Origin: Phyllosticta citribraziliensis
Taxonomy: Eukaryota
Direction: 5' to 3'
Length of the DNA: 57,384 nt
Assembly (NCBI RefSeq): GCF_038025025.1
Contig: NW_027117346.1
Span: forward strand, 1,860,001-1,917,384
Positions 1 to 57,384 of this stretch are shown here, piece by piece (position 1 is the first letter of the stretch; each line of letters starts with the position of its first letter). A program made the position numbers and the translations under genes. A model generated the notes under the pieces. That model had not been told where the DNA came from. It ran no database searches and saw only the letters and a program-made list of their open reading frames with translations.

Positions 1-2336
1 GACTTAGCTCATCGACGAAGACCTTTGTAATCCACCACGGGGAAAAGCTGGCACCGTTTTCGACAGTGATTTCCCGACAAGCTGCAGTTCCGATTGCACT
101 GATGCAGTGCAGCATGGTCCGAGTTTCAGCCTTGGGAAATCGGGATGAAATGTGTGACAGGAAGTATGCGAGCCTGTCAATCACCGTCTCATTGGTCACA
201 GGGCAATCGCCGTACTGCTTGTTCGCCTGCAAGGCAGCTTCCTGGTAATGTGTCCCATTTTCCAGCCAGACGGGCGTCGACAGGGGTTGCAGCAGGCTCC
301 GAACGTCGTGCGTAATAATCTTGTAGACCTCCTCGTACCCGCAGCCGGGCAGCTCGCTCTCCAGGATCCTCTTTGGATTTACAAAGGTGACCCAGTCCAT
401 CCACATTTGATTGCGATTCTGGTCAATCATGAGAAGAGCCGCGGCGGCGTGAGCGGCCTGGTTGGCCCTCAGCATGCGGTGAAGCAGTTGAGCAAAGAGC
501 GTTGCGGGTTCCAGCCTTGCTTCCAAAACGTGGATCGGGTGGCCCTGGAAAGTCTTGCTAATGTGCTTGTACAAGTCGCGCGCAATGTTGTTGAAAAAGT
601 TCATGACAACAGGAGGCGTCACTTGCAATGTAAGTCGAGATACGAAGCGAATCATCTTTTGGTACATGAGCCAATCACATTCTCGAATCCAGGGAGCCAT
701 GTTTGGGTGCGCAAGCAGCTTTTGGACGGGAACAGTCAAGGTGCCATGGAAGGAAGTGAATAAACGGAAGAATTGCTTTTCCTTGCAAAAGCGGATGCAG
801 TCCACCAACGACGTGCAATGGGTACGATACAAGGCGGTCAGGGCATTGGCGGCGTCGACGTCGGTCTTTGGGGGCGTGTAGTCGTGGATGTTTGGCAGCT
901 CAATCGAATCATTCTCCTGAAAGGAATCCTCGTCAGGGGGTGGGAATTTCAGTTCGTGCTCATACATCATGGAAGTCTGTCTTGCGGTTCCGTATCCGGG
1001 AACCAGCGGTTCAGCAAAGGCGCGGCCAGTCGAGGGCATTCCAGTACTTTGCGGTTTGGGTTGCTGTGTTTCGACGGGTTGCTCCTGGCCAGGAAAGGCG
1101 GCAGTATCCGCAGGTAGACGGGGCATAGTGCTGCACAACCAAGAGTCAAAATCAGAGACGAAGGATCAACAATGACGACACTTACTTGAAGTCCATGGTG
1201 ACGGTTTGCGAGCCATGCCTCGAATGAGCAAAGTCGGCGCTATGTGCGCTGCCAGTGCGCTCAAGGTCGTTTCCATCGACGGGGTCGTCGACGAGTGCAA
1301 GGTCCACGTAATGGTATTTGGATTCCCCCCTGACGCCCAGCCGTCGAGTCGCAATGCCTGGAAAGATGACGCGGACAAGCTTTCCAAAGGAAGCAGGATT
1401 GAGCGGCTGGACCCGTTCCGTTGCGCACCGGTCTGCGTATTGCGAGTAGACTCGATTCCTGGGAACTGACGTCTTTGCGTGTTTGCACGTTGACCTCAAC
1501 CTGCAATGAGCGGTCAGTAAAAACGGACGGAGAAGAGAGAGGGGAGCATGTCGCACCAGAGCATTGCAAACAATTGTTTGGATTTTTCGGCACGGGATGT
1601 TCGTTCTGTCCGGAGAACTTCGTCGGCGACATCCTTGAGAGATCGGCCATCTGCTCTGGAGAGCATCTCACGCAGCTCCTTGTCGTTGGTAGCACTTGCT
1701 GTGGAGCCCTTTTTCTTCTTGTCGTCCGTCTCTGCCCCGCTGGCAACGGCGGTTGGCGCATGCGAGTTGTTGACGAAGTCGGGTTGGTGTTGGAGGTGCA
1801 TGTAGGGGTTCGGAGGAGCGTGGTGGTATTGAGGATCGGGAGTATGCTGCGGCATCATGTGGTGATGAGGTTGCGGAGCGTACGAAGGCATGACCGAGTT
1901 GATCATGATGCTGTCCTGGCCGCCCAAGGCGTGTGCAGCGTGGAGGAGAGACTGGTCCATGGCGCCATATTGCATGTGGGCGGGCTGCGAGGCATGCGGC
2001 ATGTGCTGGGAGTGGGACAGCGGATGTTGTTGTTGTTGCTGTTGGTGTTGATGCTGCTGGTAGTGATGGGGTTGGAAGTCGTTGCTATGGTCCTGGGTTG
2101 TTGCCGACTGGATGCTGGTGGTTGAGGCGCGCGACAACGGTCGCTGGCTGGCCTTTGTTGAAACGGACGTGGTTGATCGTGACCGACGTCCATGACCAAG
2201 GGATTGGAGGTTGGACATGGGCGGGAACTGCGATGCCTGGGGTTGTTGGGTGAGGGTCAGAGCAATGTTTACATTGATTGGGACTCGACTCGGGCCCTCT
2301 CTTGGGGGAGGGGGGTCCACAAAAAAGACTGACCAT
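1..2336 (-). CDS. RFX-family winged-helix transcription factor (CPCR1/RfxA/Sak1-like); 3' end lies beyond the left edge of the window
   Basis: Exon 3 (1500-1186) encodes the RFX DNA-binding domain (SVPRNRVYSQYADRCATERVQPLNPASFGKLVRVIFPGIATRRLGVRGESKYHY). GT-AG introns at 2333-2237, 1556-1501 and 1185-1131. The N-terminus is Q/H-rich, and the frame is still open at base 1 (...NGASFSPWWITKVFVDELS). Confidence 0.93.
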
Positions 2337-2554
2337 GGTGCGGACGGCGTCGCAGATCAAGTAGGCGACTGCGTCGATCGTGGAGGACGCGACGACTGAC
2401 TCGAGGCCGGTTCCGAGGATGGGAGGAGTGAGAAGCGATTGAGGACAGACTCCAGGGCGGCGGCGGAGGGGGGCGAGAGCGGCGTGGACGTGGGAGTGGG
2501 AGCGGGCGGGCTGGCACGCAACGCAGCAACGGGTGAGGAACGAGCCGGTGGGCA

Positions 2555-2585
<31 letters not shown>

Positions 2586-3272
2586 CGAGGGCGAGGAGCG
2601 ACGGGCGAGGGAGGATGGGCCCGGGCAGAGTTGCAGGAAAAGAGACAGAAGGAGGGAGAGTGTCGTTGGAGGATGAGGAGGGGAGAGAGAGAGAGGAGCG
2701 CAGATGTATGTGTTGTGTGGTTGTGTGGTTGGCATAAACAAAAGCCCTCCCAGCAACGGACGGCAAGCTAAGGTACGGTAGGTACTGTACCGTCGGGCGG
2801 CACGTGACTGGGATGTTTACACCCCCGGCCCGGCCTCCAGGCTCCGTGGCTAGTGAGAAGTCAGCTTAGCCTTCGGCACCATTGACTGACGGCCCAGGGT
2901 CTGCCCCGTCACCCAGGCAGGCAGGTCTGAGGTGGTGAGGTGAGGGAGGACCAAGTGGTTGCCCGCGCTGTCGCAACCTGGCGACTTGAAGCTGCTCTGC
3001 CCTGCCCTGCCCTGCCTGCTCTCGGGTGCTCTCTGGCCCGCTACCTTACTACCTACCTACATTACCCTAGCTACATAGCTGTGACGGCGACCCCTGCACT
3101 GAGGTGAGCGAGTGGGTGCACTGACCGTGCCGCACCTTCCAAACCTCATCCTTCCGCCCTCCACCTCGACACCTCTTCTCTTTTCCTCCCCCATCTGCCA
3201 TCTGCCCACCTTCTCCTCCACCACCACCACCATCACCACATCATCATCACCATCCCTCCGTCTGCACTCACC

Positions 3273-4170
3273 ATGTCTTTCCAAGAAAAGGCCCAGCACC
3301 AAATCTCCCAGCTCGACAAAGAGGTACGTCGCCCGCCCGCCCGCCTGCTGCACGGTCGCTGGTCCGGACACGCTGCGCCTTCGTCATTACCTACGCCCTC
3401 GCAAACCTGCCTGCATCCTCCATCGTGCCTCGCTGATCCGCTTGCCTGCAGCTCTCCAAGTACCCCGTCCTCAACAACTTCGAGAAGCAGACCAACGTCC
3501 CCAAGGTCTACGCCATCCTCGGCGTCGGCGCCCTCTACTTCTTCTTCGTCTTCTTCAACATTGCTGGAGAGTTCCTCGTCAATGTCGCCGGCTTCGCCAT
3601 TCCCGGCTACTACTCGCTCGAGGCTCTCTTCAGCAACACCAAGGCCGATGACACCCAGGTACGTGCTTGCTCTCTCCTCTGTGAAATGATACCCTCGAAT
3701 TTCCGCTAACGTCGCATCTTTGCAGTGGCTGACGGTACGTCCTCGACGAGACAAGCTTCTGACCCGCCCTTGGCTGCAGTCCCGCTAACATGTTTGATTT
3801 CTTGCTAGTACTGGGTGACTTTTGCCTTTTTCACGTAAGTCTTGCCTCGCTCGCCATGTCGCTCCTCCCGCACTGACTGACTGTATCAAAGCGTCTTTGA
3901 GAGCATGGTTAGCGCCGTTTACTGGTTCCCCTTCTACTACACTTTCAAGTTTGTCTTGATCCTGTGGATGGCCCTGCCCCAGACCAGGTGAGTCTTCGTC
4001 GCTCGCCCTCAACTGCGCAATCCGCCCCCTGTACTGACAACAACAACAATAGCGGTGCTCAAATCATCTTCCGCTCCTTTATCCAGCCAGTCTTCTCCCG
4101 CTTCTTCACTCAGGGCGGCTCGACCGCCTCCAACCTGCGCGCCACCGCCGACCAGGCCAAGTCCGAGTAG
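3273..4170 (+). CDS. YOP1: Yop1/DP1/REEP5-type ER-shaping protein (TB2/DP1/HVA22 family)
   Basis: Exons 3273-3323, 3453-3658, 3726-3734, 3809-3834, 3892-3987 and 4053-4170 splice to MSFQEKAQHQISQLDKELSKYPVLNNFEKQTNVPKVY...DDTQWLTYWVTFAFF...WFPFYYTFKFVLILWMALPQTSGAQIIFRSFIQPVF, which carries the diagnostic DDTQWLTYW motif. Confidence 0.96.
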
Positions 4171-5111
4171 AGCGCTCGCGTGTTTCTGGCTCTTGCGCTG
4201 GTTGAATTAGTCTTTTATTCACCCACGGCCCGCGTTCCGGACTGGCAAACAATTTTGACGGAATTTTTGGTGCCAATACAAGTGTTGCTCCAATTGGCCC
4301 TGAACCATCTGGAGGGCGTCGACTTTGGTCACGCGAGGAGGAGCGAAGCTGTACTGCTACAGAATGGCATGTATGTGAGGACTCATTACGACTGCCTCGG
4401 ATAGACTGTCTCGGAATAATGACATTGGACGTGTGTATTGTCTATTTGCCTGGCTCTTTCAATACCTCCCACTGTTTCGCCTGTCTCGACATTGCTGCTG
4501 TCGGAAAACGAGCCTCAAAAAGTGACACGGGCATCGAAGAATGATATCGCTCTGCCGTCATTGGTCGCGTGCCCCGAGCTCCATGTACCGAGCCATGATC
4601 GATAAGGTAACCTTCCATTGGGCACACCTGACGGAGCCAGCCCGACGGGGAACACCTCGTCCCGGTCACGTGCATCTGGTTTCACGAACCAAATGCAGAA
4701 AGCCGACTAGCAAGAATAGGTAGGCCACAAAGGGTCTTGTTTCAGCACGTCCCGGACGATTCCAACATATTTTGTCTGCACTGTCTGAACCTCTCAAGTC
4801 GTTGATGGCAAGAATGCAGCGCCAAAACGCGTCCCTGGCCATCATCTACCACGTCAAGACTAGCACAAGCCGAGAGAAAAAGTAGCCACGAACATGTGAA
4901 GGACGATCAAACGGGGAAAACAAGGAGGGGACGTCCTGGCGGGGGCGGCGACGCCGGATGTTGAGGGGCGAGCTGCAATCCGATCCGACGTATGCATGCA
5001 GGCTCAATCAGGAAATGGACTGAATGAATGAATGAATGCTCTCTCTCTTTCTCTGCGCTGCTGGACACGTCGGGTCTGCCAAACCACGTCGACTTCAAAG
5101 TGGCACATGTA

Positions 5112-5221
5112 GGCAGGCAGGCAGGCAGGCAGGCAGTCGGCAGGCAGGCAGTCGGCAGGCAGTCGGCCGACGACAAGACGTCGTGGACGAACGGCCGGCA
5201 AGCAGCAGCAGCAGCAGCAGC
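5112..5221. repeat. (GCAG)n and (GCA)n microsatellites
   Basis: ggcaggcaggcaggcaggcaggcagtc... at 5112-5163 and (gca)7 at 5201-5221. Confidence 0.85.
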
Positions 5222-5605
5222 TACCCTCACTACCGCTGCATTAGTCCCCACCGCGACGTGCAGTACCTACGTAGACAGGCACTGCAGAGAATCAAAACAA
5301 GCATATGGAGCGGTACGGTACGGCAGACGGGTGAGCTACAGAAAGTTTATCGTATCTAGATGGATGATGGGCCCTCTGCGTTCGAAGAGGACGAGGGAGT
5401 CCAAGACGACCATGGGTTCCACCCATCATCCATCCACCTTGTGCCACCGCCGCCGCCACCAACGGGTGCGAGCATGGACCAGCTGCCACCGACTCAAGCG
5501 GCGTTTGGCCTGTTGTTTTGCCCCTTGTTTCATTCGTCCAACCGCTTGCTTAATAACCCGCCCAAGGAGCTCCACCAACAGCTTTGGCGGCGCCGCCGCT
5601 GGCGA

Positions 5606-5650
5606 CAACAACAACAACAACAACAACAACAATAACAATAACAATAACAA
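5606..5650. repeat. (AAC)n/(AATAAC)n microsatellite
   Basis: caacaacaacaacaacaacaacaacaataacaataacaataacaa is directly visible. Confidence 0.9.
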
Positions 5651-6168
5651 ATCTCAGGGCACATGGCTGGCTCGAAAATACATGACATCATGTCTTTGAT
5701 GAGAAACAAAGCCAAGGTCATTCACGTTCAAGGCTCCCGAGGAAAAGAAAGAAATTCAAATGTTCTTCGACCTGACTAGACCGCAGTGTAGCTACGAAGG
5801 AGTCTCCTTCTCCCTCTCCCTTTTTTTTTTTTTCCACCTCTTTTTTCTTTTTTCTTCTTTTTCCCCCATGTGCTGCTTTGTTTGCAGCTATCTGCCAACC
5901 CTTCCAACCCAGCCTTGCCTTCGGGTGATTGTCGGGAGCCAGATGTGTCTGAATTCGCCAGTCGTTAGTCCATCATGCTGCGACTCTTCCCTGACTGTGA
6001 CGGAACCCTGTTGTACACATTCAATCCCCGCGCAAAACTTTTGGTGGTCAATCGCAGCAACCAGTCCGCAGAGCAGTGCTCCTGCTCAGAATCGAACTTT
6101 CGTTTCCCGCCCTTGTCGCTCCTCAATGTCAGTCCCCTCGTCTTTTACGCTGCTTGGCATGCATTGGC

Positions 6169-8990
6169 TCAAAGAGCAGCATCGTCGACAGCCATGGCCC
6201 CGTTGTTGTCCGCAGTCAAATCAGCCTCGCCGTTTGCTGCATCGACAGCACCATTCGTGTCCAGGACTGCGGCCGCTGCTGCCGCCTCCTGCTCTGCTTG
6301 TTCCACAGCCTTGGCCTGCTCTGCCTCCAGTGCCGCAGCCATCGCCGCAGCCTTGGCTTCAACGGCCGTCTCGCCGACGATTGATTCTTCAACGGCTGCC
6401 TTTCTCCTGAAGACCCTTGCCCAGCGCTCGCCCCATGCCTTGACCAGCTTGCCCATGTCCTCGTTCAAGCCGTTGCTGCCGTCCTCTTCGATGAACTGGT
6501 CCGCGGCTCCACCGGCAACGCCCGTCACAGCATCGTCAATAAAACTGAAGAGCTGCCTCATAGCCTCGCGCTCCTTGACCAGCACTTCATCCAGAGTCTG
6601 CACCTGCTCGGCAGGAAGTCCACGCTGCAGCTTGGCAGCCACAATCTGGCGGACGCGGTTGGTGACTTTGCCCACCGTATTGGCGACCATCTCGTACACC
6701 CAGCTTTCGGCAAGCACCCTGCCTGCGTTCAGACGGTCGCTCAGCGCCCATTGCACGACGCTCAAGGGGCTCAGGATCGTGTAGTTCAGCAGCTTGTCGA
6801 CGATATTGACCGCGATGCCAGGCTGCGCGCTCCAGTAGTCGAATACAGACGAAATGATTTGCCTGCGAGCTGCTTCAGAGGCCGGACCGACGCCAAGCAA
6901 GCGTTCCTTGCAGCGTTCAATGCATGAGAGCACGTGCGAAAGAGACTTGGAGCCGATGTAGCAGATGCAAGTCATGTACGCATCCGTCGATGGGACCAAG
7001 GGATCAGCGACGCCATGCTCGGCTGCCTGCTCGTGAATTTTGTTGATCACTTCCTGGATCTCTTCTTCCGGAGCCTTCTTCTTCAACAGCTGCAGGAGCT
7101 CGCGGCCTTCGGCGGCGTAGGGAGTCTGGTCCGACTCGTACTTGAAATCGGGCGTGTCCTTGTCTTTTGACTCGGGAATGAGGTTTGGCCACTCCGCGGG
7201 GAGCGTCTCACGGATACGCTTTGCAAAGCTCAGGCGAATTTCCTTGTCCAACGCGCCGTTGATGAATGCTTTGCGCGGGTGCAGGTCAGATGCTGAAGCG
7301 TCCTCGGACCATTCGATCCACTTCCAGCGAAATTCAAAATTGCTGAGATGGTGCGCGAACCAGTCCATGTAGCGATACGAGATTTCCATGTCCATGGCGT
7401 CCAAGTGGCGGAAGAGGAAACGAATGGCACGTCCAAGACTGGGTGCAACGGCTGCGGGAGCAAGTTTGCAGGACTCTGTGATCAGGGAGTGGTAGTAAAC
7501 CAGCTTGTGTTCCGCAGATGGGAGAGACAGGATCTGGGAGAAGACGGCGTCGACGGCAATGTCCTCAGGCTTCCAGGTGGGTTGGTCTTCCGGAATGTCC
7601 TTGATCTTGTCAAAAGGCGTGGCGCGCTTCACGAACGTTTCGGGGGCCCAGTAGCAGTCCATCTCGAGGAGGAACTTGGCACAAGCGTTTCTGTTGAAGT
7701 CGAGGATGTTGATCGTGTCAACGAGCGCATCCCGGAGGAGGCACGAGGCGATGTCGGAGGTTCGGGGGACCGTTTCGACGTCTTGGTCGGCGTAGAGAGA
7801 AAAGTAGGTCTCGGGGAAAAGAGGACGGGGTCCAGGGTTCACAGGCGATGGAACCGTGATTGCAGGGAAACTGTGTTTAGTGGCCGTCTTCTCCTCGTCG
7901 ACATTGCCTTCCTTCTCTCGCTTGACGTAGACTCGCGGAATGCATGCGAGCTTCCAACCGCGCGAGGCCTCTTTCTGGAGCTGTTTCTGCAAAATTCCAA
8001 TTAAGCTCTGAAAGCCAAAGGGCTTGTCTTCGGTGTCGCCTGGGTATGGGTCGACGAGAGGCTCCAGGGCGTGCGGCGCAGAAGCAACGATTTCTGTCCT
8101 TTCGAGCATGTCAAGAGCATTTTGCTCCTGGCCAGGCGCGGCGACGATGACGTACGGGATGGTGAGGAGGATGATCTTGACAAGTTCCAAGCCAACGGCC
8201 TGTTCGACATGTTAGCACCCCAGTTTTACGCGTTCAACTGGATACTTACGTCTTCGGACGACGCAGCCTGCAAGTCGACGGCTCTGCTGAAGAGCTCTTC
8301 GAGAACCGAGAAGACTCCTTCTCCATCCTCAAACAAGCCTTGGAGACAGGCAAAAAACCGCAGCACAAGCTTGAAGCCGCGCCAGTTTCCAGCCTCCAGC
8401 TTCTCTTGTGCAACCTGGCGCGCTTCCTCCAAAACTTCCTTGACCAAATCCGGCTTGGTGTCGTTGAGGTACAGAATTACGGCTGCCGTGAAGGGGATCT
8501 TGAAGGGCTGTTCTCCGACGCTAGGAGCAGGTCAGTCGTGCTCATGAGTGAAAGGGCTTAGACACGCACAGCTGGACCGTCAAGTGCACAAACGCCGACC
8601 TGAAGTCCTCATCTTCGGCGTTGTCAGATGCAATGCGGGAAATGTCTTGGGCATCATCCTGCGCATCTCTGGCAGGCTGTTGGATCGAGCGTCAGCAAGC
8701 AGCGTCGCCGCAGATGTGTTGGAAACCCATGTTTCGGTGGACTTACCGACTCGGCGATGGTCAAAAGCTGTCTGCGCAGCTTCAAAACCGACGACTCTTC
8801 AATACGGCGGCGCATGGGAGCATGCCTGCCCTCACGACGGTCTTCGACCTCATCCTCTGCGAAAAGTCAGCATGGCGCATGGCAAGGTGATGTGGGTGCT
8901 CTCTCTCAACTTACCATCGTAGCGACCACGCTTGCGCTTGTTGCGGTTGTAGAAGCGACCCGAGGGGCGGCGATCGTCAGCATCGGCCAT
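6169..8990 (-). CDS. STO1: Nuclear cap-binding complex large subunit CBP80 (NCBP1, MIF4G-like domains)
   Basis: N-terminal basic NLS (MADADDRRPSGRFYNRNKRKRGRYD). Conserved segments include LKLRRQLLTIAES, EQPFKIPF, YYHSLITESCK, DWFAHHLSNFEFRWKW, KEIRLSF and IGSKSLSH. Introns at 8914-8857, 8746-8677, 8569-8521 and 8249-8200. An alternative upstream in-frame ATG lies at 9347. Confidence 0.94.
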
Positions 8991-10841
8991 TTCGACGTCT
9001 TGGTCGGCAAATCGATGTCGTCCTGGCCGGTAGAAATCACCCTTGGTGTTGGATAAGGAAGGGTACCTGTCGCGTCGGGGAGCTTGCCTGCGGTTGCGAC
9101 GGCTTCGCGGGCCCGTTGGAACGCGGATGGGGCGCTGCGCCAAGCCGCTAGTCGTGTTTGCACTGTTTGCACTGTTTGCCCCACGCCCTGCCTCACCATC
9201 GTGCAGGACCATTTTATCGAGCAGCTCTTCAGCCAAACCCGACGCAACATCTTTTTGGAGGGCCCGATGCTCTGCCGCAACCTCTCTGATGTCTAGATGG
9301 TATGTTGATGCATCCTGGTAGGCAATGCCTTCCATCAAAGACGCCATGATCTGGCCTCCAAGTTGGCAGTGGCTCCAGTGAGATGTAGAGCGTCGAGATC
9401 ACGGCTGAATGAATTGGTGTGTTTGCTTCAGTGTTGAAGATGTGATCCAAGTGAGAGGTTGAAGTAAGAGGACGTTGGGTCTGTTGGATGATGGCAAAAG
9501 CAGCTTGGCCGACTCACTCCAGGAGCCACAGCAAGACTCGAAGTGAAGGCACAGTATCCATGCAAGGCGTTGTGGAGCTGCAACGGAGCTGGTGTTTGGA
9601 GTTGGTGTAGTTGTGCCTCGAGGTGTAGGCTTTTATACACATTGTCCAAACCCCAAGTCCGCGTGACAGAACCACGGGCAAGCGAGCAGCCTTCAACGTG
9701 AGATAGTGCCAATCGTCAGCGCGGATCAAGAGTCAGGTGCCATGTCGAGGCCACAAAAAAATGGCAAAGAATATTGATAGTAATATGACATGTGAACTTG
9801 GAGACTCTTTGGAGCGCATGCCTAGATAGCGGCCTCGGCGTTGACAAGAAGCACAAACAGAGGTCCAAGATCTGTCGTTTCGTTTCGAACAGAGTCAGAA
9901 TAAGCGTGGACCAGAAAACAAGCAGCCCCCTCCCCTACAACAAGATGTCCTGCAAGGTTCTCTTCCCTTGGTCAAGCTAGACGCGGGTTTGGGACGAGAA
10001 TGGTCGAGTCCGACGTTATTTTTTTGGTGAAGCCTAAAGGAGACATAGCGATGAAAGTTTTCCTCTTGCGCTGTCAATGTTCAAAACAATCGGGAGGGGC
10101 CGCTCACGGTTTCGTTTTCGGGATGACGGGGATGAGTGATGAGCCAGACGCAGCAGAAATAAAAAATGAAAAGAGAAATGAAAAAGGATATTGAAATCTA
10201 CCACCATTGGCCATTGGTATTCCACTCCCCGTTACAGCAGCTTACGAACCACGGAAAACCCGAAGCCTTGCCCGCCACGACGACGTTCAGATGATATCCT
10301 CCGCGATTCTCGATGAAAGTTGAAGGAAAAGAGAAAAGAGAAAAAAAAAAGGGGGATCCCGCTGGTGGAAAGGCGCCGAAGAGGGAGACTAACAACGACA
10401 AGAAGGTAGGAAGTTAGGGCCCGCCGCGACCAAGAGAATAGGCCTCGTTTTGGAGGCCAGCAAACCTTGACTTCTCTCAGCCATTGTTATGCCACCGCGA
10501 AGCCTTCGATTTCTTTGACCGTCTCCGAATCCATCCACGTGAACTGATGGGCTGAAGGAATAACATCTACGCAGCGGGCCAGAGCATGTGTAACTTGGCA
10601 AATCAAAAAAAGGCCGCTCAAACGGTGTGATGCATGACGAAGTCCGCGACTTTTGGAGCTGTCAGTCCGGAGAGAGGCAGTACGTGTACCGAAGCGCCCT
10701 CTGCATTTTGATGCCCGGAGGACGATGGCTGTCGACCCTGTTCCCGCGAGGAAAGCAATGAGTCGGGGCCGCGAAGAGAAAATGCCGTGCCAAATCAATA
10801 AAACACATAACATGACCTCATGACGCATGCCAGCGGGACCT

Positions 10842-12461
10842 CTAGTCCAATCGAGCCATCATCTGATCTTTCGTGAGTGGCTTGAAATCGCCCGCATCAA
10901 TGTCGAGTCCCCGGGCTGCCAGGGTCGCGCGCATGTGTTGCGGAACAAGCTTGTTGTTAAGTGGTGGCGCGATCGAAAGTTCTGCAAGAAAGGAGAAGAG
11001 GAAAATTGTTAGTCCGCTTCCAAATACACACGGGGCCAGCTCACCGTGGAGGGTAAAGTCAAAGAGATTGGGGAGCTCCTTGACAGCGCCATTGGGGTGA
11101 CGAGAGTCCGGAAGTCTCGTGTTGGGGTCCCTCAACTCGTCAAAGAAGGGGTGGACCATGGCATCGATTGCGGAAAGCCTCTGGGTGGGCGTGTACTCGA
11201 GAAGCTTGGAAATGAGGTCGATGGCGTTGGGGTCCGCTTTACGGAAAACCTTATAAGCTGGTGAGTTTTGCTCGTTTTGCAAGATTGCCTGGCCGCTCGT
11301 CCGTACCTTGTTGAACGGATGGGGTTTGATCTGAGGGAACTTGTGCTCCATGTAGTTGGGATTCATGGTGCGAATCTGGTCCCGGGTCGGCGTTCCTAGG
11401 ACCTTGATGATCTCGACCAGCTGGTCAATTCCGGATTCTCCCGGGAATAAAGGCTGGCCGAGCATCAATTCGGCCATGACGCACCCGGTGGACCATACAT
11501 CTGGCAAGAACGCGAGGCTTTAGCGAGTCCATCACCATGGGAGCAGGGGCGTTTTGAGCTAAAATTACGATGACGTACCGATCTTCGTGGTGTAGTTTGT
11601 TGCGCCGAAAATCAGCTCCGGGGCCCTGTAGTACCTCGAGCAAATGTACGAGACGTTGGGCTCGTTCTCGACCAGTATCTTTGCGCTGCCAAAGTCACAC
11701 AGCTTCAGCACGCCCGTGTTGGGATCAAGGAGGAGATTCTGGGGCTTGATGTCCCGATGGCAGATGCCCTGGGAGTGGATGTATGCAAGAGAGCGGAACA
11801 ATTGGTAGATGTAGAGCTTGACCTCGAGTATCGGCATGACCGTCTTCAACTTGTTGAAATACCTCGAGGCGCGGTAGACAGTTTCTGGGACATATTCGAG
11901 AACGAGGTTGAGGTAGACTTCATCCTTCTGTCGGCGGAGGATAGTTAGCAAAGGAGGCACCTCGGCTGGGTGCAAAGCAGGCCAGGCAGGGCAGGGCGGG
12001 GGGTTGCCTTCTTACCCGTTCGCCGTTGTTGTAGAAAAAGGCCTTCAATTCCACAATGTTGGGGTGGCGCACGATGCGCATTATTTGGAGCTCGCGGTTC
12101 TGCGTGGTCACGGGTCAGTTGCTCGAGGCGTCGTGGCGGAGAGGGGTTGGAAAGCAGATGGATGGGTGGATGGGAGCGAACCTTGAATCGCTTGTCCTGC
12201 AGGACCCTCTTGATGGCGGCGTCTTCGCCGCTCGGCGACAGCTTGGTCTGGAAGACGACGCCAAAGGAGCCATTGCCAACGATTTTGCACTGAGTGTAGG
12301 CCAGGTCTCTGTACTCGCCAGTCACGCCGTCCTGCACCTTTTCGCGTATCACCTCTGGACGTGGGGGTTAGCAAGGCGAAGCCGAACACGGTCCGACTGG
12401 TTGTTGTGTCCTTACCACCCATGCGAAGGCTCGAAAAAGCCGATGGCCGATTTTGCGACAT
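10842..12461 (-). CDS. GSK3: Glycogen synthase kinase 3 (CMGC/GSK family)
   Basis: [67 protein letters not shown]; activation loop [15 protein letters not shown]. Six GT-AG introns. Confidence 0.97.
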
Positions 12462-13333
12462 GGCAACGACGTTGAGAATTGGAAGGGCGTCAGAAGGGGC
12501 GAATTGCTATCGCGGGGACGGCGAGTCCGAGCAGAGGAGCGGGCGGGATGGTGGTGGTTGCTCGGCGATGGAGTCCGTCGTGGGCGACAGGCTACGGGCA
12601 GCGACGCGAGAGCGTTGGGGTTGCCGGCGAAAGGAGGGGCGTTGAGAGATGGCGGCGGGCGGGAGGCGGAGCTGACGGGATGGCTTTGGCGCTCGCGGAG
12701 GGGGCGTAGGAGCGACGGCGGGACGACGACGGTGGTGATGGCAGCGGCGGCGGCGGCGGTCGAGGTGAGTGTTGTTGTTTTGGTGGGTGCCGGCGTGGAT
12801 CGAGGGCCGTGGCCGAGAGGTGGAGGTGTGAAGTTGGGCTGCGGAGTCTGTGTGTCGTGTGTTGACTCGGTGGAGAGCGGGCAGCTGGAGGGCAATGCAG
12901 GTGTTGTGGGGCGGGGAGGGGGTGCCTGTCCGTGTGCACTGTCGGTAGGGTAAGGTACAGTAGGTCGTCTCTGGTGGATTGACGGGCGGACGAGGCTGGG
13001 ATCAGAGAGAGGAGACGGCGACGAGGAGGGAGGGAGAGGAGGGAGAAGGCGCGAGGACGGGTAGGGAAGGGTTGAGTAAGTAGGTAGGTACTGTATGTCG
13101 CAGGGCAAACAGTGAAATGACAAGTGCACTGGTGACGCGAGAGAGGGCGGCCGAGAGGGAGAGAGAGAGAGAGCGAGAGAGAGGGAGCTGGTGCGAGAGG
13201 TGCGAGGCCACGCTAACTTTTAGGTGCGCGTGAGCGTGGTCAATCCGGAAAAGTACGCAGGCCGCTTGACGAGCAGAAGACAGGACCACGACCGACGACA
13301 ACGAGGGGGGGGGGGAGGGGTGGCCTGGGTCAA

Positions 13334-13366
13334 GCGCAGCAGCGCAGCGCAGCGCAGCGCAGCGCA
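13334..13366. repeat. (GCGCA)n pentanucleotide microsatellite upstream of GSK3
   Basis: gcgcagcagcgcagcgcagcgcagcgcagcgcag, close to a (GA)n tract near 13160 and a G-run near 13305. Confidence 0.75.
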
Positions 13367-14953
13367 GTGGGCGGCGGACGGGCGAGCGGGCGGCCGTCAG
13401 GCCAGGTCAAGGAACTCAGGTCAGGGCTGGTCGACTGTTTCCCTACAGCCTCGATGGTTCAGTTCCTCTGCAATGGACGAGAGAGAAAGAGAGGGAGAGA
13501 GAGATTGATTTGCTGCAGGCTGCTTCGCTTTCCACCCATCGTCGTCATGAGGGCCGGGTGCGTGGCGAGCCCTGGGACTGACGAGAGTGGTGGGCGGGCA
13601 GCCAAGCACCACGCTTCATTTGCTTAGGTTGTCGACCAGCAAACAGAAACGACAATTCAACGTCGACACAGACATGTACATGTAGCTAGCAGCACACAGC
13701 CCTAGACACAAGTCTCGCACCCCATGTACCTCGTCTTGGCCGTGGTGTTGATGAGCTCCGCTAAGGTAGCTGAGCTGTGTTCCTTCGTCACACACAGCCG
13801 CAGGCCCACCTTGGCCGGCCAAAATGAAGCAAAAATCATCGTCGTTGACTACTACATGATTGTCTCCGTCCATCAGCTCCACTTCCCACTTGGCTGCCAA
13901 AGTCCGTCCCCGTCCCCGTCCCAGTCCCAGTCCCAGTCAGGTCCCGGCGCAAACCCACATCACGTGATGGCCTCACGGACGGGGCCCGCCGGGGAGGGAC
14001 GGACTGCCGGTGCGAGAACGACAACTCGGCTTCTTGGGCCATGTCAGGTACAGTCCTAGTCGGCTACATATGTACATGTTGTTGTTGAACTTCCTTAGGT
14101 CTGCTTCGCTTCTCGTCATGAGCTTGTCGTCGTCCAATCCTGCTGACTGACTGCTCTTCCTCTCCATTCTCCCTCTCTGACACCAGACCGACGCATCACC
14201 AACTCCAGAGCCTTCATCTTCCACGCCGTCCCTCCCTCAACCACATGGCCGCCTACACGTGTCGCCCGATGCAACTGGAAAGGCGTTTAGACTTTGCTCG
14301 AGGCCCACCTTGGGCGAGCCTGCAGATGCAACCAGAAGCCTTGTTTTAGTCGCACCTGCTGACGGTTATTCCTAGCATGCGGCTCTTGCGGCATCAGCTG
14401 CCACCATGCAGATTTCCCTGTGCCCGCCAAAGCCCGCGCTGCAGATGACCATGATGGCTGCATGAGGTTGCTGCTGCTGCTGCTGCTGCTGCCTTTGCTT
14501 GGGCTTGGTGCCAACAGCCGTGGCGGCACACTTGACTTTTTTTTCTCTCCCCAACTCTCTACTTGCGTGAACATTCCTCCGCTCCTCCTCATCCCCACTG
14601 TGATGCGCCACATCTTCTGGGTCCAAATCCATCATCTCGCTAATTTCATAGCCTCGCCAGCTCTCAGGGCGGTACGCTAAGAAGGTATGCTAAGGTATGC
14701 TATGGTACCTACGTCCGTGTGTGTGGTGAACCAACAGGAGTCGTCATTTCTTTTTGACATCCGCTGGTGTGCCTGCCTGGGTAGGTACCTGCCCTTTTTC
14801 GTCATGCAATTCCCGACTCTCTCGTGATGGGTCCACACGGCTTCCCGCCCGAAACAAACTCTCGTGCTGCTCCGAGGCTCGAGCAAAGAAACACACCATG
14901 CGCATCCATACATTGTACATACACGCCTTGGTGTCGCTGCATCTTCGCGCAGT

Positions 14954-17817
14954 TCAACCCTCGTCCGAATCCGTCGCCGACCCACCCGAATCTCCATGCT
15001 GATTGGGATCTGCGACGACCGCGCCGCTGATATCCCGCCCGTCGCCAGTCCCGCTCCTGCCTGCTCCAACTCGGCGCATCGTGTCCGCCTCGCCTCTCGC
15101 CTCTGCTTCGCTGCCGCTCCAGTCCATTTGCCCGTCCCTGGATCCTTGAGGCGTCGAAGGGCTGCTCTGCGTCTTCCGCACTGGCCCTGGTGGGCTGTCC
15201 TCGAATCCCCCATTCGACGACCCTTGGCCTGCTCCGTCGTCGTCTTCTGATGTCGGCGTCGGCGGCGAAAACTCCAGAAGCGGACTTCGCCGCTCGTCCA
15301 CGGACGCGTCCGACATGTTTCCAAACTGCTTGCTCCTCTCCTCGCGCGCCGGCCCGTGGCGCCGGTACCGTTGGGGCGACGGGCTGCTGGCAGGGCTGTC
15401 AAACTGCAGCTTGTGCATCATCTGTTGCACCAGCGGCAGTTCCAGATAGTTGCTTCCAGAGCGCACAAACAGCACCAGTCCCAAGCACAGCAGAATCAGT
15501 GTAGACTGCACCACGGCCATGCGCTTCTGGAAGAGAAGCTCGTCCGCCAGTAGCGTCAGCCGCGTGCTTATGGCCAGCATCTCTCTCTGATGTTGCTCGC
15601 GACGGTTCTCTAGTTCGATCACCGTCGACTGCCACAGCTGGTCGTACTGTTGTCGCTGGACACCACGTTAGCTGTTTCTCGCCATACGGCTCGATTGACA
15701 TGGATCAAACTCACAAACTCCCTCAGCTCAGCCATGACTGTGCTGTTGAGATGCTCCAGAAATTTCTCCGTCTTGCCAAGCTGCCGCCTTTCAACCTTTG
15801 CAAAGGCGTCTCTGAGAATCCGGGATTGGTCCTCTATGTACTGTAACGATAGGGTAGAGTTCGATTCGAGCATCTGCAATCTCTTGTGAATGGATTTGAA
15901 GAAGCTCTCTTGCGTCGTTGGCGCCGCATTCTGGGGTTGGGTTGCTGTATGCCTGGCCGTTTCCCCGGAGGTTTGCCCCGTCTTTGACGGTGCAGATGCG
16001 ACGTCCGTTCCATTGGTTGCGCCTTCTGGCGATGGAGCCGCACCTTCAGAGGCATGGTTTGCATCAGTTGCGCCTACAATGGGACCAGTGGAGGTTGACG
16101 TGGGGCCAATGGGTGAGGACGCAGAACCAGACTCGGTATGGTTCGAAGCGGTACTGGACGCACCCGCGCCATCAAGACTACTGGTGTTGGCCACTGGTAA
16201 ATAGTGGGTTTCAGAGGCGATGGAGGTATTGGCAGTCGCAGTTTGTGTCGTTTGTCTCTCCTGTCCGTCTTTCGTGACAGCCACGCCCTCGCCCTCGCTC
16301 TGCGTCACGCCGTGACTTGTAGTTTGGCCGCTGGCCTGGGTTGAGCTACTCGCCTTCTCCCCTGCTTGAGTACCTTCTTCTGCAGAGGTCGTGTTGCTAG
16401 GCTGCGCCGCGTGAGGTGATGGATTAGCTTCATCAGCTACGGGTGTCTGAGTTGGACCTGAGGCTTGAAAGCTAGATGAAATGGCCTTGATGGCTTCACC
16501 CTCGCTTTCCATGATTTCTTCGCTATCATCGTCGCCTCTAGCAGCTTCCTCTTGATGACGAAACTCCTCCATCATGGTAGTCCCGTGAACTCTCAGCAAG
16601 GACACAGGACAGTAGAACTCGTTGCCGTAGTAGGACAAGAACTCAATCCGTAGATATCGTGCCCAGATGAGGGGATTCTCGACGAGGAAGGCTTGAATGT
16701 CACGGCTGTTTCGCGCCTCGAAAATGCCGAGTTCCTTCCAACGGTCCAGTTTCACTGGATACCGGTCCGAGACACTCACTCGAAACGTGCGGAACATGGA
16801 GCTGAAGAACTCGAAATTGGCCAGGACAATCGTGTCAACCAGTATGTCATCGCAGAGCTCGACAATCACGAACTTGTTGTCCGCAGCACATTCGTTCAGC
16901 ATATAACTGTCCTTGTTTTCGACCAGCAGGGACGAAGAACTCTTGCATTGCGAGTTTGTCTTGAGCACCGTCGCCGCACAGTCGAAGGAGGCGTAGTTGA
17001 ATCGTTCCTTGCATGTTTTGCCGGCATCTTTGCTTCGGGGACGACCGTTGGCGGGCACCTCCTTCGCCGTGCCATCGGCTCGCACTGCTTTGGCCTCGAG
17101 CCCTGAAGACACGTCTGTTTCCTGGCCGGCTTTGTTGGCACCGAAGCCGCCAAAGTCGAGCTCGATTTCGGCATCCTCGCCCAGAAAGTCGAGCTCACTG
17201 TTCAAGTTGACAGGCCGATGCTTCCTATTCTGGCTTCCAGCGGCCCCGCGACCCTGTCCAACATTGTCTGGTGACTGGCCGGCTTTGGCCAAGTTTTGTT
17301 TCTTCCACTCCTCGAAAGACAGAAAATTCGCCGTGTCTAGCGGCGAATCTGCTTCTGCCTCGGGCTCGAATGTCGGAGATGCGGCATGGGATGCAGTGGA
17401 CGGCGTGTCTTCAACTGCGGCGGCGCTAGCAGTACTCGAGGCAGAATCATTTCGAGCTGTATTCTCGACTTTCCGTGTCGCGTTGATAGAAGAGTGAGAC
17501 TCGCTGTTTCCCTCGAAGCCGGTGGGACTCGACGATGACGTTGCGGCGGACTCGGTGGCGGCGGGTGCAGTCGAGTTGGACCCCGGAGGCGTGGTAGACC
17601 TCGCTCTCAAGCATTGTTGAGGTAGGGTGTGAGTAATGTAGTTGATGGTTCTACTCCGGCATGTTGAGACGGTCGGCAAAGGAGTCAAGGCCGAATTTGC
17701 AACGTCAGGGACGGCGACGTTGGAGTCGGTCAAGACAGGATCGGCCAAACCGGCGCGTGGGAGCGAGAGGACAAGGAGGAAGGCCGCCGCGAGGACATGT
17801 CGGCCAATCTTGAGCAT
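14954..17817 (-). CDS. SLP1: Mid-SUN (Sad1/UNC-like) domain ER membrane protein, Slp1 type
   Basis: Signal peptide, FLSFEEWKK motif and SUN domain (RFNYASFDCAA...ENKDSYMLN...IVELCDDILVDTIVLANFEFFSS...YCPVSLLRVHG). Followed by QESFFKSIHKRLQMLESNSTLSLQYIE, a coiled coil and a C-terminal TM helix. One intron at 15714-15656. Confidence 0.94.
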
Positions 17818-18641
17818 CGCTCGTACATATCAGTCGGCGAATGGGGCTGGCCGGCTAGTCGCATGCGAAGGGTCAGAGCATGCAGCAATCGCGAACGAAG
17901 GCCGGTAAACAATTGTCATGAGCAGCACACGTGTGGGTTAGGTCAGACCCGGGCTGGGACAGGGCAATCAGCAAGCTGGCCACGACTCCACATGCGACGT
18001 ACATGGACTAGGCCCCTCCGCCACCGCGCAGCCCTCCTTATATCAAGACGCGGCCAACGACGGCCCGACGACCTCTCCTTCGTTCCACGAGTTGCACTGG
18101 CTGCAGATGATGGGCGGGCGTGTTGTCATGATTTTTGTTTTCTGTTTTGCTCACGGTTTCCAGTGATATTGTCAAGTCACCACCGCCGGCAGTTCCGCCG
18201 ACTCTATAGTGCAGCCCGTCCTTCCCGTTCGCACGAAAAGGTCCTAGTCAGGACCATGTCTTTCAAATGGCCGCCCAAAAAAAGAAGGGAAACACAGGAA
18301 AACAAAGAGTCTTCGGCCCGCTCTCTACATTTCCATTCGCCCGGCTCCCAAGAAGAAAGATTCATGAGCGCATTTGTATCCCAGGGCTCCCGCAAAAACG
18401 CCATGCGACCAGCGAAGACAGACCTTGTGTCATGCCATGGAAAAGGGGGTATGCGCGCTGGAACGAAGCAATGCATGCGCATAAAAGGTGCAATGAGTGC
18501 AAAGAAAGGAAAGAACAGGCGGACACTGTCGCCATTTAGGCTGCTAGGAAAAATCACCGTCAGATTGTGTTGGGCGTTAAGTCGTCAGACATGTGCAAAA
18601 AAGCCGTGTAGTATCCCAAAGGCCTTTGATTGGCGTCATTG

Positions 18642-20252
18642 TTAAAAGCCCTCGTCTCCGGCCCTGCAGAGATGTATCTGATCGACCCACTCTGATCGGT
18701 TGACCTCTTCTGCCGTGAGCCGGCGGTTTGGATTCGGGTCTAGGATGGAGTAGATGACGTTGCGGCACTGGCGCTGTCGCCGACAGTCAGTACAAACGCG
18801 AGGCTTGGATCGAAAATCGCCACATACCCTTCGAAGAACCTCGATTGGTCGGTATCCGCTCTCCTCTTTTCGGTCCTCGAGGTATTTTGTGTAAAACTCA
18901 TCTTCTCCCTTTTTGGCAACCCGCCACAGGTGTCGGCCTGTCCTCATGGCCATGTATATGACACCGCAGGCCCATACGTCGACAGCTCTCGGGTCGAATT
19001 CCTCGTCGACGTACTCTTCAGGGGCAATGTAGGGCGCTGAGCCACAAATGCCGGCGGTCATGTGAGGCTCTTCCTCCCATGCCATCCTGAAGCATTCGCC
19101 ATTGCCAAAGTCGGTGATTTTGATGGCGCCGTGCTGCGTTAGGAGTAGATTTTCAGGCTTGAGGTCGCGATGTGCCACGCCCATGGTGTGCAAATAGTCG
19201 ACGCCGCGCATGAGCTGCTTGAAGAAGCAGTCGGCCTCGACCACCTCGAGCTGGCCGGCTGCAAGGATCAGAGTGTAGAGATCACCGCCGGCGCAGTACT
19301 CCATGACTTCGCAGAACTCGCCCTTCTCGTCGCGGATGAGATCCAGCGTGTTAATAATGTTTGGATGGTGCATGGACGAGGAAATGCAGAATTCGGATGT
19401 CAGGCGTTTGTTGTACTTTTTGTCCGACTCGCCGGGTCGCTGTTTGAACTCCTTGACTGCGAAAAGCTTTTCTCGCTTGGGATCCTTCTCGTCCGGCTTG
19501 TGTGCGATCTTGACGATGCCAAACGCACCCCGTCCGATGATTTCCTGGCATTTTCCATATTTCTGTACTAGAGTCAAGGAGGAACTTGCGCCTCCTTTGT
19601 GGTCGGCACTGAATTTCTCCTTGTCGTTTCGGATCTGGTCCACCCAGCCAGACATTAGGCTCAACGGCTGCTCATCTGGGTGGGATTCCTTCTTCTTGCC
19701 CAGCATCAAGTTTTGGAACATGTCTTTAAGCTTCTCCTCGCGCTTCTGGATCTTCAGCTGATGTTCGTGAGAGCCATCTTCGTGAAGCCTGAATCGTCGG
19801 GAGACGTTGGCGGCCTGCTGTTGCTCTTTCTTCTTGTCCGAATTGCTTTTGGAGCGCTCAGCTGCTGCAGTCCCTTGTTTTTCTGATTTGGACGCTTGTC
19901 GCTTGGGCTCTGGTTTGGGCGAAGTCGCTGGTGGCGTGTCGCTGTTGGACGGGGACTTCTCGGCGACCTTTTCCGGAATCTTGTCCACGACGACTCTCGA
20001 ACTCTCTCTCGAACTGTCTGGTTCGCGGCGACCAAAAATTCCGCTTATCCGGGAGGACATGGTGGGTTTCTTTGAAGGGAGATTGGGCCTTAGTGCGGCG
20101 GAACCGTTGGCCAGCGGAACGTCGCCGTTGGTGTTTTTTGGTGGCGGTAGCGCGAAGTTGCCGTCGGAAGAAGCGAGCGAGGACGTGGACGTGGAGGGGA
20201 CCGGAGAACCAGACGGCTTGGAGCTCACGGCGGGGGATGTCTTGTTGGCCAT
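18642..20252 (-). CDS. SAT4: Hal4/Sat4-type (NPR/HAL family) Ser/Thr protein kinase
   Basis: [50 protein letters not shown] and [12 protein letters not shown]. The likely ATG is at 20252 (MANKTSP), and there is a 54-nt intron at 18827-18774. Confidence 0.92.
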
Positions 20253-21968
20253 GACGAGCGGACACGGCGAGGGAGCAGAGCAGGAATGGGGTGCAAAGAG
20301 TCGGACGCGGGAGTGAGGAAGGCGACGAAGGCGGGTGAAAGGAGGCGATGGTGAGAGACTCGACGTCTCGGGCTGGGGCAAAGCCCAGGAGTCGTAGGCG
20401 TTATGCTCGCAAAACGGCGCAGGGTGCGGTGAAGGCGGGTGTCAGCCAGGAGTGGTGGAGGGGGAGGGCGGGCGCGTCGCGGGAAGAGAAGAGAAGAGGG
20501 TGTTGAGGTGGGCTGCCCGACGGGAGTGCGATCGAGAGGCAGAGGTTGCTTGGCGGCCGAGGCGCGGAGGCCGCCCGGAGCAAGGCAGTGGAGGGTTGGT
20601 TGAAAGGAAGCAAAGAGTCGAGGCGACCTGAGTTGTTGGCGGGCTGACAAAAGGAAACCGAAGCTGCGGGCGGTGACGCAGCCAAGGTGAGGTCAGAGGC
20701 GAGCGACGCTGACGACTGTGCGCGGGCTGGAGACACGGAAAAACATGGAGAGTTGGGAGGAAGAGGGTGTGAAGGGGGGAGAGAGAGAGGGCGAGAGGGC
20801 GAGAGGGCGAGAAAAACGGCAAAAGAGAAGCGGGAAGAGGGGCGTGAGGATATTACGGGAGCGATGGGATGCTCTGGTGCGGTATTTTTGGTTGGTGCCA
20901 TGGCAGAGCCACTCGCTACCTCAGTCTGCTACTCACAGGCAGGCAGCCCAGTCCAACAGCTTTGCGCGCTCCCACTCGGTATCCATGCTCTCAACCTCTG
21001 CTTTGATCATGGTGGTTGTTTCAACATGGTGGCTGACTTGTCCAACCCTCGTCTCGCAACACCTAGGTACAGTCCGATCCGGTGGTGGTGTGGTGTGTAT
21101 TCCGACCTCAACTCCAAACTTCTCCCACACCGTCACTCTTCAGCTCAACTTCATGCCCCAAAGTACATGTATGTACCTACACGCTCCGTCGCTATGGCTT
21201 TCCAGTTAGCCCTGCCGCCCTCAGTCAGTCGTCGGCTGCGCTTTTCTCGGACACCGGCGGCAGCACTGCGCATAGCTCCGGCTTCTCAACCACTCCAGCA
21301 CCCGATTGCAGCAGCCATCAGATCGCCCCAGCTCAGCTCTACGTCATTCACTCACCTTCATTACATGCCTCATGTTACCGTGTGCAACACCACACCACAG
21401 CATCGCATCCGGATTTGCCTCATTCACGCCTCCAACATCTTCAGCGTGAGCGCAGATTCGCACTTTGATGCCGTCCCCAGCCTGCAGCGCGCCCCCGCGT
21501 CAACGACCAATCATCAAAAGCCTCATACACTACTTCATCTTCGTCACATCAACTTGCTGTCCACATGTCGACGACTGAGTACTGCCGTCGCGCCGATGCA
21601 GGTACTCCTGCTGCTGCGCATGGCCTTGCTGCATTCAATCTCCTCAGCTTACAGTTACGTCAGCTGCCAGGTCAATCAACGGAACCAGCCAGGCAGTCCA
21701 CACACCGCCGTACCGCTGCCAAATCCGTAACTCGCGCGCCCACCGCCCGAATTTTTTTTCAAAGGGAAGACCTCGACTGTTTCCCAAGGCGCCCCGCTCA
21801 CCTGTCTGCGCTTGACTTGCCGTCTCGATGGTCCCATCTAACAGCCTCATCCTGGCCAACAACCTCGGTCGTGCGTCCTTGGCCACCCCCAACTGCAAAC
21901 CCGGAAACACGCTCTCCCGTGACTTTGCACTTCCAACCGACCTCGCAAAGAGTAAAAGCTCGCCTTGG

Positions 21969-24308
21969 TCACAACGACTTGGAGCTGCCAGCAGCCTCGT
22001 CCGTCTTCGCCTCGGCGTTGTTCTTGGCCTTTTCCACGAGTTTCGCCAGCGCCGATGCCCCCTGTTTTGACACCTCCGTCCCCAGCTGCAGAGCGTCCGA
22101 CAACGAAGGGTTCTCGCAGATGCTCCTCTTGCCCTCGACCCGGCGAGTGAGATACAGAGTTGGCCGCTTCTGGCCGCGCTCCTTGACTATTCTCTTGATC
22201 TCCTCCTCGTAGGCCTTTTCGTAAACATCCATTTCGACGGCACTTGGTGACTCGCAAACAACGTGCTGATACTCGTGTGCCAAGTCCGCCGCCGGGAAAT
22301 CTATGTCCAGAAACAGCGTGTCTTCCAACGGATCATGCGCGTGACCCTTCCCAATGTCGACGCGCGTTGCAGCTGGCTGAGCGACAGGATGCCCTGGAGC
22401 CGGTGAACCATGGGGACTTGGCGATACCGAAGGGCGTGAACTAGCTCGAGATGAAATGGTTGATCCCTCGACTCGCTGCGCCAACTGATCGGTCAATTGA
22501 TCGAGCTTCGTCCCCAAAACCTCGCGCAGTCCTTCAGGACTGAGTTTGCTCTCGGCACGTGTAATGTTGCCTGTGCCTTCGCTTTGGGCTCTTGCCATCC
22601 TATCATGAGGTGCCTTCATGGAAAGAGGTGGCTGTACCATCCGCGATGCCTGACCGAAAATGCCTTGTACCAGGTCTGGCCGCCTCCTGAACAGAAGTTG
22701 CTTGAAGCGCTTCACTGCTTTCATCTGCCAATCATGTCAACTCTGCGCCGTGGAGAGAACAAGGAAAGAAACAAAGGGGTAAAGAGCGAAGACGCCTTTT
22801 GGATGACTTACCACTATGAGCAAATGGCCCATGTTACCAGTGATGGCCGCATTCACCTCGTCCTCGGTTGGCGGCTCAATGATAGTGGCGACATTCTCTT
22901 CCTTTGGCAGCAAACGATCCATGCCTCTCCGCGTGACCCAGCGGTGTTCCTATGTACTAGGTCAGCCTCTCGGCTCAAGCGTGGCAGGTGGACGCGCTTC
23001 TTACACGGAGATCGTCCATGGATATTCGTGTTTCTGGGTTCTTGTCCAGTATTCTGTGCATCAGATCTGCAAAGTCGTCGTCGCAGTCGGATCCGAGTTC
23101 AACCTCATCGTTCCTGATTGAATCATAAAGATCAATCATCCCAGCTTTTTCGAACGGTATCCTTCCAAACCGCAGGCAGTAGAGCGTCACACCCATGGAC
23201 CAAATGTCCGCTGCTTTTCCAGACACGTCTCCGTGCTTGGGCACACATAGCTCTGGGGGCATGAAAGCCGGCGAGCCAGCCGACTTTTTGGTCTTCATTT
23301 CCGAGTCTTTTTCGAACATCTCCGACACGCCAAAGTCTACAATCTTCAGTACGTCGTCGTTTGTAATCAGGCAGTTATCAGGCTTTATGTCGCGATGAAT
23401 GATGCCTTGAGCGTGGAGGTATTCGATGCCGAGAATCATGTCCCGAAACCAGCACCTGCATTGCTCCTCGTGGTATGGATCTGCTCTCTCTTCCAGCCCG
23501 ACCCTCATTACGACACCCTTCTTGCAAAGCTCCAGGACCATGTACAACGAGTCCTCGTCCGGATCATCGAGCACTTCGATGAGAGAAACAAGGTTCGGAT
23601 GGTTGAGCTTCTTCATGACGGCTATTTCTTCCCGGATGAGGTCGAGAGAGTTGTTCGTGTCGCTGCTGGAGTGGCGATGTAAGGGCAAATTGAACCCGCG
23701 ACCTGCTACTGCTGGATTCTGTCGCCGGCGCATACCGGGGTTGCGAAGCAAATTCGACTGTGCGCGCTTCCTCAATCGCGACTTGGAGAATTCCTTGACC
23801 GCCTGAGAACCTCGAGAGTTTTGAGTCAGCACGACTGTTCGAGAGAATGCCACGGGCAAGGGCGTGTTTACGAATTCTGTCCCGAATTGATCCACAGCCA
23901 AGTGGACAGCGCCAAAAGATCCCCGGCCTATTTCCTGCTTCACAATGTACTGATTTATCCGGTGCTGGGCGGTGCCATCGTCTTCGCTGTTGCTGTATTC
24001 CGATCGAGCGTTCAATGTTTCCTGTTCGCCTCTGCAGTCAGCCCGTGTCTTTTGGAAGTAGGCGCTTGGAAAAGACAGTACAGACTTTGACTTCTCGTGT
24101 ATGCGACGCAGCGCGACGGTGGTGGCGGAGCGGGCTTTGGAATGCGGGCGCGGAGCTGTAGCAGAAGACGGTGTCAGCGGAATTCACAGCGGAAGGGAGC
24201 GGGGGGATCGTCTCACGCATGTTTGACGGGAGGTGGTCTGCTTTCATCAGGCACAGTCAGAGAGTGGTGGTCCGAAGACTGTGTAGCCGGCGGAGACGGC
24301 GAAGACAT
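21969..24308 (-). CDS. Ca2+/calmodulin-dependent protein kinase kinase (CaMKK, CmkC-like)
   Basis: Spliced N-terminus MSSPSPP...SAPAFQSPLRHHRRAASHTREVKETLNARSEY. Kinase motifs INQY...GRGSFGAV, AVKEFSKSRLRKR, EEIAVMKKLNHPNLV, HRDIKPDN and GSPAFMPPE. CaM-binding-like MKAVKRFK segment. Five introns. Confidence 0.93.
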
Positions 24309-24796
24309 GGCGGGGTCGATGCAGGCGACGGGGAGGCGAGGAGAATGGAAGAATGTGGTGTTTTAGGTCGCGAAGGAGATGCGATTTGTATCGGTAGTCC
24401 TAGGATGACAGGTAAGAGGCAAGGCGCACGCGGTCGTCGTCTATGTACAGAGGGTGACGAGATGTAGGAGTCGAGTGCGGGTGCAGGTGCAGGTGCGGGT
24501 GCGGGTGCGCGGGTGGTTACATGTACCGCTTCAAGAATCAAGGGTCCATGTCCAGTCCTCAGCCTGGGTCCGGCAGCTAAACCTAACGGGCCCAACGGAG
24601 CGGACGGGAGCCGCCAGCGGAGTAGGAGGAGGGCACGGGCACCGCCAGGTCGCCCGCACGGCATCATCAGGTCGGTGCTACTCCCACCATCTCACCCACC
24701 GGCATCCACTCCTTCGACCATGCGCGCCAGTCGCATCTCTTTTGCAACACCCAGGCTCGACTCTCGCCATTGCCGCTGATCTACGCCTTCTTCGCC

Positions 24797-25461
24797 ATGG
24801 TTGTCTATTCGTTCTACATCTTCGACCGCCATAGTATGCGACCCTCCAACCGCACCAGCATCCGCTAACGACGCCCGCCAGGCGAGTGCATCTACAGCAA
24901 ACGATGGATGCAGCGCCCTGTTTCCGCTCCTGCCAAACCTATCCGTCCTCAGTCGGGTGGCAGTCTTGTCAGCGATGGCAATCGGGACTCGAGCGGTCGC
25001 AAACCACTGTCAAAGGAGGACGATGCGAAGCTCATGTTCGGGACAATCTTCTCCCTCCGGAACATGGTCAAGCAGCTGGGCGGCGAAGATGATACGTATG
25101 CCATGCCCGGCTCGCTCTCTGTCTCCTCAACGCTGATGGACTTTCGTCTCTCCAAGCTTCTTGTCCTACCGCACCGCTGAATACAAGCTCCACTACTACG
25201 AGACTCCCACCCGGCTCAAGTTCGTCATGCTCACCGATACTAAAACGAACAATCTTCGCATAGTCCTGCACCAAATATGGGCGAATCTCTACGTTGAGTT
25301 TGTGGTCAAAAACCCAATCGCACCGGTCGAACATCCCGGGGGTGTCGGCGTAGCAAACGAGCTGTTCGAGCTGGGTCTCGACAGCTTCATAGTGAGTAAC
25401 ATCATGAACTCTAGGATCGTCTCTAACAGGCGCGCTAAAGAATTCGGTTTTCCCTTCTTGA
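24797..25461 (+). CDS. BET5: TRAPP complex subunit Bet5 (TRAPPC1, sybindin-like)
   Basis: Spliced MVVYSFYIFDRH-ECIYSKRW...KLMFGTIFSLRNMVKQL...FLSYRTAEYKLHYYETPTRLKFVMLTD...LYVEFVVKNP...DSFINSVFPS*. Three introns. Confidence 0.94.
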
Positions 25462-26178
25462 GAACTCGATCAACTTTTGAGATCAAGAGAACCTAGGCAT
25501 TCACACACAACAGCTTCTTCCATGGAGACAGATATCCGATCCCCAATGGCGCATCGACTTCCTACGGCCAGACCGCTTCTCTCCCATTTGCCCGCCTGAT
25601 CCGGTCGAATCGCCTCCGACTCTTACGTGTCTTTAGGGCTTTAGCACTGGAATTGCGAGCGCTGGGACGTTGAAGAGCATTGATCACCGAACTGCTGTTT
25701 TTGGACATGCGACCATTGCATTCTAGCGGCGTACGAGGCGGGAAAAGAATCGTTTCGTCTGGGATATCGAAACCTGATGCTGCATAAAACAAAGGAAATT
25801 TGGTGATGGAAACCACGAACCGTGGTCCATCTTCCAGGACAAGATTCTCCTGTCATGAAACTGTCCATGAATGCCCCCTCAAGCAAAATGCAGCCCCATT
25901 TTCAACACCTAAGCTCAGAATCAAGTTGTGCAACCCTTTCCTTAGTATGCTCCTGTTCAGTGCCACTTGGGTGCTTTGTGAATAAGCGCTATTCTCGTCC
26001 TTCAGTGGCCCGCAGCTCTTTTTGGAGCTGCAAGATCTCGTAATCTCTGACAAGGTCTCTCCGGAACAGTCCTCGCTGTAGCTGGAGACTACCCGTGTGA
26101 TGTCGCCATGTTTGACGACGAATTTAGTGGCTCTATCATGATAAGCAGGCTGTCGGGCCTTGCATAGAACTGCTTTCA

Positions 26179-27687
26179 TCATCTGCGTTTTGATGGCAAG
26201 TTGCGCTGCTTTGGGAAATCGAGGGGTATCTTGAGCTTCGCGATTTTGTGATTTGTCGCCTCTGCCTTCGAGTACTTCTTTCCACGCTCCTTGTCGGTGG
26301 GGTTGTTGACTTTGCAGCCAATCTCGTGGAAGTACTGGGCAATTCTGCCAATGCGTTAGTCAGTCCGTGCAACCTTTCATAATGTGTTGGACGTGCTTAC
26401 TGTTTGTTGTCTAATTTGAGGTCTTCTCTCAGCTCGAATGTATCGACCTCGTAGTCGTCCACTATCAAAGCCATTGCGGCAACGTGCGTGATGAGGTAAT
26501 CCACGTGCCATTTCGTCAGTTCACTACGGTGTGATCAGCACGCGAACAAGTCAAAACAACATCCTCTTGTGCGAGCACTTACTTGCCGTTCGCAAACTTG
26601 CGCCTCACGCTGTCGAGAAGAGCTCCGCTGGCTCCCGTCTTCTTCTCCAAGTCCTCTCTGGGAGGAATTCTCTTTGATCCACTCCGTGACGGCTTGAGGG
26701 CATCCAGAAAATCGACGAGAAGCAAGATGTACTTCAAAATCTTCAGCTTCTTCAGTCCCTTCTTCTGCAATGCAAAGTTTGGAATTCGACTCGCTACGAA
26801 ACGACTGTGCACTTGAACGGCTTCGCCATTTTGCATGGCGTCGATCCAAGGTTGAGCATCCACCAGGCGTAGGGTGTCGGTGCCTATGAGAGACTCGGGA
26901 GTGTAGACCTCGGCCGGGTTGGTGGCGTCCAGATTGGCCTGGGGCCGGGGTTTCCCTTCATCCACAGCGGCCTGGAGCGACTCTTTGGTGGGCAGGTCTG
27001 AAGTGGCATCGGAGACTGATTGAAGAACTGCTGCAGCCACCGAGTCTCCTGAAGCACCAGAGCCGGGAGCGATGGCGTTTTCCGTGATTGAGGCAAGTGC
27101 TTTCTTGGCCTTTTTGGTGCCAAACTCTCTTCCAAGCTCCTGGCGTAGGTTGAAATTGGTCTGTCTTTGCTTTTCGGCGGCCTCTTGGCGCTGTGTCCTG
27201 ATCTCCTCTGCCTCGCTCCTCAGCGTGCTTCTCAATACAAGCCTGTGCGCTTCCATCATCTCTAGCTCCCCGGTGTCTGGATCGTAGATGCCGACGTAGT
27301 GTGCAAGGAAGTTGTCGGCAGAGCCATCCTGCTCTTCGGTTGCAGTAAAGTTGAGTTTGGCGTGATCAGAGGTCTCCAGCAGCAGTCCGTATGGTGTTGT
27401 GGCGTGCTTGTCGCTCGTGTCCTTCTTGTAGGGGTTGAATGCGATGCTGGAGGGCAGAGACACGCCGGGAGTCGCAACTGTTGGATTGACGAGGCCGGTC
27501 AGTTCCAGTGCTCGTCGGGGTGGAGGAGTGAATGCTACGAACCGACGACAGGACCAAGCTCGGCGTCGTCTTCCAAGAAGGAGACTTTGACGGACGTGGC
27601 AGGCGCATCGAGTGCGACCTTTTTGGCCGGGCGGTCGGTCCGCTGGGCATGGCGCTTGCGCTTCTTCTCGGTATGGTGGTCGGCCAT
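26179..27687 (-). CDS. RPA49: RNA polymerase I subunit A49
   Basis: MADHHTEKKRKR NLS; HYVGIYDP; RQELGREFGTKKAKKALASITENAI; PRPQANLDATNPAEVY; C-terminal tandem winged helix ELREDLKLDNKQIAQYFHEIGCKV...IAKLKIPLDFP. Three introns; TGA at 26181-26179. Confidence 0.93.
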
Positions 27688-28093
27688 GGTGTGTACAACA
27701 AGGAATGGTGTCGTTTGTTGTTCGTTGGTCGCTGGTTGCAACTTTTTTGCTCGCGTATCGATAAAGGGTCCCGAATCGTCCCGTCTGGTGCTGGTGCCGG
27801 CGTTCGGGCAGGGTTCCAGCTGTGCTCCAAGTGACGTACTAGGAGGATCATGCGCATCGCAGGCACGCGCGGCTGGACCAACTGCCAACTGAAGCTGATT
27901 CGAACCGGAACAGCCAGACTGAGGTCAGTGGTGTCGTGTCCACCAGCCAAAGTACGACATGTCGCGACTTCCCGGTTTTCCTGTCTCGTTTGCATCATGC
28001 CATCAACGCCTCTAAAGCCCGTCCAGCCTGCGTACGCTTCAAGTTCCCATACTACCTCCAATCTGTCCGTCTTCCTGGCCTACAACCGTCGCC

Positions 28094-28947
28094 ATGGCCG
28101 CGATTCTTGACACCGTTTCCAATGCCGCCTCCACGTTCAAATCAAAGTCCATGGGCGTCATCGATGGCTTGTTTCCACCCGCCAAGCGCGCCGAGGTCCT
28201 CTCCAAGTTGCAAACTTGGGCGGCAGCCAATCCAAAACTCGCTGTAAGATGCCTATCCGACTCTCCGACTCGAAATCTGGGCTGACTGAGTAGGGCTTCC
28301 TGTTGGCACAACTTGCACTGTCGGGATTTCCACTGATAATGTTTGGCGTCTTCACCGTCACCGTCTTCGTCTTCTCTCTGATCGTCGCACTGCTTGTCGG
28401 CGTCCTGGTGGCTCTTCTATTTACAGCCTTCATGGTCGGGGTTGCTTTGCTCGTTGTGCTCCCCACCACCTTCATCACCACCTTGGGAGCAAGCTTCGTC
28501 TTCCTCTGGGGCCTTGGTGGCTATTACCTTGTCAAGTGGTTCAACCAAAGCGACGGGCCGGCCCCTGACGGCTCGGCCATCGGCGACAAACTGAACAACT
28601 TGACCGGTGGCCGCATGAGTTTCTTGATGGACGGCATGAGAGGGCAAGGCTCCAACGGTAGTCGCAACGACTCCGGCGATAAAGACTCCAAAGACGAGGA
28701 CTCCAAAGGCAAGGATGGAGAGGTCTTTCCTCGAGCAGATGATGGCGATGATCAGAAGGGGAAAAATGCACACAGCTCTGCTCGCTCATCGGCGTCTACT
28801 GGGCCAAGAAAGCTCAATCGCGAGCATGTTAAAAATGGTGTAACCAGGGCGGCTGACACGGAGGATATCAAGCAGAAGGCGGGGAGCGCGACTAATACCG
28901 TGTCAAGCGTAAAAGGTGTTGCTGGTGGGGCTACTAGTCTTACTTAA
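28094..28947 (+). CDS. Promethin/LDAF1 (TMEM159)-like lipid-droplet assembly membrane protein
   Basis: Exon 1 (MAAILD...FPPAKRAEVLSKLQTWAAANPKLA) splices to GFLLAQLALSGFPLIMFGVF... followed by a ~70-residue hydrophobic multi-hairpin stretch ending LWGLGGYYLVKWF and a hydrophilic tail. Family assignment is from recall of fungal promethin proteins. Confidence 0.8.
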
Positions 28948-29009
28948 ATTTCTATTAAAACTATTTTCTCCTTACTTAATTATCTTCTTTACCTATATAT
29001 TACTTAAAG

Positions 29010-29208
29010 TGTTGTGCGACGCGGCGCGCGCAGCTTGTATTTCATAGTATCTAGTACTTAGTATTTACTTCTTCTATATATGCTAGCTATTTCTAGTTAG
29101 CTTAAGAGTAGATAGTTATTCTATATAGGCTATATAATAACTACTCTTACTCCTTATCTATTAATTATTAGTAGTCTATATTAATTTACTCTACTAGATA
29201 CTATAATA
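29010..29208 (+). repeat. 5' LTR of Gypsy-A
   Basis: Starts TGTTG. Same length as, and colinear with, 34831-35029; the differences are almost all transitions. Confidence 0.92.
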
Positions 29209-32200
29209 CTATTAATAGGTCTCTTACTATTTATAAGAGGATAAGACTTATTATCTATCCCTTTCTAATAAGTTTTCTTACTTTAATTATACCCTATAAG
29301 GTATTAGGTTAAAATACTATAGTTTTAGATATACTAGAAGTACTAGGTTTTATTATTTTTATAGTCTATAGCCTTAGATAAGGTATATAAGTAAGATTCT
29401 AGACTAAGGTAGTCCTATTAATAATAGAGATATAATATCTTATTATATTATATAGTTAATAATCTATATAATAGCTAAAAGTAGCTAGTCTATTAATAGT
29501 ATAGTACTATTAGCTACTCTTTAAATAATACTAATAGCTAGCTAGTAGTTCTTAACTACTAGCCTATTATCTAGCTAATCTATTACCCCTTAGGGTATTA
29601 ATAATAATAAACTACCTACTATTATTATACTAATAACTCAGTAGCTCTAGGAGTAGGTCCTAGGGCTTATATAGGTAATTTATAATAGGGGTAATATATA
29701 AGGCTATAAGGTCTAATACTAATTTACTAATCCTAAGTATTAGTCTAGTAATAGTATACTAGATAACTACTATATATAGTATAGTAGTATTAAGGATAAG
29801 CTACTCTTTAATAGTAGCTAGTATCTAGATAATATAGCTAAGGCTATATATATTTACTCTTATCTAGCTAGTAAGGCTACTTTAGCTACTATTATTATTA
29901 TTAATAATAATAATAGTAAAGATAGTTCTAATAACCCTAATACTATCTAGACCTTATTAAATAGCCTATATAGTATTATAGACTAGTAAAGCTATACTAT
30001 TACTTAGCTTACTATTATAGACTATATTACTAGTACTAGGGTAGTTTTTAAGATATTATTATATATATTCTATATATTAGCTTAATATACTAGCTAGGAT
30101 AGTTATATAGCTAAGGATTAGCTAATCTATAAGCTATATAAGCCTTTCTATAATATTATTATTACTAATATTATAAAGGGCTATACTGAGCTATTATATA
30201 TCTTAGGCTAGGCTACTAATATTAGCTAGGCTAAGCTATTACTAACCCTATAGATAGTAAACTATTATAAGGGTACCCTCTATATAGCTATACTAGCTAG
30301 GCCTTCTTATTAGGCTACTTCTACTATTAAGGGTACTATTAGTAGTATTAAATAGGAGTATATAGCTATACTAGAGGATTATAGCTATTAGTATTATAGT
30401 AGTCTAGGGTACTAGATTAAGGACTACCCCTATAGTAAGCCTATATATTAGTAGCTAATTTATACCTATATAGCTACTAGTATAGAGGAGTTTACTAATA
30501 AGTTTATAGATATAGTTAAGGACCTAGATATTATTATTATTAGTAATAGTAATATTATAGATTTAGATAAAATATTAGGAAATAAGTAGCCTCCTATAAA
30601 ACTACCCTAAGAGGTAATACCTATAAGATAGCTATTAGTAATTTAATATAATTAGGGAATAGAGTTTCTAGTCCTTCTTACTACTTTTATACTATATATA
30701 TCTATATATATCCTAATATACTACTATAGCCTATTTATATCCTTATTAACTCTAGCTATACTAGTAGCCTATATATAAGCTAGTCCCTTAAGTATAAACT
30801 TATTACTACTAGTACTTAGAAGTAATAGTTATATAAGCCCTAGATAATTAGTAACTATATATATAGCTAGACCTAATAGCTTACCTATAAGCTTATTACT
30901 AGATTATTATTTAGCTTAGAATATAGGGAGGATTCTATACTTTTTAATTTATAGGCTTCTATAATAATTACCTAGATTAGTCTATTATATAATTTATTTA
31001 TTAGCTTAGAGTATATATACTAGTTTAGTTTTATACTAAATCTAGGCTATATATAGTTAAAGATTAGTAGAGTAAAGTTAGGTAGATTATATTAGTATAG
31101 TACTAATTTAAGAGATAATTTTCTAGCTAAATCCTAAGATATTTTAATTCTACCTTAGGTAGCCTCTAAGCTAATTAAACCCTTACTACCTATTTAAATA
31201 TTATCTTAGGTATTATAGTCTAGTATAGTCTATCTATATATATCTATAGCTAGCCTACTACTACCTATAACTATAACTATAACTCTCTCCTAAACTAGTA
31301 GCTAGTTATCTAATAACTACTCCTTACTACTATTACTATCTATAAATAATACTACCTTATCCCTACTATAGCCTACTACTATAACTCCTATTAAGATCTT
31401 ATACTATAGTAAACCTCTCTATAATAATTTACTAATCTCTCCTATATAAGTTAGTACTAAGTAAGTTAGCTAGCTATACTAGTTAATATATTATAGGGTA
31501 GGCCTACTAAGAGAGCTCTCTTAATTATAGTACTACTACTAAGTACCTAAGGATATCTCTATTATTAAGGAGACTATAAGTTAGCTTAATAAATAGAGTT
31601 ATTCCTAGGTAAGCTTATTAGTAGATATTATACTAATTATAGCTTTTAATATAGTCCTACTCTAATAATAGCTTAATACTAAAGCTTATTCTATCTATAC
31701 CTTTACTCCTATTAATAATTTAGAATATACTAAACTTTATTTATTAGAGCCTATCTTATAAGCCTTTAGTATTAGTAGTAATAAACCTTACCTCTATTAT
31801 ACTATCCCTTATAAGTATTATAACCTCTTAGATATATTTTATAATACTAACCTACTCCCTTAAGCCTATCTATAGACTAACTTCTATATAGAACTAAAGA
31901 ATAGTACTAAACCTAAAGACCTTAGCTATATACTATTATAGTATACTAATAATATCTAGTTAGCTAAGATTAAGTAGTATATATAAAAGGGTATTAATCT
32001 TAGTATATTAGAGCCTAGTAAGGTAGGTATAGCCTTACCTATTTTACTTATAGCTAAGCCTAATAGTAGTATTTATTTCTATATTAATTATTATAAGCTT
32101 AATAAACTTATAAAGAAGGACTACTATCCCCTCCTATTACTAGATAAGATAATTAGCTAGATAAGAGGTACTAAGTATATTATTAAGCTTAATATTAAGT

Positions 32201-34821
32201 AGGCCTTCTACTAAATCTATATTATAGACTTGTAGACTAAGGACCTACTTATATTCTAGACCTACTATAGTACCTATAAGTACTTAGTTATACCTTTTAG
32301 TATAGCTAATAGCCCTAGTACCTAGTAATAGTTAATTAATAAGTACCTATTCTACTATCTTAGTAAGTATACTATTATATATCTTAATAATATCCTTATT
32401 TATAGCTAAATACTTATAGATTACTAATAATATATTAAGGAGGTCCTTACTTAGCTATATAAGTATAGTTTATAAGTTAATATTAATAAGTATAAGTTCT
32501 ATATCTAGGAAACCTAGTTTTTAGGTATTATTATATCTTAGGAGTAGCTTATAATAGTAAAATAGATCTAGTCCTTTCTTAGTACTACTAATTTCTACTA
32601 GTAATTTATTAAGGACTATAGTAAGACTACTAGGCTACTAATATAACTAATATATAAGGGTACTAATTAGTAGTAGACTAATATTAAATAATAGTTATTT
32701 AATAGTCTTAAATATACCCTTATAATAGTACTAGTCCTTACCTACTTTAACCTAGCTTATAAGATAGTTATAGAAATAGACTTATCTAATTAGATTAATA
32801 GTAGCCTTCTCTCCTAGTATAATAATAAATAATATCTTTATCCTATTATATACTACTCTAAGACTATAGTACTAGCTAAGCTTAACTATACTATCTATAA
32901 TAAGGAGCTCTTAGCTATTATTTATACCTTAGAATTATAGGAGCCTAATCTTAAGGCCTATTAGATACTATTTATAGTATTTATAGATTACTAAATACTA
33001 TAGTACTTTACTATAACTAAGTAGCTAACTTATTATTAAGCCTACTAGGCTAAACTCCTCTTAGAATATAACTTTAAGATTATATATTACCTTAGCTATA
33101 CTAATATTAAGGCTAATATACTTACTTATTATCCTTAGGATACCCCTACTACTAATAACCCCTAGTAGTAAATATAATACTAAACCTTACTCCTAGCTAG
33201 TAAACTCTTAGCTAGAATATATAAGGATTAGAAGGTAGCCCCTATTAATAATAATAATAATAATATATTTATACTCTAGTAATTACTTATAGCTAATACT
33301 ATAGATAATACTAAAATAAATAACTAAAGATATTATACTAGTAAGCTAGACTTACCTTTTACTATTAATAGGTAGTAGAATATCTTTATAAATAGCTACC
33401 TTATTATATCTACTAAGCTCTAGCTACTCCTTATCTATTATATCTATAAGTAGCTACTTACTAGCTACCCTAGCTAAACTTAGCTATATAACCTCCTAGT
33501 ACCTTAATTTTAGTTTCCTTACCTTATCTTACTTATATCCTAAGTTATAGATAACTATCTAAACTATATTTATATTTATAAAGCTTATCTAGCTATTTTA
33601 GGCTAGCTATAGCTACTACCTATTTTATTATAGCTATAATAGTATATTACTATAGACTTTATTAGCCTACTACTATATAGTAAGGGTATAGATACTATCC
33701 TAATTATCTATAATTAGTTTAGTAAAGTATAATACTTTATTACTATAGATATAGTAAATAATAGGACTATAGCTAAGGCTATAGCTTATATATTTATAGA
33801 CTATATCTTTACTATATATAGTTTCCCTCTCTCTATTATCTTAGACTATAGTAACTAGTTTATCTCTTACCTATAGGAAGGCCTTACTTATATTATTAGT
33901 ATTAGCCTAAAGCTATCTACTAGCTATTATCCTTAAACTAATAACTAGACTAAATAAGCTAATTAGGACCTTAAGAACTACTTAAGATAGTTTATTAGGT
34001 TCTATTAAAATAATTAGTAACTACTACTATCTATTATCTAGTTTATAGCTAATAGTATACTATATAAGAGCCTTAATAGCTACTCCCCTTTTTATATTTA
34101 TTATAGCTATAAGCTATAATTTAATTTTAATACTAAAGCTACTATTTATAGTATCTATAGACTAATTATAGATATCTATTCTATATAACTATAAACTATA
34201 TAAGCTATTACCTATACTATATAATAAGTATAGGATAAGACTAAGTATAGTCTTATAGTTATATAATAGTAAATAGCTATTTAAGCTAACTACTAGTATT
34301 AGGATCATATTATTAAACTAGGTAAAAATATATATATCTATATAGACTATATATATATACTCTATAGCTATCCTACTATACTTAATTTTTATAATAATAG
34401 TCTATATTAAGTTACTAATATATATAGTAACTAGGCTATACTATAACTACCTACTAGTTTATATACCTATAATAAATTTAATATCTTATATCTTATTATT
34501 ACTAGTAATAACCTATTACCTAGCTAATAACTAGCTAATGGCCTAGCCTTATAAGATAATAATAATAAGAATGAGGATACTAATTAGGAAGTAGAGAAGA
34601 TTATAGGCTATTAAATACTAGCTAATAGGAGGCTCTAGTTTAGGGTAAACTAGACTAACTATCTACTAGACTAAGTATTTTATAATACTAATAATAGTAA
34701 GTTTAATAATACTTATAATATTATCTTATACTATTATAAAAGGTACCTAAACCTTTACCTACTAGCTAGTTAGACTAGTAACTAAGTAATAAGGATATTA
34801 CTTACTAGGAGGGGGGGGTAG

Positions 34822-35094
34822 TATTATAAGTATTATATATTATAGTATATATAGCTTATATTTCTTAGTATCTAGTATTTAGTATTTACTTCTTCTATAT
34901 ATACTAGCCACTTCTAGTTAGCTTAAGAGTAGATAGTTATTCTATATAGGCTATATAATAACTACTCTTACTCCTTACCTATTGATTATTAGTAGTCTAT
35001 ATTGATTTACTCTACTAGGCGCTGTGACACTCTTACTCCTTACCTATTAATTATTAGTAGTCTATATCGATTCGCTCTGCTAGGCGCTGTAATA
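34822..35094 (+). repeat. 3' LTR of Gypsy-A with a 65-bp terminal tandem duplication
   Basis: Follows the PPT. The core LTR ends ...GCTGTGACA at 35029, and 35030-35094 repeats 34965-35029. Confidence 0.9.
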
Positions 35095-35584
35095 TAAAGG
35101 TATTAAGATATTTATTATAAGCTAATATATTACCTACTTAGTAGACTAGAACTATTATAAAGTAGTAAATTAGTACTAAGTAAGGCAAGTTAATTAGCTA
35201 ATAGTTAATAATTAAAAGGTAGAGTAGTAGGGAGGTTATAGAGCTATAGCTAACTTAGCCTTATAGCTTACTTAGGTCTATCTAACTACTACTCTATCTA
35301 TAATAATTTATCTTACTACCCCTCTCCTCTCTAGGTCCTAAATCTAAGGACTAGCTATTAGATAGGTATAGTCCCTTTTTATTATTTATCTAATACTAAT
35401 CTAGAACTATCTCTACTACTCTATTAAATAAGCTATTATTAGTATCCTACTATATTATATTAGGTATATATATAATTAACCCCTAAATTTCTTACTAAGA
35501 CTAGTCCTATTTAAAAGAGTATAGTTAATATACCTAAGGCTCTAACTTATAGCTCCTAGACTATATATACTATTATATAGGAAG

Positions 35585-38500
35585 GGGTAGAAAGTTATAA
35601 GAAAAGGGGTATAACTTTATACCCCCTATATCTCTCTAAAATCTTCTCTAATTAGGATAAAAAGTATACTAATTAAAAGCCTATACCTAGTTCTATTATA
35701 CCTAATACTTATATTACTAAAATATCTTAGAAAATAAGGCTAGGAGGTAGATTTTAAATTTTTATACTTCCCCTAGCCTTTAGTAAATATTATAGCTAGG
35801 AGTTATACCTTACTTTAGAGCTATACCTAGCTTTAACCTTAGGTTATATAACCTTTATAAGACTAGGCTAGATTAGGATAATAAGGATATTATTTTAATT
35901 ATCTAGGTAAGATAATTCTAGTAGTATCCTTAGAATATTTTTATTCTATTATCTACCCCCTAAAAAAACCCCTAAAAATAAAAAATACTAAAAAACTACC
36001 TAAATTTACCTACTTTACTAGTTCTCTAAGTAACTAGCTCTTACTAAGTAATAGTAGAGTTTATTTATAGCTTAGTTTATATAAAATAAAAGCTTATAAT
36101 TTTCATTTTTGTTATTTCTCTACTAGTCTATTTAATTTTTATAGAAAGAGTATAGAAAATACCCCCTTACCCCCTTCTAGGTACCTAGGGGGACTCTCTA
36201 ACCCTAGGATTAAACTAGATAACCTAGAGATAGTTATTACTATCCCTATTAACTCCTCTAAACTTAAAACTACCCTTAGATTTATCCTAAATTTAATAGA
36301 GACCTTTAATTTTAGCCTTCCTATAGCTAGCTAAAAATAGCCTAGCTAAGAGTAGATTATAGGCTAAATAAATAGGGTTAGGCCTAATACCCTAACCTTT
36401 TATAAGGTAATTAATTTAGCTAGGTCCCTACTTATTATAGCTATAGATATTACCCCTACCTACTTTAACTAATCTAAGATCCTAGATTTTATAGGACTAT
36501 TTAGAGAGCTCCTTAAGACTAGTAGTACTAAGATAGTAAGCTCTATATTATCTAGAAGTACTATAGATATTAAAAGAGTAGTTAAAATACTTAGAAATAA
36601 GGTAAATTCCCTACCTTAGTAAAATATATAAAATATAGTTTTATAGCTAGCTAGTTTTAAACCCTCCTAAGTACCTTCCTAGAATTTAAAAATTTATAAT
36701 AATTTAAAAAGATTTACTATTAATAAGCTAACTACTATACCTAATTAGGTTAGTATAGCCTAATCTGGGAATTTAAAAAATTTAAAAGAATTTACTCTTA
36801 TAACTAAGAAATCTAAGAATATATAAAATATAGCTTTAGATAGGTATAATATAGCTCCTAATATAGGTCTATTAAATTAGGAGATATATAAACTAAAAGA
36901 ATCCCCTAATAGGAGACTAGTACTAGTACTCTAGGTAGTAACTTTTAGACTCCCTACCCCTAGAGAAATAAGGGATAAATTTAATGAAGAGTTTATAGCT
37001 AAGGAATATACTAAACTAGTTATCTCTTTAGTCTCTAAGTCCTATATAAAGAAGTTAATTATATTAACCACTACTAAATAAATTAATACTAATTTCCTAC
37101 AAGCTAATAGAGCTATATAGGAGACTCTCCTACTAATCTAGAAGGCTTCTAAAGATGAATCCTAGTGTAAAGTAGTAGTATATAGTATTCCTATTAAGGA
37201 AATTAACTCTAAAGAAGGCCTACTAATTATCTATAATTAAATTAAGACCTTTAATAGTTTAAATACTATAGGGACTCCCTTTTAGCTCACTTCTAAGATA
37301 AAACAGGAAAATTAACTCTATAGCTTAATAGTAGTCTTATTTACTAATAAAATTAACTTTAAAAAAGCCCTCTCTACCTAGCTAAATATAGCTAGGCTAG
37401 GCCTATATACTAAAAAGCTTATTCTTATACCTAAGTCCTATAGGTAAAAGAACTACTAATAGTTTAGATACCTAGAAAATAGGTATAAAAAGCCTATGAT
37501 TTATAGAGTCTATACTAAGCTAAATGCCACTTCCTAGTACTTCTATAGGACTGGTAGATACCTAAAAGGATAAATCTATAAGTATATAGAACTAAAATAT
37601 ACTAATTATAGGAAAAACTACTAATCTAGCTATAAAAGGTATCCTAGATGCCTAGTAATTAAAAATAGTACTCTATAAGTATAAAGGAATTAAGTAAATT
37701 AATATTAATAAAAGCTACTTAGCTATAGAAAGTGCTTTAGAAATAGCTATTAAATTAAATATTAACCTTATATTTATATAAGAGCCCTATTCAATTAATA
37801 ATAGTAGAGATATACCTAAAAAATACCTTAACTTAAGGTCTATTAGTTACTTATCATATAGTTTAATTCTACTAGTCTATAGAAACCCCCTAATTTACCC
37901 TAGAGTCTTAATTTATAAGAGAAGATCTCTTCCCTTAGAAATTAACCCTAGAGAGGATATAATTAAAGACCCTAACCTCTTAATTATAGATATCATAGGC
38001 CTAAACTCTCTATAATAGGTCTATAATATATATAATTGAAAATGCTAAGAGAATAATTAAGAAATAGTAGATAGGTATCTATATAATACTAATATAGATA
38101 CCATATCTATAATTCTTAGGGACTTTAATTCCTATCAACCCTAGTAGGACCCCTATAACCTAGAATTTTTAAATTCTACTAGGTTAGTAGAATAGATTAA
38201 GTCTAATAATTTATCCCTTATAAATATAATAGGTAAAGGTACTTTCTATAGGCCTAACCTTACTAGAGAATCTATTATAGACTTAGTCTTTACTATAGGG
38301 GATATCCTAGAGAAAATACATAACTAGTAGACTATTATAGATATAGGATCTAACTACTATAATATTTTCTTTACTATCTATAATTCTAACTCTTTATTAG
38401 TAGAGAATCCTACTCACATATAAAGATATAATCTTAAAAAGGTAGATTAGGCTAAGTTTAGCTTATATCTAACTAAATTCTACTAATTTATTATGCCTAG

Positions 38501-41500
38501 AAAATAAAGGTAAGATAATAGATATACTAGAATAAGACCCCCTATTAATTAGGGACCTTAATCTATTAGCTAAGGAACTTAGTAATTTACTTACTAAATT
38601 AGCTAATTCTAGTATTCCTAAGCTATTAAATAAGATTATATCTAAGCCTTAGTAGGATGAGTCTCTTACTAAGCTAAAGAGGGATTATAGGACTAGAAAA
38701 AACTAAGTTTTATACTCTAATCTATAGAGTATAAAAGCCTATCTTATAGCTAAAAATAAGTACTTTTTAGCTATAAAAAATACTAAAAGGGAATATTAGT
38801 AGTAGTTCCTACTAAATATAGACTCTAAGTTAGTATTTAAAGTAATATAGTATACTAAGGATAGTAGAGTAGAATTTACACTATATATAAAGTCTATATT
38901 AGGGGAATTAGCTAATTCTTTTAATAAAAAATACTCTACTTTTAGAGAGGCCTTATTTCCTAAGCCCCCTAATACTCCTCCTATTAGGTAGGATAATTAT
39001 ATCTCTAATAATAGGTAGGAGTAGCCTAAATTAGACTCTAAGGAACTAGAACTTACTTATTCTACTTAAATTAAAGGGAAAACCCCTAGTCCTAATACTA
39101 TAAACTAAGACTTAATTATAGTAGCCTATAAGACCTACCCTAATCTATTTTTTAGAGTATTTAGCCTCCTATTCAATAGTAGCTATTACCCTAAATTATA
39201 GAGATAAGCTATAGGTATAATATTAAAGAAACCTAGTAAGCTAGACTATACTAGTCCTAAGTCTTATAGGATTATATCTTTACTAAATTACCTTAGAAAA
39301 ATAAATAAAAGAATTATAGCTAAAAGATTAGGCTATCTATCTAAAACTACCTATCTACTAGACCCTAGTTAAATAGGTAGATGGGTAAAGAAATTAGCTA
39401 TAGATACTACCCTTATCTTATCTAATATAGTAGAAGAGAATAAGCTATCTAAAAGACTTACCTCTATATTATTTTTAGATATTAAATATACTTTTAACCA
39501 TATAGTTAAAAATAATCTACTACTTTTATTAAAGAAAAAAGGACTCCTACTATAACTTATTAGCTAGGTATCTAGCTTCTTAAATAATAGGCTATTAAAA
39601 CTATTATTTATTAGATAAATAGAAGAGTTTAGAGATATAGAGATAAGGATTCTATAAGGAAGTCCTATATCTCCTATACTCTTTCTTATTTATATCTCTA
39701 AATTATTCCCTAGCTAGGTAGTAAAGTTTCTCTCTAATATAGATAATATTAGTCTTACTTTATTATCTATTAGTATAAAGAAGAGCCTTGAAATACTAGA
39801 GAGAGAGGCTTAATAACTATATAAGCTATGTGCTATAAAGGGTATTAAATTTAACTTATCTAAGATAGAATTAATATACTTTACTACCTAGAATAAGGTA
39901 AAAAATAGTACTATTATACTCCCTAATAGTAGTATTATTATACCTAAAGAGACTATCTACTAGTTATGAATCAATCTACTTTAATAATAAGCTAAAATAT
40001 AAATACCATATTAATACTTTAGCTTCTAAAGTAAGGAATACCCTATTTTAGCTTAATAGGCTTACTACTATTAGTTTAGGCCTTAGTCCTTATACTATAA
40101 GGTAGTTATATATAACTTATATTATTAGTATAATAGACTATAGCTACTAATTATAGTATTAACCTAAAGGAATAGATAATGTATTAAAAACTCTAAGGTC
40201 TATTTAGAATCTAGCTTTATAAAAGATTCTAGAAGTTTTTAAGACTAGTCCTATTAAAGCTATAGAAATAGAGGTAGGGATCCTACCTACTAAGGTTCAT
40301 CTAAGTACTACTATGAAAAAGTATATACTTAGGACCTTATAGCTCCCTAGCACCTATCCTATTCCTAAAGAATTAAATAGAATTAATTCTATAGAGAATA
40401 GACCTAGGAGACTAACCTAATTAGAATATATATATAAGAGTATTAATTTAAGAGATAGGCCTTACCTAGAACCTATTAAATACTTTTATTTTCCTCCCTA
40501 GGGAAAATCCCTCCTATTCTCCTATAGGATTAGTTCTCTTAGTAAAGAGGATACCAATTAGGAGTACCTAGACCTTAATAGCTAAAGAAGAAGTCCTAAT
40601 ACTACTTATATTTATACAAATACCTCTAGTCTCCCTAGTAGTAGAAGTATAGGTATAGGATTAGTTATACTACCTAATAACCTTATTAGTAGTAGGTCTA
40701 AGTTCTTAAATATAGGGTACTCTAACCTAGTATATAATAGGGAATTAGAGGGTATTAGTAAGGTATTTAAATATACTAGTAGATAAGTAAAAAGTAGATA
40801 TATATACTAAATATATATATAGATAACTAGGCTACTATATATAGGATAATTAATCCTTCTAATAACCTAGGTCAGTCCTAGTAATTAAGAGTCCTAGATA
40901 TAGCTAAACTAGCTATATCTAGAGGTACTTCTATAGTACTAGAATAGGTGCTAAGCTATATAGATATATATAGAAATAAATTAGCTAATTCCTTAGCTAA
41001 GGAAGTAACTAATAAAGAGCCTAAGCCCTACCCTAAAGTACTAGTACTTATAGGCCTAGATATAAAGGAAACTATTATATAGGACTAGTAGGCTATTATA
41101 GAGAAGGTAAAAGCTAAATCTAATAATACCTCCTCCTACTATAGTACTTATATAACTAAACCTAGCTATAAGCTTAGGGTGCCTATAGAAATACTAAGGA
41201 CTATAACCTTAGCTTTTTATTAGCTAAAAATAGGATATAGATACTTTAAAGCCTACCTATCATATATTAAATGGTCTCCTACTAGTATATATAGGTATAG
41301 TAGTCCTAAAGAAATACCTATATACCTCCTACTATCCTATAGGGAGTATAGAGAATAGAGAAAACTACTTAAGGAAGATATCCCCTCCCTAAGTATTAAA
41401 AACCTATTTAAAAACTTAGAAACTATAAAGGCTACCTTAGCCTTTATTAAAAAGACCAATATAGCTACTAAATAGTAGTATATTAAAAGAGAACCTAATA

Positions 41501-41865
41501 TATAGTAGGGTTAAGGAGTTATAGGGATATATATATATCTTTATATATCTTTATATATCTTACTCCCCTACCTATAAAACCTAACCCTTTCCTTCATAAA
41601 ACTATACTCCTTTAGTTTATACTTATCTCTACTTATATTACTAGTTTAGTAATTTTCCTTATAAGGGCTAGGCCTAAAATATCTAATTATAACCACTAAA
41701 AAAATCCCTTAGAAGGACTAGCGCTATATATATATACTCCTAATATAGTTATAACCTAATAGGATATATAATATATAAGCTATATAGAGCTACTAGGATA
41801 GCTATCCTCATCTCTTATAGTCTTAGACTTAAGAGGGACGTTAAACTAAATAAATAAATAAAAAA
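35585..41865 (+). mobile_element. Full-length Tad1-clade LINE (ORF1 with three zinc knuckles; ORF2 APE-RT-RNase H-CCHC), RIP-inactivated
   Basis: De-RIPed CX2CX4HX4C-type knuckles at ~37443-37650. APE (N)INKS...IF(I)QEP at ~37700-37790. RT QGSPISPILFLIY at ~39655 and SNIDNI (SYIDDI) at ~39733. RNase H IYT(D)xS at ~40610 and WVPSH...GNELAD-like at ~40945. Zinc finger at ~41290. (TAAA)n tail at ~41846-41865. Confidence 0.9.
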
Positions 41866-41869
41866 TAGG

Positions 41870-42527
41870 CTATTTTAACTATCTCTAAATTATCTAGATT
41901 AATTTTAGGGCTCAAGGGTCCTCCTAGGTATCTAGAAGGGGGTAAAGAGGTATTTTCTATACTCTTTTTATAAAAATTAAATAGATTAGTAGAAAAATAA
42001 CTAACATAAAAATCATTAGATTTTATTTTATATAAATTAAGCTATAAATAAACTCTACTATTACTTAGTAAGAGCTAGGTACTTAGAGAATTAGTAAAAT
42101 AGGTAGTTTTAGATAGTTTTATATTATTTTTTAATTTTAGAGGGTTTTTTAAGAGAAAGATAATAGAATAAAAATATTCTAAGGTTACTACTAGAATTAT
42201 CTTATTAAGATAGTTAAAATAGTATCTTTACTATTCTAATCTAGCCTAGTCTTATTAAGATTATATAATCTAAGATTAATATAAGATATAGCTCTAAAGA
42301 AAGGTATTACTTCTAAGTATAGTATTTATTAAAGACTAAGAGAAGTATAAAAATTTAAAATTAATCTTTTAGTCTTATTTCCTAATATCTTTTAATAATA
42401 TAAGTATTAGGTATAATAGAACTAAGTATAGGCTTTTAATTAGTATACTTTTTATCCTAATTAGATAAGGTTTTATAGAGATATAGGAGGTATAAAGTTT
42501 TACTCCTTTTTATATAACCTTCTTATC
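41870..42527 (-). mobile_element. 5'-terminal fragment (5' UTR plus start of ORF1) of a related LINE, in opposite orientation
   Basis: Its reverse complement aligns colinearly with ~35585-36235, e.g. ctaattaggataaaaagtatactaattaaaagcctatac and gagtttatttatagctta. It also shows some non-RIP differences. Confidence 0.85.
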
Positions 42528-44661
42528 ATGCTAATAGATTATATCTAGATAGGTCAATAGACTCACTAAGTAGCAAGTCCTAAGAGATGGTAGACTAGGC
42601 CTAGGGAGGGCCTAGGGCATGTATGCCTAAGTAAGAAGTATATAAAATAGTACTAAGACTTAATCTTAGTAAGGATAAGGTTTTATCTCTAAATATATCT
42701 AATTATCTATTATCTTACTTATTTTAATACCCTATAGAATACTAATCTTATATTTAAAACCTTCTCTTTACTATAGCTAAATTAACTTATAATAAAATAG
42801 TTATAACCTATAGTTCTAGTAATACCCCTACTAACTTAGCCCCCCCCCTAGGGTGGCACTACCCCTATAGTAGAATAAGGCTAGGCCTAAGCCTATTAGC
42901 TTTATAGAACCCCTCTAACTAAATTATATAGAATACTTATAAAGAGAGTACTTATTAGGATTTCCCTATTAGAGAAACTAGCTTAGCTACCTACTAGGGT
43001 AATAATAGCTAGATACTAAAGGAATACCTTTATAATACTAATATAAAGATTACCTAGTTTATTATCTACCTTACTAAAATAACCCTTAGGATACTAGAGT
43101 ATAACTACTATAAATATATAATTAAGGTATATAAGATAGCTAAGGGAGCCCTTAAGGATCTTATAAATACTATAGAGCCTCTCTATATAGGGAGTAGGGG
43201 TAACCCTACTAGCTAATAGAACCTTATAGGCTTAATTAAGTCTAAGCCTAAGAAGCTAAAGGATACTAAGCTATAGTCCCTAGAGTACTAGTTTATAATT
43301 ATAGAAAATACCTTTAAGATCTATAATATAATAGGTAATAAAGAAGCTACTTAGTAGTAGCTTAATAGAGCCCTTCTAGAGATAGAAGGACTTATATAGA
43401 AGGTACTAGAATAGCTAAATAAGAAACTACCCTTATTATAGGAGGAGTATAAGTTATTTATCTTAGATTAGCTCTAGAATCCTATACTATTATAGTTTAT
43501 AATATATAATAACCTATAACTTATATAATAAGGAAAAGGATAAGCTTTTAAAGTAGTCTAGAAAATTATTATCTTATATAGAGCTTATACTTAATTTACT
43601 ACTCTCTATAGAGAAGGATAACTAGGTATATCCTTCTAATACCCTAAGATATACTAAAAGGTCTAAATTAAGCTTACTAAGCTTAGAGCTAAATCTTATA
43701 TAAAGGAACTAAAGGATATATTTACTAAAGTTAAAAAGGCTAAAGGACTCCTTAAATAGACTATATAGATAAATTAAGCCCCTAGGGGCCCTCTTCTAAA
43801 GTATATCTAGCTAATTACTAGGGTGGCCTAAGGGGGTATATATCTAGAAAAGTACTAGAATATATCCTAGATAATAGGGTTTTCTAGACTATTACTATCT
43901 AATAAGGCTCTAGGCTAGTTAGGTAGGTTCTAGAAGGTAGGTAATAGTAATAATAATAATAATAAAGGCTATAAAAGCTAGTTAAGTTAGAAGAAGAATA
44001 ACTCTACTACTAATTAAGGGAAAGATTAGCCCTAGTTATATACCTCTCCTTATTAATATAGCTAGGGCTAGAGACTTAAGAAATCCTATCCTACTAGCTC
44101 CTTATTATAGTATAGGTAAACTATAATATAGATATAGAAAGGTACTACCTTCTAGCCCTCCTTAATAAAAGGGCTAACTTAAATATTATAGACTAAAGTT
44201 TAGCCTAGAGGCTAGCCTTCTTAAAGGCTAGCCTCCCTCTAGAGTAGAAACTATCTAGACCTTTATTAGCTAATAGTTTACTACTTATTATTAGTAACCT
44301 ATACTTAGTAATAGTAATAACCTAAGACTCTTAGGGAAATTACTAAACTATTAGACCCTAGATCTTCTAGTTAGCCTAATTATCTATACAAGGCCTAATT
44401 ATAGGTACCCTATAGCTATATAAGGTAGAAGTAAGGGTAGATTATAGGAAGATATCCCTCTATTAAGAACCTAACTAGGAGAAGCCCCCTAAGGTAGTTA
44501 GTATATCTATTCTAGTATATAAGTTAGTTTCTAAGGGCTTAGTCTACTATATATATACCTCTAGATTCTATATATAGAACTCTTAGCTAATAATTACCTC
44601 TATTAATAAGTAGCTACTAGTAGATCTAGATAATAAGGATATAAAGATATCCTACCCTAGC
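42528..44661 (+). mobile_element. Truncated Gypsy-type element (partial LTR, gag, aspartic protease), RIP-inactivated (Gypsy-B)
   Basis: LTR-like segment ending ...cttataata at 42794, a gag-like frame from ~42820, and a protease motif ALLNKRANLNII (ALLDxGANLNII) at ~44155. Interrupted at 44662. Confidence 0.65.
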
Positions 44662-47600
44662 TATTATAGTCTATAGATAGTTAGGGACGCCTTAGATAAG
44701 TAAGGTAGGCACTAGCTAGCAGGCTTAGTAGTATAAGTAAGTAGATAGAATAAGTAGGGCCCTAGGGCTAAGATAGAAATAATAATAATATAATCCTTAC
44801 TTAAGAAAAGATATCCTAACTAAACTTATAATATTTTCTAGTAGCTAAAAGTACTATAGTACTTCCTTTTACTATAATATCCCCTCTATATCTAGGACCT
44901 TTATTACTACTAATATATAAATACTATAAGTCTACTTCTACTAAAATCTAGGAAGATCTCTTTAAAATAGCTAATAATATACTTCTATATAGTACCTAGT
45001 AAGGATCTCTCTTCTTATATAACCTAGTACTAGTATTATTATAGTAGGACCCTTACTTCTATTATACTTACCTCTCCTTTTAATACTTAGTACTAGTATA
45101 TAGAACTATCTATAATATAGTCCCTAAATAATAAGTTTACTATATTAATTTTAGAAGAGGATATACTATCTACCTAGTAGCTTAAGGCTTTTCTCTATTA
45201 TAGTAAATATAAGTAATAGCTTAAATAGATTACCTTAGTAATAAGGACTTATATTAACCTTATTATAGAAATATTTAAGCCTCTAGATAGTATAGGAGTA
45301 TCTATTTAATAAACTATAGCCTTTTAAAGGTACCTAGATTATCTAGTATACTAGGATTTTATAAGAGGTATAAATTAGGCTACCTTCTAGTAAGCCTTAG
45401 AATAAGTTAATATTATCTATACTAAACTATTCCTAGAGAATTACCTAGTAGTTATAGAATAGAAATATATAGAAGAGGCTTTAGTTAAGGGTATAAGGAC
45501 TATAATACTAAGTATACTAATATCTACTAATATAATAGGTTTACTACTAAACCTAATCCTAATTATACTATATAAGGAGGTAGGCTAATATAATATAAGT
45601 ATAGGCTTAAGGATATCCTAATTCTTATATAATCTATTCTAATACCTTTCTCTAACTATACTAGAATATCCTACTATACTAGAGATATTAGCCTTAGGTA
45701 TAATCCTTAAAGTACCTTCTTAGCTATAAGCTAAGATAGTACCTTAGTTACCTTTAAGACCTATTATAATTATCTTAGAAGTTATACTAGGGTTAATTTA
45801 GAAATTATTAGGACCTACTCCTCCTATTAGTAGTTATACTATACCTAGATAAGGAAAGGGCTAACTAATTACCTACTTAATAAATCTACCCTCTTTTTAG
45901 GTATAAATACCTATTACCTTACTTTATAGATAACCTTAATTAAAATCTCTATACTATATATTAATTTATCTATAATCTATACTATCTATAGAGCCTTAAT
46001 AACCTATTTTATTAATACCTATACTAACTTAAGGATACTTATTATCTTTATATTACTCTACTTCTATATATACCTATTAATAACTCTAATTATAGATATA
46101 TATAACTATAAGGCTATACTAGCCCTAAGATAAATAGGTAATACCTCTTTAGACTTCCTAATTAAAATCTTTTAAAGAAAAGTAGCTAGTTACCTATACT
46201 AGTAGCCTATCTATAGATAATAAGCTAGAATATAATTTATAGAGTCTCTATTCTTCTATAGATAATAATTTTAAAGATTAATATATTCTACTAAACTTTA
46301 GTAAAGGTACTAGCTATACTTATAAAGACTAGTTTAGATAACCTTTCTTCTTATCTAGCTATAGGCCTCCTTATAGCTATTCTTACTAACCCTTTAGTTA
46401 ACTATCTAATATTTTCTAGAGTAGTATAGGCCTAGATTTTATTTAGACCTTTAGTTAATACCTATATAGTAGTCTTCCTTTCTTTAACTAATAGCTACTA
46501 GGAAACTAGAATCCTCCCCTAAGGTATATATATTATAACTAGCTACCCCTATATAATATAATACTATTATATATATATAACTAGTATAGTACTATAGACT
46601 AGATTAAGGAGATCTAGTAGCCTATTATAACCCTAGAATCTTTAAAAGTAAAGTTAGATAAGCTCTAAGATATATTCTTTAAATAATAGAAAGTATAGAT
46701 AGTAAACCTTACTATAATAAATAAGGGGATTAATAAGTAACTTAAGAAGCTTAGTATATATCTATTTATACTTAAAATAAGTATACCCTAAGGTAGATAT
46801 AGAGTACTATTAAGACTATTATAGCTATAGGAAGGGAACTATTTCTCTAATAAAAACTAGAGATAGTAATATTAGAAAAGGTATATCTAGTATAAGATAG
46901 AGGAGCTACTCCTACTAAATTCCCCTCTCTTTAAAAATAGGGATAAAGAAGATAAATAGTCTACTATCTTTTAATTTATTCCCCTATAGGGTATAGGAGA
47001 TAATAAGGAGTATAACTAGGCCTTAGTTTTAGGATTATATATAAGGAGGATAACCTTATACTTCTACCTAGATAATATTAGTTACTTTAACCCTAATCTA
47101 TTAGAAGAAGATATTAGCTATAGAGGTAGTATAACTAAATAAGGGAAGGTCTTATACTATACTATAGAGTAGTTTATTAATAGTATCTTAATAGCTTATA
47201 CTATCTATAGAGTAGATCTAATCTATACTAACCTATAGAAGTACCTAAAAGAATTATTAAATATATAATATACCTCCTAACTTATAGAGGAAGACTAAGC
47301 TTTTATATATACTAGATATAGTATTAATAATTAGACTTTACTACTATATAAAGACTTTAGGATAATATAATATAAGGCTATTAAAGTATTAAATAGAGTA
47401 TACTTTAGGCTCCTAGAGATCTATACTAAAAGTATAAGGGACTTTATTATTACCTATATATATCTAGGATAAGCTACTAGTTTCTCTACTATATATAATT
47501 AGTTAGCTAATACCTATATATATATTAACCCTTATTTCTAGTATTAAATCCCTAAACCTATAGTAAATACTATAGTCTAAGTATTTATTAAGAATATTAA

Positions 47601-48189
47601 GAGTTACTAGTAGACTTAGGAATATCTATCCTAATATTTTAATATAACTACTACTAGTAAGGTATTCTTCCCTAAGGGCTAGAATTAGGGATATACTTTA
47701 ATATAGACTACTAGCTAGCCTTTTAATTAATCTAATAGAGTATACTTAGTATCCTAGTATAATATAAGTACTAGGGGACTAAGTAATATAAAATAGGTAA
47801 CCTACCCTAAGTAGGGTATACTCCCTACTCCTAATCTAAAAGGGTCTAGTTCTAGGTCCTACTTAAAGCCTAAGGATTATTATAACTATAACTATAACTA
47901 TAAACTAACTATATATATATAATACTATACCTAGGATAGTTCTAAAAGTAAGTATAAGGATACTAATAAAGGAAGTAAAGATACTAAAAGTAATAAGGAT
48001 ACTAGTATAGAGACCCCTATAATTAATAAGGAGAAACTATAGTTAAATAATAGTAAGCCTATAATTATAATAGGAGCTAACTACTACTCCTAGTATAGAT
48101 ATATACTTACCTAGGATAATACTTTTAACTATACTCCTAGTAATAATATAATAGTACTTAATCCCTAGAAAGTATATAATAGCTACTAG
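44662..48189 (+). mobile_element. 5' part of a Gypsy-type element with a long leader and gag (Gypsy-C), RIP-inactivated
   Basis: Putative 172-bp LTR at 44662-44833 with inverted termini tattata...tataata. Gag motif DNISYFNPNL (DDIGYFDPxL) at ~47072. Cut at 48190 by the next insertion. Confidence 0.65.
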
Positions 48190-49002
48190 TATAGGCGGGA
48201 CTAGCTACTTACTAATATACTTACTTAGCCGGCCAAAATACTAGCACTAGAAGAGGTATAAGAGATAGTAACTAGTAGTAAATAAGTAGGCTCTATAGGA
48301 TAGGAATAAAATAACTACTAAACTAACTAAAATGAGCTACTATCTGGCTATTACTTTATTATCTAAGTAGTATAAGATTTAGGTATAAATAATAAGTATA
48401 AATAAATAAATAACTAAATATTTAGTAGATAATAGTTTAACCTAGTATAAAAAGACTTTATTTATATAAGTAGTACCTCTTAATAAGCAGCTATAAAAGG
48501 GGGTATATAACTAGCTAATCTACTACTAAAAATACTAATAATATAAAACCTCCTATTATAATTAAAGGTACTAAGTTTACTTATACTTTTATTAGCTATT
48601 ATTATTACTACTAAACTATATAGAACTATATCTTCCTAGTATTCTAGAGCTACCTATAGTCTTATTTTCTTACTAGCCTAATCTTCTACTTATATCTAAG
48701 CTAAAACTATAGCTAAGAATAAGAATAATAATTACTAAAAGTAACCCTTAAAAGCTATAAAAACTATACTAGCTAGTAGTACTATATATAGGGGGTACTC
48801 CTTATTTTACTATCCCCTAGTAAGTAAGAAGAAATAAGGATAAAAGGTAAGAGAGAGAGTATAAGCTATAGTCTATAGGAGGCTAGGTTAGAGTAGCTAA
48901 TTAGTATACTACTTACCTAGGTTATATATACTCCTATAAATAGGGCTAGTAGGTAAGATATTATCCTAGTCCTTATCCTTACTATACTTATTATAGTACT
49001 AG
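48190..49002 (-). mobile_element. Gypsy-D copy 1: 3' LTR (48190-48786) plus 216 bp of 3' internal region
   Basis: Direct repeat of 54298-55106. The LTR part is the reverse complement of 49003-49598. Confidence 0.85.
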
Positions 49003-52000
49003 TGTGGCACTGCTGGCTGGCACGGTTTTTGTAGCTTTTGATGGGTACTTTTGGTAATTGTAGTTCTTATTCTTAGCTGTGGTTTTAGCTTAGATATGAG
49101 TAGAAGATTAGGCTAGTAAGAAAATAAGACTATAGGTAGCTCTAGAATACTAGGAAGGTATAGTTCTATATAGTTTAGTAGTAATAATAATAGCTAATAA
49201 AAGTATAAGTAAATTTAGTATCTTTAGTAGTAATAGGAGGTTTTATACTATCTATATTTTTAGTAGTAGATTAGCTAGTTATATACCCCCTTTTATAGCT
49301 ACTTATTAAGAGGTACTACTTATATAAATAAAGTCTTTTATACTTAGTTAAACTATTATCTACTAAATACTTAGTTATTTATTTATTTATACTTATTATT
49401 TATATCTAAATCTTATACTACTTAGATAGTAAAGTAATAGCTAGATAGTAGCTTATTTTAATTAGTTTAGTAGTTATTTTATTCCTATCTTATAGAGCCT
49501 ACTTATTTACTACTAGTTATTATCTCTTATACCTCTTCTTATACTAGTATCTTAGCTAGCTAAGTAAGTATATTAGTAAGTAGCTAGTCCTACCTATATT
49601 TTATAGTATAGCTTCTATAGATTAGGAGCTTATTATTACCTAATTATATAAATATATAAGAGTAGTAGAAATTAGGTAAGTAAAAGGCTTTAAGATATTA
49701 CTAATAAGTACTATTAATTTTACCCTCCCCTACCTAGCCTATTATTAGATATTTACTATACTAGTTATTACTATTATACTAAAGATTATTTATTTAATTA
49801 TTTTAAGTACTATTTTATAGATACTATATAAGCTATAAGATTAATACTTATAATTTTATAGTAGAATAGTATATACTTTATAGAACTATAAAACTATACT
49901 ATTTAACTTTAGCTAGTTCTATTTTTATTAAGTATAATATTATCCTAGGTATTTCTACCTATAAAGTATAGAGGATAAGCCTAGATAGTTAATACTATAG
50001 TTTTTATATAATTATATTATAGATATTAGATTATTAAGGTCTATTAAGTTTCTAGGACTATTCTATTATATTATAAGGTTAGTAGTTTATATAATAAGTT
50101 ATAAAGGTAGATTTAGATATAATTATATAATAAATTTAATAACTAGCCTATAAGAACTATAAGTTCTTCTAGTAGATTAGGAAGAAATAGAAGAGGAGGA
50201 AGAGATATATTAAGAGGAGATAAAGAGAAGGGATAATAATCTAGCTCTTATAATAAAGGGTACTCTTCTAGAGGCTAGTAATAAGGGCCTATAATTACTT
50301 AAGAAGGACTATTTATAGTACCTCTATTACTAGTAATTAGTACTTAAGCTCCTTTATAAGGTATAAGGCTAGCTTTAGGTTTATTTAGACCTTTTACTAG
50401 ATTAGGTATACCTCCTATAATTATACTACTACTAGGGATAGATAGTAATAAAATAATATAGCTAAGCTAAGCTACTTAGCTAATATTAGATACTATAGAA
50501 ATAACTCTTTCTTAGCCTAGGGGAGAGTTATTATTACTAATAGAAGCTAACTAATATTATATAAGAATAGCTTCCCTAATATAGATAATTCTAATAAGCT
50601 AGATACTAGTACTAAAGTAAAGGCTATAATTTAGGGGAGATAATATATTATTATTCCTTAAAATATATAAATACTTTTATACTATAGCTAGGAGTCTCTT
50701 AGAAGAGTTTATACTAAAGCTAGTTTAATATTATAAAACCCTAATAGGCCTAGAAATCTATTATACTATTAAATTCTAGACTAGAGATTAGGAAGGTCTA
50801 AAAGTCTAGATATTAATATAATATAAGAACTAAGATACTAGTATAATTAATAGGAACTAAAGCTATATTAAGAACTTAGTTAAGAGATATAAGGACCTTT
50901 ATTACCCTTTTAAAGTAGATAAGTTCTTTAGGCTTTATAGGATACTTAATAATAAGATAGTAGAAGAAGGATATATTAATAAAAGTCTATAAGAGATATA
51001 GTTCCTTAATACCCTATATATAAATATAAGGACTAGGTTCTTATAAAAGGGGTATTTAATCTATAGAGCTAGAAATATTTAGTATCTCTAGTTATATATT
51101 AAGGCCTAGCTAGAATATAAGTAGTATATATTATTATACTCTATAGACTTACTAGAGGTTATAAATATAGTTATATACTATATTAAGGGGCTAGACTATA
51201 TTATAGACCCTATACTAATAAGAAGAGGATACCTCTTATAGTCTTCTCTATTACTTATAGTATTATCCTTTAATAGCTCTTCCTCTATAACTATAGCCTT
51301 AAGTAGATAATTAACCTCTAAGACTAGGACCCCTTTAATAAAGAGTAATAATACTATAATTAGAGACCTAGTAGATAAGCTAGCTAAGATATATATTAAA
51401 TTAATCTAGGAGGTTACTAGTTATATCTATAAATAGTTAGTAAATAGTAAGAAGTATAGGTATATTATAAATAATAGGGACCTATATATAAGAGTTATCT
51501 AATTATTATTTCTCTATAATAGCTCTATTAGGATAGGCTAGCTAGCTAGGTAGTATATACTACTACTAGAATAATATACTTTATAAGTAGGTCCTAGTCT
51601 TCTACTAATAAGGCTACTACTACCTAGAATAGCTCCTATAGGCTAATTATAGTATAACCTTAACTCCTATAACTAGGTAGGACCTACTAGTTTAAATATA
51701 AACTAAAGTATAGGAATAGGAGAATACTAGAGTTATAATAAAATAGGCTATATAATTAGGAGTTATCCTATTCTATTACCTTTTATATATACTAGCCTTA
51801 TATCTATTAGTTAAAATAGATATATCTAGGACTTTAATAGCTAGCTAATATTAACTTATAAGTAGAATAAATAGCTAGATATTAAGAAGTACTTATAGTA
51901 TTAGGGATAGATAAATAATAATAATTTACTAAAAATACTACTAGTACTAGAATAATAAATAACTCCTTACTAGACTAGGGGAGAGTTATTATCTTAATCT

Positions 52001-54297
52001 ATAATAAATAAAGAACTATAAGGATATTAGCCCCTACTATAAATTAATACTAGATATAATATACCTTTAGACTATAGCTAATATAATTAAGACTAATATA
52101 ACTAAGACTAGGGCTAGTATACTTAGATTAACTATACTTAGGCTAATATAGAGGATAGTAGGCCTTATTTCTATTAGATTTACTATTATAATAAAGGAAT
52201 AATATATAGTATATACTATTTTAAGGCTAAAGTACCTCCTAGAAATATAATCTTTATAAACCTAATAAAGATTATAAAATATATAAGGAAGCTAAAGAAG
52301 CTAGCTAGGAGAAGAGGAGCTAAAATCTTATAAATAGTAGTTAATAAAATAGCTATTAATAAATAAGTTAGGAATATAGCTAAATAGGTAATAACTAATA
52401 AGACTAGGAATATATCTAATAAGGATATTCTAGATATAACCCTATTAGTAAATATACCTTAATAACTAAGATAATTAGCTATTACTAGTCTACTAGATAG
52501 TAAAGTTAAAGAACCTACTATCTCTAGTAAAGAGCCTACTTAGAAGCCTAATATAGATAAACCTTAAAGGGTAATAGTAGAGGATACTAATAAGGATATA
52601 TCTAATATTAAAGAAATCCTATAAAATAAGCTAAGTATTATACTTAAGGGATTAAAGAATAATAAGCTAGAGCTACTTAGTAAAGGGGCCCCTCCTAAGT
52701 AGTACTAGATTAAAACTATTATATTTAGAGACCTATTCTATTATAAATAGTATAAACTAGGCCTAAATAGCTAGAGATATAGAGATATCTTTAGTAAGGA
52801 GACTATTAGGTATATAAAAGGAATCCTTAGCCTATATAATAATATATAGAAATTATTTTATACCCCTATTAGTACTAAGATTATAGAAGAGATCTAAGAA
52901 ATACTCTATAATAACCTATAGGTACTAAATAAATACCTATATATAATAGAGGACTTATAAAAGCTAATATATACTATATATATAGAACTAGTTAATAATA
53001 TTAAAGGATACTAGTTTAACTCCTTTAATAAGCCTATAAAATTTAACTTCTCCTAGTATTACCTATTTAAGTAAGAGGATTATTTCCTAGATAGGATCTT
53101 TATATATTTAAATATACTAATAAATATATTAGTTACTAAGGGTAAATCTATCTTTAGAGTCTTTAACTATATATATATAAGCCTAGCTTATACTATAAAG
53201 TATATATCTACTTAGAGCTTTATTTTATATAGGCCTAATAATAAGCCCCTTTAGGATAGTAAGCCTATAAACCTATTAATATATAAGATATACTTTAGTA
53301 TTAAAATACTAGAAGATTAGGAGGATTCTATAACTATTAAAGGAGACTATAAGCTAAAGCTAATAACTTATAAAGAGGTTATAATACTAGCTAAATAATA
53401 GGGCCTTATTATCTACTAGGTCCTATTACCCTTTATCCTAGTATCTTTTAGTGGCTATATAGTATAAGTACTAGTAGATATAGGAGTAAATATAAATAGT
53501 ATTTCTAAGGCCCTTATAGCTAAACTTAGTATCCTAGTATAGGATATACTACCTAATAGTTTTAATATAACTATAGGATTTATAAATAGTTTAAAGTATA
53601 AAATTAAATAATAGATCCTAAGTTTAGCTATTTAAATAGGAGATTAGTCCTAGAATACTTATTTCCTAGTATATAACTAAACTACTATCCCTATTATATT
53701 AGGAATACCCTAGATTATCTTAGTAGGTAGTAAATTTAAAACTATACCTATTAGAGTAGTTAAGCTATAGTTTACCTACCCTATTAACCCTTATTACTAT
53801 ATAGAAATTATTACCTACTAGGCATTCCTATTTATTAAAGGTATTAAAGATACTATGTACTATATAGGTCCTATTAGAATCTAAAGTAGTAATAGTATAT
53901 AAGTAGCTAGGCTAGAAAACTAGCTAGTATAATAATTTAGGGGCTAATTAGTATATAATTACTATACTAACTAGTAGGAGGCCTATTTAATTAAAATAAA
54001 TAAAATATTAAAAATATTAATTTAGTATTAGATAATATATTTTTAACTATATATATAATAGGAGAATAGAGTATTATTTAATATAGGGTATCTTAATATA
54101 GTATATTCTCTAATTATCTTAATACTACTAGATAATAAAACCCGCACTAGTATATAGTATATAAATAAAAAGGTATAAAAATAGAGCCTATAGATAACTT
54201 AATACTATAGGAAGAGTTATTAAATATAATTAAGGGATAGAAAACTAAAGAAACTATAATTACTAAGTAGACTACTATACTAGTAAGGGACCTCTAG
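49003..54297 (+). mobile_element. Gypsy-D copy 2: 5' LTR (49003-49598), gag-protease and start of pol
   Basis: The LTR begins TGTGGCAC and ends with a RIPed form of CCCGCCCACA (TG...CA, tgtgg/ccaca termini). Protease VLVDIGVNINSI (VLVDTGANVN) at ~53468. A YK*KGIKIEPID motif (YKRK...PVD type) at ~54158 marks the pol start. Cut at 54298. Confidence 0.85.
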
Positions 54298-57159
54298 TGT
54301 GGGCGGGACCAGCTACTCACTAATATGCTTGCTTAGCTGGCTAAGATGCCAGCACTAGAAGAGGCATAAGAGACAGTAACTAGCAGTAAATGAGTAGGCT
54401 CTATAGGATAGGAATAAAATAACTACTAAACTAACTAAAATAAGCTACTATCTAGCTATTACTTTACTATCTAAGTAGTATAAGATTTAGATATAAATAA
54501 TAAGTATAAATAAATAAATAACTAAGTATTTAGTAGATAATAGTTTAACTAAGTATAAAAGACTTTATTTATATAAGTAGTACCTCTTAATAAGTAGCTA
54601 TAAAAGGGGGTATATAACTAGCTAATCTACTACTAAAATACTAATAGTATAAAACCTCCTATTACTACTAAAGATACTAAATTTACTTATACTTTTATTA
54701 GCTATTATTATTACTACTAAACTATATAGAACTATACCTTCCTAATATTCTAGAGCTACTTATAATCTTATTTTCTTACTAGCCTAATCTTCTACTTATA
54801 TCTAAGCTAAAACTATAGCTAAGAATAAGAACTATAATTACTAAAAGTACCTATTAAAAGCTATAAAACTATACTAATAAGTAGTACTATATATAGGGGG
54901 GTACTCCTTATTTTACTATCCCCTAGTAAGTAAGAAGAAATAAGGATAAAAGGTAAAAGAGAGAATAAGCTATAGTTTATAGGAGGCTAGGTTAGAGTAG
55001 CTAATTAATATATTACTTACCTAGGTTATATATACTCCTATAAATAGGGCTAGTAGGTAAGATATTATCCTAGTCCTTATTCTTACTATACTTATTATAG
55101 TACTAGATACCTATAGCTTTAATAATATCCTTATTAATTAGTAAAGGCTTATTAGGAGTAGGCCTAGTAATATTATTATCCTTATAGTAAAAGTAGGACT
55201 TCTTACTAAAGGTATACTTCTCCTCTTTAATAAAGACTAGGAATAGCTTATTATAAATATTAATTATATTTAGCTCTATATTATAGAAATAGCTAGCTAG
55301 TACCTTAGGATTATTAGCTATATCTATAACCTTCTTAACTTCCTTTATAACTAATAGGGAGTTCTAGTAATAAGAGTAGACTAGAGTATTACTAATTAGA
55401 TTAATACTAATTACCTCTACTAATACTAGAAACTTATAGGGGTAATAGCTATATATATATAGGAAATTAGAAGGTATAACCTTAGGAGGGACCTAGTTCT
55501 TATAATAGGTAGCTAGCTCTATCTAAGTACCTAATTTATTAATTTTAAGATAGTTATAGTCCTAATTAACTTTATAGTACTATAGGAAAATTATCTTATA
55601 TATACCCTTTACTAGTCCCTTAGCTCTATATAGTATTATTAGGTAAGAAATTCTAGTACTATAGGCTACTACCTTATTATTAGACTAGCCTAGGCCTCTA
55701 TCCTTAATAAATTTAATAAGATAGTTAAGGATTAGACCCTTCTTAATATTAGTAATACCTATTATATTTATAGGGTTATATATATTCTTAATAATAGTAC
55801 TATCCCTATAATCCTTAAAATAAGGTATAAAGCCCTTTATTAAAATTATATAGTCTATATTAGTCTTACTATTAAGGGAAATAGTACCCTAAATTATATT
55901 AATATCCCTATTAGTATTAGTATATTTATTTAAGTTAATATTAAAATAATAGAAATTAATATTATTACCCTTCTTTTAGTCCTTAGTATAGTATAGTATT
56001 ATATAGAGCTAGTAGGTATAGTTAGGCCTAAATAAAATATAAAGGAGCTAGTATACTAGGTACTAGTAGATAAGCTACTATACTAATAAATAGAATATTA
56101 TATAATTCTAGCCTAAATTCTAGTAAGTATTAATTTCCTACTAGTACTAGAAGTAGTAGCTAAACTCCTTATTAATTTTAGAGTATATACTATCTAAGAA
56201 ATTAAAGAGAGAGTTATTAATAACTAAATTATTAGTAGCCTTAAACTTACTAAGTAGAGTATTAATAAGGTCTAGATACTAGTTATAGCCTATTCTAAAT
56301 AGAGTAGTAAGACTCTTATTAAGGGTAGAGATTATATTTTAAATTATAGCTATAATTTCCTTAAATTAGGTATTATAGTTATAGCTAAATATATATAAGC
56401 TAATAGTATTAGTAGGGTAAATAAGGTAAAAAGATAGTATAAACTAATAGTACCTATCCTTATAGGATAGGATATTAGATAATCTTTTATAGTTATACTA
56501 AATATATTTTAAATAAAAGTAAATAATATTATCTATTCTCTACTTAATTTAAAGACCTAAGTACTTACTAATCCTATAGATATAAGAGTTATAGTAGTTA
56601 CTTAAGTTATACTAGTCTTTAGCCTTATTAAGCTTAAAAAGCTTCTTTTACTAGGATTCTTTAAATATAGGAATAGCCTTAATAGGAAACTTCTTATAAA
56701 ATCTAGTAGATAAGATCTAGCTATTAATTCTAGTATAGATATAGTATTTAGCTATATAAATCTTCTTAGTACTATTAGTTAGAGATATAATAATAACTTC
56801 TAGGTCTAAATCTACCTTATTATTACTATAGACTTCTTCCTTATTATCCTTATTTATTAGGATAATAGTATTATTATTATTACTTCTATAGACTAAACTT
56901 TTTATAGTTAGTATAATTCTCTAGTATATATTAGGGGTAGTAAGAGGGGGGTTAAGATAGTAGTATTTATTAGGTTCTTTCTTTTAGGGAGGGGACCTCT
57001 ATTACTTTAAAGTATTTTAGATATTATTTCTAGAGAAGTTATAGCTTAGGGCTATATTTATAATATTATTAGATAGCCTTAATATATTAAGGATATTTAC
57101 TAAATTATTACTAGGACTAGTAAAACTAATAATAGAATTATTTATAAAAAGTACTATTA
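54298..57159 (-). mobile_element. Gypsy-D copy 3: 3' LTR (54298-54891) and 3' internal region with an extra ORF
   Basis: The LTR starts tgtgggcgggacc on the + strand. The next 216 bp match 48787-49002 and then continue into new sequence. Confidence 0.85.
55013..57159 (-). pseudogene. RIP-degraded ORF (~715 codons) of unknown function, just upstream of the Gypsy-D 3' LTR
   Basis: Manual translation gives one continuous protein-like frame interrupted only by scattered TAA/TAG (expected RIP products of CAA/CAG/TGG/CGA), e.g. ...EVKKVIDIANNPKVLASYF... and ...KGLILNYLIKFIKDRGLG*S.... No RT, RNase H or integrase motif was seen. Confidence 0.6.
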
Positions 57160-57384
57160 TGATAGGCGTACACGCGCCTACACGAGCACCAGGGCTAGTA
57201 TAGACAAACCCAGCATCGCGCGGTTATAAGAAGCATAAGCCTCACCTCAGGCAGCAGCCTGCTATAGCTTAGGCTAAAACCTGCAGGCTGGCACCAGCCA
57301 CTACAGCCTAGCACCAGCCACTGCGGCCCTAGGCAGATACCACATAACAGCCCATTAATACCTCACCTTCATAACTCACCTAAC
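57160..57384. mobile_element. End of a younger, weakly RIPed insertion, probably an LTR; continues beyond the window
   Basis: Abrupt return of CpA/CpG starting at TGATAGGCG. Contains a terminal hairpin TAGGCG...CGCCTA and a short tandem repeat gcaccagccact(a/g)c(a/g)gcc. Confidence 0.5.

What the first reader, a model, noticed from the sequence alone, without database searches (positions are those of the whole stretch)
55013..57159. Large unknown ORF in the env position of a fungal Gypsy LTR family
Seen: on the minus strand, which is the sense strand of Gypsy-D copy 3, one frame runs for about 715 codons up to ~120 bp before the 3' LTR. By hand count roughly 6% of codons are stops, all TAA/TAG, the rate expected when RIP converts Gln/Trp/Arg codons. 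The residues are protein-like, with an acidic patch near 56850 that de-RIPs to DDDD...DEDDEEE. The last ~30 codons are also present in copy 1 (~48910-49002), so at least the end of the ORF is part of the element and not flanking DNA. I see no integrase, chromodomain or RT motif. Known: Ty3/Gypsy elements normally end with integrase (plus or minus a chromodomain); sense ORFs after pol are env or accessory genes. Inference: this family carries an uncharacterised third gene, possibly env-like, an anti-silencing factor or captured host cargo. Its 5' end is cut by the insertion at 57160.
Basis: partly seen in the sequence, partly recalled or inferred. Interest (0 to 1): 0.72.

Follow-up and report, generated by a model that had tools for sequence, protein, structure and literature searches.

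The report
Dead oxygenase gene on fungal retrotransposon
This stretch is the mutation-wrecked third gene of a fungal Gypsy jumping gene; it is not an envelope gene, and its intact relatives in other fungi encode an iron-dependent oxygenase that several kinds of mobile element seem to carry, for a target that is still unknown.

Summary
The frame is real: 37 stops in 715 codons (5.2%; shuffles about 11%, 0 of 500 as low). It is the 3' part of a 1133-codon third ORF of a 13.4-kb Gypsy element (PR-RT-RH-IN-ORF3), with nine other long genomic copies, all killed by RIP. It is not env. Its C-terminal half matches a Pezizomycotina family of hypothetical proteins (hhalign 99.6%) with a CxC..CxxH motif and a 2OG-Fe(II) dioxygenase domain (HxD..H..R). 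The fold is closest to Gig2/YbiU and PhyH (Z 20-14), far from TET and AlkB (Z about 8.5-8.8). Intact relatives sit as ORF3 in young Gypsy elements under purifying selection (dN/dS 0.085, pol 0.09), and next to Helitron, Plavaka and integrase genes. The N-terminal ~470 codons match nothing, not even the family's usual N-domain. The substrate is unknown; counter-silencing is inferred, and 29 of 31 Gypsy carriers are still RIP-damaged. No paper on this cargo turned up in ten searches. This scan noted the same gene before on other copies and in another genome.

The parts
55013..57157 (-). 3' 715 codons (about aa 420-1133) of the RIP-ruined third ORF (ORF3) of Gypsy copy 3
   Evidence: codon-to-window map
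56794..56890 (-). acidic linker remnant; intact relatives have an acidic, disordered linker at this place
   Evidence: linker median net charge -10.7 per 100 aa in 96 relatives; pLDDT <50 at 218-343 of P0007
56582..56743 (-). position of the family's CxC...CxxH putative zinc-binding motif and start of a basic segment; the Cys/His columns now read Tyr
   Evidence: the CxC was placed by eye (the aligner misplaced it), the CxxH by alignment
55145..56233 (-). ruined Gig2/PhyH-like 2OG-Fe(II) dioxygenase domain (about aa 728-1090)
55940..55948 (-). column of the family's HxD iron-binding motif; reads Tyr-Phe-Asn here, codons of the type RIP leaves
55598..55630 (-). columns of the distal His and the conserved Arg (2-oxoglutarate-binding position by analogy); both read Tyr
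54298..54891 (-). 3' LTR of copy 3 (594 bp), followed by CTAG
49003..54297 (+). copy 2: 5' LTR (49003-49598, starts TGTGG) and gag-PR of the same family; interrupted at the start of pol by copy 3
   Evidence: (96% to the C2 copy over 4.8 kb)
48186..49002 (-). copy 1: last ~31 codons of ORF3 and 3' LTR; interrupted by copy 2
57160..57384 (-). end of an LTR of a different family inserted in ORF3; the contig ends here

Best explanation
Shown: the stretch is a dead copy of ORF3 of a 13.4-kb Ty3/Gypsy retrotransposon (LTR-gag/PR-RT/RH/IN-ORF3-LTR). ORF3 encoded a soluble multidomain protein: an N-terminal region, an acidic linker, a Cys/His motif with a basic segment, and a Gig2/PhyH-like 2OG-Fe(II) dioxygenase. 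Intact relatives keep the full HxD..H..R site and are under strong purifying selection as element genes. Inferred: the enzyme served the element, not the host. It most likely oxidises a methylated or otherwise modified base in DNA or RNA, or a chromatin protein, docking through the basic Cys/His module, and so loosens host silencing long enough for transcription and transposition. It does not prevent RIP in the long run. ORF3 lies 0.35-0.8 kb behind pol, so it would need its own internal promoter or a spliced RNA (inferred). Identity of the gene: about 0.95. The counter-silencing mechanism: about 0.45.
For: Homology: 114 representatives at E<=1e-3, all on ORF3 aa 715-1090; hhalign probability 99.55, E 1.7e-23 over aa 600-1083; 84 of 101 family-conserved positions are identical or RIP-type derivatives, against 17.7 expected. 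Active site: H593, H693 and R703 invariant and D595 at >=90% in 48 aligned relatives; 98 of 119 long relatives hold HxD, the distal His motif and CxC..CxxH together. Fold: YbiU 4rgk Z 20.3 (rmsd 3.2, 278 aligned), Gig2 6akz Z 19.1 (3.5, 280), human PhyH 2a1x Z 14.4. Context: L057 and L058 are intact Gypsy elements with gag-PR, RT-RH-IN and this ORF; L058's LTRs are 99.6% identical. This element's pol matches theirs (RIP-aware score 1312, next best 57.5). Selection between L057 and L058: ORF3 dN/dS 0.085 (C-half 0.048), pol 0.09, gag-PR 0.21. Relatives also lie beside Helitron (L084, L106), Plavaka (L100), an rva_4 integrase inside inverted repeats (L061) and RecQ-type helicase genes (L053, L060, L116), the same pattern as fungal TET/JBP cargo (PMC12730594). 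The segment from the Cys/His motif is basic (+9.1 per 100 aa). All named relatives are Pezizomycotina, the group with RIP/RID (PMC12730594 section 4.2). A PhyH-fold chain occurs in an RNA-editing complex (8fnc, Z 14.9).
Against: No substrate evidence at all. Most close structural matches are small-molecule hydroxylases or of unknown function, and the known nucleic-acid dioxygenases score far lower (ALKBH3 Z 8.8, NgTET1 Z 8.5). The dioxygenase domain has no net positive charge (-0.6 per 100 aa). 29 of 31 Gypsy carriers among the 80 loci have stops in this domain, with lowered CpA/TpG indices, and all 12 compared copies here are RIP-saturated, so the cargo does not block RIP. The dN/dS figure rests on one pair. 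Most Gypsy carriers are one family cluster (64-94% to L058's pol). For Helitron, Plavaka and RecQ cases only adjacency was shown, not element boundaries. The N-terminal ~470 codons of this ORF do not match the family's N-domain, so this copy may have differed in targeting from the relatives I modelled.
Confidence: 0.45

Rival explanations
1. The enzyme is a small-molecule or metabolite hydroxylase (as most PhyH-like and many Gig2-like structures are) that elements keep because it helps the host or the cell state in which they move.
For: Top fold matches are YbiU/Gig2 and biosynthetic or metabolic oxygenases such as EvdO1, KanJ, EctD and PhyH; Atlas neighbours are PhyH/Gig2-like clusters at 0.92; the domain is not basic.
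Against: The family adds a conserved 200-aa N-domain, an acidic linker and a basic Cys/His module that lone metabolic PhyH enzymes lack. It is patchy and mobile, with no clear metabolic gene neighbours among the 40 flanking ORFs scanned, and it is multicopy and RIP-killed here without apparent loss to the host.
Confidence: 0.2
2. The enzyme hydroxylates a protein, either a host defence factor (RNAi, RIP or heterochromatin machinery) or the element's own Gag/Pol, with the N-domain and Cys/His module acting as protein-binding adaptors.
For: Prolyl and other protein hydroxylases share the fold (Z 10-11). L075 holds a motif-less paralogue beside an intact copy, which suggests a binding role apart from catalysis. 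This copy has a different N-terminal half, as an adaptor swap would give.
Against: No partner was tested. The gene sits beside unrelated element classes, which argues against a Gag/Pol-specific target.
Confidence: 0.22
3. A host gene captured by chance and carried as neutral baggage.
For: A quick tree does not group the Gypsy-borne copies, as repeated capture would give.
Against: dN/dS 0.085 between two intact elements at dS 0.33; same position in at least three Gypsy groups (this one, L057/L058, L072); the tree's backbone is unresolved.
Confidence: 0.08
4. An env-like membrane or fusion protein.
For: Position after integrase in sense orientation only.
Against: Dioxygenase homology and fold; 0 of 119 relatives with a Kyte-Doolittle 19-mer >=1.9, 6 of 119 >=1.6. 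The unassigned N-half of this copy could not be tested, since RIP inflates Ile/Tyr/Leu.
Confidence: 0.02

Closest known systems
TET/JBP dioxygenases carried by fungal DNA transposons (Kojima 2025, PMC12730594; read: abstract, passages, sections 3.2.3, 3.4, 4.2)
   Same: A 2OG-Fe(II) dioxygenase kept as cargo by several unrelated fungal element classes, including Helitron and Plavaka; proposed there to counter methylation-based silencing, untested.
   Different: Different dioxygenase clade: nearest folds are Gig2/YbiU/PhyH (Z 20-14) and NgTET1 is at Z 8.5; HxD rather than the PE type's HxE; found across Leotio-, Eurotio-, Lecanoro-, Dothideo-, Sordario- and Pezizomycetes (class names from my own knowledge); and carried by LTR retrotransposons, where that paper states no retrotransposon was found with TET/JBP.
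AlkB-type 2-ODD ORF of Phalaenopsis Ty3/Gypsy elements (PMC9289625; read: abstract and passages)
   Same: A Gypsy element with an extra ORF for a 2OG dioxygenase, retained across subfamilies; shown there to demethylate m6A RNA in vitro.
   Different: AlkB clade, recent and limited to orchids; here Gig2/PhyH-like (ALKBH3 only Z 8.8), fungal, widespread, with extra domains, substrate unknown.
Gig2/DUF1479 (YbiU) and PhyH-family dioxygenases (PDB 4rgk, 6akz, 2a1x; Pfam PF05721)
   Same: Core fold and HxD..H..R site; Pfam PhyH hit in 10 of 37 relatives at E<=0.01, 4 of 37 above the curated cut-off.
   Different: Only 11-14% identity; fused to an N-domain without a clear PDB match (best Z 6.0) and a Cys/His module; mobile rather than a housekeeping gene.
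Ylt1-like non-chromodomain fungal Gypsy elements (PMC2864245, PMC3248453; passages only)
   Same: Fungal Gypsy without a detected chromodomain in the intact relatives' pol.
   Different: Placement was not tested by a tree with reference elements; the passages I saw name no dioxygenase ORF.

Membership tests
Ty3/Gypsy LTR retrotransposon | Direct LTRs with TG...CA ends and a short target-site duplication | tested here: met
   594-596-bp LTRs, least-damaged ends TGTGG...CCCACA; CTAG on 8 of 10 visible outer 5' flanks and 10 of 12 visible 3' flanks, and on both sides of two solo LTRs (output partly cut, no chance control run)
Ty3/Gypsy LTR retrotransposon | Order PR-RT-RH-IN | tested here: met
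   RNase H Pfam hits E 2.1e-5 in the C2 copy; protease and pol align in order with L057/L058, whose domains are Pfam-typed
Retroviral/errantiviral env | Transmembrane anchor or signal-type hydrophobic segment | tested here: not met
   0 of 119 intact relatives with KD19 >=1.9; no dedicated signal-peptide program was run
2OG-Fe(II) dioxygenase superfamily | HxD/E...H facial triad and distal Arg | tested here: met
   Met in intact relatives; in this genome's copies the four columns read Tyr, Asn, Tyr, Tyr, all RIP-type codons
2OG-Fe(II) dioxygenase superfamily | Double-stranded beta-helix fold | tested here: met
   Model of relative P0007 (mean pLDDT 81) matches 4rgk Z 20.3, rmsd 3.2, 278 aligned
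2OG-Fe(II) dioxygenase superfamily | Fe/2OG-dependent turnover | not testable with these tools
   needs an assay
TET/JBP | Nearest sequence or structure relatives are TET/JBP | tested here: not met
   No TET/JBP Pfam hit in 37 relatives; NgTET1 is listed at rank 46, Z 8.5, against Z 20.3 for YbiU
TET/JBP PE type (Kojima 2025) | HxE in place of HxD | tested here: not met
   D at >=90% of 48 rows
TET/JBP or AlkB (function) | Oxidation of methylated bases | not testable with these tools
   no substrate data
AlkB | Nearest relatives are AlkB/ALKBH | tested here: not met
   ALKBH3 listed at rank 39, Z 8.8; no AlkB-type Pfam hit in 37 relatives
PhyH/Gig2-like clade | Profile and fold similarity to PF05721/PF07350 members | tested here: met
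   weak by sequence (4 of 37 above the Pfam cut-off), so a distinct subfamily
Ylt1 clade | RT/IN phylogeny groups with Ylt1 | not tested
   no reference sequences in hand

The most novel reading that the evidence does not exclude
A third class of nucleic-acid- or chromatin-editing 2OG dioxygenase, unrelated to TET and AlkB, that arose from the Gig2/PhyH branch and is traded among retrotransposons, Helitrons and DNA transposons of filamentous ascomycetes as their counter-measure against RID/DIM-2-type methylation silencing; this element would carry a version with a swapped, so far unseen N-terminal targeting domain.
Probability: 0.3. Interest if true: 0.88.

Novelty: new variant of a known kind. 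Interest (0 to 1): 0.62.

Why it matters
Transposon-borne dioxygenases are known in two forms: TET/JBP on fungal DNA transposons and AlkB on orchid Gypsy elements. The 2025 survey remarks that no fungal retrotransposon was found with TET/JBP. This family shows that ascomycete Gypsy elements do keep a dioxygenase, from a third branch, as tightly as their polymerase. Intact natural genes exist, so the question of whether filamentous-ascomycete transposons encode an enzyme against methylation-based defence can be tested directly. If the substrate is a base or a histone mark, it is a new epigenetic enzyme class. The window's own copy is dead and adds only its unusual N-terminal half.

Tried and rejected
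Pfam on the X-read ORF3: 0 families at E<=10. Word-based protein search with its C-part: 6294 candidates, none at E<=1e-3; RIP destroys exact words. Profile searches of PDB sequences with A2 and A3: nothing better than E 0.08 and 0.5. Viral contigs: 88 pattern matches, no relative; viral structure matches are giant-virus and phage PhyH-like proteins at 10-16% identity, fold only. N-terminal half of ORF3: RIP-aware alignment to 51 relatives and to 412 proteins and ORFs (best 55, shuffles 51-60) and RIP-aware profiles gave nothing above shuffles; the control found 11 of 13 held-out simulated cases, so a distant version is not excluded. The family's own N-domain folded well (pLDDT 94.7) but had no Foldseek match at E<=0.001 and best Z 6.0 over 50 residues, and no usable Atlas hit; that does not show a new fold. 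The tree was the quick version, 37 rows, backbone open, one mis-cut row (P0022); not used for direction of transfer. RNA runs for L058 ORF3: no RNA holder listed. Pfam scan of all 101 members of A3 was too large and not repeated. Paper searches; none listed a fungal LTR-borne or PhyH-like transposon dioxygenase. The library lacks most subscription papers and Repbase, and I read no supplements (Kojima's Table S1 could hold such elements under another label). Rejected: integrase C-terminus, private nested insertion, chance frame, env.

Full report
Observation. The window's last 28 kb is an AT-rich block (GC about 0.25) almost free of CpA and TpG, the mark of saturating RIP. On the minus strand the frame that starts at 57157 has 37 stops in 715 codons (5.2%); the other five frames have 7.7-22.8%. 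Dinucleotide shuffles give 11.0 +/- 0.7% for the best of six frames and 0 of 500 reach the observed value. Simulated RIP of four intact relatives of this gene leaves 7-9% stops, so the rate is at or below what a ruined real gene would show. That all stops are TAA/TAG is no evidence, since no TpG is left. The frame ends 122 bp before a 594-bp LTR.

The element. Nine other places match 1.3-2.1 kb of the stretch at 91-95%, and the LTR gave 43 matches (lower bounds). Flanking DNA from eight other contigs shows a 13.35-kb element. In the C2 copy Pfam finds RNase H (E 2.1e-5); a RIP-aware alignment lays protease and about 1000 residues of pol, through integrase, on an intact relative (score 1312, next best 57.5). 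ORF3 starts about 0.8 kb after pol and runs 1133 codons. Three of four full-length copies have no net indel; the fourth, and two partial copies, have small frameshifts. Over 12 copies, 62 of 1133 columns are a stop in every copy that covers them and 6 in some. Every copy is dead. In the window the family is nested in itself: copy 2 (49003-54297, +) interrupts ORF3 of copy 1, copy 3 interrupts copy 2 at the start of pol, and another LTR family interrupts copy 3 at 57160.

What ORF3 is. Pfam and a word search failed on the ruined sequence. A profile of five X-read copies against 1.84 billion representatives gave 114 hits at E<=1e-3, all on codons 715-1090; the top 51-aa hit is itself a RIP-like fragment, the best full-length one scores 4.7e-16. 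The hits are hypothetical proteins of about 800-1100 aa. Profile comparison gives probability 99.55, E 1.7e-23 over codons 600-1083. Of 101 family-conserved positions that align, 39 are identical, 45 are RIP-type derivatives and 17 differ otherwise; 17.7 compatible ones are expected by chance. The family has invariant His593, His693 and Arg703 and near-invariant Asp595; 98 of 119 long members hold HxD, the distal His motif and a CxC..CxxH motif. Ten of 37 hit Pfam PhyH weakly, four above the cut-off. A model of relative P0007 matches YbiU (Z 20.3, rmsd 3.2, 278 residues), Gig2 (19.1) and PhyH-type enzymes (14-15); ALKBH3 (8.8), NgTET1 (8.5) and JMJD3 (8.5) are far down the list. In this genome's copies the four catalytic columns read Tyr, Asn, Tyr, Tyr. 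No relative has a strongly hydrophobic segment (0 of 119), so env is rejected.

What does not fit. Codons 1-470 match neither the family's usual 200-aa N-domain nor any of 412 proteins and ORFs in hand. A control with held-out relatives degraded in silico was found in 11 of 13 cases (22-127 bits), while ORF3 scored about -1, like shuffles. This element either swapped its N-terminal half or carries a very distant form of it. The usual N-domain itself folds confidently and has no clear solved match.

Where relatives live. A second search gave 122 proteins at E<=1e-10; all those with an organism name are filamentous ascomycetes. A metagenome scan confirmed at least 359 relatives and returned the best 80. 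In 31 of 80 an RT/RNase H lies upstream on the same strand; many of the other 49 are too short to tell. L057 and L058 are intact elements: LTR, gag-PR, RT-RH-IN, ORF3 of 986-988 codons, LTR; L058's LTRs are 99.6% identical, begin TGTGG, end CCCACA and are flanked by a 4-bp duplication. Between the two, dN/dS is 0.085 for ORF3 (0.048 in the C-half), 0.09 for pol and 0.21 for gag-PR (one pair). Most other Gypsy carriers belong to that same family cluster; L072 is a second group (pol 47%). Stop-free relatives without RT lie beside Helitron genes (L084, L106), Plavaka (L100), an rva_4 integrase between inverted repeats (L061) and RecQ-type helicases (L053, L060, L116); for most of these only adjacency is shown. 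L075 has an integrase-tail remnant and a motif-less paralogue next to an intact copy. A quick tree does not group carriers by element class but its backbone is unresolved.

How it most likely works. Shown: a conserved, catalytically complete dioxygenase kept as an element gene. Inferred: it works for the element. Its spread over unrelated element classes points to a target common to all of them, such as host silencing; the segment that starts at the Cys/His motif is basic (+9.1 per 100 aa), as in nucleic-acid-binding modules; and both known precedents point the same way (TET/JBP by proposal, orchid AlkB by assay). Against: the nearest folds mostly act on small molecules (from the entry titles and my own knowledge), the catalytic domain is neutral, and 29 of 31 Gypsy carriers are damaged in this domain, so it is no lasting shield against RIP. 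I put counter-silencing on nucleic acid or chromatin at 0.45, protein hydroxylation at 0.22, metabolite hydroxylation at 0.2.

Comparison with print. Kojima 2025 (PMC12730594; abstract, passages and sections 3.2.3, 3.4, 4.2) describes TET/JBP cargo on eleven DNA-transposon lineages, has no occurrence of 'phytanoyl' or 'AlkB' in the main text, and says no retrotransposon was found with TET/JBP. The orchid paper (PMC9289625; abstract and passages) shows an AlkB m6A demethylase on a Gypsy. PMC3248453, PMC2864245, PMC5872316 and PMC13297926 were seen as passages only and showed no such cargo. Ten searches listed no report of this family; supplements and Repbase were not seen. It works like these known cargoes in arrangement but is a member of neither family.

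Earlier notes of this scan. After reaching this reading I found that five notes on other copies in this genome and one in another genome say the same. They are unchecked AI notes and not independent support; one prompted the dN/dS test.

Verdict. Observation confirmed; interpretation partly right. A new variant of a known kind: a dead copy pointing to an apparently undescribed, mobile Gig2/PhyH-like dioxygenase family. Interest 0.62.

Noticed in passing
window 57157-57160 and L039:1-4 (start of contig C12): Contig C12 begins at the same ORF3 position where the window copy is cut by the nested LTR, though the two copies are 95% identical and have different 3' flanks: a hot spot for the nested family, or an assembly break.
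   Followed up: no
window 49003, 54298, 48186; other copies: The family's insertion sites mostly read CTAG, and it inserts into itself repeatedly. After RIP, CTAG could stem from several related 4-mers; intact-family relatives show CTAC, CTAG, ATAG and ATAC duplications.
   Followed up: partly
L075:3828-11611: A 1044-codon paralogue without the HxD motif, an integrase C-terminal remnant and an intact dioxygenase gene lie together between 290-bp inverted repeats; a further paralogue piece is at about 20361-21509.
   Followed up: partly
L052:1070-4906, L064:3263-7126, L065:19009-19710: A family of ~1280-aa ORFs with no Pfam hit, 24% identical to each other, lies near dioxygenase relatives in three loci; perhaps an unrecognised transposase or partner gene.
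   Followed up: no
window 35589-36236 and 41876-42523; 29032-29214 and 34853-35035: Other repeat pairs in the RIP block: a 648-bp inverted pair (87%) and a 183-bp direct pair 5.8 kb apart (91%), probably further elements.
   Followed up: no
L127:22-1365: An ORF with a RelA/SpoT Pfam hit (E 1.5e-11) in a fungal-looking, partly RIP-damaged contig near a dioxygenase relative.
   Followed up: no
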